From a virus, in the IMG/VR virus record IMGVR_UViG_3300023082_000009, positions 30,880 through 94,879 of that record: a stretch of DNA of 64,000 nucleotides; one strand, given 5' to 3'. Under the pieces are notes generated by a model. That model was not told the DNA's origin and ran no database searches. It saw only the letters and a list, made by a program, of their open reading frames with translations. The translations under genes were made by a program, and so were the position numbers. Positions 1-64,000 of this stretch are shown here, one piece after another (within the stretch, counting starts at the first letter, position 1; each line of letters begins with the position of its first letter).

Positions 1-2
1 CG

Positions 3-272
3 ATCCTGGGTGAGCAGATCCAGATCTTCGCAGGGGCGGCAGACATCTGCGCACCGGAGGAGCTGGCCCTGCTCGGGGTGAAGATTCCGAAGTGGTACGC
101 GGAGCGGTACCTGGACCCGCAGGAAGTGGCGCAGCTCTTTGACGTATCGGTAGTACGGGCGGGCGAGATTGCCCGGCCTACGCTGCATGCGGTAGCCACC
201 TCGGAAGGCGTTGTGATCAAGGCCGTAGGGGAGGAAGCACCACGCCGCATGCGGATGAGGAGGAACACCTGA
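3..272 (+). CDS. hypothetical protein, 5'-truncated by window edge
   Basis: Frame open from base 3 to the TGA at 270-272, which overlaps the next ATG; C-terminus PRRMRMRRNT. Confidence 0.6.
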   Translation: MLGEQIQIFAGAADICAPEELALLGVKIPKWYAERYLDPQEVAQLFDVSVVRAGEIARPTLHAVATSEGVVIKAVGEEAPRRMRMRRNT

Positions 273-1237
273 TGCCAGACGCACGAGTAGAGCTATGGCG
301 CGATCCTCGCATGATGCAGGACGTGCTTACCTACACCTTCACCTACACTCGCGAGCAGTTCCACGAGATGGAGCGTGATCTGGTCATGTCTGCGCGTAAC
401 ACGGTAGCCCAGGAGCTTTCCCAGCTGATCTACCAGCGCCTGGGAGAGCTAGGGCTGCGGGGAGCCACCATGGCCGCCTGGATGGAGGCTGGATCTGGGC
501 AGGCGCGGCAGTACGGCCTGGGCCTGGACATGGCTAACCCTCAACACATGGTAGGCCTGGGGCTACTTGTTGCTGCGGAGTACCACCGCCCCACTTTCGT
601 CAACCTGATGGATCTGGACCGTGGGGTAGAGGTGCGGCTGGAGTGTGGCTACAACAACCTGGAGTACACGGTAAACCTGTACGTGCATGTCAGGGTTCCA
701 GCGCACTTGGCGTACCGGGGTGGCCGCTCCCTGAGCATGGGAGAGGCGCCTATACGAGGGGACCGGTACCGTATGGGCGGCAGCGAAGTGAACTTGGTCC
801 AGGAGAGTATGACCCTCGACCTGGGCGGAGAGCTGCGCAGCATGCCACGAGGCCCGCGCCGGGCGGAGGTGTCATTAAACGGAGTCGACGTTGGCTCCTT
901 CACGGATCTCACCGTGGCCGCCAATATCACGGGAGGCGAGGCAGTAACACTGCGTGACCCTGCCATGGTAGTAGCGGCTCGCGAGAACCCGGAGCGGGAG
1001 AGCATACGCAACGAGGCCAGGGCACTCACCAATCAGCAACAACTACGCAACCAGGAGCGCATCCTGGAGCAGAACAACATGCGGCAGCAGCAGGTGGCCG
1101 CAGCAAGAGCAGCACTCGACAAACCCCAGGGTGAGTTGAAGCCGCGCAAAGCCAAGAGGGTCAGTGTCGGTACCGAGACACCGCCCCTTGAGGCAGAATC
1201 ACCACGTCGATTGAAACTTCGGCGAGACCGAAAATAA
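272..1237 (+). CDS. hypothetical protein
   Basis: 321-aa ORF with AGGAGG SD; basic C-terminus PRRLKLRRDRK. Confidence 0.7.
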   Translation: MPDARVELWRDPRMMQDVLTYTFTYTREQFHEMERDLVMSARNTVAQELSQLIYQRLGELGLRGATMAAWMEAGSGQARQYGLGLDMANPQHMVGLGLLVAAEYHRPTFVNLMDLDRGVEVRLECGYNNLEYTVNLYVHVRVPAHLAYRGGRSLSMGEAPIRGDRYRMGGSEVNLVQESMTLDLGGELRSMPRGPRRAEVSLNGVDVGSFTDLTVAANITGGEAVTLRDPAMVVAARENPERESIRNEARALTNQQQLRNQERILEQNNMRQQQVAAARAALDKPQGELKPRKAKRVSVGTETPPLEAESPRRLKLRRDRK

Positions 1238-1271
1238 CCAACGTGCAATTGATTGCACAGGAGGCAACAAC

Positions 1272-1715
1272 GTGAGCCACACCAGCGCAGTAAAAAGCAT
1301 TGCCATCACCAGCGTTGAAGCGCTGCGTGAGGCCGTCAAGGAACTGAACGCCAACGGCGTGAAGTGCAGCTTGGTCGAGAACTCCACCCCTCGCGCCTAC
1401 TACAGCAACCAGACCGGCCTGGGCAAAGCCGACTTCGTACTCAAGCTGGACAACAGCCGTTACGACGTTGGCTTCTACAAGTCCGAGAACGGCGGCTACG
1501 AAGTGCGCACCGACTTCTGGGGCCAGGACGTGAAGAACCAGCTCGGCGCCACCGCGTCAGGCCCTGGCAAGACTGAGCAAGCCCAGCTGGGCAAACTCTT
1601 CCAGGCGTACGGCATCCACGCCGCCATGATGGAAGCCCGCCGCAAGGGCCTGATGGCTACCCGCCAGAAAGGCAAGGACGGCATCGAGCAAGTAGTCGTC
1701 TCGGGCTACCGTTAA
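1272..1715 (+). CDS. DUF1257 (Ycf35-like) domain protein
   Basis: AGGAGG SD, GTG start; MSHTSAVKSIAI...YDVGF...DFW...L.QAY pattern typical of DUF1257; followed by a DUF2997-like gene. Confidence 0.7.
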   Translation: MSHTSAVKSIAITSVEALREAVKELNANGVKCSLVENSTPRAYYSNQTGLGKADFVLKLDNSRYDVGFYKSENGGYEVRTDFWGQDVKNQLGATASGPGKTEQAQLGKLFQAYGIHAAMMEARRKGLMATRQKGKDGIEQVVVSGYR

Positions 1716-1750
1716 TCCACTCACCCGGCCATAGGCCAGAGGACCGCACC

Positions 1751-1954
1751 ATGCGTAAGCAAGTCGTTATCTCCATCCTCCCGGATGGCACCACCAGCAT
1801 CGACGCCCAGAACTTCAAAGGTAAGGGCTGCCAGGATGCTACCAACCAGATCGCGCTCGCCCTGGGCGGTGCCGGTCGCGACACGTCGGACGACAAGAAG
1901 AAGCCTGACTTCTTCGCGCCCGGCACCACCGGCACCCAGACCCACAACGTCTGA
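1751..1954 (+). CDS. DUF2997 domain protein
   Basis: VVISILPDGTTSIDAQNFKGKGCQDAT...KKPDFF matches the DUF2997 pattern; usual partner of DUF1257. Confidence 0.7.
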   Translation: MRKQVVISILPDGTTSIDAQNFKGKGCQDATNQIALALGGAGRDTSDDKKKPDFFAPGTTGTQTHNV

Positions 1955-1978
1955 TAGCGAGGCACCAGGAGAGAGATC

Positions 1979-2353
1979 ATGGGACTGTTAGCCAATAGCT
2001 TGGACAAGCCGCAGGACGCAGTGGTTATCACCTTCGGGGAGGACGGCTCTGCCGAGTCCCTGCACGTAGACCAGTTCGACCTGGGCTTCCTCGGCAAGAA
2101 GGAAATCACCCGCGCCACGGACATCCGCTTCGAGGGTGACACGCAGGACTGGACGATCTACCTCCTGGACGCCAAGGGCGAAAACCCTACGCTGGCCTGG
2201 AAGGGCTGCAAAGGCCTGCCCTCCTACGAAGTGGCGCGCACCGTCGAGGTGGCTTGGTTGAACCTTTGCCGTCTCAACGATGCCGACCCGCGTGACGGGG
2301 ACGGACACACCTACCTCAACCAAGCACGGAAGGCCAACGGTCTCGCCATCTGA
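1979..2353 (+). CDS. hypothetical protein (DUF1257/DUF2997 cluster)
   Basis: AGGAG SD; phage-like codon use. Confidence 0.7.
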   Translation: MGLLANSLDKPQDAVVITFGEDGSAESLHVDQFDLGFLGKKEITRATDIRFEGDTQDWTIYLLDAKGENPTLAWKGCKGLPSYEVARTVEVAWLNLCRLNDADPRDGDGHTYLNQARKANGLAI

Positions 2354-2366
2354 CCTTCCACCCCTC

Positions 2367-2392
2367 GGGCGCTTCGGCGCCCTTCCTTGTTT
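2367..2392 (+). terminator. possible intrinsic terminator / UUCG hairpin
   Basis: GGGCGC-TTCG-GCGCCC with a weak T-rich tail. Confidence 0.45.
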
Positions 2393-2403
2393 CGGAGAAC
2401 ACC

Positions 2404-2727
2404 ATGAGTCGATCAATCGCAGAAGAGCTGCTGGCGCGAGTGCGTGAGCAGATCCACGGCATCGGAGCCCGCCCAGGCCCGTCCGCTTTGGCCGTGTATT
2501 GCTGGGTGCTGGGCGTCATGTCTTACGAGGGCGTCCGCGTCCTGGAAGTGACCCCTTCCCAGATCCATCTGGGCGTAGTAGTCGGAGGCAACGCCCGCTA
2601 CACCGGGGTGGGCTTCTCCTTGAACACGATCAAATCGTCACTGGAGATCCTGGAGCATCACGGCTGGCTTATCATCAGCAGGAAGCCCGCGAAGAAGGGC
2701 GAGATCCTCCGTATCGAAACCCCATAG
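2404..2727 (+). CDS. hypothetical protein, possible winged helix
   Basis: GGAG SD; C-terminal SLNTIKSSLEILEHHGWL resembles a wHTH recognition helix and wing. Confidence 0.55.
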   Translation: MSRSIAEELLARVREQIHGIGARPGPSALAVYCWVLGVMSYEGVRVLEVTPSQIHLGVVVGGNARYTGVGFSLNTIKSSLEILEHHGWLIISRKPAKKGEILRIETP

Positions 2728-2737
2728 GGCCTCCGCC

Positions 2738-3274
2738 ATGACGCGCTTAGTTCAGCAACCGCTAGTAGATCGCAAAGAGTTTCACGAGCTGTACCGCAAG
2801 CTCCGTTTTTGGTGGGGCATGCGGCACATCGAAGAGTCCGCCTACCTGCTCGGCATGCACGTCCTCCAGAAGATGAGCAAGCAAGACAGCCTGGAAGTGT
2901 CCGGGACTTGGCGCGAGTTCGCCGGTCAGATCGTGATGCGCGGCGGCGAGATCCTCGCTGGCCCTGTCGACGATAACCAGTACATGTTCCTCGGCGCCCT
3001 GCACCAGCTGCAAGGTACCGTGGGCGTGCTGAGCCACATCAACCAGGAAGGCATCGAGCTGACCAAAGCAGACGCCTACCAGAACCTGGGCCGCAGCCCA
3101 CACTTCACCAAGGAGCCGGGCGTAGATCCTAACCTGATCGGGGCGGACACTCCGTTGCTCTTCGTGTACGTGCCGTGGGCCGGGTACGACATGGAAGCCA
3201 CCTGGGCGAAGTACCCAGAGTGCGGTCGGCTGGTCAACCTCCCGAACTGGCTCACGGTGAAGGGGAGGGGCTAG
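2738..3274 (+). CDS. hypothetical protein
   Basis: 178-aa ORF with phage-like codon use. Confidence 0.7.
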   Translation: MTRLVQQPLVDRKEFHELYRKLRFWWGMRHIEESAYLLGMHVLQKMSKQDSLEVSGTWREFAGQIVMRGGEILAGPVDDNQYMFLGALHQLQGTVGVLSHINQEGIELTKADAYQNLGRSPHFTKEPGVDPNLIGADTPLLFVYVPWAGYDMEATWAKYPECGRLVNLPNWLTVKGRG

Positions 3275-3276
3275 CC

Positions 3277-4632
3277 ATGAAGTACAACCACGGGCACCAC
3301 ACTTTGTCGACCCTGGCAAAGACGCTGACCACCAAAGACGACGCTCACTTCATCGCCTACATCGAAGTGATGTCCGTTCTGGGCAAGTTCTGGTCCGCCC
3401 GGTTCACCCCCAGCGAGTTCCTGGTCCTCAGTTTCCTGGCCAATCGCACGCTGATTTTCCGTAAACGGGCGGAGGCAATCACCCGTAGACACTTCGAGGA
3501 GGGCATCTCGTCGGAGAGAGGGGACACCTGCACAGGCTGCGGAGTGAGCGAACACGCCCGAGTCAGGGCTTTAAACTCTTTGTGTTCCCGCAATTTCATC
3601 AACGTACACTGCTTTTTGGAAGGCAAAACAGAGACCAAGCCCCGGATCTACGAGCTGAATTATGAGCTTTTAGTAGAGGGCCACGACCTCGGGGAGATCC
3701 GAAACATGCTAAAACGTAGCCGAACACTCGACCGAGATAAGCGTCCCGAGGACGATTTTTATGCCGAAAATACCCCCCGACAATTCGCGGGGGTACCCCC
3801 CGACAATCGTGGAGGCTTAACAGAGCTATTACATAGCTCTAAAAGAACTTCTATTAACATAGAAGAGTCGGCAGCTGCGCAGCCGAGCCAATCGAGGTTG
3901 AAGGTTGGTAAGAAGACAGTAGCGGGCGCAATCAATTGCACACCCAAACCTCCGCCTACTGGTAATGCCGCAGAGCGCATCGCGCAGATCCAAGCTGACA
4001 CTACGAAAGCTCGGACCACCCGCGTGGCTACTGCAAAGACCCTCCCCGCCCGGCGCTGGGAGATCAAGGATCTACAGGCCCTCCTTGACCAGGGGCGCGC
4101 CGACGCGGGCGTCACCGTGCCTCGCGTTATGGCGACTACCAAAGGGGCGGGTGTGTTGTTCAAGCGGATGAAGGAAGCCGAGATCACCGACGCGCTGGAG
4201 TTCTTCACCTGGACCTTCCAGAACTGGGGCACCGTGGCCTCGGCCAACCGCCGCGCCAAGGCCAAGCAGTTGAAGGACACCAAGGCGTCGAACAGCGAGA
4301 TGTCCCTGATCCCGAACTTCGCGGAGCTGGCCTACCGCTTCCCCTACATCCTCGCGTTCTTCAACGACCGCAAGTACACCAAGGTGCAGGAAGAGCAGAA
4401 GGTTGTCCGGCAGAAGCAGGAGACCCGCGCCCTCGCAGAGAAGCAGCAGGTGGCCATTGCTACCCGCCGCGACATCGTGCGCCAGCAGGACATCGAGCAA
4501 CGCGACAAAGACCGAGCTGCCCAGGAGCGTCGCGTAGCCCGCCCGGTCGTGCGCCGCAGCCGCCAGCTCGTCGACGACCTGGACGAACCGTTGCCAGCCT
4601 ACAAAGAAAGGGAGTGGAACCCAGATGAGTAA
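3277..4632 (+). CDS. putative replication initiator (lambda O-like, N-terminal wHTH)
   Basis: GGAGG SD; N-terminal wHTH-like segment (EFLVLSFLANRT...RVRALNSL...PRIYELN); internal direct repeats and AT-rich tract; lies upstream of DnaC-like and DnaB genes. Confidence 0.6.
   Translation: MKYNHGHHTLSTLAKTLTTKDDAHFIAYIEVMSVLGKFWSARFTPSEFLVLSFLANRTLIFRKRAEAITRRHFEEGISSERGDTCTGCGVSEHARVRALNSLCSRNFINVHCFLEGKTETKPRIYELNYELLVEGHDLGEIRNMLKRSRTLDRDKRPEDDFYAENTPRQFAGVPPDNRGGLTELLHSSKRTSINIEESAAAQPSQSRLKVGKKTVAGAINCTPKPPPTGNAAERIAQIQADTTKARTTRVATAKTLPARRWEIKDLQALLDQGRADAGVTVPRVMATTKGAGVLFKRMKEAEITDALEFFTWTFQNWGTVASANRRAKAKQLKDTKASNSEMSLIPNFAELAYRFPYILAFFNDRKYTKVQEEQKVVRQKQETRALAEKQQVAIATRRDIVRQQDIEQRDKDRAAQERRVARPVVRRSRQLVDDLDEPLPAYKEREWNPDE
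3771..3865. other. putative replication origin inside the initiator gene
   Basis: TACCCCCCGACAAT at 3771-3784 and 3794-3807, then an AT-rich tract with inverted repeats at 3822-3840 and 3848-3865. Confidence 0.5.
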
Positions 4633-5230
4633 GTCAACCGAACGTTTCATGGCTGCCGGGGTTCCTCGGTCCTGCTGGGAGCTGAGCTGCCGCGACCGTG
4701 GTCAGGTGAACATCACCGAGTGGGCCAAGGAGCAGGCCCGCCGCCGTAAAGAGCGGGAGGCCCTTGTCTCCGCCTACGTCCTGCACCCCGTGACCAAGCG
4801 AGGGGCCGAACGCCGGGCGGAGGATTTCACCTATTGCCAGGAGACGGTCGACCTGCTCGCGAGGCAGGCGGTGCTTGAAGGATTGCCTGTGAAAGTAGTT
4901 CCGTTCCACGGGCTGGTTCATGCTCTTCAACACCCCTCGGCCTATATCTCCCAGGACACGGACCCAGAAGCCCGCGCCAGGACCACGATATTTGACTTAC
5001 TTGGTCAAGGAGTTATTGTCGTACCTCTCCTGCCCAACCCGCTCGACGCTGAATGCGAGCCATATCAGTATCGGGTCGCGCTCGACTTCCTGCTCACCCA
5101 CCTCTACGAGGGCGGTGCCCTGGTCATCGGCGGTTCGGAGCAGCTAAGCAAGCGACTTCAAAGTGGCTACCCCGATTCCCTGGAACGTCTACTCCTGGGG
5201 AACTCGGAATACTTCGGGACAGGCTCATGA
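4625..5230 (+). CDS. degenerate DnaC/IstB-like helicase loader
   Basis: Sits between initiator and DnaB; N-terminal AGVPRS motif; no intact Walker A. Confidence 0.4.
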   Translation: MSKSTERFMAAGVPRSCWELSCRDRGQVNITEWAKEQARRRKEREALVSAYVLHPVTKRGAERRAEDFTYCQETVDLLARQAVLEGLPVKVVPFHGLVHALQHPSAYISQDTDPEARARTTIFDLLGQGVIVVPLLPNPLDAECEPYQYRVALDFLLTHLYEGGALVIGGSEQLSKRLQSGYPDSLERLLLGNSEYFGTGS

Positions 5231-6501
5231 GCACAGGATTGAAATTCATCGCTTCGGCGATCCAGCACCAGGCGGGGAACGCGATCATCCGCGTCGACCC
5301 CGACCTGCTGATCACGGAGCAAGAGGTAGCGGTCTACGAGTTCTGCCGTGACTACTACCGCAGCTACCGCGAAGTGCCCACGCCCGCGATGGTCCAGGAG
5401 AACCTGAACATCCGCATGCCTCGGGTAGAAGGGCCGGTGGGTTTCTACGAAGACGAACTCCAGGATCGCTTCAACTTCGAGGTGGTCCGGGAGGGCTTCA
5501 CCGATCTGCGCTCGATGGTCCAGGAAGGCAAGCCCGGTCCGATGATCGAGACCATGGAGCAGACCATCCGGCGCATCCGTCGGACCCGTCGCGGCCAGGG
5601 CGGGATGATCAACATCGGCGAAGCCATGACCTTGGCCATCGACCGCCTGCAAGCCCTCCAGGGGAGCGGCGGGATGTCAGGGGTACCTACCCCTTGGCCG
5701 ACCCTCAATCGCATCACCAGCGGCTACCAGAACGCCGACCTGATCACCTGGGTGGGCCGGACCTCCCTCGGTAAGACGATGATGCTCCTGGCCCAAGCCG
5801 AGTTCGCCTATGACAACGGCTACTCGGTTCTTTTCGTTACGACGGAGATGGCCTCGGAAGCAATCGCACGACGCTGGATGGCCATGAAGTGGGGCTTCGA
5901 TCCCGAGGCCCTCAAGTCGGCCCAGGTCTCCACTTACACCCTGCGCAAGATGCGTGCGCTGAACGTCGAACTCCTCGGGCGGGAGCGCTTCCGTTTGCTC
6001 AGCGCCGGGATGAAGGGTGACCTTGCCATGGTCGAGGCCGCCATCGAAGAGATGCAGCCCGACATCCTGTTCCTGGACGGTGTGTACCTGATGCGCCCGA
6101 GCGGCAAGCAAGTACCCCGCAGCAAGACCGAGCAGGTCTCTGCCGTGTTCGACGAACTCAAGCAACGCAACATCGACACCAATATCCCGTTTGTCGTCAA
6201 TACCCAGTTCAACCGGTCATCCGGGAAGGGCGGTAAAGAGGGCAGCCTGGAAAGCATCGGCCTCTCCGACACGATTGGCCAACACAGCTCCATCGTAATT
6301 GCGATCAAGCCTGGACCCACGGACAACTGGCACCACTCCCGAGAGCTGGACTTGCTCAAGGGGCGGGAAGGTGAACAGGGCAAGGTGAACATCAATTACC
6401 GCTTCAAACCTACGGATCTCAGCGAGATGTCGGATGAGCAACTGGAGGAATGCAGCAATGGGGCGCCCGCTATCGGAAGCGATGGCGAGATCTACACTTG
6501 A
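5227..6501 (+). CDS. dnaB: DnaB-like replicative helicase
   Basis: GVPTPWPTLN, Walker A GRTSLGKT, VTTEM, FLDGVYLM, TQFNR, LLKGREG; ATGA overlap with upstream gene. Confidence 0.9.
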   Translation: MSTGLKFIASAIQHQAGNAIIRVDPDLLITEQEVAVYEFCRDYYRSYREVPTPAMVQENLNIRMPRVEGPVGFYEDELQDRFNFEVVREGFTDLRSMVQEGKPGPMIETMEQTIRRIRRTRRGQGGMINIGEAMTLAIDRLQALQGSGGMSGVPTPWPTLNRITSGYQNADLITWVGRTSLGKTMMLLAQAEFAYDNGYSVLFVTTEMASEAIARRWMAMKWGFDPEALKSAQVSTYTLRKMRALNVELLGRERFRLLSAGMKGDLAMVEAAIEEMQPDILFLDGVYLMRPSGKQVPRSKTEQVSAVFDELKQRNIDTNIPFVVNTQFNRSSGKGGKEGSLESIGLSDTIGQHSSIVIAIKPGPTDNWHHSRELDLLKGREGEQGKVNINYRFKPTDLSEMSDEQLEECSNGAPAIGSDGEIYT

Positions 6502-6511
6502 GGACTGAGCA

Positions 6512-9391
6512 ATGACATGCAACCGCGACCTTTGTGAGGGGTGCCCGATTGACGGGCTCCATGAGCCAGTCGAGCCGTTGGGCTACGAGGACGCTCCCTA
6601 CCTCATCGTGACAGACACACCGAGCAAGGCAGGTGCCAAAGCTGGCCGCCTCCTTGCACCTTCCCACAAGGCAATGCTGTTCAAGCACATGGGCAACGAG
6701 CAGTTCACCGAGGACCAGTTCCAGTACCACCCTCTCTGCCTCTGCCCGTTCGACCAGGACCAGTACAAGAACACCGAGAAGAAGAAGATCTTCAAACACT
6801 GCCGGGCGCACCTGGAGGACTTCATCGACGAGATCCGTCCCGAGGTGATCATCCCCCTGGGCAGCGAGGCCGCGTGCCAAGTCTTCAACAAGTCGGTGAA
6901 GATCACCCAGGTGAAAGGTCTGGGTGCTCAGTCCGATGAGTTCGGCGTGCCGATCTTCCCGCTCCAGAACCCAGGCCTCGCCACTTTCCGTCCTGAGAAC
7001 GAACCAGTCCTCGCGGCGGACATTGCGTCGTTCGGGCGGTTGGTGGATGCAGGCTTCGACATCGCCAAAGCTGACGACTTCATGACGGGCGATTACACCG
7101 AGGTGACTGACCTCCAGTTCCTCATCGACGGCAAGCACGAACTGCTCTCGTACGATACCGAGACCACCGGCCTGCGCTGGTACCAGAAGGGCGTCAACGT
7201 CCGCACCTACGACGAGGCCAAGCACAAAGGCAAGGACTGGTTCCGCCCACGGTTCCAGATCCTTACGATGCAGTTCACCGTGAAGACCGGCGAGGCGTTT
7301 ATCCTGGTCTGGGACCACCCAGAACGCCCGATCCCCGAGGAGCGCAAGCCTGTATTGCGTAACCAGCTTCGGCAGCTGTTGTGCGCACCAGAAACCACGG
7401 TAATCGGACAGCGCATCAAGTTCGATAACGTGGCTCTTTGGATGACCGAGGGTATCCGTTTCCCTATCGGCGGGTGCACCCAGATGCTGTGCGCGATCCA
7501 CGATGAAAACCTGCCCGAGAAGAACCTGGACATCCTCACCAAGATCCATGCGCCGGAGATGGCCGGGTACGCCGACCGCTTCAACGCCAGCGTGGACAAG
7601 TCGAGGATGTGGGAAGTCCCGATCAAGACCATGATCCCGTACGGCGGTGGCGATACCGATGCAGCGTTCCGCGTCTACAACGAGCTGGAGCGCCTCGTGC
7701 AGGAAGACGAAAAGAACTGGAACCACTACTGCCGCGTCTCGATCCCAGGCCTCAACGCCCTGGCCGCAATGGAGACCCGAGGCATGCTCGTGGATCTCGA
7801 AGTGGCCCTGCCAGAGTTCCAGGCCTACCTGGAGGAGGAGGTGCTGCGCCAGCGCAACAGCCTGCTGGCCCAGGTGCACCGCGACATCAAGCGCGACCAC
7901 ATCGAAGCCAAGAAGGGCGACGTGGAAGAGGCCCTCAAGTTCTCCCGTCAAGAGTTCCTCAAGGACATCCTGTTCAACCATCCGAAGGGCTTCAAACTCA
8001 AGCCGAAGGTGTGGACCAAGACGACAGAGAAACTGCCGGACCACATGAAGGAGCCGAGCACCAGCTCGAAGGACCACCTGCCGTTCTTCTTCGAGAGCTG
8101 CCCCTTCACGTTCGAGCTGGCCGAGTACGTCAAAGACTCCACCATGCTGCGCAACAACGTCCAGGGCTTCCAGGACAAGTTCGTGGTAGATGGATGGTGC
8201 CGACCGACCTACTTCCTGGACGTGGCGGTGACCCGTCGTACGGCCTCGCGTGACCCCAACGGCCAGAACTTTCCGAAGCGTGGCAAGAAGGCCAAGATGT
8301 ACCAGCGTTCGTTCATCGCGCCCAAGGGCAAAGTGATCATCGCGTGCGACTTATCGCAGGCCGAGCTGCGCATCGCGGGCGACATGGCCAACGACAAAGA
8401 GATCATCAGGATCTACAACGAAAACGGCGATATTCACATCACCACGGCTGCTCTCGCGATGGGCATCAGCGAAGAGAAGTTCGCCCTGCTCCCGGCCAAG
8501 GAACGTAAGGAGTGGCGGCAGAAGGCCAAGGCGATCAACTTCGGTTTCATCTACGGGATGTCGTGGAAGAAGTTCATGGCTTACGCCAAGACCCAGTACG
8601 GGGTGGAGTTCACCGAGACCGAAGCCAAGAACATCCGGTCGAACTACTTCAAGAAGTACAAGGGCATTGCAGCGTGGCACGAAGTGGTCAAGAACTTCGT
8701 CAAGCAACACGGCTTCGTCCGCTCCTACAGCGGCCTCGTGCGCCACCTGCCAAGCGTTTACTCCGAGGAGGAGTGGATTCAGGCGGAGGCCATGCGCCAA
8801 GGCATCAACAGCCCGGTGCAAGAGTTCGGCTCCACCCTGGGCGTGATCAGTCTCGGGCGGATGAACGAAGAGATGGACCCGGTGTACCTGGAAGTGTTTG
8901 GCTTCATCCACGACGCCATCTACGCCTACGTCGACGAGAAGTATGTCGACTGGGGCCTCAAGACACTCAAGGGCTACATGCAGTCCAACGACCTGGAAGA
9001 TCTGTTTGGCCGGAAGATGAAGGTGCCGATCATCGCCGACGCGGCGTTTGGCTGGAACCAGGGCGAGCTGTACGAGCTGGGCGACTACGGTGGCTTCGAC
9101 CTCGACACCCCGTACGACTTCACCCAGATCCAGGACAAGGACGGCAATCAGCTGGTCGATCTGCCACCGCAGGAGATCCCACCAAATGGCGGTTTCCTCA
9201 CCCGCTCCCCGTACACCGAGGTCACCGACCTGGAAGACGAAAGCGTTGTGGTCGCAGTGCGCCGTCGCCACCTGGGCGTAGCACCGCCACGCCAAGCACA
9301 GGTCAAGCCACGCCGGGTGGCCGTCCGGGAGGAGGAACCGGAGCAAGTCAAGGCGGTCAAGCGGACGTACCGCAGCCGCGAATCAGTGTAG
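6512..9391 (+). CDS. polA: family A DNA polymerase with N-terminal UDG-like (family 4, Fe-S) domain and 3'-5' exonuclease
   Basis: ExoI YDTETTG; motif A DLSQAELR; motif B RQKAKAINFGFIYG; motif C IHDAI; N-terminal CEGCP...IRPEVIIPLG UDG-like fold. Confidence 0.93.
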   Translation: MTCNRDLCEGCPIDGLHEPVEPLGYEDAPYLIVTDTPSKAGAKAGRLLAPSHKAMLFKHMGNEQFTEDQFQYHPLCLCPFDQDQYKNTEKKKIFKHCRAHLEDFIDEIRPEVIIPLGSEAACQVFNKSVKITQVKGLGAQSDEFGVPIFPLQNPGLATFRPENEPVLAADIASFGRLVDAGFDIAKADDFMTGDYTEVTDLQFLIDGKHELLSYDTETTGLRWYQKGVNVRTYDEAKHKGKDWFRPRFQILTMQFTVKTGEAFILVWDHPERPIPEERKPVLRNQLRQLLCAPETTVIGQRIKFDNVALWMTEGIRFPIGGCTQMLCAIHDENLPEKNLDILTKIHAPEMAGYADRFNASVDKSRMWEVPIKTMIPYGGGDTDAAFRVYNELERLVQEDEKNWNHYCRVSIPGLNALAAMETRGMLVDLEVALPEFQAYLEEEVLRQRNSLLAQVHRDIKRDHIEAKKGDVEEALKFSRQEFLKDILFNHPKGFKLKPKVWTKTTEKLPDHMKEPSTSSKDHLPFFFESCPFTFELAEYVKDSTMLRNNVQGFQDKFVVDGWCRPTYFLDVAVTRRTASRDPNGQNFPKRGKKAKMYQRSFIAPKGKVIIACDLSQAELRIAGDMANDKEIIRIYNENGDIHITTAALAMGISEEKFALLPAKERKEWRQKAKAINFGFIYGMSWKKFMAYAKTQYGVEFTETEAKNIRSNYFKKYKGIAAWHEVVKNFVKQHGFVRSYSGLVRHLPSVYSEEEWIQAEAMRQGINSPVQEFGSTLGVISLGRMNEEMDPVYLEVFGFIHDAIYAYVDEKYVDWGLKTLKGYMQSNDLEDLFGRKMKVPIIADAAFGWNQGELYELGDYGGFDLDTPYDFTQIQDKDGNQLVDLPPQEIPPNGGFLTRSPYTEVTDLEDESVVVAVRRRHLGVAPPRQAQVKPRRVAVREEEPEQVKAVKRTYRSRESV

Positions 9392-9446
9392 CTACCCTGG
9401 GGCCGTGATTGGCCCCAGACTTCTTTTCACTACAGGAGATACCACC

Positions 9447-9902
9447 ATGTCCGAAGAACGCATCATCCGCCGCACACGCACCGTAGCCCGAGGGGTACTC
9501 CGCCAGGAGCCTACTCACCTGGGCGACATCAACCAACGCATGCAATTGATTGCAGAAGCCGAGGCCGAGATCCGCAAGACCCTGGAGGCCATCGAGACAG
9601 CCAAGGCCGAAGTGGAAGACCTCATGAAGGCCGCAAAGCTGACCACCCACGAGCACCTGGGGCTGATCGCGGAGTGGGTCGAGACCAAGACCAACTCGTC
9701 TACCGAAGTCAGCGTAGAAGCGGCTCGCAAGGCGATCAGGAACGACAAGGACTTCTTCTCCGTCCTCAAGGTCCAGATGGGTCCGCTGGGCAAGGTGCTG
9801 TCCGAGAACGAGATCAAGGCCATCGCCAAGGTCACGCCCGGTCAGGTCACCGGCAAGAAGTTCCAGATCATGCAACCGAAAAAGAAGGCAGGCAAAAAAT
9901 GA
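9447..9902 (+). CDS. hypothetical coiled-coil protein
   Basis: AGGAG SD; N-terminus MSEERIIRRTR. Confidence 0.75.
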   Translation: MSEERIIRRTRTVARGVLRQEPTHLGDINQRMQLIAEAEAEIRKTLEAIETAKAEVEDLMKAAKLTTHEHLGLIAEWVETKTNSSTEVSVEAARKAIRNDKDFFSVLKVQMGPLGKVLSENEIKAIAKVTPGQVTGKKFQIMQPKKKAGKK

Positions 9903-10456
9903 ACAAGACCCTGGAGCTGGCCGATCACCTCGAACGCACCCCTGCCGACTCCGGGGTGCTTGTTGTCCACGATGCCTTGCGTATGGCTGCCGCCGAGCTG
10001 CGCCGCCTGGACGCGCTGATCAACACACCCGAGACCGAGAACTTCGTCGAAGGCATCCGCCTGGAAGCCGCACACCAGGAGCAGCGCTGGGGCGCGTCGC
10101 ACGATGACGGTAAGGGTCCGCAGGACTGGTACTGGCTCGTCGGCCACCTCGCAGGCAAGGCCCTCATGTCCTTCGTTACGGGCGACATCGAGAAGGCCAA
10201 ACACCACGTCATCACAACAGCTGCGGCGCTGGCCAACTGGCACCGCAAACTCTGTGGGAGCGGCACCATGCGTCCAGGCATCGCACCACCAGAGCCGGAG
10301 AAGACCGAGGAGTACCAGCAGGGCTTCAAGGCTTACCAGGAAGGCCGCACCCCTTGCGCCAACCCCTACCTGTCCACCAACCAGTTCTGGGCCAGCGGCT
10401 CTTGGGCTCGCGGCTTCCGCGCCGCCGCTCTCAAAGACACAAAGGAGCATGGCTAA
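9899..10456 (+). CDS. MazG-like helical domain plus C-terminal RMF-like motif
   Basis: EAAHQEQRWG...DW...HH..T.AA.L..W; C-terminal YQQGFKAYQEG...NPY...W.RGF resembles ribosome modulation factor. Confidence 0.5.
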   Translation: MNKTLELADHLERTPADSGVLVVHDALRMAAAELRRLDALINTPETENFVEGIRLEAAHQEQRWGASHDDGKGPQDWYWLVGHLAGKALMSFVTGDIEKAKHHVITTAAALANWHRKLCGSGTMRPGIAPPEPEKTEEYQQGFKAYQEGRTPCANPYLSTNQFWASGSWARGFRAAALKDTKEHG

Positions 10457-11454
10457 TGGAGCGGGCGCACATCAAGGAGGTTCTGCGTGACGTGTTCGGG
10501 CGGAACTTCGCGATGAAGGATCTCGGCGAGTGGGTGAGTATCAAGTGCCCGCTGGCCAAGTGGACCCACGAGAAGGGCTCCGACTCCACGGCGTCTGCCG
10601 GGGTCAAGGTCGCGCCCGACGGCACCAGTATCTACAACTGCTTCACCTGCAAGCACCCCAAGCCGTTCCACGCCATGCTCAAGGAGTACGCGGAGTATTC
10701 CGGGGACAACCTGGACGGCTTGATCGAGGAGCTGGAGGAGGGTGAGTTCCTCGGCCCGTCCAGGCCCCGCACGTACGACGAGATCCGGGCGGAGATGGCC
10801 CAGGAAACCGAGATGGCTATGCCCCTGGACGAAGGCCTGTACATGGACCTCTACCAGCCAGCAGGCAAGCACCGGTACCTGCGTGATCGCGGCATCGACC
10901 TCGCCACCTCCCAGAAGCTGGAGCTGCGGTTTGATCCGAAGGACAGCGAAGGCGAGGCCCGCATCATGTTCCCGGTGCGCGGCCCCGATGGCCTGCTCTA
11001 CGGGTTCAGCGGGCGGGCGATCAACCCAGGTGCCCGGCTCAAGGTCCGCGACTACCACGGCCTCAAGAAGTCCGAGATGGTCCTGGGCTCGCACCTCGTA
11101 GGGCCGACCGACAAGATCTGCATCGTCGAGGGGCTCTTCGACTACGCCAACGCGCATCAGTGTGGCTATACAGGGTGTGCCGTAATGCACTCAACTATGA
11201 CCGATCACCAAGCCGACATCTTCCGGGATCTCGGGCGGCCAGCCTACCTCTTCTACGATGACGACAAGGCCGGTGAAGATGGCAACGTGATTGCCGAACG
11301 GAAACTGAAAGGCCACATCCCTCTACTCGGAGTGACCTACCCAGACGTGAAGATTGAAGACGATTCACCGGAAGGATGGCACTGGCTCAAAGACCCCGGA
11401 GAGATGATTCCCGAGGACTTTGCCCAGATGATCCGGGACGCCTATCTTCTTTGA
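10456..11454 (+). CDS. DNA primase (DnaG-like)
   Basis: Zn-binding CP..H...CFTC; RIMFPV...GFSGRA; TOPRIM IVEGLFD, YDDDKAG, KDPGE. Confidence 0.9.
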   Translation: MERAHIKEVLRDVFGRNFAMKDLGEWVSIKCPLAKWTHEKGSDSTASAGVKVAPDGTSIYNCFTCKHPKPFHAMLKEYAEYSGDNLDGLIEELEEGEFLGPSRPRTYDEIRAEMAQETEMAMPLDEGLYMDLYQPAGKHRYLRDRGIDLATSQKLELRFDPKDSEGEARIMFPVRGPDGLLYGFSGRAINPGARLKVRDYHGLKKSEMVLGSHLVGPTDKICIVEGLFDYANAHQCGYTGCAVMHSTMTDHQADIFRDLGRPAYLFYDDDKAGEDGNVIAERKLKGHIPLLGVTYPDVKIEDDSPEGWHWLKDPGEMIPEDFAQMIRDAYLL

Positions 11455-11479
11455 CATACGAAAGGCCAATGCCTAGTAT
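11451..11479 (+). promoter_or_regulatory. sigma70-like promoter
   Basis: TTGACA-17 bp-TAGTAT. Confidence 0.6.
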
Positions 11480-11487
11480 GGTGCGAC

Positions 11488-11862
11488 ATGACTAATGGTC
11501 AGATAGAAGAACCCGATTACTTCCTGTTGCACCTCCAACCCCTCTTGAAGGGCAAGAGCGTAAAGCTCGTAGTTGAGCAGGAAAAGACGCACGGAAAGGT
11601 TAACCGTCTCGTGCAAAAAGGATTACTCATCGCGCCAGGGAAAGTCTACGGACTCGATACCCATGCGATGGTAGTGTCGCTCCTCGGGAGCGGGAGCTGC
11701 GTGATCTATCCAGACTCGCAGACAAGCAAAGGTGAATTGGTCAAGGCTGGGCTCTCCGCTCGGCTGGCCATAGCCTTAATTGATTCACTTAAAAAACTCT
11801 ACGGAGAGTCAACCCATGGCACCGCAAAGACCCGCAAGACCCGCTCGCGCCGCAGCAAGTAA
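11488..11862 (+). CDS. hypothetical protein, possibly leaderless
   Basis: ORF starts 8 nt after the predicted -10 and has no SD. Confidence 0.55.
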   Translation: MTNGQIEEPDYFLLHLQPLLKGKSVKLVVEQEKTHGKVNRLVQKGLLIAPGKVYGLDTHAMVVSLLGSGSCVIYPDSQTSKGELVKAGLSARLAIALIDSLKKLYGESTHGTAKTRKTRSRRSK

Positions 11863-13096
11863 GGCGCCAGCAGCACGCACTTCCTACCGAGGCGACGCGG
11901 GCCGTCGTCAGATGGAGGAAGAGCAGATCCGCCAGGAAGCAGCCAAAGAAGCACGCAAGGCCAAAGGCTTTGAACCCTTCCGCTTCTGGACCCCGGTTGG
12001 CGAAACTCGCCAGATCGTGATCATCGACGACGCGCCGGACTTCTTCCGCTACGAGCACGCCCTGAAAAGTGCAGGCTCGAATCGCTACGACAACTTCTTG
12101 CCGTGCATCAACGAAGACGCCAACTGCCCGGCCTGCTCGGTATCCGAGAAGCCTGCGTACTTTGCCATGTACCTGTCGGTCATCGACCTGACTCCGTACA
12201 ACAACAAAGACGGCGACGAAGTTCCATGGTCCAAGAAAATGCTGGTCGTGAAACCGTCCCAGCAGAAGAAGATCTCCCGCCTGTTCGAGCGTGAAGGCTC
12301 CCTGCGCGGCATGATTCTGGACATGACCCGCGACGGCGACAAAGACGCGGCCATTGGCAACGACATCGAGTTCGTGGGCTGGATGGAAGAAGACGAACTG
12401 GCCACCTACTACGATGAATACACGGACAAAGACGGCAAGGTCCAAACCATCGACTGCCTGGAGCCGTTCGACTACGACAGCATCTACCCTGAAATGACCG
12501 AAGAGCAGTTGGCTACCATCGCAGGCGTAACCGACCACGGCGTGGGCAACCGTCGCCAGACTGATCGTGCGATTGGCCGTGGCGGTCGTGAAGCTCCAGC
12601 ACCAGCAGCTCGCGGTGGTCGTTCCGCAGGCCGTCGTGATGCCGAGGCGCCGACTCGTCCAGCGCGGGGCGGTCGTCAGGCTCCTGCCGATGATGGCAAC
12701 GATGACCAGCAGGACGCACCACAACGTGGTCGCCGCCCAGCGCCAGCAGCAGAAGCCCCGGCACGCGGTCGTCGCCAAGCAGCGGAAGAAGCCCCGGCGC
12801 CTACTCGTGGCCGCCGTGCGCCTCCACCGCCTGCCGACGATTACCCGGATGACCAGGGTGGCGAAGACTACGCCGATGACGCCCCAGCAGAAGCTCCACC
12901 GGCACGCGGCGGTCGTCGCCCGGCACCGGCAGCAGAAGCGCCTTCGCGTGGTCGCCGCCCATCGCCAGCAGCTGATGATGCCCCTCAGCGTCCAGCTCGC
13001 GGCGGTCGTGCGGCAGCAGCACACGAAGACCCGCCATTCGAGGAAGAGCCACCAGCAGCGCGGGGCCGTACTGCCCTTCGCGGTCGGCGTAACTAA
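11816..13096 (+). CDS. single-stranded DNA-binding protein (gp32-like) with long RGG/Pro/Ala-rich disordered tail
   Basis: FRFW...EH...C.....CPAC...YLSVIDL, typical of phage Zn-SSBs; highly biased codons; low-complexity C-terminal ~180 aa. Confidence 0.7.
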   Translation: MAPQRPARPARAAASKAPAARTSYRGDAGRRQMEEEQIRQEAAKEARKAKGFEPFRFWTPVGETRQIVIIDDAPDFFRYEHALKSAGSNRYDNFLPCINEDANCPACSVSEKPAYFAMYLSVIDLTPYNNKDGDEVPWSKKMLVVKPSQQKKISRLFEREGSLRGMILDMTRDGDKDAAIGNDIEFVGWMEEDELATYYDEYTDKDGKVQTIDCLEPFDYDSIYPEMTEEQLATIAGVTDHGVGNRRQTDRAIGRGGREAPAPAARGGRSAGRRDAEAPTRPARGGRQAPADDGNDDQQDAPQRGRRPAPAAEAPARGRRQAAEEAPAPTRGRRAPPPPADDYPDDQGGEDYADDAPAEAPPARGGRRPAPAAEAPSRGRRPSPAADDAPQRPARGGRAAAAHEDPPFEEEPPAARGRTALRGRRN

Positions 13097-13099
13097 ACC

Positions 13100-14788
13100 A
13101 TGCGCCCGGCTATCCTTGCGGGCGCTATGAAGCTCCCTCTCGATAGTATCGACGCCCCTGCCGTAAAGAAGCTGACCACCTACAAGCATCGCCCCCTGGG
13201 CCTTGCCGACGGTGAGCCAGATCTGGAGGTCGAGGCTTGGTACTACGAGGGGGATTTTCTTTGCGTGCCCCGCCAGCTCGGGATCACGCTGTGCAATCAG
13301 TTGCACATCGAGATCGAAGATCAGACCAGTGATGGGTTCCCTGCCGTCTTCCCTTGCATCCCCGATCCCAGGGTGTACCAGGAGCCGCAGATCGACCAGA
13401 TCGTGGAAACCTTCGACAGCTTTTACGACTTCATCTTCCGTGCCCATACCGGGTGGGGTAAGACCGTGGGCTCCCTCATTGCCGCAGCGCGGATGGGGCG
13501 GACCACCATTGTCATCGTTGACCAGGACAACCTCCGGGAGCAGTGGGAGGAGTGCCTGATCAAGTTGTTCGGCTTCAAGCCCGAGGAGATCGGGATCATC
13601 CAGGGGCCGGAGAAGAAGTGGCGCTGGAAGGGACTGGCCGTAACCATCGCTATGGTGCAGACCCTCAGCCAGAAGGGCGTGTCGGAGGAGATGGCGGAAT
13701 ACTACGGTACTGCCATCGTCGACGAGGTACACACCGCTGGCGCCCCGACGTTCTCCGCCTCCCTGGTCATGTTCAGCGCCGGTCGACGCCTGGGCGTGTC
13801 TGCTACTCCTGGTCGCCGTGATGGCCTCCAGCGCGCCCTGGACCACAACCTGGGCAAGATCCGCGTGGCAGCCGACAAGGAGCACGACCGCTCCGCCGTC
13901 TACGTGATCCGTCACGAGACCGTCTACAGCTTCTACGGCAACGTGTCCAAGATGACCGGGCGGATCTTCTCCGAGGTCGAGGAGGATGGCCCGCGTAACA
14001 TGACGATCATGGAGGCAGCTCTCTGGCTGTACGAGTCGGGGCGGGACGTGCTGATCCTCTCGGACCGTATCGAGCAGCTGCGGGAGCTGATGAGCATCGG
14101 CTATTACCTGGGGGTGCCCGAGGAGGAGATGGGCCTGTATACTGGCCACGACCCCCAGTGGATCTTCGGCAAAGACCCGAAGCCTACCAAGAGACCTGAT
14201 GACCTGCACCGATGGAAAGACGACCGAGGCCGCTTCGTGTACGCGGAGTACAGCGCGGTCGGTTTGCAGCTCGTGAGGAAACGAATTCCTAAAGCCACAC
14301 TCAAACAGGTCAAAGAAAGATGCACGATGATGTTTGCTACATACGGGATGTGCTCAAAGGGCTTCGACAAACCCAGCCTCACGGGCGGCATCGACGCTAC
14401 ACCTAGAAGCACGGCAGAACAGATTCACGGTCGGATTCTCCGAGGGGAAGACGGCAGGCCAATACCGATCTGGGTAACCATCGCCGACGTGAACAGCTAC
14501 CGACTGATGTATTCGTTCGGTAGTCGGGTGAAGGAGTATCTCAAAAGCAATGGTGTCCTCTTTGAGTGGCACCCAGACGGGAGTGTTGAACCATGCGACG
14601 TGACAGACCTAAAGGCAGAGATCTACGACCGGGTAACCGAGCTGAAATCTATGCAGATCCAAACCAACAGCGACGGGCTAAATATTCTGCTGACGGCCAA
14701 GGACGCGCAGAGAAACAAGCGGACAGCCGAGCGCGCTATAATGCAAAAGTTCCAAAGACCGCCAGCCCGCCTGCCCCGCCATCAGTGA
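13100..14788 (+). CDS. superfamily 2 DNA helicase (ResIII/UvsW-like)
   Basis: AHTGWGKT, IVDEVH, GVSATP, GFDKP, EQIHGRILR. Confidence 0.9.
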   Translation: MRPAILAGAMKLPLDSIDAPAVKKLTTYKHRPLGLADGEPDLEVEAWYYEGDFLCVPRQLGITLCNQLHIEIEDQTSDGFPAVFPCIPDPRVYQEPQIDQIVETFDSFYDFIFRAHTGWGKTVGSLIAAARMGRTTIVIVDQDNLREQWEECLIKLFGFKPEEIGIIQGPEKKWRWKGLAVTIAMVQTLSQKGVSEEMAEYYGTAIVDEVHTAGAPTFSASLVMFSAGRRLGVSATPGRRDGLQRALDHNLGKIRVAADKEHDRSAVYVIRHETVYSFYGNVSKMTGRIFSEVEEDGPRNMTIMEAALWLYESGRDVLILSDRIEQLRELMSIGYYLGVPEEEMGLYTGHDPQWIFGKDPKPTKRPDDLHRWKDDRGRFVYAEYSAVGLQLVRKRIPKATLKQVKERCTMMFATYGMCSKGFDKPSLTGGIDATPRSTAEQIHGRILRGEDGRPIPIWVTIADVNSYRLMYSFGSRVKEYLKSNGVLFEWHPDGSVEPCDVTDLKAEIYDRVTELKSMQIQTNSDGLNILLTAKDAQRNKRTAERAIMQKFQRPPARLPRHQ

Positions 14789-15111
14789 GGCGAGGACATC
14801 GGCGCGAGGTGAGTCAAGCTGATATGGACGGTACCGCAATCGTAGAGAGCTACACGGTGCCCGAGGCGGCGGAGGCAATGGGCAAAGCCCTGAACACCTT
14901 CCGACGCTGGATACACGATGAACTGATCCCTGGCCCGTACCTGCATGACACGCAGTCGGGGTATCTGGTCTACAGCAGAGGCGAGCTGGACATAATCGCC
15001 CAGGCACTGCAAGTGCACGCCGAGGAGTTCTCCTACTTCCGGGCGGACCACACGACAGTGATTCATGCAATCAACCAGCGCATCCAGGCATACCGCTCGA
15101 TGCACATCTGA
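14593..15111 (+). CDS. HTH (MerR/excisionase-like) DNA-binding protein
   Basis: YTVPEAAEAMGKALNTFRRWIHDELIP; GGGAG SD before 14593; start could lie further downstream. Confidence 0.7.
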   Translation: MRRDRPKGRDLRPGNRAEIYADPNQQRRAKYSADGQGRAEKQADSRARYNAKVPKTASPPAPPSVRRGHRREVSQADMDGTAIVESYTVPEAAEAMGKALNTFRRWIHDELIPGPYLHDTQSGYLVYSRGELDIIAQALQVHAEEFSYFRADHTTVIHAINQRIQAYRSMHI

Positions 15112-15118
15112 GGTCACC

Positions 15119-15508
15119 ATGGCAGACCAACCAAGAGTCATTCGCCCGAAGGCTGCTCAAACGCGGCAGGCGGCGAGTCAAGAGATCGCGGGGCGTGCGA
15201 CAGTCCAGACGGACTACCGCAGGAAGAAGACCACCGAGCAGGAAACGGCAAGGCAGGAATCACTCGATGCGGGGTACTTTCCCCCAGGAGTGGAGCCTGC
15301 CCTTGTCCGTGTAGGGGTGGGCAACACCATCAACCTGGGTAACTTTGAGTCCATGCGCATCGACATCAGCATCACGCTGCCGTGTCTCGTCGAGGACATC
15401 GAAGACACCTACCGTCGCGCCAGCGAATACGCGTCGGAGTTCATGGCCGAAGAAGAAGCCGTATGGCTCGGGCCAACCAACGCCAATCCAGCAAAACCTA
15501 AGCGCTAA
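15119..15508 (+). CDS. conserved phage protein (TINLGNFES motif)
   Basis: GAGG SD; NTINLGNFESMRIDI motif common in phage replication modules. Confidence 0.7.
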   Translation: MADQPRVIRPKAAQTRQAASQEIAGRATVQTDYRRKKTTEQETARQESLDAGYFPPGVEPALVRVGVGNTINLGNFESMRIDISITLPCLVEDIEDTYRRASEYASEFMAEEEAVWLGPTNANPAKPKR

Positions 15509-15519
15509 GGAGCCTCACC

Positions 15520-16659
15520 ATGGCCCGCACCATTATCCGTGGTAAACCAGTAGGAAAGCCCGCTGAGCATAAGATGGGCGCCGAGCTGATGCAGACGATC
15601 AAGGAAATCGACAAGGCGTACGGCGGTGGCCTGGTCCTCAAGGGGCGCGGTGTGCAGCAGCCCATGCGAATCCCTACCGGCATCTTTGCCGTGGACTTGG
15701 CAACCTGCGGCGGCATCCCGGTGCGGGGCATCTCGATGTTCCACGGGCGCCGGTCCTCCGGCAAGACCACCAGCGCCTTGAAGACCATCGCCCAGGCCCA
15801 GCGACTCTGGCCGGATCTCGATCACGTCTTCGTTGACGCCGAGCACAGCTTCGAGTCCGTGTGGGCCGCCAAGCTGGGTGTGGACCTGGACCGCTTGATC
15901 CTGGTTCAGCCAGAGACAGGGGAGCAGGGCGTGAACATCATGGACGCGCTCATGCAGACCCCAGGGGTGGGCCTCATGGTCCTGGACAGCATCGCCGCAC
16001 TGATCCCGATGAAGGAGCTGGACGCGGCAGCCGAGGACGCCCACGTAGGCATCCACGCCAAGTTGGTCACCACCCTCATGCGCCGGATCACCGCAGCCTT
16101 TTCCAAGGCCCGCCAGACTGGCCGCATGATGGCGTTCCTCTGCATCAACCAGGAGCGCGCCGGTATCGGCAAATGGGCACCACCAGGACAGGAAGCGATC
16201 AACCTGCCGGGCGGCAAGGCGCTCGATCACTACACCATGCTCCAGATCAAGTTCAAGAATAAGGAGAACATCTCGAAGGACCACCAGGGCATCGAAACCC
16301 TGGAGTACAACGAGCACGCTTTCCAGATCGACAAAAACAAAATGAATGCTGGCCTGCGCAAGGGCGAGTTCCAGCTGATGCGCCGGGCCAACGAAGAGAA
16401 GGGCTTGGTGGAGGGCGACCTCGACGACTGCGGCACCATGATCGCCTACGCCAAGAAGGTCGGCATCTACACGGGCGGCGGTCAGTCCTGGACCCTGGAC
16501 CTCAATGGCGTGCCGATCAAGTTCCGCTCAGCCGATGAAGCCTGCCAGCACTTCCAGAGCGACCACGATGACTTCTGGGCGCTGCGCAACCACTTGATCG
16601 CTCTGCATGCGCAGAAGATGGGTATGCCCGCTGACTTCATCCAACGCTTCTACGAGTGA
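15520..16659 (+). CDS. recA: RecA/UvsX-like recombinase
   Basis: IPTGIFAVDLA, GRRSSGKTT, FVDAEH, LDSIAAL, INQER, PGGKAL. Confidence 0.93.
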   Translation: MARTIIRGKPVGKPAEHKMGAELMQTIKEIDKAYGGGLVLKGRGVQQPMRIPTGIFAVDLATCGGIPVRGISMFHGRRSSGKTTSALKTIAQAQRLWPDLDHVFVDAEHSFESVWAAKLGVDLDRLILVQPETGEQGVNIMDALMQTPGVGLMVLDSIAALIPMKELDAAAEDAHVGIHAKLVTTLMRRITAAFSKARQTGRMMAFLCINQERAGIGKWAPPGQEAINLPGGKALDHYTMLQIKFKNKENISKDHQGIETLEYNEHAFQIDKNKMNAGLRKGEFQLMRRANEEKGLVEGDLDDCGTMIAYAKKVGIYTGGGQSWTLDLNGVPIKFRSADEACQHFQSDHDDFWALRNHLIALHAQKMGMPADFIQRFYE

Positions 16660-16666
16660 CCCTGCC

Positions 16667-17041
16667 ATGTCCGACACGCCACCTACCAACAGCGCCCTGG
16701 CACGCATGCAGCGAACCGGTAACCTGACTGCCTCGCACAAGCGTGCTCCTAAGCAAGAAGCATCCCTGGCCAAGCGGGTAGGTGGCCGGGTAACCCCAGG
16801 CTCCGGCAACGGTGCAACGAAGGGCGACATTCGTATCAAGGGCATCGCCCGGATCGAGTGCAAGTGCACCAAGAACAAGTCCTTCTCTGTCACGTTCGAC
16901 ATGATCGAGAAGATCGAAGCAGCCGGGGCCGAGGGTGCCGAGCTACCAATCATTGCAATTGAGTTCATCGACGACACCGGGCGGGTTTTGAAGTCTGTAG
17001 CCGTATGCCCGATGTACGTCCTCGACAGTCTCAGGGAGTAG
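16667..17041 (+). CDS. PD-(D/E)XK nuclease, Holliday junction resolvase-like
   Basis: QE..LAK..GG..TPGSG...KGD......IECK. Confidence 0.75.
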   Translation: MSDTPPTNSALARMQRTGNLTASHKRAPKQEASLAKRVGGRVTPGSGNGATKGDIRIKGIARIECKCTKNKSFSVTFDMIEKIEAAGAEGAELPIIAIEFIDDTGRVLKSVAVCPMYVLDSLRE

Positions 17042-17044
17042 TCC

Positions 17045-18046
17045 ATGCCGATCATCCGCAGAATCCGAACCAGAGTGCAGGAACAGCCGCCGCAGCCGCG
17101 TGCTGAGTCCCGCGCCAGCCTCGCACTGCGTCGCCGTCGTGGCGAGACCGTGGAGCCGACGCCTGCCCCTGGTCGCCGGGTGCGCAACGCCAACCCAGAT
17201 ACCCAGGTTGTGCCTGCACCTAACACGGACTACCCCCTGGGCGAAGTGATCGACCGTGCGAAGTGGTCCATGCAGGACACGCGCCCAGGCCACCACCTCC
17301 ACGTCAGCGACCTGCTTTATAAGTGCATCCGCAAGCGTGCCCTGGAGGAGCGGTACAGCGTCCTGCCGCCAGCGCGCCGGTTGACCATGAGCGACATGCT
17401 GACCTTCGCGATGGGCGATGCCGTCCACGACTGTCTCAAGGAGCGTGCCCGCATCGGCGCACCCGAGAAGGTCTGGGGCATCTGGTCCTGCAAGTGCAAG
17501 TACCTCACGCACGACGAGCCTTGCATCTATGCCGAGATCAACCAGGAGGAGACGTGCCCACACTGCAAGTCCCTGGTTAACCACTACAACGAAGTCTCCA
17601 TGTTCGACGAGGAGTACGGGGTGGTCGGCAACCCTGACCTGATCCTGTACATCGAACGCAGCGATGCCTTCCATGTGACCGAACTCAAGTCGATGGCGCA
17701 CAAGCAGTGGGAGGAGCTGACCCGGCCCGATCCTGACCACGTTCGCCAAGTCGTCTTCTACTGGCACCTGATGCACCGCAAGGGCTACCGCCTCACCGAC
17801 CGCGTGTCGATCTTCTACTGCACCAAGCAATGGCAGTTCGGGGACAAGACCGTCTACAAGGAATTCCTCATCGACCCGGTGGCCGAGCTGCACCGCCTGG
17901 ACCCGATGATCGAAGATGCCAAGGCCTACAAGGCGTGCGTGGAACTCGGGGAGGCTGCACCTTTGCCACTCCGTACCCACTGCGCCCACGAAGGCTCCAA
18001 GGATGCAAAGAAGTGCGGGGTTCTCGAACTCTGCTTTGGAGAGTGA
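17045..18046 (+). CDS. Cas4-like PD-(D/E)XK exonuclease
   Basis: HVSDLLYKC, G.AVHD, GNPD...ELKS, QVVFY, C-terminal Cys cluster. Confidence 0.8.
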   Translation: MPIIRRIRTRVQEQPPQPRAESRASLALRRRRGETVEPTPAPGRRVRNANPDTQVVPAPNTDYPLGEVIDRAKWSMQDTRPGHHLHVSDLLYKCIRKRALEERYSVLPPARRLTMSDMLTFAMGDAVHDCLKERARIGAPEKVWGIWSCKCKYLTHDEPCIYAEINQEETCPHCKSLVNHYNEVSMFDEEYGVVGNPDLILYIERSDAFHVTELKSMAHKQWEELTRPDPDHVRQVVFYWHLMHRKGYRLTDRVSIFYCTKQWQFGDKTVYKEFLIDPVAELHRLDPMIEDAKAYKACVELGEAAPLPLRTHCAHEGSKDAKKCGVLELCFGE

Positions 18047-18047
18047 C

Positions 18048-18560
18048 ATGCGCATTCAGAGATCGCGCCCTGGTGCGCAGCCACAAGCAAAGGCCGAACA
18101 CATCCTGGGCGTAGACCCAGGCAACTCCGGCGCCCTCGTCGTGCTGACTGAGCGAGGGGCATTCGTCGACGCGCTCAACGTACCTATCGTTCAGTCAGGC
18201 AAGAGTTACCGCGTCAACGGGGCGGCGGTCGCTGCCTTCCTTTGGAAGTACAACATCATCCATGCCTACATCGAGAAGGTAGGGTCCATGCCCGGCCAGG
18301 GCGTCGCCTCGATGTTCACGTTCGGCCATGCAGCCGGGCTGGTAGAAGGTGTAGTAGCCGGTCAGATGATTCCGATCAGCCACATCACCCCGCAGTCCTG
18401 GAAGAAGATGGCCGGACTGACAGGCAAGGAGAAGGATTGCGCCCGGTCCCGCTGCGTCCAGCTCTACCCACACGTCCGCGTCCTGGACACCAAGGTGCGG
18501 GGCGGTGCAATAGGCGATGCCATCCTGATCGCCAGGGCCGGACACGGACTGCCGCTATAA
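18048..18560 (+). CDS. ruvC: RuvC-like Holliday junction resolvase
   Basis: ILGVDPG, AYIEKV...GVASMFTFG, PQSWKK, DAILIA. Confidence 0.85.
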   Translation: MRIQRSRPGAQPQAKAEHILGVDPGNSGALVVLTERGAFVDALNVPIVQSGKSYRVNGAAVAAFLWKYNIIHAYIEKVGSMPGQGVASMFTFGHAAGLVEGVVAGQMIPISHITPQSWKKMAGLTGKEKDCARSRCVQLYPHVRVLDTKVRGGAIGDAILIARAGHGLPL

Positions 18561-18599
18561 GTTTCAATGCAATTGATTGCACCAAAGGTCTGTGAAGAC

Positions 18600-18628
18600 T
18601 TGAATAAAGAATGAACCCGCCCTACTAT
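18600..18628 (+). promoter_or_regulatory. sigma70-like promoter
   Basis: TTGAAT-17 bp-TACTAT; a 16-bp palindrome copy lies just upstream at 18567-18582. Confidence 0.55.
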
Positions 18629-18690
18629 CACTTCGCGAGTTCACCAACTTGACCCGGCATCCCGCCACCTACACACGAGAGTTACCCACC

Positions 18691-20184
18691 ATGGCAAACA
18701 CCAAAGCTAAATCCGCTCCGGTTGAGGAAGCGGCTGCCGACATCGAAGTCGGTTCCAATGTCACCTTCCTCGGCTACGATGCCGACACCCCCGAAGCCGA
18801 ACGCATCCTCGAAGCTGGCGAGCGTTACGAAGTAATCGAACTGCCCGGCACCACCGAGATCGACGGCGAAGTTGTCGAAACCGGTTACGTTCTGCGCCTG
18901 CCGAACCCTGACTTCAACAAGAAGAAAAAGGTTCACGCCGAAACCAACCCTGAATTCCTGGAAACCGAAGTCTTCGCCGAAGAGATCGAACTCTACGTTG
19001 AAGGCGACGATGCGGGTGCCGAAGGTGGCGAAGCTGCCGACGCGGGCGCTGATGCCCCAGGCGATGATGACCCTCTGACCTACGAAGAGCTGGCCGGTTA
19101 CGACAAAGCCCAGCTGCTCGAATTCGCAGAAGTCAACGAAGTCAAGCTGACCGCAGCTGACAAGAAAACCGACAAGGCGCTCCTGGCCAAGCTGGCTGCC
19201 GTCTACGAGCTGAGCCCTGCCGAGCCTGCCCCTACCAAGGCACCGGCCAAACCAGCAGCCAAAACTGCCGCAGCCAAGCCTGCCGCCGAAGCGCCTGCTG
19301 CCAAGCCTGAAACCGCCGCAGCCAAGAAAAAGCGTGAAGCTGCCGAAGCCGCGCAGAAGACCGCAGCCGCTGCCAAGAACAAAGGCGTGAACAAGTCGCC
19401 CGAAGGCGAAGTCGATCCTGACGAAGTGCCGGACCTGGACAACGAAGACGATGCCGTTCTGGCGTTGATCGACGGTGACGTGGATCTGGTCGAAGTAGCC
19501 CAGGAACTGGAATCGGCGGTGGCCGTGTCCGAGTACCAACTCGGCGGCGTGCTGTACCACATCAAAAAAGAAAAAGTGCATCTGGCCGTCGACAAGAAGG
19601 GCAAGCTGCTCAACCCTGAATACGGCGAAACGGGCGGCTTCAAGCTGTTCCTCCAGGAGAACTTCAACCTGGACTACCGCAAGGCCACCTACCTGATCGA
19701 CATCTACATCAACTTCACCCAGGCCGGTATCGAAAACCCGTCCGAAGTTGTTGGCCGTATCGGCTGGACCAAGGCAAGCAAGATCGCCAAGCCGCTGGGC
19801 CTGCCTGACGCTGACGTAGAAGGCCTGATCCAGGCTGCCGAGAACAACACCGTTCAAGACCTGTCTACCATCATCAAAGATGAATTCACGGTCGGCGGCG
19901 GTGAGGGCGCCAGCAAAGGCTCCGAAGGTACCAAGGTCAATCGCCTGACCCTGCGCTTCCGCTTCGTTGAAGAAGAAGCCAACGTGGTCGAGGACATCCT
20001 CAAGGAAGCCGCTGAGAAACTCGGCGTCAAAGAAGATGAAGCCTTGTTCCAGATCCTGACCGAGTATCACGCACAAGCCCTGACCGGCGACGCTGATGCC
20101 CAGGACGTGGAAGACACTGCCAAGGCAGCGGCCAACGCCAAGCCAGCTACACGCGGTAAGCCTCGTGGCGCAGCTCGTGCCTAA
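18691..20184 (+). CDS. acidic multidomain putative DNA-binding protein (HeH/Rho-N-like, AKP-rich linker, DUF3102/HTH-like, RHH-like C-terminus)
   Basis: Strongly biased codons; own promoter and terminator; LGGVLYHIK...FKLFLQENFNLDYRKATYLIDIY...IGWTKA. Confidence 0.6.
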   Translation: MANTKAKSAPVEEAAADIEVGSNVTFLGYDADTPEAERILEAGERYEVIELPGTTEIDGEVVETGYVLRLPNPDFNKKKKVHAETNPEFLETEVFAEEIELYVEGDDAGAEGGEAADAGADAPGDDDPLTYEELAGYDKAQLLEFAEVNEVKLTAADKKTDKALLAKLAAVYELSPAEPAPTKAPAKPAAKTAAAKPAAEAPAAKPETAAAKKKREAAEAAQKTAAAAKNKGVNKSPEGEVDPDEVPDLDNEDDAVLALIDGDVDLVEVAQELESAVAVSEYQLGGVLYHIKKEKVHLAVDKKGKLLNPEYGETGGFKLFLQENFNLDYRKATYLIDIYINFTQAGIENPSEVVGRIGWTKASKIAKPLGLPDADVEGLIQAAENNTVQDLSTIIKDEFTVGGGEGASKGSEGTKVNRLTLRFRFVEEEANVVEDILKEAAEKLGVKEDEALFQILTEYHAQALTGDADAQDVEDTAKAAANAKPATRGKPRGAARA

Positions 20185-20202
20185 CTGACCCGCAGCAACC
20201 AG

Positions 20203-20232
20203 AAAAGGCACCCACTACCGGGTGCCTTTTTT
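20203..20232 (+). terminator. intrinsic terminator
   Basis: AAAAGGCACCC-ACTACC-GGGTGCCTTTTTT. Confidence 0.85.
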
Positions 20233-20252
20233 ACTTGACCAGGAGATCTGCT

Positions 20253-21014
20253 ATGCCAACTCCAATTCGCCCAGGTCGTAAGTCGGTGAACGTGACCCGA
20301 CCAGAGAAGGGCAGTACCCCGGCACGCCCGTCGCGCCCTGCGCCACGGCCAAAGCCAACCGACATGTCCAAGGTCAAACTGCGCCTTGAGTACGTGGACA
20401 TCAATGACATCCAGCCCTACGAATGGAACGCACGCGACAACGCCAAGGCTGTGACTGCCGTGGCCAACTCGATCAGAGCGTTCGGCTTTGTCGTGCCCGT
20501 AGTGATCGACGCCAACGGCGTGCTGGGCGCTGGCCACACTCGTGTCGAAGCAGCCAAGACCCTGGGAATGCTGGAGGTTCCTGCGGTGCGGGCGGAGCAC
20601 TTGACCAAGGAACAGATGGACGCCTTCCGTATCGCCGATAACAAGGTGGCGGAGATGGCAACCTGGAATACCTCGATGCTGGCGGATGAGATGGACAAGC
20701 TGACCGGCCTGTTCGACTTCACCGACTTCGGTTTCGGCCAGGGCGAGATCGACTGCCTTGCGTCCCTGGTAGGCGACGACTGCCTGTCTACTGCCAACCT
20801 GGGCGCCCTCACCGGTACCGCAGCAGGCGAAGAGACTCCAGGCCGCAGCGTTCGCCGTGCGCCGCTCCAGGCCCGCATCGTGATCGGTGAGCTGACCTTC
20901 TTTGTCCCCGCCGAGCAGTACCGTAACTGGGTGCAGGGTCTGCGCGATCTGCACGACTTCAAAGACGAAGACATTGCGGCTGATCTGAAACGCCGCCTGG
21001 GGTTCCACGAATGA
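20253..21014 (+). CDS. ParB/Srx N-terminal domain protein
   Basis: IQPYEWNAR...SIRAFGFVVPVVID...AGHTR..AA...RIADNK. Confidence 0.9.
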   Translation: MPTPIRPGRKSVNVTRPEKGSTPARPSRPAPRPKPTDMSKVKLRLEYVDINDIQPYEWNARDNAKAVTAVANSIRAFGFVVPVVIDANGVLGAGHTRVEAAKTLGMLEVPAVRAEHLTKEQMDAFRIADNKVAEMATWNTSMLADEMDKLTGLFDFTDFGFGQGEIDCLASLVGDDCLSTANLGALTGTAAGEETPGRSVRRAPLQARIVIGELTFFVPAEQYRNWVQGLRDLHDFKDEDIAADLKRRLGFHE

Positions 21015-21607
21015 AATACCTCCCTTGGATTGTTTGCTCCATCATCGCCCTGGCCTACCCCTTCGCCGGGTACCTGCCAGCCCTCGTACCTGGGACGGAC
21101 TGGGGCCTCGTAGGCGTCCTGGCTGCACCGCTCCGGCATGCGACCCTTCTACACCTCGCGGTGAATCTGTTACCCTTGGCCTACCTCCTCAGCCTGATGC
21201 GCAACGACCCGCCTGCCCGTGTGATCATGGGCCTGCTGACCATCGTTGTAGTGGGAGGTATGTGGGTGTGGTTCTGGGGTCGACTCGGTATCCACGAAGG
21301 GGCAAGCGGCCTCACCCTCGGCGTGCTGGCAATGCTGGCGATGCGCACTGACTACCGATCCGTACTATCCGTTGCAGCCCTGGTGGGCACCGGCATCGCC
21401 CTTGAGTATGTGAACATACCCGAGGCGTCCTGGGAGACCCACCTGGGTGGCTTCGTGGCTGGAGCCTACTACGGGATCATCACACTGAACTGGAAGAGCA
21501 AGCGGGAGATGGACCATGACGACGAATCGAGTAGTGCGCAGGCTACGCCATGCCCGGCCAAGTGCCGAAGTGACAGCCGACCACATTACCCTGGTCCCGG
21601 TCGATAA
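21011..21607 (+). CDS. rhomboid-family intramembrane serine protease
   Basis: Multiple TM helices; H...HL..N, HEGASG (catalytic Ser), SWETHLGG (catalytic His). Confidence 0.85.
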   Translation: MKYLPWIVCSIIALAYPFAGYLPALVPGTDWGLVGVLAAPLRHATLLHLAVNLLPLAYLLSLMRNDPPARVIMGLLTIVVVGGMWVWFWGRLGIHEGASGLTLGVLAMLAMRTDYRSVLSVAALVGTGIALEYVNIPEASWETHLGGFVAGAYYGIITLNWKSKREMDHDDESSSAQATPCPAKCRSDSRPHYPGPGR

Positions 21608-23072
21608 GCTGACCCCCGACAATAAGAACCCCCGCAAGGCGGACCAAGCCCGGTCCGCTCTGCTGCTCCTCTCGCTCAAGAAGTTGAGCTTCCTCATGCC
21701 GCTGTTCCGTCAAAGGTCCAGCGGCTTGTTGCTGTCTGGCCACCAGCGCCTCACCCAGTCGAAGATCCTGGGCCTGGATGCGGTGCCGGTGGTAGACGTG
21801 GATGTCGAGGACAGCGAGGTGATGAACATCAACCTCCTGTTCAACCGACTGACCAACGACTTCAACGCGTTCGACACGGGAGCCCAGGTCCAGGAGCGCC
21901 TGGACATGAAGCAGGTGCTTGCGCTGCTGGAGGCCCTACCGGACGCCGAGGGTCACTACGCCCTGGGCTGCACCGTGGAACCGATCCGGCAGTTCGCTCG
22001 GGCGGTGGGTGATCAGTACGACAAGAAGGCCGCAGTCACAGCCGGTGCCTTTACCCGTATGAATATCCGCATCCCTCTCGTCGTCAGCGAGTCCGGCAAG
22101 GTGGTCAATGGCGTCAACCGGATGTTCGCCGCGCTCGACCGTGGTATCGAAGAGTGGCCGGTAGTCCGGGTGCCCGACGACATCGCCGAGGTTGCAGCCG
22201 TGGTGCTGAACTACCTGTCCATGGACTTCTCCGTCGACGACGATTTCAAGAACCTGCTGCGCTCCTCTGCGTTCCGCCGCGTGTCGAACAACCGGGGCAC
22301 CGTAGGCAAGACCTACCGCTTCTGGGCCAACGGCTGCCGCTCGCTCCTGGATCGCGACAGCTACTCGCCGGAGTATTGGTCGAACTTCCGCCAGCTGCAC
22401 GGCAACTCGATCCTGGACTTCGGGGCGGGCCTCGGGAAGGTGGCGCCCTACCTCCTGACCAAGGGCTTCGACGCTCACGACTTCGAGCCGTACCGCGTAG
22501 ACCCAGACATGAATGCCGCCGAGCCCTCGCGCACCTACAGCAGGGAGCAGGCCAAGCGATTCCTCAAGGCCATCGAGAACCCCGAGCAGCGCTTCGACAG
22601 CATCTTCATGTCTGCCGTGATGAACTCGATCCCGTTCCCGGAAGACCGGCTCATGGTGCTGGCGATTGTCCATGCGCTGTGTGCCCGTGAAACCGTGGTC
22701 TACGGAACCTGCCGCGACATGTCCGACTTTGACTACGAGTACGGCGGCGTGCGCAACGGCAACTACTTCGTCTGGGATACCGAGCCGGGCGTTCGCCTGG
22801 GCGACGTGTCGAGCTGCCCCAAGCTCCAGAAGTTCATGACCCAGGAAGAGGCTCGCGGGTACTTCGAGCGCTTCTGGACCACTATCGAGTTCTGGAAGGG
22901 TGGCAACGTGTTCTACTTCAAGCTCTCCGATCCGAAGGGCGTGAACATCAAGGCCCTGGGCCAGTCGCTAGACTTCGAGTTCAACCTGCCGTTTCGGGAC
23001 GGCAAGGGCTTGGATCTGGTCAAGGAAGCCAAGGCTGCATTCAGCAAGCGTCTGCGGAGGCAAGTTCCATGA
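21516..23072 (+). CDS. tandem ParB-ParB domain fused to class I SAM-dependent (DNA) methyltransferase
   Basis: ParB1 NPRK...LSGHQR; ParB2 PLVV...VNGVNR; MTase ILDFGAG, DFEPY, FDSIFMSAVMNSIP. Confidence 0.8.
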   Translation: MTTNRVVRRLRHARPSAEVTADHITLVPVDKLTPDNKNPRKADQARSALLLLSLKKLSFLMPLFRQRSSGLLLSGHQRLTQSKILGLDAVPVVDVDVEDSEVMNINLLFNRLTNDFNAFDTGAQVQERLDMKQVLALLEALPDAEGHYALGCTVEPIRQFARAVGDQYDKKAAVTAGAFTRMNIRIPLVVSESGKVVNGVNRMFAALDRGIEEWPVVRVPDDIAEVAAVVLNYLSMDFSVDDDFKNLLRSSAFRRVSNNRGTVGKTYRFWANGCRSLLDRDSYSPEYWSNFRQLHGNSILDFGAGLGKVAPYLLTKGFDAHDFEPYRVDPDMNAAEPSRTYSREQAKRFLKAIENPEQRFDSIFMSAVMNSIPFPEDRLMVLAIVHALCARETVVYGTCRDMSDFDYEYGGVRNGNYFVWDTEPGVRLGDVSSCPKLQKFMTQEEARGYFERFWTTIEFWKGGNVFYFKLSDPKGVNIKALGQSLDFEFNLPFRDGKGLDLVKEAKAAFSKRLRRQVP

Positions 23073-23341
23073 AACACATCACCGATGGGTATCAGCCAGT
23101 GAGTGCAGGGCGCGTGGGCGCTGCCCCTCCAAAGGAGCGCTTCGACCCACCTCCTACTACCGAGGAACGGCGCGTCACCAAGACCCAGTTACAGGCCGAG
23201 CTGCGTAACGAGATCCTCGAAGAGCTGGCTGTGCTGCGGCGCATCATCAAGGGCCGAACTCTGGGCGCCGATGTATGCCTGGACAAGCACGAGGCAGAGT
23301 CCCTGGCCGACCGTCTACAGAGTTGGGCCGGTCGCGTCTAA
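23069..23341 (+). CDS. hypothetical protein
   Basis: GGAGG SD; ATGA overlap. Confidence 0.6.
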   Translation: MKHITDGYQPVSAGRVGAAPPKERFDPPPTTEERRVTKTQLQAELRNEILEELAVLRRIIKGRTLGADVCLDKHEAESLADRLQSWAGRV

Positions 23342-23371
23342 TCGAATGCAATCAATTGCACGGAGTACACC

Positions 23372-24082
23372 ATGAACAGTCCCGCACACTTCCCGGCCAA
23401 CCCTTCCCGCTTCGTCTTCGACGCGTCGGTGGCAGCCATCTTCGATGACATGGCCGACCGCTCGATCCCACTCTTCCGGGAGGCGCACCGCAACAACGTC
23501 AAGCTGGCGGAGCCCTGGCTGGCGAGCGATCCCCAGGTGCTGGACGTGGGCGCGTCCCGTGGTGCGTTCCTGCTGGAGCTGGATCGCCTATACGGCATCG
23601 ACAACTTTGACGTGCGCGCCACCGACATCAGCCCGGAGATGGTGGCCTACATGCGGGAGGACTTCCCCTCGGTGCAGGTCGACCAGCTGGACATCACCAC
23701 CAGCGCGTTCCTCAACTGCTCCCACACGTACGACGTGATCAACTTCACCTACGTACTCCAGTTCATCCCGAAGGAGCTGCAACGCATTGTGCTGGCCAAG
23801 GTGTGCGCCATGGTCAAGCCGGGCGGTGTGCTCTTTATCGGCCAGAAGAACAAGGACGACAGCCCCGCAGGCCAGATGCTCCACAAGCAGTACATCAAAT
23901 GGCGCATGGACAATGGCTACACCCAGGAAGAGATCGACGCCAAGACGAAGGCACTTGCTGGTAGCATGTGGCCCACTGATGAGGCTATGCTCATCGGAGA
24001 TCTCAAAGGCGCCGGGATGGTCGAGGTGGTACGCACCTGCTCCTGGGGTCCATTCAGCAACCTGATGTGCATCAAGCGATAA
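23372..24082 (+). CDS. cmoA: CmoA-like (carboxy-SAM synthase family) SAM-dependent enzyme
   Basis: F.FD..VA..FDDM..RSIP, LDVGASRG, D.SP.M, Y.LQF, PGG.L....K, NGY...EI..K..L all follow the CmoA layout. Confidence 0.75.
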   Translation: MNSPAHFPANPSRFVFDASVAAIFDDMADRSIPLFREAHRNNVKLAEPWLASDPQVLDVGASRGAFLLELDRLYGIDNFDVRATDISPEMVAYMREDFPSVQVDQLDITTSAFLNCSHTYDVINFTYVLQFIPKELQRIVLAKVCAMVKPGGVLFIGQKNKDDSPAGQMLHKQYIKWRMDNGYTQEEIDAKTKALAGSMWPTDEAMLIGDLKGAGMVEVVRTCSWGPFSNLMCIKR

Positions 24083-24092
24083 GGAGACGGAC

Positions 24093-24881
24093 ATGCCCAC
24101 GAATAACGAACGCCCTGGCGAACGCCGCGTCATCATGCGCCGGAGTCGTGGGCAGATGCCTTTCAGCAGTGCAGGCCGGGTGGACGGTACCCCTCGGGAA
24201 GCCCCGGTGATCGACGACGATATTGACGACGCCATCGACCCTGACCAGATCGACGACCACGTACGCCAGCAGACCCGACGCCCTGCCCCAGGCCCGAGCC
24301 GTGGCGACGCGCCAGAGCGCAACCCTGCCCAGATGCTTATGGACGTGGATGAGTCCGGCAGCGCCGCCTACAGCAAGGAATACCGCATGGTGCTGCTGCA
24401 CAAGATGCTGGCGCGGAAGATGCCCCTGCACGAGATCGCCCGGCACCTGCGCGTATCCATCTCCACCATCGAGAAGGACCGGGTGCGGTTGAAGGCCTGG
24501 ATGCGCGAGCAGGCCAAGGAGATGAACATCGACGAGATGATCGGCAGCCAAGTCGCTCTCTACGATGAGCTGACCGCCATGTCGTTGCGCATCGCCTCGA
24601 AGACCTCCGGCGAGGGTGCCGTGCCCGTGGCCATGCAGCTGGCCGCCATGCGTACCACCCTGGCAGCCAACGCTGACAAGACCCGGTTCCTCGGCGCCGC
24701 TGGTGTACTCGATGTGCTGCGCTTCCGTAAGGGCGATACCGGTGAAGCACAATCTGACATCCAGATCGTCATGGAGCGGACTGCCCGCATGCTCGCTGCC
24801 CTGGCAGAGGACGGCGGCGGCATGGAGAACTTCGGCGACTTCTCCATCAACGATGTGGAACCTGAAAGCGAGGAACTGTGA
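24093..24881 (+). CDS. putative terminase small subunit
   Basis: HTH (EIARHLRVSISTIEKD); directly upstream of TerL. Confidence 0.6.
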   Translation: MPTNNERPGERRVIMRRSRGQMPFSSAGRVDGTPREAPVIDDDIDDAIDPDQIDDHVRQQTRRPAPGPSRGDAPERNPAQMLMDVDESGSAAYSKEYRMVLLHKMLARKMPLHEIARHLRVSISTIEKDRVRLKAWMREQAKEMNIDEMIGSQVALYDELTAMSLRIASKTSGEGAVPVAMQLAAMRTTLAANADKTRFLGAAGVLDVLRFRKGDTGEAQSDIQIVMERTARMLAALAEDGGGMENFGDFSINDVEPESEEL

Positions 24882-26788
24882 TGGCCGTTCAACGTAGAAG
24901 CGCCATGCGCAAGCAGCTGGTTATCCAGGAGGTCGAGCTGATCGCCGACGGCTTGGCCAACAAGCAGTTCTCCGAGATGTACCGGCACGCAGTCCTCTGC
25001 GCCATGAACGGCGACACCCGGCTGTTCGACTTCATGTCGGTCCTGGACCGCGTGCCCGTGAGCATCGAAGACTTCATCGACAGCCCTGAGTTCCTGGGCA
25101 GCACTGACCTTGAGATGTGGCCAGAGGTTCGCCGGGCGGTCATCGAAGAGAACAAGGACTGGTGGAAGGGCCTAGAAGGCGGAGCACGGGATACCTGCTG
25201 CCTCATGGGGTGCACCCGTAGCGGCAAGTCGACCCAGGCAATCATCGGTACCCTGTACGACTTCTACATCCTCACCTGCATGCAGAACCCGCAGAAGTGG
25301 TACGGCCTGCCCTCGGCTACCTCCATCGTGTTCCCGATCATTGGCGCGAAGCCACACGTAACGAAGAAGGTTGTGTATGCCCCGATGCGGAAGTGGATCG
25401 AGCGCATGCCCTACTTCCAGGCCTGGGCACAGCCCGACAAGAACATCGACAGCGAGATGCTGTTCACCGAGAAGAACTTGCGGATCACGCCCGTCGGCGG
25501 TAGCGAGGATGCGATCCTGGGTGAGGCGACCATCGGTGGCATCATCGACGAGATCAACTTCATGAACGTGGTGCAGAAGTCGAAGAAGGCCGAGGTGTCC
25601 ACCGGGCGGTCCGGCGTCTACGATCAGGCAGCGCAGATCTTCGATACGTTCAGCCGCCGTCGCCGTGGTACGTTCGCCAAACGCTTCCCGCAGATCGGCA
25701 AGATCTTCGCGGTGTCGTCCACTCGGTACCGGGGCGACTTCACCGACAAGCTCAAGGCCGACGTGATCAAGCACGACATGAAGAACGTCTACATCTTCGA
25801 CAAGAAGCAGTACGAGGTTCAGCCTGCATCCAACTACTGCGGCCAGACCTTCCGCCTTCTGATCGGTAACGATGTGCAGCACGAGACCCGCGTGCTCCGG
25901 GACGACGAGGAAGTGATCGAAGGCGCCTGGGTGGAGAACGTGCCTATCGAATGCCTCCAGGACTTCCAGCGTAAGCCGTACGACGCGCTGCGGGACATCC
26001 TGGGCCTGTCGTCCAACGTGATCAGCCCGTTCATCAAATCGCGCCACAAGGTCTACGAGTGCGTGGAGGCTGGCCGGGAGGTTGGGCTGGAGTCCTTCCT
26101 CATCCGCGACCACGTTATCCTGGGCGAGCACGGGATGCCGCAGGTCAAGCATGCCCACTATTGCAAGAACCCATCGCGCCCTCGCTATGTTCACATCGAC
26201 TTGTCGCAAACGGGTGACCGGTGTGGGATCGCGATGATCCGATTCGATGGCATGATGCACCTACAGCGGAGTGGTGACTTGACCGAGCTGCTGCCCACCG
26301 GGGCGGTAGAGATGGCTTGCTCCATTCAGCCGGATGCAAACAACGAGATCGACATCGCCGAGGTACGGGCCTTCGTCAAGAACCTGAGCCGGTTGTATGG
26401 CTACCCCATCAAGGGCGTGTCCTATGACGGCTTCGATAGTCGCGAGTCTATCCAGGCGTGGCGCAAGGATCGGATGCCTACCAAGATCATCTCGATGGAC
26501 CGCACGAGCGCACCCTACAAGCAGTTCCGGGACGCGCTGTACGACCGTCGGATTGGTCTGCTCGATGACGCGGACGTGACCAGCGAGATCCTTGAACTGG
26601 AGTACGACGAGTCGAAGGACAAGGTAGACCACACCATCGTCGGCAAGAAGGACGTGGCGGATGCGATCTGCGGTGCGTACACCAACATGCTGGAGCGCCG
26701 GAGCACCTGGGAAGGCGTGGATGAATCCCTGGCCGAGTCTGGCCGATACGATGGCGAGCGGTTCGGGGACGAACCACGCCCACACTAG
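24878..26788 (+). CDS. terL: terminase large subunit
   Basis: Walker A GCTRSGKS, Walker B GIIDE, RNase H-like nuclease YVHIDLS...SYDG...KDVADA. Confidence 0.9.
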   Translation: MMAVQRRSAMRKQLVIQEVELIADGLANKQFSEMYRHAVLCAMNGDTRLFDFMSVLDRVPVSIEDFIDSPEFLGSTDLEMWPEVRRAVIEENKDWWKGLEGGARDTCCLMGCTRSGKSTQAIIGTLYDFYILTCMQNPQKWYGLPSATSIVFPIIGAKPHVTKKVVYAPMRKWIERMPYFQAWAQPDKNIDSEMLFTEKNLRITPVGGSEDAILGEATIGGIIDEINFMNVVQKSKKAEVSTGRSGVYDQAAQIFDTFSRRRRGTFAKRFPQIGKIFAVSSTRYRGDFTDKLKADVIKHDMKNVYIFDKKQYEVQPASNYCGQTFRLLIGNDVQHETRVLRDDEEVIEGAWVENVPIECLQDFQRKPYDALRDILGLSSNVISPFIKSRHKVYECVEAGREVGLESFLIRDHVILGEHGMPQVKHAHYCKNPSRPRYVHIDLSQTGDRCGIAMIRFDGMMHLQRSGDLTELLPTGAVEMACSIQPDANNEIDIAEVRAFVKNLSRLYGYPIKGVSYDGFDSRESIQAWRKDRMPTKIISMDRTSAPYKQFRDALYDRRIGLLDDADVTSEILELEYDESKDKVDHTIVGKKDVADAICGAYTNMLERRSTWEGVDESLAESGRYDGERFGDEPRPH

Positions 26789-26798
26789 GAGCAGGACC

Positions 26799-27113
26799 AT
26801 GATGACTTTCTTTGCAGTAGCCGGGATGGTGTGGCTCACGCTGATGGCGATACGCGTGCCCGCCCTCTACCGTGAGTCCAAGATCTTCGTAATGTCGTTC
26901 GTCAAGGGCGGCGGGTACACGAAGCTCCAGGCCCGCTGGGTGACTTTCCGTTGGGTGATCCTGCCCAGCCTCGGGGCGGCGCCGTCGCTTGTGTTCCTTG
27001 AATGGAGCCTGTTCTACACCGCACCATCTGCCCCAGAGATCCACGAAGCAGCCAAAGCCATCGACAAGTTCCTCAAGGAACGTCAGGCCAACGCAATCAA
27101 CGAAGGGAAGTAA
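26799..27113 (+). CDS. small membrane protein
   Basis: SD; two hydrophobic segments. Confidence 0.6.
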   Translation: MMTFFAVAGMVWLTLMAIRVPALYRESKIFVMSFVKGGGYTKLQARWVTFRWVILPSLGAAPSLVFLEWSLFYTAPSAPEIHEAAKAIDKFLKERQANAINEGK

Positions 27114-27115
27114 CC

Positions 27116-27964
27116 ATGCAACAGTACCGCGAATTGATCAGCGACATCCTCCTGCGCGGCGAGGAGCGCAAATGGCGCAACGGCCACACCGGCATCAGTA
27201 TCTTCGATGCCCGGATGGAGTTCGACTTGCGTGAAGGCTTCCCGCTCGAAGGGCTCAAGAAGGTGCCGTTCAAGACCGGGGTGGTAGGTGAGCTGATCGG
27301 CTTCATTCGCGGGTACACCAACGCTGCGGACTTCCGTGCCCTGGGCTGCAACGTCTGGAACCAGAACGCCAACGAAGAGCCGAGCTGGCTGAACAACCCG
27401 GCACGTAAAGGGCACGACGACCTGGGCCGCATCTACGGTGCGCAATGGCGGGACATCCGCGTCCAGGACGGCGGTAGCTACGCGGTGGTCGACCAGCTCT
27501 GGCAACTCCTGGCTGGCCTGCGCAGCGACCCGCACGGGCGGCGTCACGTAGTGTCCGCCTGGAACCCGGCTGAGCTGCACCTCATGGCCCTGCCTCCTTG
27601 CCACATGTTCTTCCAGTGCTACGTGAGCAACGACGGGCACCTGGACCTCAAGATGTACCAGCGCAGTGCGGACGCCTTCCTGGGCATCCCGTTCAACATC
27701 GCCAGCTACGCGACGCTGATGCACATCCTGGCCCACTTCTGCAACCTCGTGCCGCGTCGTCTGATCATGGACCTGGGCGATGCCCACCTGTACACGAACC
27801 AGATTGATCTGGCCCACGAGATGCTCAAGCGTTCGTGCCCGGAACTGCCCGACCTGGAGTTGAACACCGACGGGTGGGAAAGCCTGATGCACATCAAGCC
27901 CGAAGACTTCGCACTCAACGGGTACCGTCCACACGCTGCAATGAACTGCGAGATGGCCGTATGA
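27116..27964 (+). CDS. thyA: thymidylate synthase
   Basis: LG.IYG.QWR, RR..VSAWN, LPPCH, YQRSAD.FLG.PFNIASY (Asn = dUMP specificity), HLY. Confidence 0.95.
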   Translation: MQQYRELISDILLRGEERKWRNGHTGISIFDARMEFDLREGFPLEGLKKVPFKTGVVGELIGFIRGYTNAADFRALGCNVWNQNANEEPSWLNNPARKGHDDLGRIYGAQWRDIRVQDGGSYAVVDQLWQLLAGLRSDPHGRRHVVSAWNPAELHLMALPPCHMFFQCYVSNDGHLDLKMYQRSADAFLGIPFNIASYATLMHILAHFCNLVPRRLIMDLGDAHLYTNQIDLAHEMLKRSCPELPDLELNTDGWESLMHIKPEDFALNGYRPHAAMNCEMAV

Positions 27965-29364
27965 GAATCGTACGTACCCGACCGGCAGTCCTGGCCCAGG
28001 CTGTCCGTGACACCACCGCCGACCAGCGCGGCAGCTCCGACCTCGTGGCCCGCGTGATCGAAGAGATCAAGGCCGAGTCCGGGCGCACTGCCAAGAAGGA
28101 GATGCTCAAGGCACTACGCGACAGCAGCGACATCGCGCTCAAGGTGATGCTAGCCGTCTTCGACGTGAACCGTACCTACGGCATCAAGAAGGTACCGAGT
28201 GCCCGCGTGAAGGGTAACCCACACTCCGGCAGCCGCGAGTTCAGCGACAACACCTGGGGCATCCTGGATGACTTGGCCAGCCGTAAGCTGACCGGCAATC
28301 GTGCCCAGGATGTCCTGGCCGTGGAGCTGGGCTTCCTGACGCAGCCATCGCGTGACCTGTTCACCGCCATCCTCCAGCAGAACCTGCGGGCGGGGTTCAG
28401 CGGCGACGTGGTAAACGAGGTCTGGGGCCCGGTCCTGCGCATCGTCAAGATCCAGCTGGCCAACACCTTCTTCATGAAGCAGAAGGCTGGCGAGAAGGGT
28501 CCGCGTAAGGTGAACCCGAAGGCCCGCTTCCCTGCCTACGACGACATCAAGTACGACGGCGTGCGCGGCTTCCGCCTGAGCGACGAGGACACCGGGTTCT
28601 TCTCGCGGGCCGGTCTCCCCCTGGAATGCCCGCCTGCCTTGCATACCCTGATCGGCGAGTTCCTGGAGGATGCCCGTGCGTTCTACGAGTGCGGTGCCGA
28701 GGAGGCGTTGTTGCTCGATTGCGAGATCGTGCCGCTTGCCGGTGGCTTCGCCGACATCATGAGTCAGGTGCGTGCCTCGAAGCGTGGCGCGAGCGACGGA
28801 ACCACCGGTATTCGCATCATCGACATCATCACCAAGCAGGAGTACCTGGAGGGTAAGTCCTACGATAACCAGCGTGCCCGCCGTGAAGACCTGGAGCTGA
28901 TGATCCAGCAGCCTTGGTTCAAGAAGTACGAGGGCTACATCAAGCTGACCGAAGGCCGCGAAGTGAAGAACGCCGAGGAGGCCCTGGCCTTCTACGCGGA
29001 GGTCGTGGCCAACGGCGGCGAAGGCACGATGCACAAGCACTACGACGATTACTGGGAAGCCAAGCGCACCGACGGCTGGTTGAAGCTCAAGCCTGCCGAG
29101 GAGATCGAAGGCAAGATCGTCGGGTACAAGGACGGTGCCAAGCACAGCAAGTGGGAAGGCTGGCTCGGGGCGGTCCTGGTCAAGCTACCCAACGGGGTGG
29201 TGGTATCCGTCGACGGTATGACCGACAAGGTGCGCGAGTACATCCACCTGCACCGCGAAGAACTCCTGGGCGAGACAGTCGAACTGCTCTACCACGAGAT
29301 GACCCCAGACGGCAGCCTGCGTCATCCACGGTTCAAGCCCGGCTTTGTACGGGACGATAAATAG
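27961..29364 (+). CDS. ATP-dependent DNA ligase
   Basis: KYDGVR, LDCEI, EGTMHK, WLKLK, SLRHPRF. Confidence 0.92.
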   Translation: MRIVRTRPAVLAQAVRDTTADQRGSSDLVARVIEEIKAESGRTAKKEMLKALRDSSDIALKVMLAVFDVNRTYGIKKVPSARVKGNPHSGSREFSDNTWGILDDLASRKLTGNRAQDVLAVELGFLTQPSRDLFTAILQQNLRAGFSGDVVNEVWGPVLRIVKIQLANTFFMKQKAGEKGPRKVNPKARFPAYDDIKYDGVRGFRLSDEDTGFFSRAGLPLECPPALHTLIGEFLEDARAFYECGAEEALLLDCEIVPLAGGFADIMSQVRASKRGASDGTTGIRIIDIITKQEYLEGKSYDNQRARREDLELMIQQPWFKKYEGYIKLTEGREVKNAEEALAFYAEVVANGGEGTMHKHYDDYWEAKRTDGWLKLKPAEEIEGKIVGYKDGAKHSKWEGWLGAVLVKLPNGVVVSVDGMTDKVREYIHLHREELLGETVELLYHEMTPDGSLRHPRFKPGFVRDDK

Positions 29365-29373
29365 GAGCACACC

Positions 29374-29598
29374 ATGCAAACCAACAACCTGGACCCACGG
29401 GTGTCTGAGGTACTCAAGGCCCGCGTAGAGATGAACGCAGCCATAGCGAAGGCGGCCTCGGACGCTATCTCGGCATTCGAGAGCAGCACTGGGCTGGCCG
29501 TAACCTCGGTCGCTATCACTACCGTACAGCACAGGAGCTTCGGCCAGCCGGACGGGTGCATGGTGACGGGCGTTACCACGACAATCGCTGGCCTTTAA
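29374..29598 (+). CDS. hypothetical protein
   Basis: AGGAG SD. Confidence 0.6.
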   Translation: MQTNNLDPRVSEVLKARVEMNAAIAKAASDAISAFESSTGLAVTSVAITTVQHRSFGQPDGCMVTGVTTTIAGL

Positions 29599-29631
29599 CC
29601 TGACGTGCAATCAACTGCACCGGAGAAACCT

Positions 29632-30189
29632 ATGTCCCTCCTTTCGTACACCGAGCTTGTAGAGCTGGTAGAACAAGGCGTCCTCAAGGGGGTCCAGCCG
29701 GGCGCCATCCAGCCAGCAAGCATCGACGTGCGCCTGGGGGACGTGTTCCTCCGGGAGAATCGCCTGCCCTGGTACAAGCGCCTCCTCGGGTGGCCCAGGC
29801 CCGTGGTCGACCTTGCCCGCCGTGAGTCCGTAGGGTTCACCGAGGAGCTGGGCTACGTGATCCTGCGGCCCCAGGACTTCTGCCTCGCCCACACCATCGA
29901 GATCTTCAACCTGCCGGATGACATCTCGTGCGCGTTCTGCCTCAAGTCCTCCATGGCCCGTAATGGTTTGGAACATTTGAATGCGTGCTGGGCGGACGCC
30001 GGGTTCAACAGCTCGGTGCTTACGCTGGAGGTCAAGAATATGCTGCGCTTCCATGATCTCGTATTGACATCAGGCATGTTTATTGGTCAATTGAAGTTCT
30101 GGCGGCACACAGCGGTGCCCGCCGAAAAGAGCTACAGAGCAGTAGGTCGGTACAACGGGGACAGCTCCGTGAGTGCCATCAAGAAGTAA
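29632..30189 (+). CDS. dcd: dCTP deaminase
   Basis: IQPASIDVRLG, KSSMAR.GL, DAGF...LTLE, IGQL.F, Y...GRY. Confidence 0.9.
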   Translation: MSLLSYTELVELVEQGVLKGVQPGAIQPASIDVRLGDVFLRENRLPWYKRLLGWPRPVVDLARRESVGFTEELGYVILRPQDFCLAHTIEIFNLPDDISCAFCLKSSMARNGLEHLNACWADAGFNSSVLTLEVKNMLRFHDLVLTSGMFIGQLKFWRHTAVPAEKSYRAVGRYNGDSSVSAIKK

Positions 30190-30213
30190 CCAACCGCAGC
30201 AAGGAGTGTCGCC

Positions 30214-31047
30214 ATGGGTAGCAGCTACCAGTCGGAACGCCGCAAGGGCCGCAACACTAAGGGCAAAGGCAACCGCGAGCAGGACGGCAGCAATAATATT
30301 CTCGACCTCAACGACGCTCTGGCCCGTAAGGAAGGCCCGACCAAGAAGCAATGGCACGAACACGACCTCCGCCACATCAAGGCCAAGACCGATGGCCAGG
30401 AGACCGCCATCCAGGCATGGTTCGCTGACCCCGAGGGTCACCTCTCCCTGATCGGTTCCGCAGGTACCGGCAAATCCCTCCTCGCTGTCTACTGCGCCTC
30501 CGTTGACTACACTCGCGGTCAGGTAGAAGGCATCACCATCATTCGAGCCTCCGTGCCCAAGCGTGACCCTGGCGCACTGCCCGGCACCCTGGAGCAGAAG
30601 CAGGCCCCGTACGAGGCTCCCTACGCCTCGCTCCTGCAAACTCTGTTCGGTCGCAAGTCCACCTACGACGACATGAAGGCCGCAGGCGTCATCGAGTACA
30701 AGTCGACCAGCTACATCCGTGGCACCACCATCGACAACCGCATCATCATCGTCGAGGAAGCCCAGAACCTGGACTTCGACGAGATCGACTCCGTGCTCAC
30801 TCGGGCGGGTGAAGGCTCTCGGGTGATCCTGACCGGCGACACGCTGCGTCAATGCGACCTCAAGCACTTCGAGACCTCCGGCATTCAGATCCTCAAGGAA
30901 GTCCAGGACAAGCTGGAAGGTATGACCGTCGTGGAGTTCGGCCCGCATGACTGCGTGCGCTCTGGCTTTGCTCGGTCCTGGCTCCTGGCCACGGAAGACT
31001 TCTTCACCGAGCAGCGTGCCCGCGAGCGCAACGAACGCAACGCTTGA
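30214..31047 (+). CDS. phoH: PhoH-like ATPase
   Basis: GSAGTGKS, G.LPGTL..K, YIRGTT, EEAQN, LTR.G..S.VIL.GD..Q.DL. Confidence 0.93.
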   Translation: MGSSYQSERRKGRNTKGKGNREQDGSNNILDLNDALARKEGPTKKQWHEHDLRHIKAKTDGQETAIQAWFADPEGHLSLIGSAGTGKSLLAVYCASVDYTRGQVEGITIIRASVPKRDPGALPGTLEQKQAPYEAPYASLLQTLFGRKSTYDDMKAAGVIEYKSTSYIRGTTIDNRIIIVEEAQNLDFDEIDSVLTRAGEGSRVILTGDTLRQCDLKHFETSGIQILKEVQDKLEGMTVVEFGPHDCVRSGFARSWLLATEDFFTEQRARERNERNA

Positions 31048-31107
31048 TCGCCAGTGTCGGTTGCCCGGTAACACGGGCGCCGATACATTGAACCCAAGGA
31101 GAACGAC

Positions 31108-31419
31108 ATGAGCGACAAGACACCACCAGACAATGTTCGTAGCATCTCCCTAGTCGCGAGTAACTCGCAGATCAAAGGCCCAGTTGCGGAACCCGGCGCA
31201 GCCGTCAAGCACCTGAAAAGCATGATCGAGGCGATTGAGAGCGGCGCCATGCCCGAGCCAGAGTTCGGCGTAACGATGATGGGTTTCACCGACCCTAACG
31301 AAGCGCCGATCCAGATGGAGTTCGGGACCAAGGAAGTACACCCGTACATGATTGTCGGGCTGATCGCGGAGGCCAAGATCCTTACCTTGAGCCCTGCCTT
31401 CGATGCCGACGAAGGTTAA
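31108..31419 (+). CDS. hypothetical protein
   Basis: AAGGAG SD. Confidence 0.65.
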   Translation: MSDKTPPDNVRSISLVASNSQIKGPVAEPGAAVKHLKSMIEAIESGAMPEPEFGVTMMGFTDPNEAPIQMEFGTKEVHPYMIVGLIAEAKILTLSPAFDADEG

Positions 31420-31441
31420 CCCACCGAGAAAGGTAATACCC

Positions 31442-31657
31442 ATGGCAGTAGTAGCGCACTTTGTAGGCGGCCCGCGTAACGGTCGCAAGAACAACCTCCA
31501 GGGCAACGACGAAGCGCCAGACCGCATCGCCGTCACCGCCAAGGAAGCCAAGGCGGTCAACATGAAGCCAGGGCGTTACGAGATCTCCTCCAAGGAAGCG
31601 GACGGCAGCAAAGGTGTCTACCGCTGGGTAACCCTTCAACAGGCCGAGATGGCCTAA
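31442..31657 (+). CDS. hypothetical protein (FVGGP motif)
   Basis: AAGG SD; HFVGGPRNG start. Confidence 0.65.
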   Translation: MAVVAHFVGGPRNGRKNNLQGNDEAPDRIAVTAKEAKAVNMKPGRYEISSKEADGSKGVYRWVTLQQAEMA

Positions 31658-31678
31658 CCAGAGCAGCAAAGGCATTTA

Positions 31679-31703
31679 GGCCCGCTTCGGCGGGTCATTT
31701 TTT
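31679..31703 (+). terminator. intrinsic terminator
   Basis: GGCCCGC-TTCG-GCGGGTC-ATTTTTT. Confidence 0.75.
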
Positions 31704-31732
31704 AAGTGCAACTAATTGCACGGGAGGTAGGT

Positions 31733-32002
31733 ATGCGCCGCTATGATGTTCAAAAGGTCATCATGTCCACCGGCCTGACCGTAGGCCACTTCCTCCTGCT
31801 GCCTCCTGAGATGGAGGACGTGCTTCGCAGCTTCACGCCCGACGCCTACGACAGCGACATGATCCTGGACGGCCTGTCCGGCGTGTACTTCTACCTGGAC
31901 CCGCAGGGCAAGCGCTGCACCATCCCACCGGACGACGTGCGCTCCCAGCTGATGCTGTCCATGAACCTGCCGGGCCACGGCCCGATCTTCGGCGACGCGT
32001 GA
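31733..32002 (+). CDS. hypothetical protein
   Basis: GGAGGT SD. Confidence 0.65.
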   Translation: MRRYDVQKVIMSTGLTVGHFLLLPPEMEDVLRSFTPDAYDSDMILDGLSGVYFYLDPQGKRCTIPPDDVRSQLMLSMNLPGHGPIFGDA

Positions 32003-32388
32003 TGTCTATCCTCATACTGGCAACCCAGTTGCTCGTAGAGGCGGGGATACGTCGCGCCATGAACCCACCGAGACAGACCATGAAATACACTCAACGCCAA
32101 GTAGACTTCCACGAGGACAACCGGGGCTTGCAGGGTCACCGTTGCAGTGCAGCCGTGGAGGCCGAGGTAATGGCCATGCCCGCCTACTCCTGCGATTCCC
32201 CTGTCCTCTATGACCAGCGCAGCCGGATGTTCTACTTCCTCAACACGGACGGTCGACCTGAGTACCTGGAGCGCGAGAGCGTACACACCATGCCGCTACG
32301 CGACGCCAGCGTCGACCGTGACTACATCGACGAACTGCCTGCGGGTGTGGTTCAGCGCGTCGGCCAATGGTCGGGGCCGTCAGCATGA
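31999..32388 (+). CDS. hypothetical protein
   Basis: Overlaps both neighbours; start uncertain. Confidence 0.5.
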   Translation: MMSILILATQLLVEAGIRRAMNPPRQTMKYTQRQVDFHEDNRGLQGHRCSAAVEAEVMAMPAYSCDSPVLYDQRSRMFYFLNTDGRPEYLERESVHTMPLRDASVDRDYIDELPAGVVQRVGQWSGPSA

Positions 32389-32825
32389 GCCGCCTGGAGC
32401 TGTACACCGACGGTGCCCGCAAAGGTGACAAGGTAGGCGGGTGGGGTTGCCTGATACGCTGGGGCAATGTGGAGAAGGAACTCTTCGGCGGCGAGCGTGA
32501 CACCACCAACAACCGCATGGAGATGATGGGCGTGATCGAGGGGCTGCATGCCCTGACCAGGACCGACCTGGACATCCTGATCACCACCGACAGCCAGTAC
32601 GTGATGAAGGGTGCCACCGAGTGGCGGCGCGGGTGGATAGGCCGAGGCTGGCGGACAGGCGAAGGCGAGCCCGTCAAGAACAAGGACTTGTGGATCGAGA
32701 TGTACTCCCTACTAGACCAGCACAACGTGGAGTGGAAGTGGGTCAAGGGCCACAAGGGTCACCCGGAGAACGAGCGCGCAGACGCCTTGGCCAACAAGGG
32801 TGTGGACTGGGCAAGGCAACAGTAG
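32385..32825 (+). CDS. rnhA: ribonuclease HI
   Basis: YTDGA, TTNNRME, TDSQYV, VKNKDLW, WVKGH.GH.ENERAD.LA. Confidence 0.95.
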   Translation: MSRLELYTDGARKGDKVGGWGCLIRWGNVEKELFGGERDTTNNRMEMMGVIEGLHALTRTDLDILITTDSQYVMKGATEWRRGWIGRGWRTGEGEPVKNKDLWIEMYSLLDQHNVEWKWVKGHKGHPENERADALANKGVDWARQQ

Positions 32826-32871
32826 TTGCCCCAGGCCCGGTCAGTGGCTATCATCAGCAGGACGAATAATC

Positions 32872-32901
32872 AAGCCTCGGCATTCGCCGGGGCTTTCTTT
32901 T
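32872..32901 (+). terminator. intrinsic terminator
   Basis: AAGCCTCGGC-ATTC-GCCGGGGCTT-TCTTTT. Confidence 0.75.
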
Positions 32902-32911
32902 GGAGAACGCC

Positions 32912-33229
32912 ATGTCTTGCGGACCTACAGTAAGCGTCAAGCGCGGCGCCAGCCTGACGCTCCAGCATCGAGTAAAGATCGACGGCAAGGTCACCGACCT
33001 GACCGGGTGGCAGTTCGCCTCGACCGTCAAGCAGGGTGACCGCGTGCTGGGTGAGTTTATCTTCACGCCCACCGACATTGCCCATGGTCAGGTGCAGATG
33101 GATCTGCAAACCGACGAGACGTGGCCGCTCGATACCCTGGTGTTCGATGTCAAGTACACGACGCCCGATGGGTACGTCCACTACTCGCCCACCCTCAACC
33201 TGTCGGTCAGCGAAAGGATCACGCCATGA
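32912..33229 (+). CDS. Ig-like (BppU-like) virion adaptor protein
   Basis: KRG......DLTG...S.VK...G.V.M......W......FDV.YT pattern; precedes fibre genes. Confidence 0.55.
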   Translation: MSCGPTVSVKRGASLTLQHRVKIDGKVTDLTGWQFASTVKQGDRVLGEFIFTPTDIAHGQVQMDLQTDETWPLDTLVFDVKYTTPDGYVHYSPTLNLSVSERITP

Positions 33230-33456
33230 GTATGCAGCTGACGTTCGAGGTCATCTCCACGGAGATCACCCAGCAGAAACCCATCGTCGTCATGTCGGAG
33301 TTCTCTGTAGGCCCGCCTGCTTCCTTCGACAACCTTGTCGCCGCGATCAGTAATGACCCGAGCAACTCCCTGCAACTGGGCGAGGACAACAAGCTGTTCG
33401 TGCCCGACCCAACTGAACCCGATCCACTTCCTTACTACATTCTCGCAAAGGGGTAA
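33226..33456 (+). CDS. small virion-associated protein
   Basis: ISNDPSNSLQLGEDNKLFV motif seen in fibre proteins. Confidence 0.5.
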   Translation: MSMQLTFEVISTEITQQKPIVVMSEFSVGPPASFDNLVAAISNDPSNSLQLGEDNKLFVPDPTEPDPLPYYILAKG

Positions 33457-33462
33457 CACGTC

Positions 33463-33957
33463 ATGTCTCAAGCAGCCCGCATCATCGCCCTGGCCCAGGC
33501 CATCGGCACCGACATCAAAGGCCTGAATGTCAAGGTAGGCGACCTCACCGCGCTGTCGACCACGGCCAAGGGCAACCTCGTAGCTGCACTCAACGAGATC
33601 TACTCTCTCGTGGGTACCGGTGGCGCGGTAATCGACGACGCAGCAGGCGACGGTGACACCGATGTGGTGTGGTCCGCCAACAAGGTGTTCGACACCATCG
33701 AGCTGGCCAAGCAGGCAGTGAAGGACGATCTCCTGGACGGCGCCGGTACCGCACTGGACACCCTCAAGGAACTGGCCGATGCGTTGAACAACGATCCGAA
33801 CTTCGCGGCCACCATCGCCACGGCGCTCGGCTTCCGTCTGCGCTTCGACGAAGCCCAGGTACTGACCACGGCGCAGAAGCTCCAGGGCTGCACTAACCTG
33901 GGCATCGGTGATCCTGAGACCGATCTGGCAGCTGCGTACACCGCAGCCAAGGCGTAA
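33463..33957 (+). CDS. head/tail fibre protein
   Basis: GDLTALSTTAKGNLVAALNE and DGAGTALDTLKELADALNNDPNFA fibre motifs. Confidence 0.75.
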   Translation: MSQAARIIALAQAIGTDIKGLNVKVGDLTALSTTAKGNLVAALNEIYSLVGTGGAVIDDAAGDGDTDVVWSANKVFDTIELAKQAVKDDLLDGAGTALDTLKELADALNNDPNFAATIATALGFRLRFDEAQVLTTAQKLQGCTNLGIGDPETDLAAAYTAAKA

Positions 33958-33960
33958 GTC

Positions 33961-35103
33961 ATGAGCCTGACTAGCCGCATCACCGCGCTGGCCCAGGCTA
34001 TCGGCGCGGACATCAAGGCGATCATCGCCGGGAAGAACCGCTTCACTAAGGTGACGGACAAGACCGACTACGTGCCGGTGATCGAGCTGCTCGACTACGG
34101 GGTGCGTCGTGACTACACGATCAGGCCCGTCGGCGACACTCAGGCGGTTTCTCCTGCGGTGCTGAGCGTCTTCACCGTGGACACCATCGACGGCAACTTG
34201 GTCACCGAGGGCCACGGCATTGGCCACCTGGACGTGTACTCGGTCGAGGGCGGTGGTAGCTGCAACCTGATCTTTGGTAAGGAGACCAGGATCGGGTTGA
34301 AGGACGGCAGCCACCTGGAGGAGTTCCTCCTGCACAAGTGGGTCTTCGAGCCGAACGCCACCAACCACGGGACCATCAACATCGTGACCCTGGACGGCCT
34401 GGATGATCAGACCACCAGCGCTCCCTATGTGACGATGTTCCGCAGGCTGTTCGCAGACCCTCGAATGGTCGACTACCTCAACGGCGGTGTGATCCAGACG
34501 CCACGCATCATCGACGGTAACGTCACCCTGCACGACCGGGACAGCGGCAAGGTGATCTTCCTCAACAGCTTCGGCGACGTGACCGTGACCGTCGGTGCCG
34601 ACGTGTCTGACGGGTTCAAAGTGAAGGTCATTCAGGGCACCCTGGGCGGCAAGGTAACGCTGGCATCGGAGAGCAGGTTTGTCCTGGCCAACACGGCCCG
34701 TCGGCAGACCCAGTTCACCTTCGATACGCTGGAAGTGGTGGCCGTGGCTGGCGCCTACCTCGCACTGTCCTGGCTGATGACTCCACCGAGTGTCGTCACG
34801 CCCGACACCGGGGCAGCACGTACCCTGAGCTTGCAGGACGTAGGCAACTACATCCGCATGGGCAGCGGCACTGCGCAAACCGTCACCGTGCCCGCTCAAG
34901 CGACCGTGCCCTGGGAGGGTAACGAGGAGTTCACCATCGAGCAGGCCGGTCCGGGAGCCGTGACCGTCGTGCCCGCCTCGGGCGTAACGATCAACAAATC
35001 AGCAGCTCGCACCACCACCCTGGGCGGCCAATGGTCTGTCGCTACGCTGCGCCGGGTGGCCGAGAATGAGTGGACCTTGTACGGCGGGCTGGCATCCGTC
35101 TGA
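33961..35103 (+). CDS. fibre protein with two tandem C-terminal beta modules
   Basis: N-terminus homologous to the previous gene (ALAQAIG.DIK); duplicated TL...D.G..I....TVTV...Q...G.VT module. Confidence 0.7.
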   Translation: MSLTSRITALAQAIGADIKAIIAGKNRFTKVTDKTDYVPVIELLDYGVRRDYTIRPVGDTQAVSPAVLSVFTVDTIDGNLVTEGHGIGHLDVYSVEGGGSCNLIFGKETRIGLKDGSHLEEFLLHKWVFEPNATNHGTINIVTLDGLDDQTTSAPYVTMFRRLFADPRMVDYLNGGVIQTPRIIDGNVTLHDRDSGKVIFLNSFGDVTVTVGADVSDGFKVKVIQGTLGGKVTLASESRFVLANTARRQTQFTFDTLEVVAVAGAYLALSWLMTPPSVVTPDTGAARTLSLQDVGNYIRMGSGTAQTVTVPAQATVPWEGNEEFTIEQAGPGAVTVVPASGVTINKSAARTTTLGGQWSVATLRRVAENEWTLYGGLASV

Positions 35104-35160
35104 TGGCCTGTGATATGGTGGGATCACCTATCTAGCGGTGGGTGACATGGTGAGTATTTG

Positions 35161-35185
35161 AGGAGTCCTTCGGGGCTCCTTTTTT
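35161..35185 (+). terminator. intrinsic terminator
   Basis: AGGAGTCC-TTCG-GGGCTCCT-TTTTT. Confidence 0.85.
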
Positions 35186-35199
35186 ATTGCCTGTGTATA

Positions 35200-35228
35200 T
35201 TGCAACCCGGCCCTCTTCCCCAGATACT
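35200..35228 (+). promoter_or_regulatory. sigma70-like promoter
   Basis: TTGCAA-17 bp-GATACT. Confidence 0.55.
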
Positions 35229-35234
35229 GGACTC

Positions 35235-35500
35235 ACCAAGCGCGGGAGCGACTCGGGTGGTAGAGCTGACGTTTTGTTGCAGTAGAGCATAGTTGACAGT
35301 CGTGGGCAGGGCCTGCGTACCCGTCAGTTTAGACTGACCGGCAACCTCTCCACCTGGAGCTTGCGCAAACAAGCCCGAGGGCTGGGAACAGAAGGGGAGG
35401 ACTCTTTACGTGGGGCAGCCGGGACCGTTGGAGAACCAACAAGCGTTTGGTGATCTAGAATCCCGAGGCGCTGGCGACAGACCTACCGGTTGCCCCACAC
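35235..35500 (+). ncRNA. candidate structured ncRNA / 5' leader (two domains)
   Basis: No + strand ORF of 60 aa or more; 35240-35265 pairs with 35346-35366; 35410-35422 pairs with 35486-35498; internal hairpins. Confidence 0.5.
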
Positions 35501-35515
35501 TTACAAGGAGCTAGC

Positions 35516-36007
35516 ATGATCCTCGCAGCCACCGGCCACCGGCCTGACAAACTGGGCGGCTACAGTGTACCCCTCGCCACTCTCCGTACTGACCTAGCAA
35601 TGGGTTGGATGGACATCAGGCAAATCGACAAAGGTATCACCGGCATGGCCCTGGGCTGGGACCAGGACTTCGCTCTCGCGTGCTACGAACTCGGAATCCC
35701 CTACATCGCAGCCATACCCTTCGAGGGCCAGGAGAAAGCGTGGCCTGCTGCATCGCAGCGCGTATATCGCTGGCTGATGAACCGTGCCGATGAGGTCGTC
35801 ATCGTCTCGCCCGGCGTGTACTCCCCGGCCAAGATGCTCAAGCGAAACATCTGGATGGTCGACGAGTGCAATCAATTGCTCGCGCTGTACGACGGCAGCC
35901 AGGGCGGGACGGCCCACTGCCTGCGGTATGCCCGCGAATGGCAGAAGGAAGTGACCAACCTATGGCACGTCTATCAAGCCGAGCTGCAAGATGACATTCC
36001 GTTTTGA
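35516..36007 (+). CDS. SLOG family (YspA/DUF1273-like) protein
   Basis: AATGHRPDKLGGY, ITGMALGWDQ, AIPF.GQE..W, RN.WMVD, GGTAHC. Confidence 0.85.
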   Translation: MILAATGHRPDKLGGYSVPLATLRTDLAMGWMDIRQIDKGITGMALGWDQDFALACYELGIPYIAAIPFEGQEKAWPAASQRVYRWLMNRADEVVIVSPGVYSPAKMLKRNIWMVDECNQLLALYDGSQGGTAHCLRYAREWQKEVTNLWHVYQAELQDDIPF

Positions 36008-36009
36008 TT

Positions 36010-36093
36010 TGTGTGGGCATGTGGTCTCCCCTACTAACCATTCTGTGTGGGCATGTGGTTTGCTTAACTAATGGTTCTGTGTGGGCATGTGGT
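36010..36093 (+). repeat. three 16-bp direct repeats, period 34 bp
   Basis: TGTGTGGGCATGTGGT at 36010, 36044, 36078. Confidence 0.9.
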
Positions 36094-36347
36094 TTCCCCA
36101 ACTAGTGGATCACTGGTGAACCAGTGTCCGGCCCGTGTCGTCGGTGGTCTCTGGTGTCGGGCCGGTGGCGCGTCTCTGGTCAGTGGACCGCTGGTCGGTG
36201 GCCGTCAGTGTTGGCGCGGTCTGTGCTAGCCGCCTCGGTGGCGTCCTGGCCTCTGTCCGGCCCGCCCTGGCCCTGTGTTGCGTGCAATTGATTGCACCAG
36301 GGTGCAGGGTTCGCACACCACACACGCACTCTACAGAGGCACACACC

Positions 36348-36665
36348 ATGCAAACCAATACCCGCCGCCGCGCTCCCCTGGATAACGTCGCCCAGGCCAC
36401 CGCGCCCGCTACCCGTACCGTCTGCCACCTCAACGGCGCCGCCCTGGGCGTTCGCGTACATTCCAACGGCTGGGCGGCCACCTATGACGGCAAAGACTGC
36501 GCCCTGGCTGACATCCCTAGCCAATACCACGGCATGATTAAAGCCACCGTCAAAGGCTTGGCCTACGACCTGGGGTACTTCACCTACGCCCCGCCTAGCG
36601 TGCCGTGCGCCGGTTGGGACCGGGTAGAGTGGATAGACCACGTAACCTTTAACTTTCCCATCTGA
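36348..36665 (+). CDS. hypothetical early protein
   Basis: CTCTACAGAG box / GAGG SD. Confidence 0.65.
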   Translation: MQTNTRRRAPLDNVAQATAPATRTVCHLNGAALGVRVHSNGWAATYDGKDCALADIPSQYHGMIKATVKGLAYDLGYFTYAPPSVPCAGWDRVEWIDHVTFNFPI

Positions 36666-36675
36666 CCTGTGGTAT

Positions 36676-36703
36676 TTGCATAACTCCAGGCAGCGTCTAT
36701 AGT
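36676..36703 (+). promoter_or_regulatory. sigma70-like early promoter
   Basis: TTGCAT-16 bp-TATAGT. Confidence 0.55.
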
Positions 36704-36741
36704 TCACGTACACACCACGTCACCCTAAAGGGGATACAGCA

Positions 36742-37845
36742 ATGAACAGCCACCAAATCCAAATCGGCGCCCAGGTTTTCAACTTCTCCGTAGTCATTGA
36801 AAAAGACGACGACCACGGCGCGCCCTGGGTAGAGGAAGACGGCCACGGCCCGGTAAGCGAGTGGACCACCCGCGCCAAGCAAGCCGGGGAACTTGTCTTG
36901 AACGACGACAAGCGCGGTCACCGTCGCTACTATGACTTTGCCGAGGCGTGCAAAAAGGCCCTGGCCGAAGGTTGGGACGACACCCCCAGCAAGATCGAAG
37001 GCGAGCCAGAGACCAAGCGTCAGCAGGCAGCACGGGCGGCCCGCGCAGACTTTGAACACTTGCAAGCATGGTGCAATGAGGAATGGTATTACACCTTTAT
37101 CACCGTGACCCTGCTCGACCGCGACGGCAACCCCACCACCCACACCGACAGCATCGGCGGCACCGACAACGACTACGCCGAAGAGCAAGCGCGCCTTATG
37201 TGCGATGAGCTGGCGAGTCAGGTAGACGCCAGCGGCCCAACGTCGGAAGAGTTGAACCTCCTCCCCTTGTCCCGCCTGGATGAGCTGCATAACGAGCTTC
37301 GCGACGTGCACCAGGGCGAGAGCGACGACGACACGGACTTCGACGTATGGGTCCAAGACATGGCCGATAACAACCGAGGCACCTACCAAGCCGCCGCCCT
37401 GGAATACTTGCGCCTTAGCAACGATGAGCAGCACGCGGAATCCGTAGCCATTGCCGCCCAGGTAAACGGGGATGAACACTTGGCCGAAGATTGCACCCTC
37501 ATGGCTAAGTTGTTGGAAGCCAGCCAGGACGACAACGCCAAGTTAAAGGCCGCCCTGGCCGTAGCCCTGGGCTCCCTGGAATCCCTCCTTACCCTGGCCG
37601 ACAAGCCGGACGTTAAAGCCTACGGCGCCGCCCGCGTGCATGCCCTGGCTGTCGTCAAAGGTTGCCGCCTGGACAACCCGCCGCCACTCCGTTGGGACGG
37701 TTGCCACGGGTTCAGCATTGCCACCACCGGCCAACGCTTCGCGACTATCGCTAACGCCTTCAAGGGCAGCGGCGAACAGGCCGACGACGGTACCGCCCTT
37801 GTACACGCACTGGCCCGCCTGGGCGCGGTTGCCCTGACCTATTGA
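36742..37845 (+). CDS. hypothetical acidic early protein
   Basis: 367-aa ORF behind a CCCTAAAGGG box. Confidence 0.8.
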   Translation: MNSHQIQIGAQVFNFSVVIEKDDDHGAPWVEEDGHGPVSEWTTRAKQAGELVLNDDKRGHRRYYDFAEACKKALAEGWDDTPSKIEGEPETKRQQAARAARADFEHLQAWCNEEWYYTFITVTLLDRDGNPTTHTDSIGGTDNDYAEEQARLMCDELASQVDASGPTSEELNLLPLSRLDELHNELRDVHQGESDDDTDFDVWVQDMADNNRGTYQAAALEYLRLSNDEQHAESVAIAAQVNGDEHLAEDCTLMAKLLEASQDDNAKLKAALAVALGSLESLLTLADKPDVKAYGAARVHALAVVKGCRLDNPPPLRWDGCHGFSIATTGQRFATIANAFKGSGEQADDGTALVHALARLGAVALTY

Positions 37846-37854
37846 GGTGCTGAC

Positions 37855-38082
37855 ATGGCCGCTATGTACATCATTGAAGCGCGTACACCAGATGGGGCGA
37901 TTAACCCCGCCCCAGCGGCACAGCCACCGTTTAACGTGATGAGCGAGCGCCAGTTGTTCGAGTATCGAAACGACAACGTGACCGGGGCGGGTTGGCTCTA
38001 TGAGGATCAACCCGGCCACCTGGAAGCGGTCAAAGAATGGTTTGCAAGTAACGGCTGGCATGTCCGGCCTAAGACGTGGTAG
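37855..38082 (+). CDS. hypothetical protein
   Basis: GAGGT SD. Confidence 0.65.
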   Translation: MAAMYIIEARTPDGAINPAPAAQPPFNVMSERQLFEYRNDNVTGAGWLYEDQPGHLEAVKEWFASNGWHVRPKTW

Positions 38083-38094
38083 GGAGTAGACGTT

Positions 38095-38346
38095 ATGTCA
38101 GTTACAGACGTTGTGCATGTTGTGCGCGGTAAGTGCAAAGTTACCGGGCGGCAATACAAGTTGGTCCGCAAACAAATCTTACCCGCTCATGAGGTACGCG
38201 GAGAGGATAAGTTTGAAAGCAAGTTTGACGCTATTTTTGTTTGCATCCAGGCGGCGCGAGCTTGGCGGTTCTGTTCGCCTACCGTGATTTTCAATGTCGA
38301 CACTATCGCTACACCTTTGCCGGGTCCGCCCCAGGTGATAACGTGA
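38095..38346 (+). CDS. hypothetical protein
   Basis: GGGAG SD. Confidence 0.55.
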   Translation: MSVTDVVHVVRGKCKVTGRQYKLVRKQILPAHEVRGEDKFESKFDAIFVCIQAARAWRFCSPTVIFNVDTIATPLPGPPQVIT

Positions 38347-38451
38347 CGGCCTTAGAAGCGGCGGCGAAGTTCTGGTATGCGTTTAAGTTGTTGGGCCTTA
38401 TCATACTTGCCGCGTTCGTTTACCACCTGGACAACAACACAAGGGCCAAGT

Positions 38452-38757
38452 ATGAAAACCCTACTCGACAAGCCGCGCTTCCAACTAAAGCCGGACGTAT
38501 CAGCCCGGCAATATGCGAACTGCTCGAACTTACTAGAGGTTGTGATAAACAATAGAGCGCGTACCGTCGCGGTCCAAGTCCCGGCGGTCCTGTTCCATCT
38601 AATGCAGTTCCTCAAGGTGCCGGTAGGGGCGGACGTATCCCTCTACCTTGACCAGGAAGGCGCCGTAATGGTTTTCGGGTTGTGCGTAAACGGCACGGAA
38701 ATACACGACCTTTGGACCTATACAAAAGCCAGCTTGCCGCCGTTCCTGGCGAGCTGA
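38452..38757 (+). CDS. hypothetical protein
   Basis: ORF with weak SD; overlapped by a short TM ORF at 38343-38555. Confidence 0.5.
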   Translation: MKTLLDKPRFQLKPDVSARQYANCSNLLEVVINNRARTVAVQVPAVLFHLMQFLKVPVGADVSLYLDQEGAVMVFGLCVNGTEIHDLWTYTKASLPPFLAS

Positions 38758-38783
38758 TAACCCGTCAATCGAGGGGCAAAACC

Positions 38784-39143
38784 ATGGATAACATCCAGCC
38801 GAAGCCGGTTAAAGAGTTCACCAGGGCGGACCCCTGCACTAAGGTGCATCTGTCTAATTGCTTCACCCAGGGCGGCAAATACGTACCCCGTGCCGTGGTC
38901 GAGGCACGCGGGGAAATTGGCGTTAACGCTATCAAGTACCTGCTAAAGAACGGTTACGCCCTGGCTTATGAAAGTGTTGGAATTGATTGGTGGAGGCTTA
39001 CGCCCCAGGGCGAAAAGTGGTTAGCTGATGGCCTTGCGCGGCACCTGGAGTTACACCCAGCAGACGCCCGCAAAGTGACCAGCACACGCACCGAGGCACG
39101 CGCTACACCGAGAATCATCCGCCGCCCCCGCAAAGGGCAATAA
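38784..39143 (+). CDS. hypothetical protein, possible wHTH
   Basis: GAGG SD; YLLKNGY...WRLTPQG; C-terminus PRIIRRPRK. Confidence 0.6.
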   Translation: MDNIQPKPVKEFTRADPCTKVHLSNCFTQGGKYVPRAVVEARGEIGVNAIKYLLKNGYALAYESVGIDWWRLTPQGEKWLADGLARHLELHPADARKVTSTRTEARATPRIIRRPRKGQ

Positions 39144-39237
39144 TCATTAATGTATGAAAGGCCGTTTTTGCTGCAAAACCTTGCAAGAAATTGGCCTTTT
39201 GCAAAGCGGTGCAATCAATTGCACGGGAGTGGTAACC

Positions 39238-39495
39238 ATGGAACGTACAGAGAATGGCCGCGCTATCCTCAAGACTGAGACCGGGCGCAAAGTGGTAGCC
39301 CTGGATATTGTCGCGAAACTGTCAGGTACTGGCGCGAGTCGCGTTATTGCAATCTTCAAAGCACTAGCCCAGGTTGCGGAACATTCCGGCCTCACAGTTG
39401 AGGAACTTGTCCGCCTGGAGAACATGCCGACCGCCGCGCCGGACGAAGAACGCGCCCAGGGCACGAACGACTATTACGACGAACTGCACCAGTGA
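39238..39495 (+). CDS. hypothetical protein
   Basis: GGGAG SD directly after a 16-bp palindrome copy. Confidence 0.6.
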   Translation: MERTENGRAILKTETGRKVVALDIVAKLSGTGASRVIAIFKALAQVAEHSGLTVEELVRLENMPTAAPDEERAQGTNDYYDELHQ

Positions 39496-39577
39496 TGGCT
39501 TGCACTATTCGCCCAGGCGACTAGTATTCACCCCATGCAAGACACACCAGTCACTAGCCACCCTAAAGGGGGTTGTC

Positions 39578-40249
39578 ATGATCGTTAAGAAGTTCACCGC
39601 AGCCATGCACCAGGACCACGGCACTTTGGGTTGGGTCATGGATACCATGCCCCATTTTGACCCCACCACCGGCATGGGCGTAGCCCATGATTGCATGGAA
39701 CATCTGACCCGCCGCGCCGGTTTCGAGGGCGAGATGGAAGCCTTCGGCGTAGCGCTGTACATCCGTCACCAGGGCGGGTACTGGCAGCAGCAGTTGACCC
39801 GCAACGCATCCAAGGGCGCCGGGACTTGGGCCTACAACACGTCGTACGAAATTGCGGAGTTCCTGGCGCGTGATACTGCCTTGAACGTGGAGAAGGCGCC
39901 GCGCACTGCGCTACTTGACGATGAGGACGCCGAAGAACAAATAGCCATGATGCAACTGCGCGCCCTGAATGACTTCTATAGCGATGTTGCGGAGTGCTAT
40001 GGCCTGGAAGATACACCCCGCGAAGTTATTGTTGAGTGCCTGGAGCGCGCCGCCGTTTGGGTCCGTCGCGGATGGCTCAACGCCGAGCGCAAGTATGGCG
40101 CATTCCCTTATGACCTTTGCTACATGTTCAAACAAATTGAAGAGGAGGTAGACGCACTTAACATTATCGAAGGCGACACACTTACTGTAATGTTTAACCG
40201 CGATAACACGGACTATTCCGTAACTCACAAATCCCTGTACAACTACTAA
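39578..40249 (+). CDS. hypothetical protein with HDxxEH metal-binding-like motif
   Basis: CCCTAAAGGG box; GVAHDCMEH...EMEAFG. Confidence 0.7.
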   Translation: MIVKKFTAAMHQDHGTLGWVMDTMPHFDPTTGMGVAHDCMEHLTRRAGFEGEMEAFGVALYIRHQGGYWQQQLTRNASKGAGTWAYNTSYEIAEFLARDTALNVEKAPRTALLDDEDAEEQIAMMQLRALNDFYSDVAECYGLEDTPREVIVECLERAAVWVRRGWLNAERKYGAFPYDLCYMFKQIEEEVDALNIIEGDTLTVMFNRDNTDYSVTHKSLYNY

Positions 40250-40261
40250 GGTAATTCAATC

Positions 40262-40561
40262 ATGAAAGGTTCCCTCATTCGTTCCGCCCTGGGCTTGGCT
40301 GCTTTGTTGTCGGTTGGCATTAACAACCGTTTCACCGCTGACCCGTTCGGCAAGAAGTTGGCCCCGGCTGTTAAAACTCGGTCCTGGACCACTACCAAGG
40401 GCGGCAAAGTAAAAACCGTGTTCCCTGGCCAAACCCCGGCGCAGAAAAAGGCCGCCCTGGCCCAGGCCGAAGAGAAGCGCGCCCGCCGCTCCCTGACAGC
40501 CGCCCGCAATGCCCGCAACAGCGCCGAAGGCTACGCACGCACAGCCGGGCGCACCTTCTAA
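40262..40561 (+). CDS. basic hypothetical protein
   Basis: TAAGGT SD; biased codons. Confidence 0.65.
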   Translation: MKGSLIRSALGLAALLSVGINNRFTADPFGKKLAPAVKTRSWTTTKGGKVKTVFPGQTPAQKKAALAQAEEKRARRSLTAARNARNSAEGYARTAGRTF

Positions 40562-40642
40562 CCCTTCACCAGGACGAACGACTAGCCCGCCATGCGCGGG
40601 CTTAGTCAGTACCAGAACACTACCCTAAAGGGAGTTGCCGCC

Positions 40643-41038
40643 ATGACATGCGCAAGCGTCACCAATCTGCAAAACATCAAAGACGTAACCGAGGCAGACG
40701 CCCGGTTAATCCGTAAGGTCTGGTCGCTCATGGGCGCCACCCAGACACGCGCCTACCTGCTGCGCCCGGCTATCAACTTGAACGGGCGGTTTAGCTCCCT
40801 GGCTGATACCGCTAGAGGGTCCGCCAACCTCAAACAGGGCGCTATTGACATCATCCTGGGGACGCACGGGGTTGAATACCTGGGGCAGCGCAAGGGCAAC
40901 CGGGAACACGTCTACTACTGCAATGCAGGCGACACCTACGCCACCACGGTACTTTTTGACGGCCTGCATTTGCGGGTAGGTGACATCGGCGGCCTGATAG
41001 AGCGCAATCTGATCAGCGAGCGCCACTCTGATTTTTGA
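40643..41038 (+). CDS. hypothetical protein
   Basis: CCCTAAAGGG box; THGVE...YCNAGDTYATT motif. Confidence 0.7.
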   Translation: MTCASVTNLQNIKDVTEADARLIRKVWSLMGATQTRAYLLRPAINLNGRFSSLADTARGSANLKQGAIDIILGTHGVEYLGQRKGNREHVYYCNAGDTYATTVLFDGLHLRVGDIGGLIERNLISERHSDF

Positions 41039-41123
41039 CCATTCGTCGGTGGTAATGGCGTCTTTTCAGAAGGCGCCTATACTTCGTTTACACCTTCCAA
41101 ATCACCCTAAAGGGGATTGCATC

Positions 41124-41813
41124 ATGGCACTTTCAAAAGAACAGTATTTCAACATGGGCCACCGCGACGCCCAGACCACCCCGCCTAACCGTAACGGCGC
41201 CCTCATTGCTTCCATGTCCTGGCAGGGCCGCGCCTACGCCGAAGGCTACAGCGCTGGGGAACTTCACCAGGAAGCAAACGCCATTCGCGCCCAGGCTTGC
41301 CCGGCATGCGCGGCGGGTATCCCCTTTCAACAGTCTGTCGATTGCGTGCAATCAATTGCACCGGGTGCAGCACGCCGGGCGGACCGCATCCAGGCACTGA
41401 CACGCGGCTACATCTCCGCCATGCTCTGGACCACTACCGACGACGACGGCAACGAATGCCAGGACATGGAAGTAACGCCAGAGGGCCGCGCCGAAGTCCT
41501 GGCAATCGTGACCGCGTTCTATGACGCCAACCATGTCGACCTGGGCGCGTACGTTGATTTGCGAATGGCGGACGTGGGCAGCACCTACCGAGTTCACGCC
41601 AGCCAGCAAACAGAGGCGTACGGGTTTGCAGGCCACGACCTTTGGCTGACTAGCCAGGGCCACGGGGTTGGGTTTTGGGACCGTGGGCACGGGCGGGTAG
41701 GCGAACGCCTCACAAAGGCCGCCAAGGCGTTTCAGGGTTGCGACGCGTATACAACAGACGACGGCTATGTCGACTTGTCTATCCCCTATCACGCTTCCTG
41801 GAAAAAGGTCTAA
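41124..41813 (+). CDS. hypothetical protein (GHD.WLT..GHG.GFWDR motif)
   Basis: CCCTAAAGGG box; motif recurrent in phage early proteins. Confidence 0.7.
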   Translation: MALSKEQYFNMGHRDAQTTPPNRNGALIASMSWQGRAYAEGYSAGELHQEANAIRAQACPACAAGIPFQQSVDCVQSIAPGAARRADRIQALTRGYISAMLWTTTDDDGNECQDMEVTPEGRAEVLAIVTAFYDANHVDLGAYVDLRMADVGSTYRVHASQQTEAYGFAGHDLWLTSQGHGVGFWDRGHGRVGERLTKAAKAFQGCDAYTTDDGYVDLSIPYHASWKKV

Positions 41814-41817
41814 CGCC

Positions 41818-42141
41818 ATGAGCATCAACAACACAATCCAAGTAACCGCAATCGAACGCGCCATTGAAGACCTGGAGCGTTTGACCCATGACGCAATCGC
41901 CAGCCTTCGCGGGAACGAGAAACTCAACAAAAAGGTAATTGAGCGGGCGGTTCTGGTAGGCAACGCCCAGGCAGCCGGGGAACTGGTATACGCGGCGCTG
42001 ATCGCTTGCAAGACGCCTGTACGCCCTGACTCGGTTGAGCTGGTAGTCGACACCAAGGGCTTTAACCACGACCGCGTAACCGAGAAGGCCAGCGCCGCCG
42101 CTACGCGTACCTTTGTGCGCCGCATCAAAGACAACTATTAA
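41818..42141 (+). CDS. hypothetical protein
   Basis: AAGG SD. Confidence 0.6.
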   Translation: MSINNTIQVTAIERAIEDLERLTHDAIASLRGNEKLNKKVIERAVLVGNAQAAGELVYAALIACKTPVRPDSVELVVDTKGFNHDRVTEKASAAATRTFVRRIKDNY

Positions 42142-42177
42142 TCGCGGTGCAATCAATTGCACCAGGGAGCAGCAGAC

Positions 42178-42294
42178 ATGATTGGTAAAGTGAAGATCAG
42201 CAGAAAGGCATTCTACGCGGCGGGCGGTTTCAGCAACCCCGCACTATCCAGGAAACAACGTGGTAGCGGTTGGGCGTATTACCAATCCGTTTAA
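42178..42294 (+). CDS. 38-aa small protein (not in ORF track)
   Basis: GGGAG SD; MIGKVKISRKAFYAAGGFSNPALSRKQRGSGWAYYQSV. Confidence 0.55.
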   Translation: MIGKVKISRKAFYAAGGFSNPALSRKQRGSGWAYYQSV

Positions 42295-42308
42295 CCAGGG
42301 GCGATACC

Positions 42309-42578
42309 ATGAAACGCACAACGGCCTATCGCACTTCCTACGCTGTCGAGTTGACAGTTAAGCAGTTCACCAAAGTAGAAGAGCGAGACGACAAAGCAAA
42401 AGACTTTGGTTTGCTTTCGATCCTCTCTAACCTGGGCGCCCACTCTATCGAGTACAACGGCCACTTTGGCGCGAGCATCTTCTACACGCTCGACACTGAG
42501 ACCGACTCGCCAGAACTTCGGGCGGAGATAGAGACCGCGATAGTAGATTATGCAAATGGCAAACGCCGAACGTTCTAA
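42309..42578 (+). CDS. hypothetical protein
   Basis: AGGGG SD. Confidence 0.65.
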   Translation: MKRTTAYRTSYAVELTVKQFTKVEERDDKAKDFGLLSILSNLGAHSIEYNGHFGASIFYTLDTETDSPELRAEIETAIVDYANGKRRTF

Positions 42579-42593
42579 CAGCAACACACACAT

Positions 42594-42629
42594 AAACGCC
42601 CTGGGCTAATCACCTGGGGCGTTTGTTTT
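42594..42629 (+). terminator. intrinsic terminator
   Basis: AAACGCCCTGGG...CCTGGGGCGTTT-GTTTT. Confidence 0.7.
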
Positions 42630-42865
42630 CGGGCGGAACAATGCACTACAACCATAGGGACACTACCAGGAACAGCAAATAGGCAAAGTGCAGTTTGGGC
42701 CAATGATTCCGGGCGGGTGGAAGCAATCAATCCTATATAGACCAATAGAGAATCCCCTAGACCATCCCATAGAGAAGTATCCGTGTTGCAGCATGATCAA
42801 TCATCTCTGTTACTTCCTGAAAATGTTATCTGTGTTTAGCCAGTGAAATAGTTCCCGCAAAAATT

Positions 42866-43076
42866 CTCTGGTGGAGTCAAGTCGAATTCATCACTGAACT
42901 TGTGTCGATCACTGCTGGTGTATACCTGTGTCTTGTTCACTGGTGCTGCTGGTGGCTACTGGTGAGTTAACTGGAGCTGTCATGAGCTAATCACTGCTGC
43001 TGGTGAACAATGCCACTGCTGGTGATCACTGGTGTCCGCCCGTTCAGTGAATCCAGGATCGGTGGACCGCTGGTCG
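42866..43076 (+). repeat. cluster of CTGGTG hexamers
   Basis: CTGGTG at 42868, 42915, 42940, 42949, 42959, 43000, 43019, 43029. Confidence 0.75.
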
Positions 43077-43104
43077 CCAGGATCTGTGTTTACGCAAAAT
43101 CGGT

Positions 43105-43132
43105 TTGCAAGGTTTGTGTATTCGTCTACTCT
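43105..43132 (+). promoter_or_regulatory. sigma70-like early promoter
   Basis: TTGCAA-16 bp-TACTCT. Confidence 0.5.
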
Positions 43133-43180
43133 CTCAATACACAACGCATCACCCACCCGGCACTCTAAAGAGGTCACACC

Positions 43181-43609
43181 ATGAAAACCGTAGCCACCTA
43201 CCCAGCCTTCGACGTAGTAGACCTGGAAACCGAAGTTATCCATTTGTCCGCCGAGGTCTGCAATGATCGCCTGGGCTCAGGTATCAAGTTCTGCACCGCG
43301 TACGAAAGCCGCCGTCACGGTACCCTCTACCGCGAAGTGTCGCCCAACTGCATCGACTACTATTGCGCTGACATCTACACCACCCCGGAAGAGATGGCCG
43401 CCCAGATTGCCAAGTCAGCAGAACGCAAAGACCCTCGGTTCTGGTTTAACAATTGCGGCGCCTGCATCACCGCCCAGGCAATGCCGCATTACACGATGTT
43501 TCTCATCCAGGAAGGGCAGTTGGTCACTATGGCCGGTCACACACTGCGCGTACGTATCGTGGGCGACTATATCCGCCTGGACGTGGTAGAGCAGGCAGCC
43601 GCCGCGTAA
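43181..43609 (+). CDS. hypothetical early protein
   Basis: CTCTAAAGAG box / GAGGT SD. Confidence 0.75.
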   Translation: MKTVATYPAFDVVDLETEVIHLSAEVCNDRLGSGIKFCTAYESRRHGTLYREVSPNCIDYYCADIYTTPEEMAAQIAKSAERKDPRFWFNNCGACITAQAMPHYTMFLIQEGQLVTMAGHTLRVRIVGDYIRLDVVEQAAAA

Positions 43610-43629
43610 TGCAATCAATTGCACCGCCT

Positions 43630-43658
43630 AGGGCGCCCAGGTTGGCGCCCTTTCTTTT
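43630..43658 (+). terminator. intrinsic terminator
   Basis: AGGGCGCC-CAGGTT-GGCGCCCT-TTCTTTT. Confidence 0.75.
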
Positions 43659-43783
43659 GCCTACCGTTTGTCGGGCGCTGTCAAAATAGTGCATTTAGAG
43701 GTGGCAAGGATCGGTGGTAGTGCTAATCTACAGATACAGGGAATGCACAACGCAAACCCAAGTCACCCTAAAGGGGACACACC

Positions 43784-44263
43784 ATGAACGCACAAGTCAT
43801 CCACGCCGAAGCAACCAAGCCAGCCAAGAAAGCCGCCGCTAAGCCTGTAGCCAAAGCAGCCACTACCAAGAAGCCAGCCGCCAAGGCTAAGACCGCCCCT
43901 AAAGCCAAGGCGCCTAAAGGTATCAAATGCATGGTTGCCAACCGCCCAGGTAGCGGCGTGCTGCTCTTCGCATACACCGAGGCTGCATTGCAGTTGTTGG
44001 GTATGTACGAAGGCGCCGAAGTAGAGAAGGCCGTCCTGGCTAAGGTCATGGGCCTGACTGCCATCAGCTACCACACCGCTAAGGCTACCCTGGTACGCCT
44101 CGACAACGGGCGGTACGCACTGACCAAAGCAGGTAAAGCGTTCTTCGCCGAACGTGCTACTAAGGCCATTGCCGCCGATCTCAAAGGCTGGACTAAGGTT
44201 CTGTCGACCGGCAAGGCAGACGGGGTTGTCGTCAAGAACCCTGATATGTTGACCGCGATCTAA
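43784..44263 (+). CDS. Lys/Ala-rich (histone H1-like N-terminus) putative DNA-binding protein
   Basis: PAKKAAAKPVAKAATTKKPAAKAK; wHTH-like YALTKAG end; CCCTAAAGGG box. Confidence 0.7.
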   Translation: MNAQVIHAEATKPAKKAAAKPVAKAATTKKPAAKAKTAPKAKAPKGIKCMVANRPGSGVLLFAYTEAALQLLGMYEGAEVEKAVLAKVMGLTAISYHTAKATLVRLDNGRYALTKAGKAFFAERATKAIAADLKGWTKVLSTGKADGVVVKNPDMLTAI

Positions 44264-44332
44264 CCCACCTCACACACGCACGGGGCGGCGATATACAGAC
44301 CGCCCCACACTACCCTAAAGGGAGTAACAGAC

Positions 44333-44614
44333 ATGAACGCACTTCACACCACCACCATTCTCGCCCAGGCTCAGGCCGTACCATTTACCCAGGCCGAAGC
44401 CTATGCAGCCGAACGCGGTATCATGGGCCGCTACAACCGTCAGTATCTGCGCAGCCTGTTGCGTGCCCGTCGCGTGATGCGCCGCAACCTGACCCAGGCA
44501 ATCGCGGGCGGTCACCTACTCCAGGCAGTAGAGCAAGCCACCCTTATGCATAGCTTCGGAGTACAGGCCGTTGTATGCATCCGCCGCAATGCACGTCACA
44601 CCCTGGTAGCCTGA
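44333..44614 (+). CDS. hypothetical protein
   Basis: CCCTAAAGGG box. Confidence 0.65.
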   Translation: MNALHTTTILAQAQAVPFTQAEAYAAERGIMGRYNRQYLRSLLRARRVMRRNLTQAIAGGHLLQAVEQATLMHSFGVQAVVCIRRNARHTLVA

Positions 44615-45094
44615 TGCAATTGATTGCACGAGATTGGTTCGCTCTTTTCTCAGTGAAGAATCGGGCGGACCAATCCATTACCCCTCTATGCATATGCCAT
44701 ACCACCCTATAGAAAAATCCACCATAGCTTTTCCGGTGTCGCTAAATGGACCCGCGCCGCAGAGTTTCTCTACGTACTGATTTCAAAGTGACCCTACCTA
44801 CTTTCTTCGTTTTCCATCTGGCCTACGACACGTCATGTTCAATCAAGCTCTTTGCATGTCTCTCTCATGACTCTCACATATCAAAACGCTTTTCAGATCG
44901 GATTTTTTGCTGATGCAATCAATTGCACTGACATGTATGGGAAATTTTTGAATTCAATCAGTGTCCAGGTTTGCGAGGGCAGGATCGGTCATGATCACAT
45001 CAGTGTTCAGCATGCCTTCGTCATGAACAGGTATGATCGGCACAACGGGGCAAACCATTCAATGCCCGAAAAATCGACGTTGAGGATCAAGATC

Positions 45095-45307
45095 ATGTCT
45101 ACTCAAGAAGTCACCCTGTCGCTCGCGGCGCGGATCGCCATCGAACACAACGTGCGCCAGCAGATCGCAGATAACGTCATGCTGCTACAGAGTGCTGGCA
45201 AGTTCGACGCCGGTTGCGTGATTACCCATGCTGGCTTGCAGGCCGCAGCTACGGAGTTCATCAGCGACACCGTTGCCCAGGTCTACCAGGAAATCCTCCA
45301 GGCCTGA
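45095..45307 (+). CDS. hypothetical protein
   Basis: GAGGA SD. Confidence 0.6.
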   Translation: MSTQEVTLSLAARIAIEHNVRQQIADNVMLLQSAGKFDAGCVITHAGLQAAATEFISDTVAQVYQEILQA

Positions 45308-45345
45308 ATCCGTCATCAAAAAATTCGCGTTGGAGAGTCAAAGTC

Positions 45346-45687
45346 ATGAGAACGAAGTCACGGGTAGTCACCCTTGCGCAGCTCGCCCTACTCCCTCGGG
45401 GTACCCTGGTCGCGTGCGTAAAGTTCGACGACACCTACGGTCAGGTGCAGCACGACTGCCAGGGCATTGTCCAGGTAGGCCCGATACACGCCGTGCACTC
45501 CGTAGATGCGGACTACGTGGTCCTTCGCCCTGTCGTGCCCGACATCCGTTGGCATGAAGGCCGAGTCGAGGAATCCTACGAGCCCACGCACATCGGGAGG
45601 GTCAACTTCTGCGATCACCGCTTCATCGTCTACCCGACGCTCGAAGCCATGCTGCGCAACAGCACCCGTACCACCTGGAGACCGTGA
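45346..45687 (+). CDS. hypothetical protein
   Basis: GGAG SD. Confidence 0.6.
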   Translation: MRTKSRVVTLAQLALLPRGTLVACVKFDDTYGQVQHDCQGIVQVGPIHAVHSVDADYVVLRPVVPDIRWHEGRVEESYEPTHIGRVNFCDHRFIVYPTLEAMLRNSTRTTWRP

Positions 45688-45995
45688 TGGATCACAACAG
45701 CCCAGTCGTGCGCTACCTGCACTTCGTGCTCCTCGGTCGCCGGGTGGGTCTCGATGGTCACTGGCCGTCGTCATTCCTCTACGACCACGACTATGATGAG
45801 CGTACCGAGCGAGCCCGCGCCGTGTTCGAGGAGCTGTCGAACCTCGGGTACCTGAACCGCACGCCGTTGAAGGTAGGGCCGAACGCTCTCCCAGGTGTGC
45901 GCTACGAGGTCACCCAGCACGCCAAGGAATACTTCATCGGCCTCGACGACCCCAAACACCACCAGCCCAGTCCGTATACCACCTGGGCCAAGTAG
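45684..45995 (+). CDS. hypothetical protein
   Basis: GTGA overlap. Confidence 0.6.
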   Translation: MMDHNSPVVRYLHFVLLGRRVGLDGHWPSSFLYDHDYDERTERARAVFEELSNLGYLNRTPLKVGPNALPGVRYEVTQHAKEYFIGLDDPKHHQPSPYTTWAK

Positions 45996-46005
45996 GAGAA
46001 ACACC

Positions 46006-46230
46006 ATGACTGTACTCACCGAAGCCGAGAAGGCCCGCATCGAAAGCATGGTCCGTGCGCGCATCGTCGAGATGATCTCCACGTCGGACCTGGAAGGCGG
46101 CATGGGCGAGCAAACTGTAACCCCGGAGGTTACCCACCTCGCCCGCTTCTTCTCCCACAAAGTGTGCATGGAAATCCTTGGCGACATGCCTGTCGAGGAC
46201 TACCTGCACTTCAACATGATCGGGAGCTGA
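46006..46230 (+). CDS. hypothetical protein
   Basis: AGGAG SD. Confidence 0.65.
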   Translation: MTVLTEAEKARIESMVRARIVEMISTSDLEGGMGEQTVTPEVTHLARFFSHKVCMEILGDMPVEDYLHFNMIGS

Positions 46231-46232
46231 CC

Positions 46233-46466
46233 ATGATCGACGGAATCCTTTTCTGGCTCTCGCTGCCGGTAGCGCTCGCCCTCCTGGCGCTGTTCTTCCT
46301 GGCCCTGGGCGCGCTGCTAACATTCCCCAGCTGGCTGACCAAGAAGCGCTGCAAGCACCTGGAGTATTACGAGACTCGCTCGTGCGACGCCATCTGCGTG
46401 AAGTGCGACAAGAACCTGGGGTTTATAGCACCTGTTCGTGCCGACAAGTCGAAACGGGAGGTGTGA
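46233..46466 (+). CDS. membrane protein with C-terminal Cys motif
   Basis: TM segment, then CKH...CVKC. Confidence 0.6.
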   Translation: MIDGILFWLSLPVALALLALFFLALGALLTFPSWLTKKRCKHLEYYETRSCDAICVKCDKNLGFIAPVRADKSKREV

Positions 46467-46467
46467 C

Positions 46468-46665
46468 ATGAGCTGGGGAGCCTACGGCGACATGAAGCTC
46501 AAGGAAAAGGAGCAGCGGGAGGCTTTCCTGATCAATGCCAAGGAAGGCGACAAGGACTGGGACACGGAGTGCGAGGTCTGCGAAGGTAAGCCCACCGTGC
46601 ACCCCACCGGCCTCTGCGGACCCTGCTGCTTCGGTGAGGCTGCAACTATCAACGGCAATTGGTAG
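46468..46665 (+). CDS. small Zn-finger-like protein
   Basis: GGAGGT SD; CEVC...LCGPC. Confidence 0.6.
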   Translation: MSWGAYGDMKLKEKEQREAFLINAKEGDKDWDTECEVCEGKPTVHPTGLCGPCCFGEAATINGNW

Positions 46666-46674
46666 GAGAACACC

Positions 46675-46833
46675 ATGGCACACAGTAAAGAAGAACTCGA
46701 AGAGCTTAAAAGTCTGGCGGCCAAGGCCAGGGACGCGCACGACCCCGACTCCCTTGCCTGGACCATGCACAACGCCATCTACGAGAAGGTCTCCCGCCTC
46801 CTCGATAACCTCGCACCTACAACCCTGCACTGA
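46675..46833 (+). CDS. 52-aa hypothetical protein
   Basis: AGGAG SD; fills the gap between neighbours. Confidence 0.5.
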   Translation: MAHSKEELEELKSLAAKARDAHDPDSLAWTMHNAIYEKVSRLLDNLAPTTLH

Positions 46834-46843
46834 GGAGGTAGAC

Positions 46844-47092
46844 ATGCTCTACCGATTCCTGCGCAAGAAGATCAAGAAGCTGATCGCCCCGGCCTACCCG
46901 CACATCCGCATCCTCAAGTATGCAAAGGAGAAGGGCGGCAAGGGCACCGGTCGCTATCAGGCAGTCGGTCGTAAGCCTTTCTCCAAAAACCTGCGGTATG
47001 CGTACGGCGAGACGCTGCGCGATGCCTACCTCAACTACATGAACGAGTATTACCGGCTCACGCCGAAGGATCAGATCCATGCGCGTAAATAA
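46844..47092 (+). CDS. basic hypothetical protein
   Basis: GAGGAGG SD. Confidence 0.65.
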   Translation: MLYRFLRKKIKKLIAPAYPHIRILKYAKEKGGKGTGRYQAVGRKPFSKNLRYAYGETLRDAYLNYMNEYYRLTPKDQIHARK

Positions 47093-47203
47093 ACTGACCT
47101 GGGCGATCCGGGACATCATCAGCCGTCACTACCAGGGCGGGTCGGAGTTCTGCTCGGCCTACTGGAGCTGCTGCGGCCAACACAACCTGGAGTGGAGAAA
47201 GCC

Positions 47204-47569
47204 ATGAGCCAAGTAAGCGATTTGCAGGAAGAGGTTGCAGCCCTGGAGCAATGGCGGGCGCTGGCCTTGCAGTTTGATCACCACCGTATGCGGGCGCTCT
47301 CGATGCTCAAGACCCTGGTAGCAGATCCCAGCGTCGAGAACGCGGTGCGGGCGCAAGCCTTCCTGGCAGAGCCACCGGTACCGCACCACGAGATCGTGGC
47401 CAAGCTGGAGGAGTGCCAGAACGTGCTGCGCCTGATCCCTCGCCGCGCCACCACCCTGGACCGGGAGATCGACGCGGCGCTGCAACCAGGAACACCAGGG
47501 GTGTGGCGTACACCGATGTACATCAACATCCCGGCCTGCACCAACAAGATCGACATGGACCAGAACTAG
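47204..47569 (+). CDS. hypothetical protein
   Basis: GGAG SD. Confidence 0.6.
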   Translation: MSQVSDLQEEVAALEQWRALALQFDHHRMRALSMLKTLVADPSVENAVRAQAFLAEPPVPHHEIVAKLEECQNVLRLIPRRATTLDREIDAALQPGTPGVWRTPMYINIPACTNKIDMDQN

Positions 47570-47578
47570 GAGAAAGTC

Positions 47579-47755
47579 ATGACCCAACAAGAAGCCTTCA
47601 CCTGGATCAGCATCGGCGTGGCTGCGGTTGCCTTGCTTATGTCCGTTTGGCTGGTCCTGTTTGTGCGTCGCCTGATCGTCGAGCGCAAGCAATTGACTGC
47701 ACGGCACCGCATGTGCGATTGCAACCAGGGCCGGGAGCCGTGCCGCTGCAAGTAG
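47579..47755 (+). CDS. small membrane protein ending in CDCNQGREPCRCK
   Basis: AGGAG SD; TM segment; Cys motif. Confidence 0.55.
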   Translation: MTQQEAFTWISIGVAAVALLMSVWLVLFVRRLIVERKQLTARHRMCDCNQGREPCRCK

Positions 47756-47832
47756 TCAGTGTTCGACACAACGGAAAACGGGCGCGGTATCATGAAGCCC
47801 TCATACCGATAAACCCTTTGGAGTACCGATCA

Positions 47833-48159
47833 ATGAAACTCACCAAGAAAGCCAAGCGTGCCGTGCGCCAGCAGGTATACCGCCTGATCGCGGAAGCGCT
47901 GCGAGGCGAGCACGGGCAGGCAATCGCCAAAGCCGTGTACGACAAACTGCCGGACACCACCGAAGCCATCGTGGCGGTCAACGTGCGCGAGTACGCCGTG
48001 AGCATCGTGCAGAACGCAGCCAACGGGTATGACTCCCTGATCGGTAGCCTGGACATCGCCAATGCGATCCTGCCGGACAAAAACGGGCCGGACGGTACTA
48101 CCTACGATCACCCGGATACCCCACCAGCGCACCACCCAGATACAGGAGCAGACGCATGA
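47833..48159 (+). CDS. hypothetical protein
   Basis: GGAG SD. Confidence 0.65.
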   Translation: MKLTKKAKRAVRQQVYRLIAEALRGEHGQAIAKAVYDKLPDTTEAIVAVNVREYAVSIVQNAANGYDSLIGSLDIANAILPDKNGPDGTTYDHPDTPPAHHPDTGADA

Positions 48160-48365
48160 AACGACTGACCATGCAGGACGTGCGCCGGGCGTACGAGAAG
48201 ATCGACCGTGGCGTGTATATCAGCGGCTCCTCGAACTGGTGCGCAGTCATGGCCGATGCACTGAACGTCGAGCTGGCCAAGGAAGAACCGCCACGTACGC
48301 AAGGCAAGCTGGTCACGGAAAAGATCACCGGTTACACAGGCGACCCCGAGCCTACGTCTGTCTAG
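48156..48365 (+). CDS. hypothetical protein
   Basis: AGGAG SD. Confidence 0.6.
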   Translation: MKRLTMQDVRRAYEKIDRGVYISGSSNWCAVMADALNVELAKEEPPRTQGKLVTEKITGYTGDPEPTSV

Positions 48366-48424
48366 CCAATCAGGTACCCCAAAAATCGTGTCGCCTTCCT
48401 TGGCGTAAGAGCAGGAGCATCACC

Positions 48425-48607
48425 ATGCAAAACCCATACATGCTGTTCGTAGGTATCGCCGTATTAATGTTCTTCTGGGCGGCCTACATCAACGTGCGTC
48501 AGCTGCGCTCCTGGGGCCGTAAGCCGACGCTGTTCACCATGATCCTGCTGATCCTCGGCTCAGGCTGTCTCCTCGCAGTGCTGCATGACGCGCAGGTGAT
48601 CTCGTGA
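48425..48607 (+). CDS. small membrane protein
   Basis: AGGAG SD; 2 TM. Confidence 0.6.
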   Translation: MQNPYMLFVGIAVLMFFWAAYINVRQLRSWGRKPTLFTMILLILGSGCLLAVLHDAQVIS

Positions 48608-48813
48608 TCGAGTTCATCCTCGGCCATCCTTGGCAGTTCGGGGTGGCCCTCCTCCTGGTCGTGCTGGGCAACGTATGCTGGCGCTGCTCGGACCTGAGCA
48701 ACCGGCATTGGCAGAAGGTGCTCCTGGTTGGCCTGCTCTGCATCTGGTCGGCAGCGATCATCGTCCTGGTGACCGTCCTGCCTGAAATCCACCCCTGCTG
48801 CCACCCGGTATAG
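48604..48813 (+). CDS. small membrane protein
   Basis: GTGA overlap; 2 TM. Confidence 0.55.
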   Translation: MIEFILGHPWQFGVALLLVVLGNVCWRCSDLSNRHWQKVLLVGLLCIWSAAIIVLVTVLPEIHPCCHPV

Positions 48814-48820
48814 GTGACCC

Positions 48821-49099
48821 ATGAACCTCTTCGCCTTCCCGATCCTGGGCTGCGCCCTGATCTTCACCCTCACAGGCGTGCGCTACTTCATGCGCAGCCG
48901 CCGCGAGCCGTCCAAGCCCTTGCGCCAAGCGTCCGGCATGATCGGCGCCCTGGCCTTCCTGGCTGCGGCCCAGCTGTACGCCCTCTCGGTACCGGAGATC
49001 TACCGGGCGGTCAGGAGCATCGAGTTCAGTGTTCCTTTCCAGAAGCCCGCCCAAAAGGCACCATCCAACTATCGCTACCAGATAGAGAACGTCGCATGA
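48821..49099 (+). CDS. small membrane protein
   Basis: AGGT SD; 2 TM. Confidence 0.55.
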   Translation: MNLFAFPILGCALIFTLTGVRYFMRSRREPSKPLRQASGMIGALAFLAAAQLYALSVPEIYRAVRSIEFSVPFQKPAQKAPSNYRYQIENVA

Positions 49100-49830
49100 A
49101 CAACGATGACCGTAACGAGAAACTAGGCCAGCTGGCTGACCTCATGGTTGGCGCCTTGGATGACCGGCCTGTTTGGCCACCCTCGCGCACTGGGCGCCAG
49201 CCTTCTCAGCCAAACCAACAGGCACTGCCCGGCACCCCGGCTCATGCTATTGAGATGTCGGAGTGCAAGGGCGTGAGCCGTCATCGCGATGCGGGCGCTG
49301 GCCCTGAACCTCGGCAATTTCCGAAGGTCTTCTGCCCGCTGTGTGACCAGACGGATGGCCACGCCGAAGGGTGCGGGATCGAAGGCCTGAACACGATGAT
49401 CGACGAGCAGTTCCTGTACGGTAACGTGCGTGACAATCCTGCGGTATCTCCTGCCTCGGTCGAGGACATCAAGGCCATGGCCAAGGAGTGCCGCGTGGTT
49501 TTGGTCACCGGCGACCAACCCCTGCCAGCTGGGCTCCTGGCTGCGCTAGGCGGCCTGGAGGGCGTGCGGGTGGTCACCGGCTTGCAGATGATCAAAGAGC
49601 GCGAGGCCGTAGAGGGCTCCCTAAACTTTGACCACACCATGATGCTGGATCTGGTGCGGGAGCACGACGTGACGATAGTGGGGCACAACCGGCTGCGCGC
49701 TGCGGAGTTCTTCGGCGACATCCGCCCGAGCTGGCGTACTGCACCTGCGCTGCCCACCAACCGTAGCGAGACCGGGCGGCACGGCCCGTACGACTCATTC
49801 CACCGCAAGAAAAAGAAAGGGAGACGCTGA
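49096..49830 (+). CDS. hypothetical protein
   Basis: ATGA overlap; CPLC....H...C motif. Confidence 0.6.
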   Translation: MNNDDRNEKLGQLADLMVGALDDRPVWPPSRTGRQPSQPNQQALPGTPAHAIEMSECKGVSRHRDAGAGPEPRQFPKVFCPLCDQTDGHAEGCGIEGLNTMIDEQFLYGNVRDNPAVSPASVEDIKAMAKECRVVLVTGDQPLPAGLLAALGGLEGVRVVTGLQMIKEREAVEGSLNFDHTMMLDLVREHDVTIVGHNRLRAAEFFGDIRPSWRTAPALPTNRSETGRHGPYDSFHRKKKKGRR

Positions 49831-50030
49831 TGGACATTCTTCGCTTCACCGATACCGAGGGATTCTTCCTGGTCTCCCTCGGCACCCTGGTCGTGGCGTA
49901 CTGCCTGATCAGCGCCACGCTGTTTTACTGGGATCTGTACAAGACCTACCGACTGCCGGTAGACATCGTGTGCGCACTGATCCCTCTCATCTGCCTGGGT
50001 GGCTACACGTTCATCCTTTGGCCTCGATAG
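49830..50030 (+). CDS. small membrane protein
   Basis: GGGAG SD; 2 TM. Confidence 0.55.
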   Translation: MDILRFTDTEGFFLVSLGTLVVAYCLISATLFYWDLYKTYRLPVDIVCALIPLICLGGYTFILWPR

Positions 50031-50040
50031 GAGCAACACC

Positions 50041-50484
50041 ATGGAGTTACTCACCCAGAAGCGACGCCTCGGCCTGTTCAACGTGCGCATCGTCAGCAAC
50101 GCGACCATGGTAGACGACGATCCGTCGTACACCTGGGAGCACAAGCACGATCAAACCGCCACGTACGGCTCGAACTACAACACCCAGAAAGCCGCAGTAC
50201 GCGCCGCCTGGAACTACTTGGCTGACCATAACGTGTCGCTGTCCTTCCAGGTAGATGCTCTGGTACCTGACCGCATGATCACGAAGGCTCAGCGCCTACT
50301 CTGGCTGGGCGTGGTGCTCTGCTACCAGAAGGACGAAGACGGCGACGTGTATTGGTTTGCCCAGAATCACAGCAATGCGGACGCCATCACAGTCCTGGCC
50401 CGCCGCACCACCCTCAAGGACTGCATCCGCAACGCCTGGGCCAGCTTGGTGGCCGAGATGGAGGACAACCGTGAGCAAGCGTAA
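50041..50484 (+). CDS. hypothetical protein
   Basis: AGGAG SD. Confidence 0.65.
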   Translation: MELLTQKRRLGLFNVRIVSNATMVDDDPSYTWEHKHDQTATYGSNYNTQKAAVRAAWNYLADHNVSLSFQVDALVPDRMITKAQRLLWLGVVLCYQKDEDGDVYWFAQNHSNADAITVLARRTTLKDCIRNAWASLVAEMEDNREQA

Positions 50485-50962
50485 ACCCAAAGATCCCGTA
50501 GCGTGGCTGTACCCGCAGGCCATGCGGCACCAGGACGTGCTACAGCACAACCGCACGGACCACACATGGCTCCAGCCGGACGCCGAGCACGAGCACGACT
50601 ACATCAAGGGCCAAGCGCTGGTCCTGCAAAGTGAGTGGGAGCCCCGCGTCCTGCTGGCCAGCGAGCGCCAAGCGCGGGTGTACATCGCCGGGCCTATGAC
50701 AGGCCTCGATTACTACAACTTCCCGGCGTTCAACGCCAAGGAAGCGGAGCTGCGCGCCATTGGCTTCGAGGTAGAGAACCCCACCGCTCACGGCATCGTG
50801 GAGGGCGCTACCTGGGCGGACTACATGGCCTACGACCTGGGCCGTCTGGCGCTGTGCAACACCATCTTCATGCTGCCGGGCTGGAGCAAGTCGAAAGGCG
50901 CCACCATTGAACGCAATCTGGCTGCCGCCCTGGGCATGACAATCCTGGGCGCCGAGGAGTAA
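50471..50962 (+). CDS. DUF4406 (nucleoside deoxyribosyltransferase-like) protein
   Basis: VYIAGPMTG...NFPAF...ENP...W.DYM..DL..L..C..I.ML.GW..S.GA..E. Confidence 0.8.
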   Translation: MSKRKPKDPVAWLYPQAMRHQDVLQHNRTDHTWLQPDAEHEHDYIKGQALVLQSEWEPRVLLASERQARVYIAGPMTGLDYYNFPAFNAKEAELRAIGFEVENPTAHGIVEGATWADYMAYDLGRLALCNTIFMLPGWSKSKGATIERNLAAALGMTILGAEE

Positions 50963-50965
50963 GAC

Positions 50966-51352
50966 ATGAAAGCGATAGGCGCACTGTTTCAATCCAAGGT
51001 GGCCGAGTGGCTCCACATGTGCTTCGGCGACGTAATCGCGCTGGACAAGAAGGAGCGTTGCTACCGCTTCCTGGAGGAGGCCAACGAGCTTTGCCAGTCA
51101 ATGGGCCTCACCCGCGAAGAAGCCCATGCTCTGGTCGACTACACCTGGGACCGCCCGATAGGCGAACCACACCAGGAACTGGGCGGCGTGATGGTCACCC
51201 TGGCTGCGCTGTGTCATGCGTCGGACATGGACATGGAGGCGGGCGGGTTCGTAGAGCTGGCCAGGATCATGCAGCCAGACGTGATCGAGCGCATCCGCCA
51301 GAAGCAGAAGACCAAGCCACACCAGTCCCCGTTGCCGGGTAATGCACCGTGA
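50966..51352 (+). CDS. MazG-like NTP pyrophosphohydrolase family protein
   Basis: ERCYRFLEEANEL...QELGGVMVTL. Confidence 0.65.
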   Translation: MKAIGALFQSKVAEWLHMCFGDVIALDKKERCYRFLEEANELCQSMGLTREEAHALVDYTWDRPIGEPHQELGGVMVTLAALCHASDMDMEAGGFVELARIMQPDVIERIRQKQKTKPHQSPLPGNAP

Positions 51353-51585
51353 GCAGGCTTGTCCTGATAGACCGCCCGGAGCGCGACTGGCAGATGCAGC
51401 CAGGGGACGTGGCGGTCCTTAACAGCGGCGGTCCACCGATGGTAGTGGAGATGGTGAAGCCTGACGGACAGCGCTTCTGCACCTGGGACGGTGGCGAAGG
51501 CCTGTTCCATTCCGTGACTATCCGTCCTCCGTTTGAGATGCGCATACTTATGGAACCGGTGGAGCAGGCGCCATACCAGGGCTGA
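51349..51585 (+). CDS. DUF2158 (YodC-like) protein
   Basis: PGDVAVLNSGGPPMVV...CTW. Confidence 0.65.
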   Translation: MSRLVLIDRPERDWQMQPGDVAVLNSGGPPMVVEMVKPDGQRFCTWDGGEGLFHSVTIRPPFEMRILMEPVEQAPYQG

Positions 51586-51639
51586 TGCTAGGATCTGCCT
51601 AAACCAACACGGTGCAATTGATTGCACGGGAGATCTGAT

Positions 51640-51915
51640 ATGAAGGACACAGCGCAAACCGCCCTGCTCGTAGGCCTGCGGGCCATCTGGACGGGCGACC
51701 CGGCCAACATGCCAGAAGGGGTGGCCATAGTGGACACCTCCCTCGGCCCTCGCATCGTGTTCAGCCACGCGGCAGACGACCGCCAGCTGGCCCAGGAGCT
51801 GCGCGAGAAGTTCTCGGCGCTCCGCCAGACCAACAAGATGCTGCGCCACGTCGAAAACTACGGCACCGGCAAGCTGCCCACCGGCATCACTCGTATCAAG
51901 AAGGACGACAAGTGA
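51640..51915 (+). CDS. hypothetical protein
   Basis: GGGAG SD after a palindrome copy. Confidence 0.6.
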   Translation: MKDTAQTALLVGLRAIWTGDPANMPEGVAIVDTSLGPRIVFSHAADDRQLAQELREKFSALRQTNKMLRHVENYGTGKLPTGITRIKKDDK

Positions 51916-52190
51916 TGAACTACGTCATGGCCCTGGTGCTCACGTTCGTGACCGTCTTCCTGAAAGGGTTGCAGCACAAGAACGTGATCCACAACCTGTA
52001 CTTGAACACCTTCTTCACATCGTACCTCATGGCCTTCATGGACGTGCTGGTCATTGGTTTGATCGCTCGCTCGGGGTGGGACATCGCGTTCGCCTCCGGG
52101 ACGGGCGGAGCCCTCGGGATGGTCGCAGCCATGTACCTGCACAACCGCATGATGGATCGCAAGCCCGTGGGCGTGGCGGTGAAATCGTGA
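51912..52190 (+). CDS. 3-TM membrane protein (DUF5698-like)
   Basis: Hydrophobic; GTGGALG motif. Confidence 0.6.
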   Translation: MMNYVMALVLTFVTVFLKGLQHKNVIHNLYLNTFFTSYLMAFMDVLVIGLIARSGWDIAFASGTGGALGMVAAMYLHNRMMDRKPVGVAVKS

Positions 52191-52444
52191 GCCGGTCGCA
52201 ATGGCAGGTCTCCGTCCTGGAGCATATCCGCCACATCGGCCCTTTCACCTGCGCCGTGTTCGACCAGCGCACCCTGGAGCAGGCCCAGGCACGCAACTAC
52301 ACCAGCATGGGCGCCGACCGCGCCGAGATGTTCCAGGAGCTGGATGAGCTGGTAGACGAAGGCATCCTCTGCCGCGCTCGGGCGGCCACCGGAGTCGTCT
52401 ACCACCGCGTTGACCAGTGTCCGCTCCCCTACCCAGCCACTTAG
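52187..52444 (+). CDS. hypothetical protein, possible wHTH
   Basis: GTGA overlap; ELDELVDEGIL. Confidence 0.5.
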   Translation: MSRSQWQVSVLEHIRHIGPFTCAVFDQRTLEQAQARNYTSMGADRAEMFQELDELVDEGILCRARAATGVVYHRVDQCPLPYPAT

Positions 52445-52480
52445 GGTAAGATCGCGTCAAACCACAAAGGAGCACCCGAT

Positions 52481-52690
52481 ATGGGGTTCATGCCAGCACT
52501 ATCCGCCATCATGCTTTCGTTGCTCATCGGCGCCCTGCCGACCATCGGCCTTGGCCTTGTCATGCAGTTCAAAGGATGGATGCAGGCCATCCCCGGCGAG
52601 CACCGTATGACCGCCATGTACTGCGCCTGGGCGCTGTTCGCCATCATCATCTTCACCGCGATGAACCACCAGAACACGTTCTGGGGCTAG
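52481..52690 (+). CDS. small membrane protein
   Basis: AAGGAG SD; 2 TM. Confidence 0.6.
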   Translation: MGFMPALSAIMLSLLIGALPTIGLGLVMQFKGWMQAIPGEHRMTAMYCAWALFAIIIFTAMNHQNTFWG

Positions 52691-52699
52691 GAGGCTGTT

Positions 52700-53077
52700 A
52701 TGGATAACGTCATCAATGTCGACTTCACCGCCAAGAAGCCGAAAGTCACCTTCACCGAACCGCTGCGTGGCAAGAAGTGGTCCATTGCCGAGGCCGAGGA
52801 GATGCTCCAGGGCATCCACGAGGAAACCCGCGTGATCCTGATCGGCGACCAAGCTATCGGCCTGCTCAGGCTGGTCAAAGAGCACAAGCGCGCCCTGGAC
52901 TGGATCGACGCCGCTATTCCACGCCTGCGGGAGGCCAAGGATCTCCTGGGGCAAATAATCGGCAACCTCCCGCAGGTCCAGAGCCTTGAACCTGCGCAGC
53001 TGCAACGCACCGAGGCGAGCCTCCTGGCACGCCGCATGGCCATCGAGAGCCTTATCGAAGCAGCGGGGACACTGTGA
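52700..53077 (+). CDS. hypothetical protein
   Basis: AGGAGG SD. Confidence 0.65.
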   Translation: MDNVINVDFTAKKPKVTFTEPLRGKKWSIAEAEEMLQGIHEETRVILIGDQAIGLLRLVKEHKRALDWIDAAIPRLREAKDLLGQIIGNLPQVQSLEPAQLQRTEASLLARRMAIESLIEAAGTL

Positions 53078-53373
53078 TGGCCAAGCTCGGGAAGAAACAC
53101 TTCACCAAAGGGAAGGTCATGATCAGCGTGGTCGCGGAGGGCCTTTGCCGCCCGCTGCAACCGTTCAATCCAAAGGTCGACAAGGTTGACTTCATGGAGC
53201 TGGTCCGCAAGTGCGAAGGCGTCAGCACGAAAGCCGCTGAGTCGTTGTTCGCCGAATTGCAAAAACACTTCCTCAACAAACCGGCGCAGGCCTGGGTGGA
53301 GCTGCCTTGCTTCGTCGACCTCGCGCCTACCAAGAAACTCAAGTTCCTCAAGGAGTTAGAATCATGCAATTGA
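53074..53373 (+). CDS. hypothetical protein
   Basis: Coupled start. Confidence 0.6.
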   Translation: MMAKLGKKHFTKGKVMISVVAEGLCRPLQPFNPKVDKVDFMELVRKCEGVSTKAAESLFAELQKHFLNKPAQAWVELPCFVDLAPTKKLKFLKELESCN

Positions 53374-53738
53374 AGGTACCCGCAGGCATCGACGTGAGCC
53401 TGGGCGAGCTGGTCAACAGCATTCGCTTCACCAGCACGGATGAAGATTTGCTCTGCCTCTTCGCCAAGGACTTCGCCCAGCGCCACGGGTTGCAGAAAGT
53501 GGGCGCCATCCGCCTGACCTACTGCCCCATCACGCCGATGCCTGGAAACTTCGAGCCAGACCTCGGTGTACCTAGTGCCCACCTGATGATCCTGGTATCA
53601 CATCACGACTTGGCGTTTGCGGGAGACCGCGAGCCGCTGACCACCACGGTCTACAAGACCTTGACCTTCGTGGACGATAACCCGGAGCGTGAAGCACTGC
53701 CCCGGTACACCTACCACTTCACCGCAGCACTCGCATAA
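53364..53738 (+). CDS. hypothetical protein
   Basis: AAGGAG SD. Confidence 0.6.
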   Translation: MQLKVPAGIDVSLGELVNSIRFTSTDEDLLCLFAKDFAQRHGLQKVGAIRLTYCPITPMPGNFEPDLGVPSAHLMILVSHHDLAFAGDREPLTTTVYKTLTFVDDNPEREALPRYTYHFTAALA

Positions 53739-53748
53739 GGAGACCAAG

Positions 53749-54051
53749 ATGACTTGGTATATCTGGAAATGGTGGCGGCTGGCCCGCTCCCGCAACACGG
53801 GCGTGATCACCGACGGCGACGGGCGCTGGGTGAACATCCTCCCAGGTCTGTACCTGCTGACCGTTCGCCGGGCGGCCTGCCCTTTGGGCGAACCGACCAT
53901 GTACAAGCAGGTCTACCAAACAATGATGGCCGCGAACCACGATCACGCGATCTGCGTGGAGACGGCTATCGAGGCGGTTGAGCAGTACGGTGGTCACCGT
54001 TCGCTCAGCCAAAAGCATCTCAACGAAGTTGTAGAAGAGTGCAAACCATGA
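53749..54051 (+). CDS. hypothetical protein
   Basis: AAGGAG SD. Confidence 0.6.
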   Translation: MTWYIWKWWRLARSRNTGVITDGDGRWVNILPGLYLLTVRRAACPLGEPTMYKQVYQTMMAANHDHAICVETAIEAVEQYGGHRSLSQKHLNEVVEECKP

Positions 54052-55490
54052 TCAACCCCGAAAACCTGAACTGCGCGTACATGGAGGAGCAAGGCTTCTC
54101 CCTCGGCGTGATCCCGGCGCCGCGACCGGACCTAAAGATCCTGCGCGAGGACGAAACCTGGGTGGCCTATGACGAGGCAGGCCTGGAGATGGCCCGCAAC
54201 GACAACTACTGGCTGCTGCGCCGTCTGTACATCGAGTACGGCCAATGCCTGAACATGGACCGCCTGCCAGCATCGGGCGATGTCTGGCGCCACCATAAAG
54301 GCAACGAGTACACCATCGACAAGCTGACCAACCAGTTCAGCGACTACCTGGAGTTCCAGACCCAGGTTGTGTACTTCGGCGCCAACGGTAAGGTCTGGAG
54401 CAAAGGCCTGGGCGATTTCATCGAGAAGATGACTTTCGTGCGCCCAGCAGAGAGCGCAGCCTGCGAGCCTATCCAGGATCTGCACATCCACTCCCTGGGC
54501 ATCAAGGGTATGGTTGCGGGCGAGGTGTACCCCGGCAAGGATCTGGAAGACGCCGCCCAGGCCGACATCACCATGCACATGCACGCCAACCACGGCGGTG
54601 GCAGCGACCACTTCTGGCACGCGATGATCCACGTCAATGCCCCTACGCCTGAGAAGGCTGCCGAGCTGCGTGACATCGTGATGAAGGGCCTGCACATGGC
54701 AAGCAACCCCTTCACGGACCTGTCTTTGGCGAGCATCTCGCCGGAGGACGCAGAAGCACTCGCCAAGGCGTTCGACAGCTCGCTGCCGGGGACCATCATG
54801 GCGATGGAGCCAATCTTGCGCGACAGCCTGGAGTTCGAGGGCCTACTCTGCCAGTACCACTCCGAAGTCTGGGAAGCTGCCGAAAACGAGGACAGCCTGC
54901 TGTCCTACGACGAAGCGGGCCTCAAGACGGCCAAGAAGCTGATCGCTATGTTCCGTGGCGAAGCCGAGTACACGCACCACCTGGACCGCCCGGCTCCGCG
55001 TGATCGCAACGGCGAGCCGTTCGCCATGGACCAATGGTGGCTCCAGGAACTCGCCAAGGTGTCCCTGGGTCAGACGATCTCTGCGGACCTCGTTCGTGCC
55101 TGCGCCGTGGCCCGCAACCTCGCACGGGCGGTGCTGCCGGAGAAGGAAGGCGACCGCCTGTACTACCCGGTAACTGCGCCGATCTCTGCCGAGGGCACCA
55201 CGCTCCTGGAGAAAGGTGAGGTGGTCCTGCCTGCGTGTGACCCACGCTTCGCGGACTTCGACAAGGCACGCGAGCTGCCGCCCCTGATCGTCAAGCTGCA
55301 CGAGGGCGGCCAGCAGATCGCCCAGCAAGCGTTCGACACCCAGGAAGCGACCCACGCGGCCCTAGCGACCCGGCCAAAGCCACCCTGCACCGAGTGCAAA
55401 GGTAGCGGTGGTAGCTGGCTGGCGGGCGCACCGGCACACCCGGACAATTGGACCGAGTGTGATGTCTGCAAGGGCAAGGGGACGTTGTAA
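54048..55490 (+). CDS. mosaic protein with DUF1653-like domain and C-terminal CxxCxGxG zinc finger
   Basis: GDVWRHHKGNEY...VVY....G.VW......F...M; CTECKGSG...CDVCKGKG. Confidence 0.7.
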   Translation: MINPENLNCAYMEEQGFSLGVIPAPRPDLKILREDETWVAYDEAGLEMARNDNYWLLRRLYIEYGQCLNMDRLPASGDVWRHHKGNEYTIDKLTNQFSDYLEFQTQVVYFGANGKVWSKGLGDFIEKMTFVRPAESAACEPIQDLHIHSLGIKGMVAGEVYPGKDLEDAAQADITMHMHANHGGGSDHFWHAMIHVNAPTPEKAAELRDIVMKGLHMASNPFTDLSLASISPEDAEALAKAFDSSLPGTIMAMEPILRDSLEFEGLLCQYHSEVWEAAENEDSLLSYDEAGLKTAKKLIAMFRGEAEYTHHLDRPAPRDRNGEPFAMDQWWLQELAKVSLGQTISADLVRACAVARNLARAVLPEKEGDRLYYPVTAPISAEGTTLLEKGEVVLPACDPRFADFDKARELPPLIVKLHEGGQQIAQQAFDTQEATHAALATRPKPPCTECKGSGGSWLAGAPAHPDNWTECDVCKGKGTL

Positions 55491-55744
55491 TGGATAACGC
55501 AGGGTGGGTGTACCGGATCAAGAGTAACTACGACCAGCGGTATTGCACCGTCCGGGTCAGTCGTGGCTACACCAGCCACCTCATGGACCTCATGACCGGG
55601 CTCACACTCTGCGGCCACAAGCACGGCAAGCGAGGCAAGTGGATCTTCCTCGCTGAACCGCCCAAGGGCTACCGCACCTGCGACGAATGCTTCCCCAAGC
55701 CAACCATCAAGCGCATCAAAAGGACAAGGCCATGTCAGCAGTGA
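55490..55744 (+). CDS. small Zn-finger-like protein
   Basis: H...TLCG...CDEC. Confidence 0.55.
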   Translation: MDNAGWVYRIKSNYDQRYCTVRVSRGYTSHLMDLMTGLTLCGHKHGKRGKWIFLAEPPKGYRTCDECFPKPTIKRIKRTRPCQQ

Positions 55745-56229
55745 TAAGCCCATGCGGTCTGTACCGTTGGATACTCGGGCGCGACAACCTAGTCAGGCTG
55801 GTAAGCGCCGGGCGTAAGAAGGGCACCATCCTTTGGGTGATGCTCAACCCGTCCACCGCCGACGCCATCAAGCCAGACCCGACCTTGAACCGGGTGGTCG
55901 ACTTTAGCCGCCGCTTCGGGTACCGGGAGCTGCATATCGTAAACCTGTACGCGTACCGCACAGCCTTCCCGCACGAGCTTTGGCTGGCCGAAGATCCTGT
56001 AGGCGTGGAGAACGACCGTTGGATACACGAGGCCGCCCGTAGAGCCTCAGTCGTTGTCGTCGCTTGGGGCGGAAACGCCAAACCCGACCGTGTTGCGCGA
56101 GTGCTCGAACTCCTCCAGGTGGACAACCCTGTCGTCTACTGCCTGGGTACCAATGCAGACGGATCGCCCCGGCACCCGCTGTATCTCTCCAAAAAGACTG
56201 TTCTCGAACCTTGGGCTCTGCCAGAATGA
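55732..56229 (+). CDS. DUF1643 domain protein
   Basis: S.CG.YR..L.R, MLNPSTAD...DPT, VNLYAYR, VVAWG, G.PRHPLY. Confidence 0.85.
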   Translation: MSAVISPCGLYRWILGRDNLVRLVSAGRKKGTILWVMLNPSTADAIKPDPTLNRVVDFSRRFGYRELHIVNLYAYRTAFPHELWLAEDPVGVENDRWIHEAARRASVVVVAWGGNAKPDRVARVLELLQVDNPVVYCLGTNADGSPRHPLYLSKKTVLEPWALPE

Positions 56230-56555
56230 CCACCTACTCCGACGGCGAACATGCCAAGCAAGTCCTCCAGGAGATAAGGAGGCTGCGCCCGGCGCTGTAC
56301 AACCGGATCAAGATCTGCAAAGGCACTCGCGCTGGCTTCACCAAGCAGCAGCGGGTGCTCCAGGTCACGCTCACCGACGGTCAGTATTACCAAGTCTGCT
56401 TCGCCCGCAAGGGTACCCACTTCGGCCAAGTCGTAGGGGAGTTGGTGGACTACCTGATGAAGTGGAAGGTGCGCGATGATCATGGACACCCTGTTTGCCC
56501 TGACGAAATTGGGGTACTTGTTTGCGATGTGGCAGATCTTAGCCATAAGCACTAA
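56226..56555 (+). CDS. hypothetical protein
   Basis: ATGA overlap. Confidence 0.55.
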   Translation: MTTYSDGEHAKQVLQEIRRLRPALYNRIKICKGTRAGFTKQQRVLQVTLTDGQYYQVCFARKGTHFGQVVGELVDYLMKWKVRDDHGHPVCPDEIGVLVCDVADLSHKH

Positions 56556-56723
56556 TGCCCTCGCGGCGGGCCACCGGACCCTACCCCTGGCCTCCCTCTC
56601 GATCCTCATAGGTCTCTCCCACTTCTCGGTGTGATGCAATCAATTGCACCGAGGTCAGTGTCGTACAAATCTTCTTCCCTTCTCGATATACTCCTGCCTA
56701 ACCGCAGACAGGAGTACCTCGCC

Positions 56724-57221
56724 ATGCCAGTTCCAGCAGGCTTTACCCAGATCCGTTCCGGCTTCATTGAGGTCGGGGACTTCATCTACCAACCCACCCT
56801 TGCCGTCTACCTGGAGGTCTACGCGGACTCGTCCTACGTAGGCTCGCCGGTCCGCAACCATAAGCAGGTTTGGCGGAACCCTGCCAAGGCTCACGCGCAG
56901 CTCATGGCCTCCACCGTGATCAAGTCACACACCGACCTCTGCGACGAGTTGCAGGAGTTCGACTCGGTACGTCTGCGCGAGAAGAACGGGTGGGGCGACA
57001 ACTACCGCATGGTCGTGTACAAAGACGACCAATTCATCTACCTGCGCAGACTGCGCAACGAAGGCGCTGACACCAGCAGCCGCACCTCCGACCGCGTGTG
57101 CCGCCGCACCGGCAAGGTCTGGTCCTGGACGGCGGGCGGATGGGAGCCCTACGAGGCCACCCTGGAAGAGAGCCCTATGGTCAGCAAGAACCTGGACATC
57201 GCCGCAGGCCTCGGAGCGTAA
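56724..57221 (+). CDS. hypothetical protein
   Basis: AGGAG SD. Confidence 0.65.
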   Translation: MPVPAGFTQIRSGFIEVGDFIYQPTLAVYLEVYADSSYVGSPVRNHKQVWRNPAKAHAQLMASTVIKSHTDLCDELQEFDSVRLREKNGWGDNYRMVVYKDDQFIYLRRLRNEGADTSSRTSDRVCRRTGKVWSWTAGGWEPYEATLEESPMVSKNLDIAAGLGA

Positions 57222-57222
57222 T

Positions 57223-57987
57223 ATGACCCGCGACCAAGAGTACCGCCTCTACCGCTATAAGCTGGCTATGGACCTGCTCGACGGCGAGTTGGAGAACCCC
57301 AACGGCTTCGTGGAAGTCAGCGTCGAGGAGAGCCCAGGCATATACACCGCCGAGGAAGTCTTCAAGCCGGAGTACCGGGACGCTCGGGTGCGGTTCGCCA
57401 TAGACACGTTGAAGGATCTAGGCCTGACCCCGCGCCGCGCCCGCGACATCTACGGCATGCAGGATGCTCGTCTGTTGCGGGAAATTGGCGGAGTAGACGC
57501 CAGGATTGTAGCGGGGTCTCCTCGCAGCGGTAGGCGTGGCCGTCCGCACCCTGGACGCCCCGCCCGCAGCGCTGATCAGGTTGCCGCAGACATGCGTGCG
57601 CTGGTAGAGATGGACGACCCGGCCCCGGTGGCCCGCAGCACCCCTAGCCAGTCCCTGCGGAGCCTGCTAGAGGCCGTGTGCAGCACACCCATGGCGCCAT
57701 CCGTGCCAGAAGTGCCGGAGTGGGGCGACACCGTGCTGCCCGCCACCCGGCGCCTGTTAGAGGGCGCACCCGAGCCAACCTATAACCCGGACGGCGACAT
57801 CGCGGACGACCTGCCCACCATGGCGGTAGACCGGTTCGGGGTGGAGTACGAAGTGCCACGCAAGGGCAAGAAGAGCAAGGACGGCAAATACTCGCTTACC
57901 GGCAAGAAGAAAGCACCACCTCCGCCCAAGCCGCAGCGCCGCTTGGTCGTGAAACGCAACAGGCCGCCAGTGGCGCCGGACGATTAA
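57223..57987 (+). CDS. hypothetical protein
   Basis: GGAG SD; basic C-terminus QRRLVVKRNRP. Confidence 0.65.
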   Translation: MTRDQEYRLYRYKLAMDLLDGELENPNGFVEVSVEESPGIYTAEEVFKPEYRDARVRFAIDTLKDLGLTPRRARDIYGMQDARLLREIGGVDARIVAGSPRSGRRGRPHPGRPARSADQVAADMRALVEMDDPAPVARSTPSQSLRSLLEAVCSTPMAPSVPEVPEWGDTVLPATRRLLEGAPEPTYNPDGDIADDLPTMAVDRFGVEYEVPRKGKKSKDGKYSLTGKKKAPPPPKPQRRLVVKRNRPPVAPDD

Positions 57988-58034
57988 CCCGACCTCGGGT
58001 AGACTGCAACCATCAACAACCAGGAGTACCACCA

Positions 58035-58403
58035 ATGCCTACATTCCATAACACCACCGACGTGCTTGCGTACCAGGAGGGCGACGTTCGCTTCCTCCCG
58101 ATTGCCCTGCCGTATGGCTTCAACCATTGGTCCGAGGCTGCACGTCAACTCCGCGAGGACAACCCTGACTTCTTCGCCGAGCGCGAGATCTGCTCTAAGA
58201 ACGACACCATCGGCGTGATCGCGTGCCAGGACGCCAACGGCAACGAAGTCGTGCGCGGCTTCATGGCCATGTGCACCGGCTCCCGCTACGTCTGCACCGA
58301 CTGGAAGCAGCGCCAGGGCACCCCGACCACCGTGCCGCAGGCCGACATCCTGGGCATCGCGGTGCGCAAAGGCCTCGTGACCCTGTTGAAGGTGAAGGTA
58401 TGA
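58035..58403 (+). CDS. hypothetical protein
   Basis: AGGAG SD. Confidence 0.7.
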   Translation: MPTFHNTTDVLAYQEGDVRFLPIALPYGFNHWSEAARQLREDNPDFFAEREICSKNDTIGVIACQDANGNEVVRGFMAMCTGSRYVCTDWKQRQGTPTTVPQADILGIAVRKGLVTLLKVKV

Positions 58404-58936
58404 ATAAGCCAGCAGCAGTAGTCGCCACGCTGGGTGAGGTAATCGGCTTGGCCACCGATTACTACTTGGCCTTCGACTTGGCCAACAATACCCACGCAGG
58501 CATCACGATCAAGCAAGAAACGCCGATCCAGTTCAATGTTTTCGTAACGCACGCGGACCACCAACACCAGCTTTTGGCCGTAGCGGTGAGGGACGGCTTG
58601 GGCGAGTGGGGAGTCACGTTCATGGATCTGACCAACCCGCAATGGCTGGTCATCCAGGAGCGTAACCAGGGCTTCGGTGTAGCTCGGTACAGCTACCAGA
58701 CCGCCGAGCAACTTTTCCGCGAATACGCCAAAGCGCACCACGCGGACGAGACGGTGACTTTCGTGAAGTCCTCCCCAGGCCGCACCGTCGTGCGCCGGGC
58801 GGTAGTGGTCGACGACCGCACCCTGAGCGCGGTGCCCTTCGGCGTGATCCTGGACGCACGCGTGATTCGTGGCGAGCGCATCTTTGCCCAGGACACCGAG
58901 CAAAACCCACGCTACGGCATCGACATCTACGGGTGA
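58400..58936 (+). CDS. hypothetical protein
   Basis: ATGA overlap. Confidence 0.65.
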   Translation: MNKPAAVVATLGEVIGLATDYYLAFDLANNTHAGITIKQETPIQFNVFVTHADHQHQLLAVAVRDGLGEWGVTFMDLTNPQWLVIQERNQGFGVARYSYQTAEQLFREYAKAHHADETVTFVKSSPGRTVVRRAVVVDDRTLSAVPFGVILDARVIRGERIFAQDTEQNPRYGIDIYG

Positions 58937-58939
58937 CCC

Positions 58940-59275
58940 ATGAACAAGCTCTCTCTCCTCGCAGCCCTGGTAAAAGACGCCTGGGCGAAGCGCAAGCAAC
59001 GCAAGAAGGTAGGCAAGCTGGGGCTCTGGGTGGCCGGGGAGATCCTGGACTCGGGCGATGAGTACGTGGCCTACATCACGGTCAACGGCAAGGCCAACGC
59101 CGTCCTGGTGCGCAGCGCCTCGAAGGCCACGGCCATCTCCCGCCGCAAGCTGATCATCGACACCATGATGTCGGCATCGCGGGAGGAGGCCCAGGAGCAG
59201 ATCCTCCGCAACCCCGTGCAATTGATTGCACGAACCCAGGGCGACGTTACCATCGTCAACCCCAAGGACCACTGA
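58940..59275 (+). CDS. hypothetical protein
   Basis: Coupled ORF; contains a palindrome copy. Confidence 0.6.
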   Translation: MNKLSLLAALVKDAWAKRKQRKKVGKLGLWVAGEILDSGDEYVAYITVNGKANAVLVRSASKATAISRRKLIIDTMMSASREEAQEQILRNPVQLIARTQGDVTIVNPKDH

Positions 59276-59290
59276 TGCACGGAGCTGGAC

Positions 59291-60010
59291 ATGACCGCCA
59301 ATCAATCACTGAACCTGGAGGAGGAGATCGCCAAGTTCCTGGCCAAGGGCGGTCAGGTCCAGGAGATCGAATCCAACCCATACCAGCCTCCCAGAATCCG
59401 CCAGGACGCCAGGGAGACGCGCAAGCCGCCACCGCGAAGACCCCGTAAGGTAGCCAAGGAAAACGGTCTATACGTCCTTACAGAGGACGCCAGAGCGTTG
59501 GCCAATAAATTCAAGCCAGTCATCAAAAAGTTGCTTGACGCCGGAATGAAGCTCACGGATATTCGCCGCGAAGTGGGCATAGACTGGAAGCCCGTAAGGG
59601 TGGCTGCGCACGAAGTAGGGTACCGACCCTTCAACCAACAAGAGCAGTACAAACGCGCCATGGCGCTATGGGCGCCGGTTGTTGAAGAGGTCGTGCAAGG
59701 CATCCTGGAGGGTGTGACACTTCGAGCCACCTGCCTGCGCCTGCGCGTCAGCGAGCCCAACGTACTCATCTACTGGGGCCGTTATATCGAGAACAACCCG
59801 CTCACCCCGGAACTCAGGAAAGGTCGCGGCTGTTACGCCCGTTGCTCGGACGAGGATATGCGCCTTGCGCTACAGCTCTACATAGAGCTGCATGGCTGCG
59901 GCATGCAACGAGCAGCCAAGGCCCTCGGGGTGGGGTGGCACAGAGCCGACCGCCTGTTGGCCGACCGCAAACCATACAAACCCCAGTGTAGGCCCACCCG
60001 GCAGTTGTAG
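59291..60010 (+). CDS. SutA-like N-terminus plus multiple HTH-like repeats, putative transcription regulator
   Basis: EEEIAKFLAKGGQVQEI N-terminus; LTDIRREVGI, LRATCLRLRVS, MQRAAKALGVG. Confidence 0.55.
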   Translation: MTANQSLNLEEEIAKFLAKGGQVQEIESNPYQPPRIRQDARETRKPPPRRPRKVAKENGLYVLTEDARALANKFKPVIKKLLDAGMKLTDIRREVGIDWKPVRVAAHEVGYRPFNQQEQYKRAMALWAPVVEEVVQGILEGVTLRATCLRLRVSEPNVLIYWGRYIENNPLTPELRKGRGCYARCSDEDMRLALQLYIELHGCGMQRAAKALGVGWHRADRLLADRKPYKPQCRPTRQL

Positions 60011-60046
60011 TTGATAAGATCGGGACATCAACAACGAGGAACCACC

Positions 60047-60811
60047 ATGTCCAACATAGACCGCTCATTCGTCCTATCCATCCTGGGCCGCCTTGACCGC
60101 TCGTATTTCCCATCGGTACTGCTCAACGTGGAGACCGCAGGCGTCGAGGGCGAAGACCGCGACTGGCACCTGTACGAGATCGGGGTAACCAACGGGGCGG
60201 AGATGTCCCTGGAGTACCTCAGCCCGCGCCTGAACGGCGGTATCGAGTGCCTCGCCAAGGCGTACCAGGAGATCTCCGTAGCCCTGGAGATGACCGCAGA
60301 CAGCTTGGAGCTGGAAGCCCTGGAGCCGCTCCTGGCTGCCCGCAACACCATCGCCAAGCACCTCAAGAGCGAGTGGGACAACTTCCACACAGCCATCCTC
60401 GGGTGGACCTGCGGCATCCTCGGCATCCGGCCCTCGTACCTAGAAGGGAAGGGCGACGACTTTGACGCAGGCGCTCTGGCCGCAACTCTGCTCCTGTTGC
60501 TCACTCGCGGCAGGCCACACCCGTTCTGGGCCTGGGCGGTAGACACCTACCCTCGTAAGCGCAATGTAGGGCTGGGCGAGATCCGTGGGCTGTACCGCGA
60601 GTTCTGCCGCGAGATCCCGGCAGCGGAGCTGACCCAGCTCCAGGGCATGGGCGAGCTGGCCAGCATCGCTAAGCAGTACATCACCTGGGCGCGTGTCGAG
60701 TACGAGGACATGAAGCGCCGTATCGAGGTGAAGACCGCAGGCATGCCAATCCCCACCGAAGAGCTGGCGCTCTGGGTGGCCCACGATGTGCTCAAGGACT
60801 TTGGTGACTGA
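60047..60811 (+). CDS. hypothetical protein
   Basis: GAGGA SD. Confidence 0.7.
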   Translation: MSNIDRSFVLSILGRLDRSYFPSVLLNVETAGVEGEDRDWHLYEIGVTNGAEMSLEYLSPRLNGGIECLAKAYQEISVALEMTADSLELEALEPLLAARNTIAKHLKSEWDNFHTAILGWTCGILGIRPSYLEGKGDDFDAGALAATLLLLLTRGRPHPFWAWAVDTYPRKRNVGLGEIRGLYREFCREIPAAELTQLQGMGELASIAKQYITWARVEYEDMKRRIEVKTAGMPIPTEELALWVAHDVLKDFGD

Positions 60812-60812
60812 C

Positions 60813-61103
60813 ATGGCCAGGGATATTCGAGAAGGTCCGCACAACCGCATCGAGCGAGCCGAGGAAGAGATCCCGGAGTTCCTGGCCATCGCTCGCGAAG
60901 CGATCAACGAATGGGGAGCGGGCGGTAAGTACCTCCCGCAAGCCGTCGCGGAGGCCCTGGAGCGTGTGTACCAGCTGGGCCTCAGCCGCTCGCCTATCCC
61001 GGCACCCAAGACCCCAGAACCAACGGTGCTCCGCCGCACCCGCACGCAACCTGCTGCCGCTCCTGCATCACAGCGCGTGCGCAGAACCCGACCAGCCAAC
61101 TGA
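60813..61103 (+). CDS. hypothetical protein
   Basis: C-terminus VLRRTR...RVRRTRP. Confidence 0.6.
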   Translation: MARDIREGPHNRIERAEEEIPEFLAIAREAINEWGAGGKYLPQAVAEALERVYQLGLSRSPIPAPKTPEPTVLRRTRTQPAAAPASQRVRRTRPAN

Positions 61104-61122
61104 CGCAACACCTGGAGCAAAC

Positions 61123-61545
61123 ATGACCCCTCAAGAAGAGCTGTACCAGCAGGTGCAGGAAGCGTTCAAGGATTGCGTAGACGTTGGCTCGGGCGAGCTG
61201 CTGCGCTTCGCTACGGAGTACGCCATGGGCGGATCTGTAGACATCACCGTAGCCATCATCGGCCACTCCGCAGACCTGCACACCAATGAAGACCCGTTCA
61301 ACTTTGAAGAGCGCACCTGGACTGAGCTTTTCGTGGAAGCCTGCCGCCGCACGTTCTACGACGAGCAGGGCTCCGCCAAGTACGGCACCCAGCACATCTA
61401 CAGCAACCCTGGGATGCTCAAGCTGGTCACCGTCGAACTGATCAAGTACGCCAACACCATCAAGTTCGACGACACCCCGTTCGATCCGGTCGACCTGCCA
61501 GCCAACGTGTTGCAGTTCCCGGCACCCACCAAGACCAGACAGTGA
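61123..61545 (+). CDS. hypothetical protein
   Basis: GGAG SD. Confidence 0.65.
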   Translation: MTPQEELYQQVQEAFKDCVDVGSGELLRFATEYAMGGSVDITVAIIGHSADLHTNEDPFNFEERTWTELFVEACRRTFYDEQGSAKYGTQHIYSNPGMLKLVTVELIKYANTIKFDDTPFDPVDLPANVLQFPAPTKTRQ

Positions 61546-61553
61546 GCTGACCT

Positions 61554-62600
61554 ATGGGACTCTTGAACCCCACCCTCGTGCGCCTTAGCCCGCACTTCCT
61601 GCTCTCGGACTTCATGGGCAGCGATACGGTCTACAGCACCGGCTTCGCCAACGTCTTCAACAAGGTTGCAGGCCACGACGAGCGACTGGCCAACGGTAGA
61701 GCACTGTGCGAGCACGCCCTGGAGCCGATCCTTGCTCTGGTCGGGCCGATCTCGATCTCCTATGGGTTTATCAGCCTTGATCTGTCCAAAGAGATCGTCA
61801 CCTACCAAGATCCGCGCAAGCCCTCCCACCACATGTGGAACCTCGGGGCGGCAGCGGACATCTGCCCGCATGCCTGGGTGCAGAACCTGTCTGGCCAAGT
61901 CAATGAGACCTGCTCGCCGATAGAGTTTGCGCTGCGGCACCTGCAAGACCTACCCCTGAGCCGCCTGATCACCTACAGCGAGTCGCCGTATATCTGCGTT
62001 GCGGTCAGCGCTGAGGAGGTCGCCAACGGCACCCCGCGCATGGCTTGGTACGAGAACCGCTACCAGGGCAAGAAGGGCGCGAAGCCCGACTATCGCAAGT
62101 ACCCCAGCGCCACCACCCGAGCCAACGCCCTCAAGCGCCTGGACCAGGACGGCATGGACCATGCCTGGGAGGGCAAGGGCTTCCCTACGTACCACGGCGG
62201 CGGGCGGCGGCAGCTGCACCACATCCGCGTGTCCAAGTACACGATGCTCACCGACTGGCTGTACGACGAAGAGTTCGTGGCCGATGGGGTGAAGAACCTC
62301 CCGCCGATCTCCAACCCTGCGGTCTGGGATGCCTTCGTGCGGGTGGGCGAGGTGTACGACACCCTCATCGAGCTGACCGGCCTGCCGCGCTTCTCCATCG
62401 TCTCCGGGTACACCTCCCCGCGCAGCGCCGGGTGGCTGCCGAACCACGATTGGCGCGGCGACACCATCGAGTTCGAGCTGGTCCCTCCGGGCTACAAGAC
62501 ACCGGAGGACATCGTGATCTCCGTACTGTTCGGCGGCTGGCCGAAGGACACCTACATCAAGGCGAACGACGGACGCCTCCTGATCACTATCGAGCGATAG
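61554..62600 (+). CDS. peptidase M15A-like protein (possible endolysin), duplicated domain
   Basis: RLSPHFLLSDF...LEP......ISISYGF...SHHM...AAADI; second degenerate copy VSKYTML...SIVSGY. Confidence 0.65.
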   Translation: MGLLNPTLVRLSPHFLLSDFMGSDTVYSTGFANVFNKVAGHDERLANGRALCEHALEPILALVGPISISYGFISLDLSKEIVTYQDPRKPSHHMWNLGAAADICPHAWVQNLSGQVNETCSPIEFALRHLQDLPLSRLITYSESPYICVAVSAEEVANGTPRMAWYENRYQGKKGAKPDYRKYPSATTRANALKRLDQDGMDHAWEGKGFPTYHGGGRRQLHHIRVSKYTMLTDWLYDEEFVADGVKNLPPISNPAVWDAFVRVGEVYDTLIELTGLPRFSIVSGYTSPRSAGWLPNHDWRGDTIEFELVPPGYKTPEDIVISVLFGGWPKDTYIKANDGRLLITIER

Positions 62601-62602
62601 CC

Positions 62603-63571
62603 ATGAAGCGGATCAACCTACGCAAAAGCCGTGAGCCGGAGGAAGGCCTGGAGAAGCCTGTCGAAGCAGACGCGAGCGGTCTGGTCTGGGAAGAGACAGA
62701 CGCCAAGGTACCTACCGAAGATGTGCCCCACATCCCGGTGACCGTGGGTGCACAGAGGCCAGGGCAGCGCACCCTCCGCGACGCGATCATGGGCCGACAG
62801 TTCTACTCTGGCGGCTTTGTTAACGACCCAGCTATCCGCAACGTAAGTAACGCGGCGGAGGCCCTGCGTGAGGCGTTCGGCGGGATGGGCGCCGCGATCA
62901 GCAGGAGAGCCCCGTCGATCAACTCACCAATCCAGGCCAGGAACGGCGCACTCAGCCAGGATATGATCAATCAGATGATTGACAACCTGCGGGCGCCCAG
63001 CATGTTCGAGACCCTAAACGAGATGGCCTTCGCCGTGGACCTGGGCAGCGAGCGCGACCGCACGGTGATGACCGGGCTGCGTGTGCGCGAGGACAGCAAC
63101 CTGCCACCCGACGTGATCATGGCGAGCACCGTGGAGCCTGGGGAAGGCGTGATCGCAAGGGCCGTGTACCGGGCACCTGTAAGCGTCCGGGCGGAGTCAA
63201 TGCTTAGCCAGTACCGTGAACTGAGCACCCGTGCGTTGCAGCGAGAAGGCTTCCGCGACCACATCCTGGGGACACGCCGAGCTGAGGACTACATAGGCCG
63301 AACTGCCGACCTCACTACGTTTTTTGAACGCACGGCCTCACGGATTGATTACTTCCGCCTCTCCGAGCTGGTCTTCTGGGGACGCAACGTCAACCGCATA
63401 GCCATCTTCCTGCTCAGTGGAGAAGGCGAGGAGTGCATGGTCGGGTTTAAGATAGACAACCCACTAAGAAACGTGGCCCACGAACTCGACATGTCGCAAG
63501 ACCAGAACCGCCGCCGCGCATGGGCTGTAGGTGAGCTGGTCGGCTGGGGCATGGCAGGAGCACGAGCATGA
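62603..63571 (+). CDS. hypothetical protein
   Basis: ORF starting MKRINLRKSR. Confidence 0.65.
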   Translation: MKRINLRKSREPEEGLEKPVEADASGLVWEETDAKVPTEDVPHIPVTVGAQRPGQRTLRDAIMGRQFYSGGFVNDPAIRNVSNAAEALREAFGGMGAAISRRAPSINSPIQARNGALSQDMINQMIDNLRAPSMFETLNEMAFAVDLGSERDRTVMTGLRVREDSNLPPDVIMASTVEPGEGVIARAVYRAPVSVRAESMLSQYRELSTRALQREGFRDHILGTRRAEDYIGRTADLTTFFERTASRIDYFRLSELVFWGRNVNRIAIFLLSGEGEECMVGFKIDNPLRNVAHELDMSQDQNRRRAWAVGELVGWGMAGARA

Positions 63572-64000
63572 AGCGAATCAACTTGCGGCAAGCGCGCCGG
63601 GCGGAGTCCGATAAGCCAGCAGAGACGGTGTACTCCAACCACCTGGGCGAGACCATCACGCGCCGTCAGTACCAAGAGACCTACACCGGTCAGGTCATCA
63701 ACGTGACGATCAACCCAGACCCTGCAATGGTGGAGGAGGGCGATTTTACCCGCCGCATCATGGAGACCATGCAAAGCAACAGGTCGCGTATCCGCGAGAC
63801 TGTTGGCACGGGCGAGCCAGCTATGCGTGACGCGGTGAGCCCTTCCGAGTTCCGCTACAACACCCGCGACGAGGCTATCAACGCCGCGCTGCTATGGTTC
63901 CACCGCGACCGCCCTAACTACCACGGTGCGGCCCGCACCCCGAGCAACTGGAACCGCCCGTGCACCGGCAGGCTGCGCGGGGAGCTGACCACCGTGAACT
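63568..64000 (+). CDS. hypothetical protein, 3'-truncated by window edge
   Basis: AGGAG SD, ATGA overlap, open to the end of the window; starts MKRINLRQARR. Confidence 0.6.
   Translation, partial: MKRINLRQARRAESDKPAETVYSNHLGETITRRQYQETYTGQVINVTINPDPAMVEEGDFTRRIMETMQSNRSRIRETVGTGEPAMRDAVSPSEFRYNTRDEAINAALLWFHRDRPNYHGAARTPSNWNRPCTGRLRGELTTVN

Follow-up and report, generated by a model that had tools for sequence, protein, structure and literature searches.

Results

A folded RNA leader in front of a SLOG gene

A real folded RNA leader, not described until now, lies in the spacer upstream of a YpsA/SLOG-family gene and is common to a small group of Pseudomonas phages. Its conserved core of about 100 nt (35301-35400), as aligned and folded, is two hairpins followed by a compact three-way junction. 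The window, by which we mean the whole stretch of 64,000 nucleotides that was analyzed, covers positions 30880-94879 of an IMG/VR virus record that is 94,879 bp long and rated complete, and the source genome is a 95-kb Pseudomonas-type siphophage. The G+C content of the window is approximately 61%, and the + strand carries nearly all of the long ORFs. The spacer is 412 nt long and lies between a tail-fibre-like gene (33961-35103) and the SLOG gene; the best named relative of the former is from Pseudomonas phage PMBT3 (53.6% amino-acid identity), and the SM1/PaMx31 group comes next. In this phage, the leader has the SLOG gene as its cargo. The features at the two ends of the leader are as follows.

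35160-35190, +: intrinsic-terminator-like hairpin (35160-35181; 9 bp, loop of 4) and a T run, from a scan and the sequence
35190-35228, +: promoter-like site, with CCTGTGTA box 35190-35197, -35 TTGCAA 35200-35205, 17-nt spacer and -10 GATACT 35223-35228
35505-35518, +: Shine-Dalgarno (SD) sequence AAGGAG (35505-35510) and ATG (35516) of the SLOG gene, from the sequence
35516-36007, +: YpsA/SLOG-family gene, 163 aa (Pfam PF06908, E 2.6e-10; 2177 relatives)

A preliminary description of this DNA, made from the letters alone, had called the spacer ORF-free and had proposed a promoter-led, two-domain RNA of about 270 nt on the + strand. The GC contents at the three codon positions were 0.59/0.56/0.60 in the spacer, compared with 0.60/0.46/0.84 in the flanking gene, and because the codon-position bias is absent, the spacer is judged to be non-coding. 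The indels among the spacer homologues, which are not in multiples of three, agree with this. A small ORF at 35410-35514 (34 aa, with GGGGAGG as its SD sequence) was rejected, as codon GC bias is absent there; the SD-like GGGGAGG is not its ribosome-binding site because it forms the covarying 3' strand of the helix Px described below. Taken with the homologues, the analysis shows that 35230-35515 is a non-coding leader of the SLOG gene with a conserved, covarying + strand RNA structure.

The leader matched no known RNA in the searches made here. ARAGORN detected no tRNA or tmRNA gene in the window, and as a positive control it found the tRNA-Arg and the permuted tmRNA beside the motif of phage SM1. 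A search of the whole window with Rfam 15 (4227 models) gave no match at the gathering threshold. At E values up to 10, the region 35050-35650 gave four weak, unrelated matches (18.7 bits or less), none of them to a riboswitch, and Rfam on the homologues L007 and L193 gave a spurious miRNA-hairpin match only.

Homologues in a small group of phages

Homologues were searched for using nhmmer and a covariance model, and four lineages besides the window were obtained: L007 (a JGI contig) and L127 (a 104-kb complete phage), both from uncultured phages; L099, a contig fragment; and SM1, a cultured Pseudomonas phage. In L007, nhmmer placed the spacer homologue 750 nt upstream of that phage's own SLOG gene, and a 16-bp repeat after the SLOG gene of the window is also present there. 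L127 and L099 were retrieved from IMG/VR with a 15-mer from the shared block. The covariance model R1, built from the window, L007, L127, and L099, matched SM1 at 54577-54670 (67.3 bits, E 7e-13); the scores of the other members were 106.7 bits for L007, 98.4 for L127, 76.7 (E 1.6e-14) for the window, and 46.4 for L099. Phages FBPa45, PA_L9, PaMx31, and UF_RH6 share 97.5-100% identity with SM1 across the motif.

The closest SLOG relatives, P0002-P0006, are encoded on Logan/ENA assemblies of 95-100 kb. Among them, the SLOG homologue P0005 (236 aa) is wrongly started: residues 1-73 come from reading through the non-coding leader, and GWEQKGRxL is the sole peptide there in common with one frame of the window (35380-35406). 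Because this read-through peptide would fit the motif, with the correct spacing, P0005 suggests a sixth lineage.

Searches elsewhere gave no further members. SLOG synteny in IMG/VR led only to distant relatives from which the RNA is absent, and an IMG/VR search with the tail gene gave no match. The motif was not found by blastn against phage records with the spacer, L099, and L127 as queries, and an over-specific 18-mer gave no match. A GTDB-wide pattern scan gave 55 matches, approximately the chance expectation, none of which scored with the profile (L173 is a coding sequence), and a pattern scan of 401 Pseudomonadaceae genomes gave coding or chance matches only. R1 did not match PMBT3 or the records behind L002 and L003, and a relaxed pattern found no additional family members in IMG/VR. 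In these searches the family is small and phage-restricted, and it includes cultured P. aeruginosa phages.

Fold of the core and its covariation

The elements of the leader from its 5' side to the end of the core are listed below.

35231-35261, +: SL1, 5'-proximal hairpin, CACC 35234-35237 with GGUG 35256-35259 (z only -1.2)
35301-35317, +: SL2, 7-bp hairpin with loop AGG and an invariant GGC/GCC top, from the alignment and folds
35320-35341, +: SL3, hairpin with a conserved GUC/GAC base and a variable top, from the alignment and folds
35342-35344, +: invariant CAA after SL3, from the alignment
35345-35400, +: three-way junction of Px, SL4, and SL5, with junction bases A, G, and AA
35345-35351 with 35394-35400, +: closing helix Px, 7 bp, from covariation
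35353-35380, +: SL4, with GCAA within the loop; longer in the window than in relatives
35382-35391, +: SL5, CUG-GGAA-CAG; the GNRA loop (CUG-GNRA-CAG) occurs in all lineages

Six of the seven Px pairs change on both sides somewhere among the five lineages. The inner four pairs read CUCC/GGGG, CCUC/GAGG, UACC/GGUA, or CGCC/GGCG, and the whole Px of SM1, GGCCACC/GGUGGCC, inverts the outer CC/GG of the other lineages to GG/CC; the four to seven variable bases that flank the invariant blocks thus covary and keep Px paired. The lower pairs of SL2 show a G-C to U-A change in addition to G-U/A-U/G-C exchanges, with ARG or AGU in the loop across lineages. The tops of SL3 in the relatives carry UUCG or CUCG tetraloops, and double changes at the upper three pairs set L007 apart from L127. 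The SL4 loop is GNRA in most lineages (GUAA or GCAA in relatives) and an AUA triloop in SM1. The interior of SL1 differs between lineages, and the UCAC(C)...GGUG pairing is readable by eye in L007 and L127 and was left uncounted. A near-canonical 11-nt tetraloop-receptor-like element (CCUAAG/CAUGG) in the L007 helix was set aside as a coincidence, since by eye it is absent from the other lineages, and the long-range inverted repeats I2 and I3 were rejected because they are neither nested nor conserved.

In the five-lineage alignment A7, which was fitted to the covariance model, 92.8% of the cells are paired and eight pairs have changes on both sides; none of 500 shuffles reached the observed value on any of five measures, and slid controls gave 0-2, although these statistics are underpowered because there are only five lineages, one of them partial and one a group of near-identical sequences. 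The plain MAFFT alignment of four lineages, A5, and the single-sequence folds agree with A7: in A5, 91% of the cells pair and seven pairs have double changes; the observed value was reached by 0/500 shuffles for four measures and by 2/500 for the fifth, and slid controls gave 0-2. When the four full cores were folded singly, the minimum free energy (MFE) structures had one common architecture (ensemble frequency 0.18-0.78). The MFE structure equals the centroid in three of the four, and the SM1 centroid lacks only the two outer pairs of SL3. The window core alone has a z-score of -1.9. Because the core contains eight G-U cells and the z-scores are better on the + than on the - strand in every lineage, the RNA strand is taken to be the + strand. 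The homologues, the covariation present in them, and the concordant single-sequence folds support the proposal of a promoter-led, structured + strand RNA.

The two-domain drawing itself proved half right. Its inner hairpins at 35301-35317 and 35320-35341 are real and were recovered as SL2 and SL3, and so is the 13-bp stem of the second domain (35410-35422/35486-35498; domain 2 z -5.0 on + and -2.6 on -), but the hairpins drawn inside that stem are not conserved in relatives. The stem said to close the first domain (35240-35265/35346-35366) is incompatible with the covarying Px and SL4, which use its bases, and its 3' strand lies partly inside a 16-nt insertion that in the alignment is present in the window alone and absent from relatives. 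Against shuffled sequences, the whole 281 nt has a modest z-score of -2.2 on + and -1.0 on -, in which domain 2 is strong and domain 1 weak (z -1.3). The stretch left as an unstructured linker is the three-way junction, which is the best-supported part of the structure.

A long helix of unrelated sequence beside the ribosome-binding site

The core is followed by a long helix, whose extents in the four full-length copies are given here.

35402-35510, +: long helix of the window, 35410-35422 with 35486-35498 (13 bp, one G-U), enclosing 63 variable nt
Window: 13 bp, z -5.0
L007: 24 bp, z -8.0
L127: 15 + 8 bp, z -5.2
SM1: about 18 of 20 bp, z -3.6

The helix starts 0-7 nt after Px in every full-length copy, and in all four it ends, on the 3' side, 6-22 nt short of the SD sequence of the next gene; its stability reaches -59 kcal/mol. 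The arms and interiors are unrelated in sequence between lineages, yet the arms always pair. Between UF_RH6 and SM1, changes and indels accumulate within the interiors. A lower extension is predicted in the window, where CUCUUU (35402-35407) would pair with the SD sequence AAGGAG (35505-35510) over 6 bp across an asymmetric internal loop; such pairing of the SD sequence is predicted in the window alone. Measured against the yardstick for RNase III of about two turns (roughly 20 bp), the 13-bp upper helix of the window is short unless the lower extension forms.

The helices also bear on whether the leader has any function of its own. It could have been inherited with a mobile promoter cassette, its structure being due to chance or to a role at the DNA level such as an operator, a recombination site, or MITE-like inverted repeats. 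The small size of the family, the position of the cassette at a variable junction beside conserved threefold repeats, and the modest z-score of the whole leader agree with such an origin. However, compensatory double changes occur in several helices, the G-U pairs work on the + strand only, four single-sequence folds share an identical architecture, and the long-helix arms are wholly different between lineages but always paired. Because these observations would otherwise be unexpected, they indicate selection on RNA structure, and we regard a leader without function as highly improbable. MITE-like repeats in particular are unlikely, since the arms still pair although each lineage has different ones.

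Candidate transcription signals at the start of the leader

The terminator reported ahead of the promoter was confirmed by the scan: 35160-35190 has the GC-rich hairpin followed by a U run that characterizes intrinsic terminators, and it ends the tail-fibre-like gene. It is found in the window only, and in L007 and L127 the stop codon leads straight to the promoter-like site without a terminator hairpin. The candidate promoter given in the preliminary description, TTGCAA-17-GATACT, is present, and its layout is kept at the corresponding place in L007 (TTGCAG-17-TATTAT) and L127 (TTGCGG-17-TACATT), which have better -10 boxes; as a sigma-70 promoter, however, it matches the consensus (TTGACA-17-TATAAT) at only 8 of 12 positions and falls under the scan threshold. 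In all three, the leader starts at this conserved promoter-like site (CCTGTGTA, a TTGC-type -35, 17 nt, and a -10 box), directly after the last late gene. We infer that transcription would start near 35235 in the window. No sigma-70-like promoter was seen before the motif in SM1, where a permuted tmRNA gene precedes it instead, and the motif is therefore not universally promoter-proximal.

The pattern CCTGTG-N4-TTGCA occurs only three times in the 95-kb genome (35190, 36272, and 36666), each time on the + strand, ahead of a gene, and inside one 1.5-kb stretch; a shared early-promoter signature is likely. Palindromes of the form TGCAA...TTGCA, perfect or nearly so, overlap early-gene promoter-like sites in the window (36282-36297) and in SM1 (ATGCAAGCGTTTGCAC twice, at about 1411-1426 of L194 and about 3487-3502 of L190), and they look like operators.

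A promoter-proximal position in three lineages, at the heads of transcription units, would suit a processive antitermination signal of the put or nut type, in which the nascent core modifies the polymerase so that it reads through downstream terminators. The phage restriction of the motif and the conservation of its structure through covariation recall put of phage HK022. Nevertheless, no terminator was predicted between the RNA and the downstream genes in the window, and neither a boxB-like element nor an N-like protein was identified. A nut site combines a conserved CGCUCUUA-like boxA with a boxB hairpin; the only boxA-like sequence here, CUCUUUA (35402-35408), occurs in the window alone, and we rejected this reading of it, as the aligned stretch in L007, L127, and SM1 is a helix arm. 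Antitermination by the core is accordingly quite unlikely in our view.

Different genes behind the same leader

Behind the leader stands SLOG in the window, the gene of a small protein in L007 and L127, another ORF in L099, and gp060 in SM1. The preliminary description had raised a riboswitch or ribonucleoprotein connected with SLOG, and this link is not supported because the downstream gene differs between lineages. These differences and the transcription-unit context indicate that the RNA goes with the head of a transcription unit and not with SLOG. In its full form, namely a two-domain RNA that partners the SLOG protein or senses its ligand, the earlier model gains from the SLOG gene standing directly behind the leader in the window and, judging by the P0005 read-through, in one relative. 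With its closing stem in conflict with the core, the motif standing before non-SLOG genes in three other lineages, and two genes separating the leader from SLOG in L007, we consider it hardly tenable.

A riboswitch need not be tied to SLOG, and the three-way junction could be a small-molecule aptamer with the SD-adjacent helix as its expression platform. Like a riboswitch class, the motif has a conserved multi-helix junction with invariant junction bases, followed by a variable, lineage-specific element next to the SD sequence; in the window, pairing of the SD sequence is predicted, and SLOG proteins bind nucleotides according to their family annotation. A covarying, structured core is found in five lineages, but a consistent association with a gene or pathway is not: the downstream genes are functionally unrelated. 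There is also no conserved alternative pairing between core and platform, the long helices are too stable for a ligand-driven switch, and Rfam offers no riboswitch counterpart. We therefore rate a riboswitch as very unlikely.

The small protein that is the cargo of the leader in L007 and L127 belongs to a family with the motif KFKGGPLDGRK / HFVGGPRNGRK (window 31403-31657, L007 408-803, L127 13322-13576), of which the window has a paralogue and for which no Pfam match was obtained. The gene just upstream of the leader in L127 (12294-12995) encodes an alginate lyase (Pfam PF08787, E 8e-40), probably a tail depolymerase, which indicates an alginate-producing host such as Pseudomonas. The cassette of promoter, leader, and cargo adjoins a conserved triple repeat, which SM1 has without the cassette. 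The repeat unit of about 29 bp (CCTGTGTGGGCAT...CCCCTACTA) occurs in three tandem copies in the window (36009-36092), L127 (13569-13676), and SM1 (L190 3180-3280) and in one copy in L007 (805-832), and a CTGGTG-rich stretch follows it in three of these four. This repeat marks a conserved late/early junction, where it may be a phage-specific promoter, an operator, or an origin.

In SM1 (NC_041877.1), the motif lies in a 1.4-kb stretch after PhoH that has no annotated feature (53440-54856; L194 940-2357). There, tRNA-Arg(tct) is followed by a permuted tmRNA in two pieces (RF04321 in Rfam, 118.6 bits), whose tag is ANDTSFDVRLAA; next come a first, degenerate copy of the motif with its own 23-bp helix, the full motif, and gp060. 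Processing must occur in such an RNA-gene island, and one may ask whether cleavage within the long helix frees the core to work in trans as a stable small RNA (a decoy, sponge, or antisense RNA), the downstream gene being a passenger only. The conservation of the core while the downstream gene varies is consistent with this, and long helices are plausible nuclease sites. By contrast, neither a terminator nor a defined 3' end follows the core, and the constant place beside the ribosome-binding site in four lineages suits a role in cis better. We consider a trans-acting small RNA unlikely.

Discussion

We favor, with roughly even confidence, the reading that the leader is a cis-acting expression-control element whose conserved core binds a trans factor, because its layout matches that of the lambda N leader. 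The transcribing polymerase complex, or else a protein of phage or host origin, would dock on the core, and the long helix would loop out a dispensable insert so that the core is placed beside the ribosome-binding site, where the bound factor could gate the first gene at the level of translation or of stability. The helix, which is at least 20 bp long in most lineages, would be a likely target of RNase III, and cleavage would uncouple the core from the message. In the window, translation of SLOG is proposed to be off by default until the helix is cut or opened, because the helix extension hides the SD sequence.

More speculatively, the core may represent a new class of factor- or ligand-binding riboregulator that, at the late/early junction in Samunavirus-like Pseudomonas phages, sets the timing of accessory-gene expression; we put this forward only as a tentative extension. 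The core would then capture the transcribing polymerase or a protein of the phage or its host, a small molecule being the less likely ligand, and the long helix would be a tether controlled by RNase III, so that the whole would be the Pseudomonas-phage counterpart of lambda N-leader logic built from unrelated parts.

Beyond the E. coli models, very little is known, to our knowledge, about structured regulatory RNAs in phages, and the present motif has covariation support and no Rfam counterpart. Cultured lytic phages of P. aeruginosa carry it (SM1, PaMx31, PA_L9, FBPa45, and UF_RH6), so that bench tests could begin immediately. Should a factor-binding leader with an RNase III-type helix be confirmed, it would show how these phages time accessory genes such as SLOG and would constitute a compact, portable expression-control module. 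The motif also marks a spot of cargo exchange, at which one promoter and leader precede different genes, and this spot can guide the search for accessory, possibly anti-defence, genes in this group of Pseudomonas phages.

Three known phage systems invite comparison. The put site of HK022 is a phage-restricted, promoter-proximal, cis-acting RNA in which structure rather than sequence is conserved. It consists of two adjacent hairpins in about 70 nt, whereas the present leader has a junction core and a long helix, no evident downstream terminator, and no sequence likeness to put. The early transcripts of T7 carry long, irregular RNase III processing hairpins in front of genes, and the window helix, with its lower stem, asymmetric internal loop, and upper stem, has a similar general look; unlike the motif, the T7 sites have no conserved core attached, and the upper stem of the window has only 13 bp.

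The closest parallel is the leader of the lambda N gene. According to PMC5725501, nutL is placed approximately 200 nt upstream of N, factor binding at nutL represses the translation of N, and the intervening RNA is highly structured; the same source cites modulation of N repression by RNase III (Wilson et al. 2002). The present leader differs in having no conserved boxA or boxB, no identified N-like protein, and a Pseudomonas host; its core of about 100 nt is made of two hairpins and a three-way junction, and cleavage and repression are proposed only. The order of parts is nevertheless alike in the two leaders: a promoter, a factor-binding RNA site (putative in the present case), a long structured segment, and then the ribosome-binding site of the first gene.
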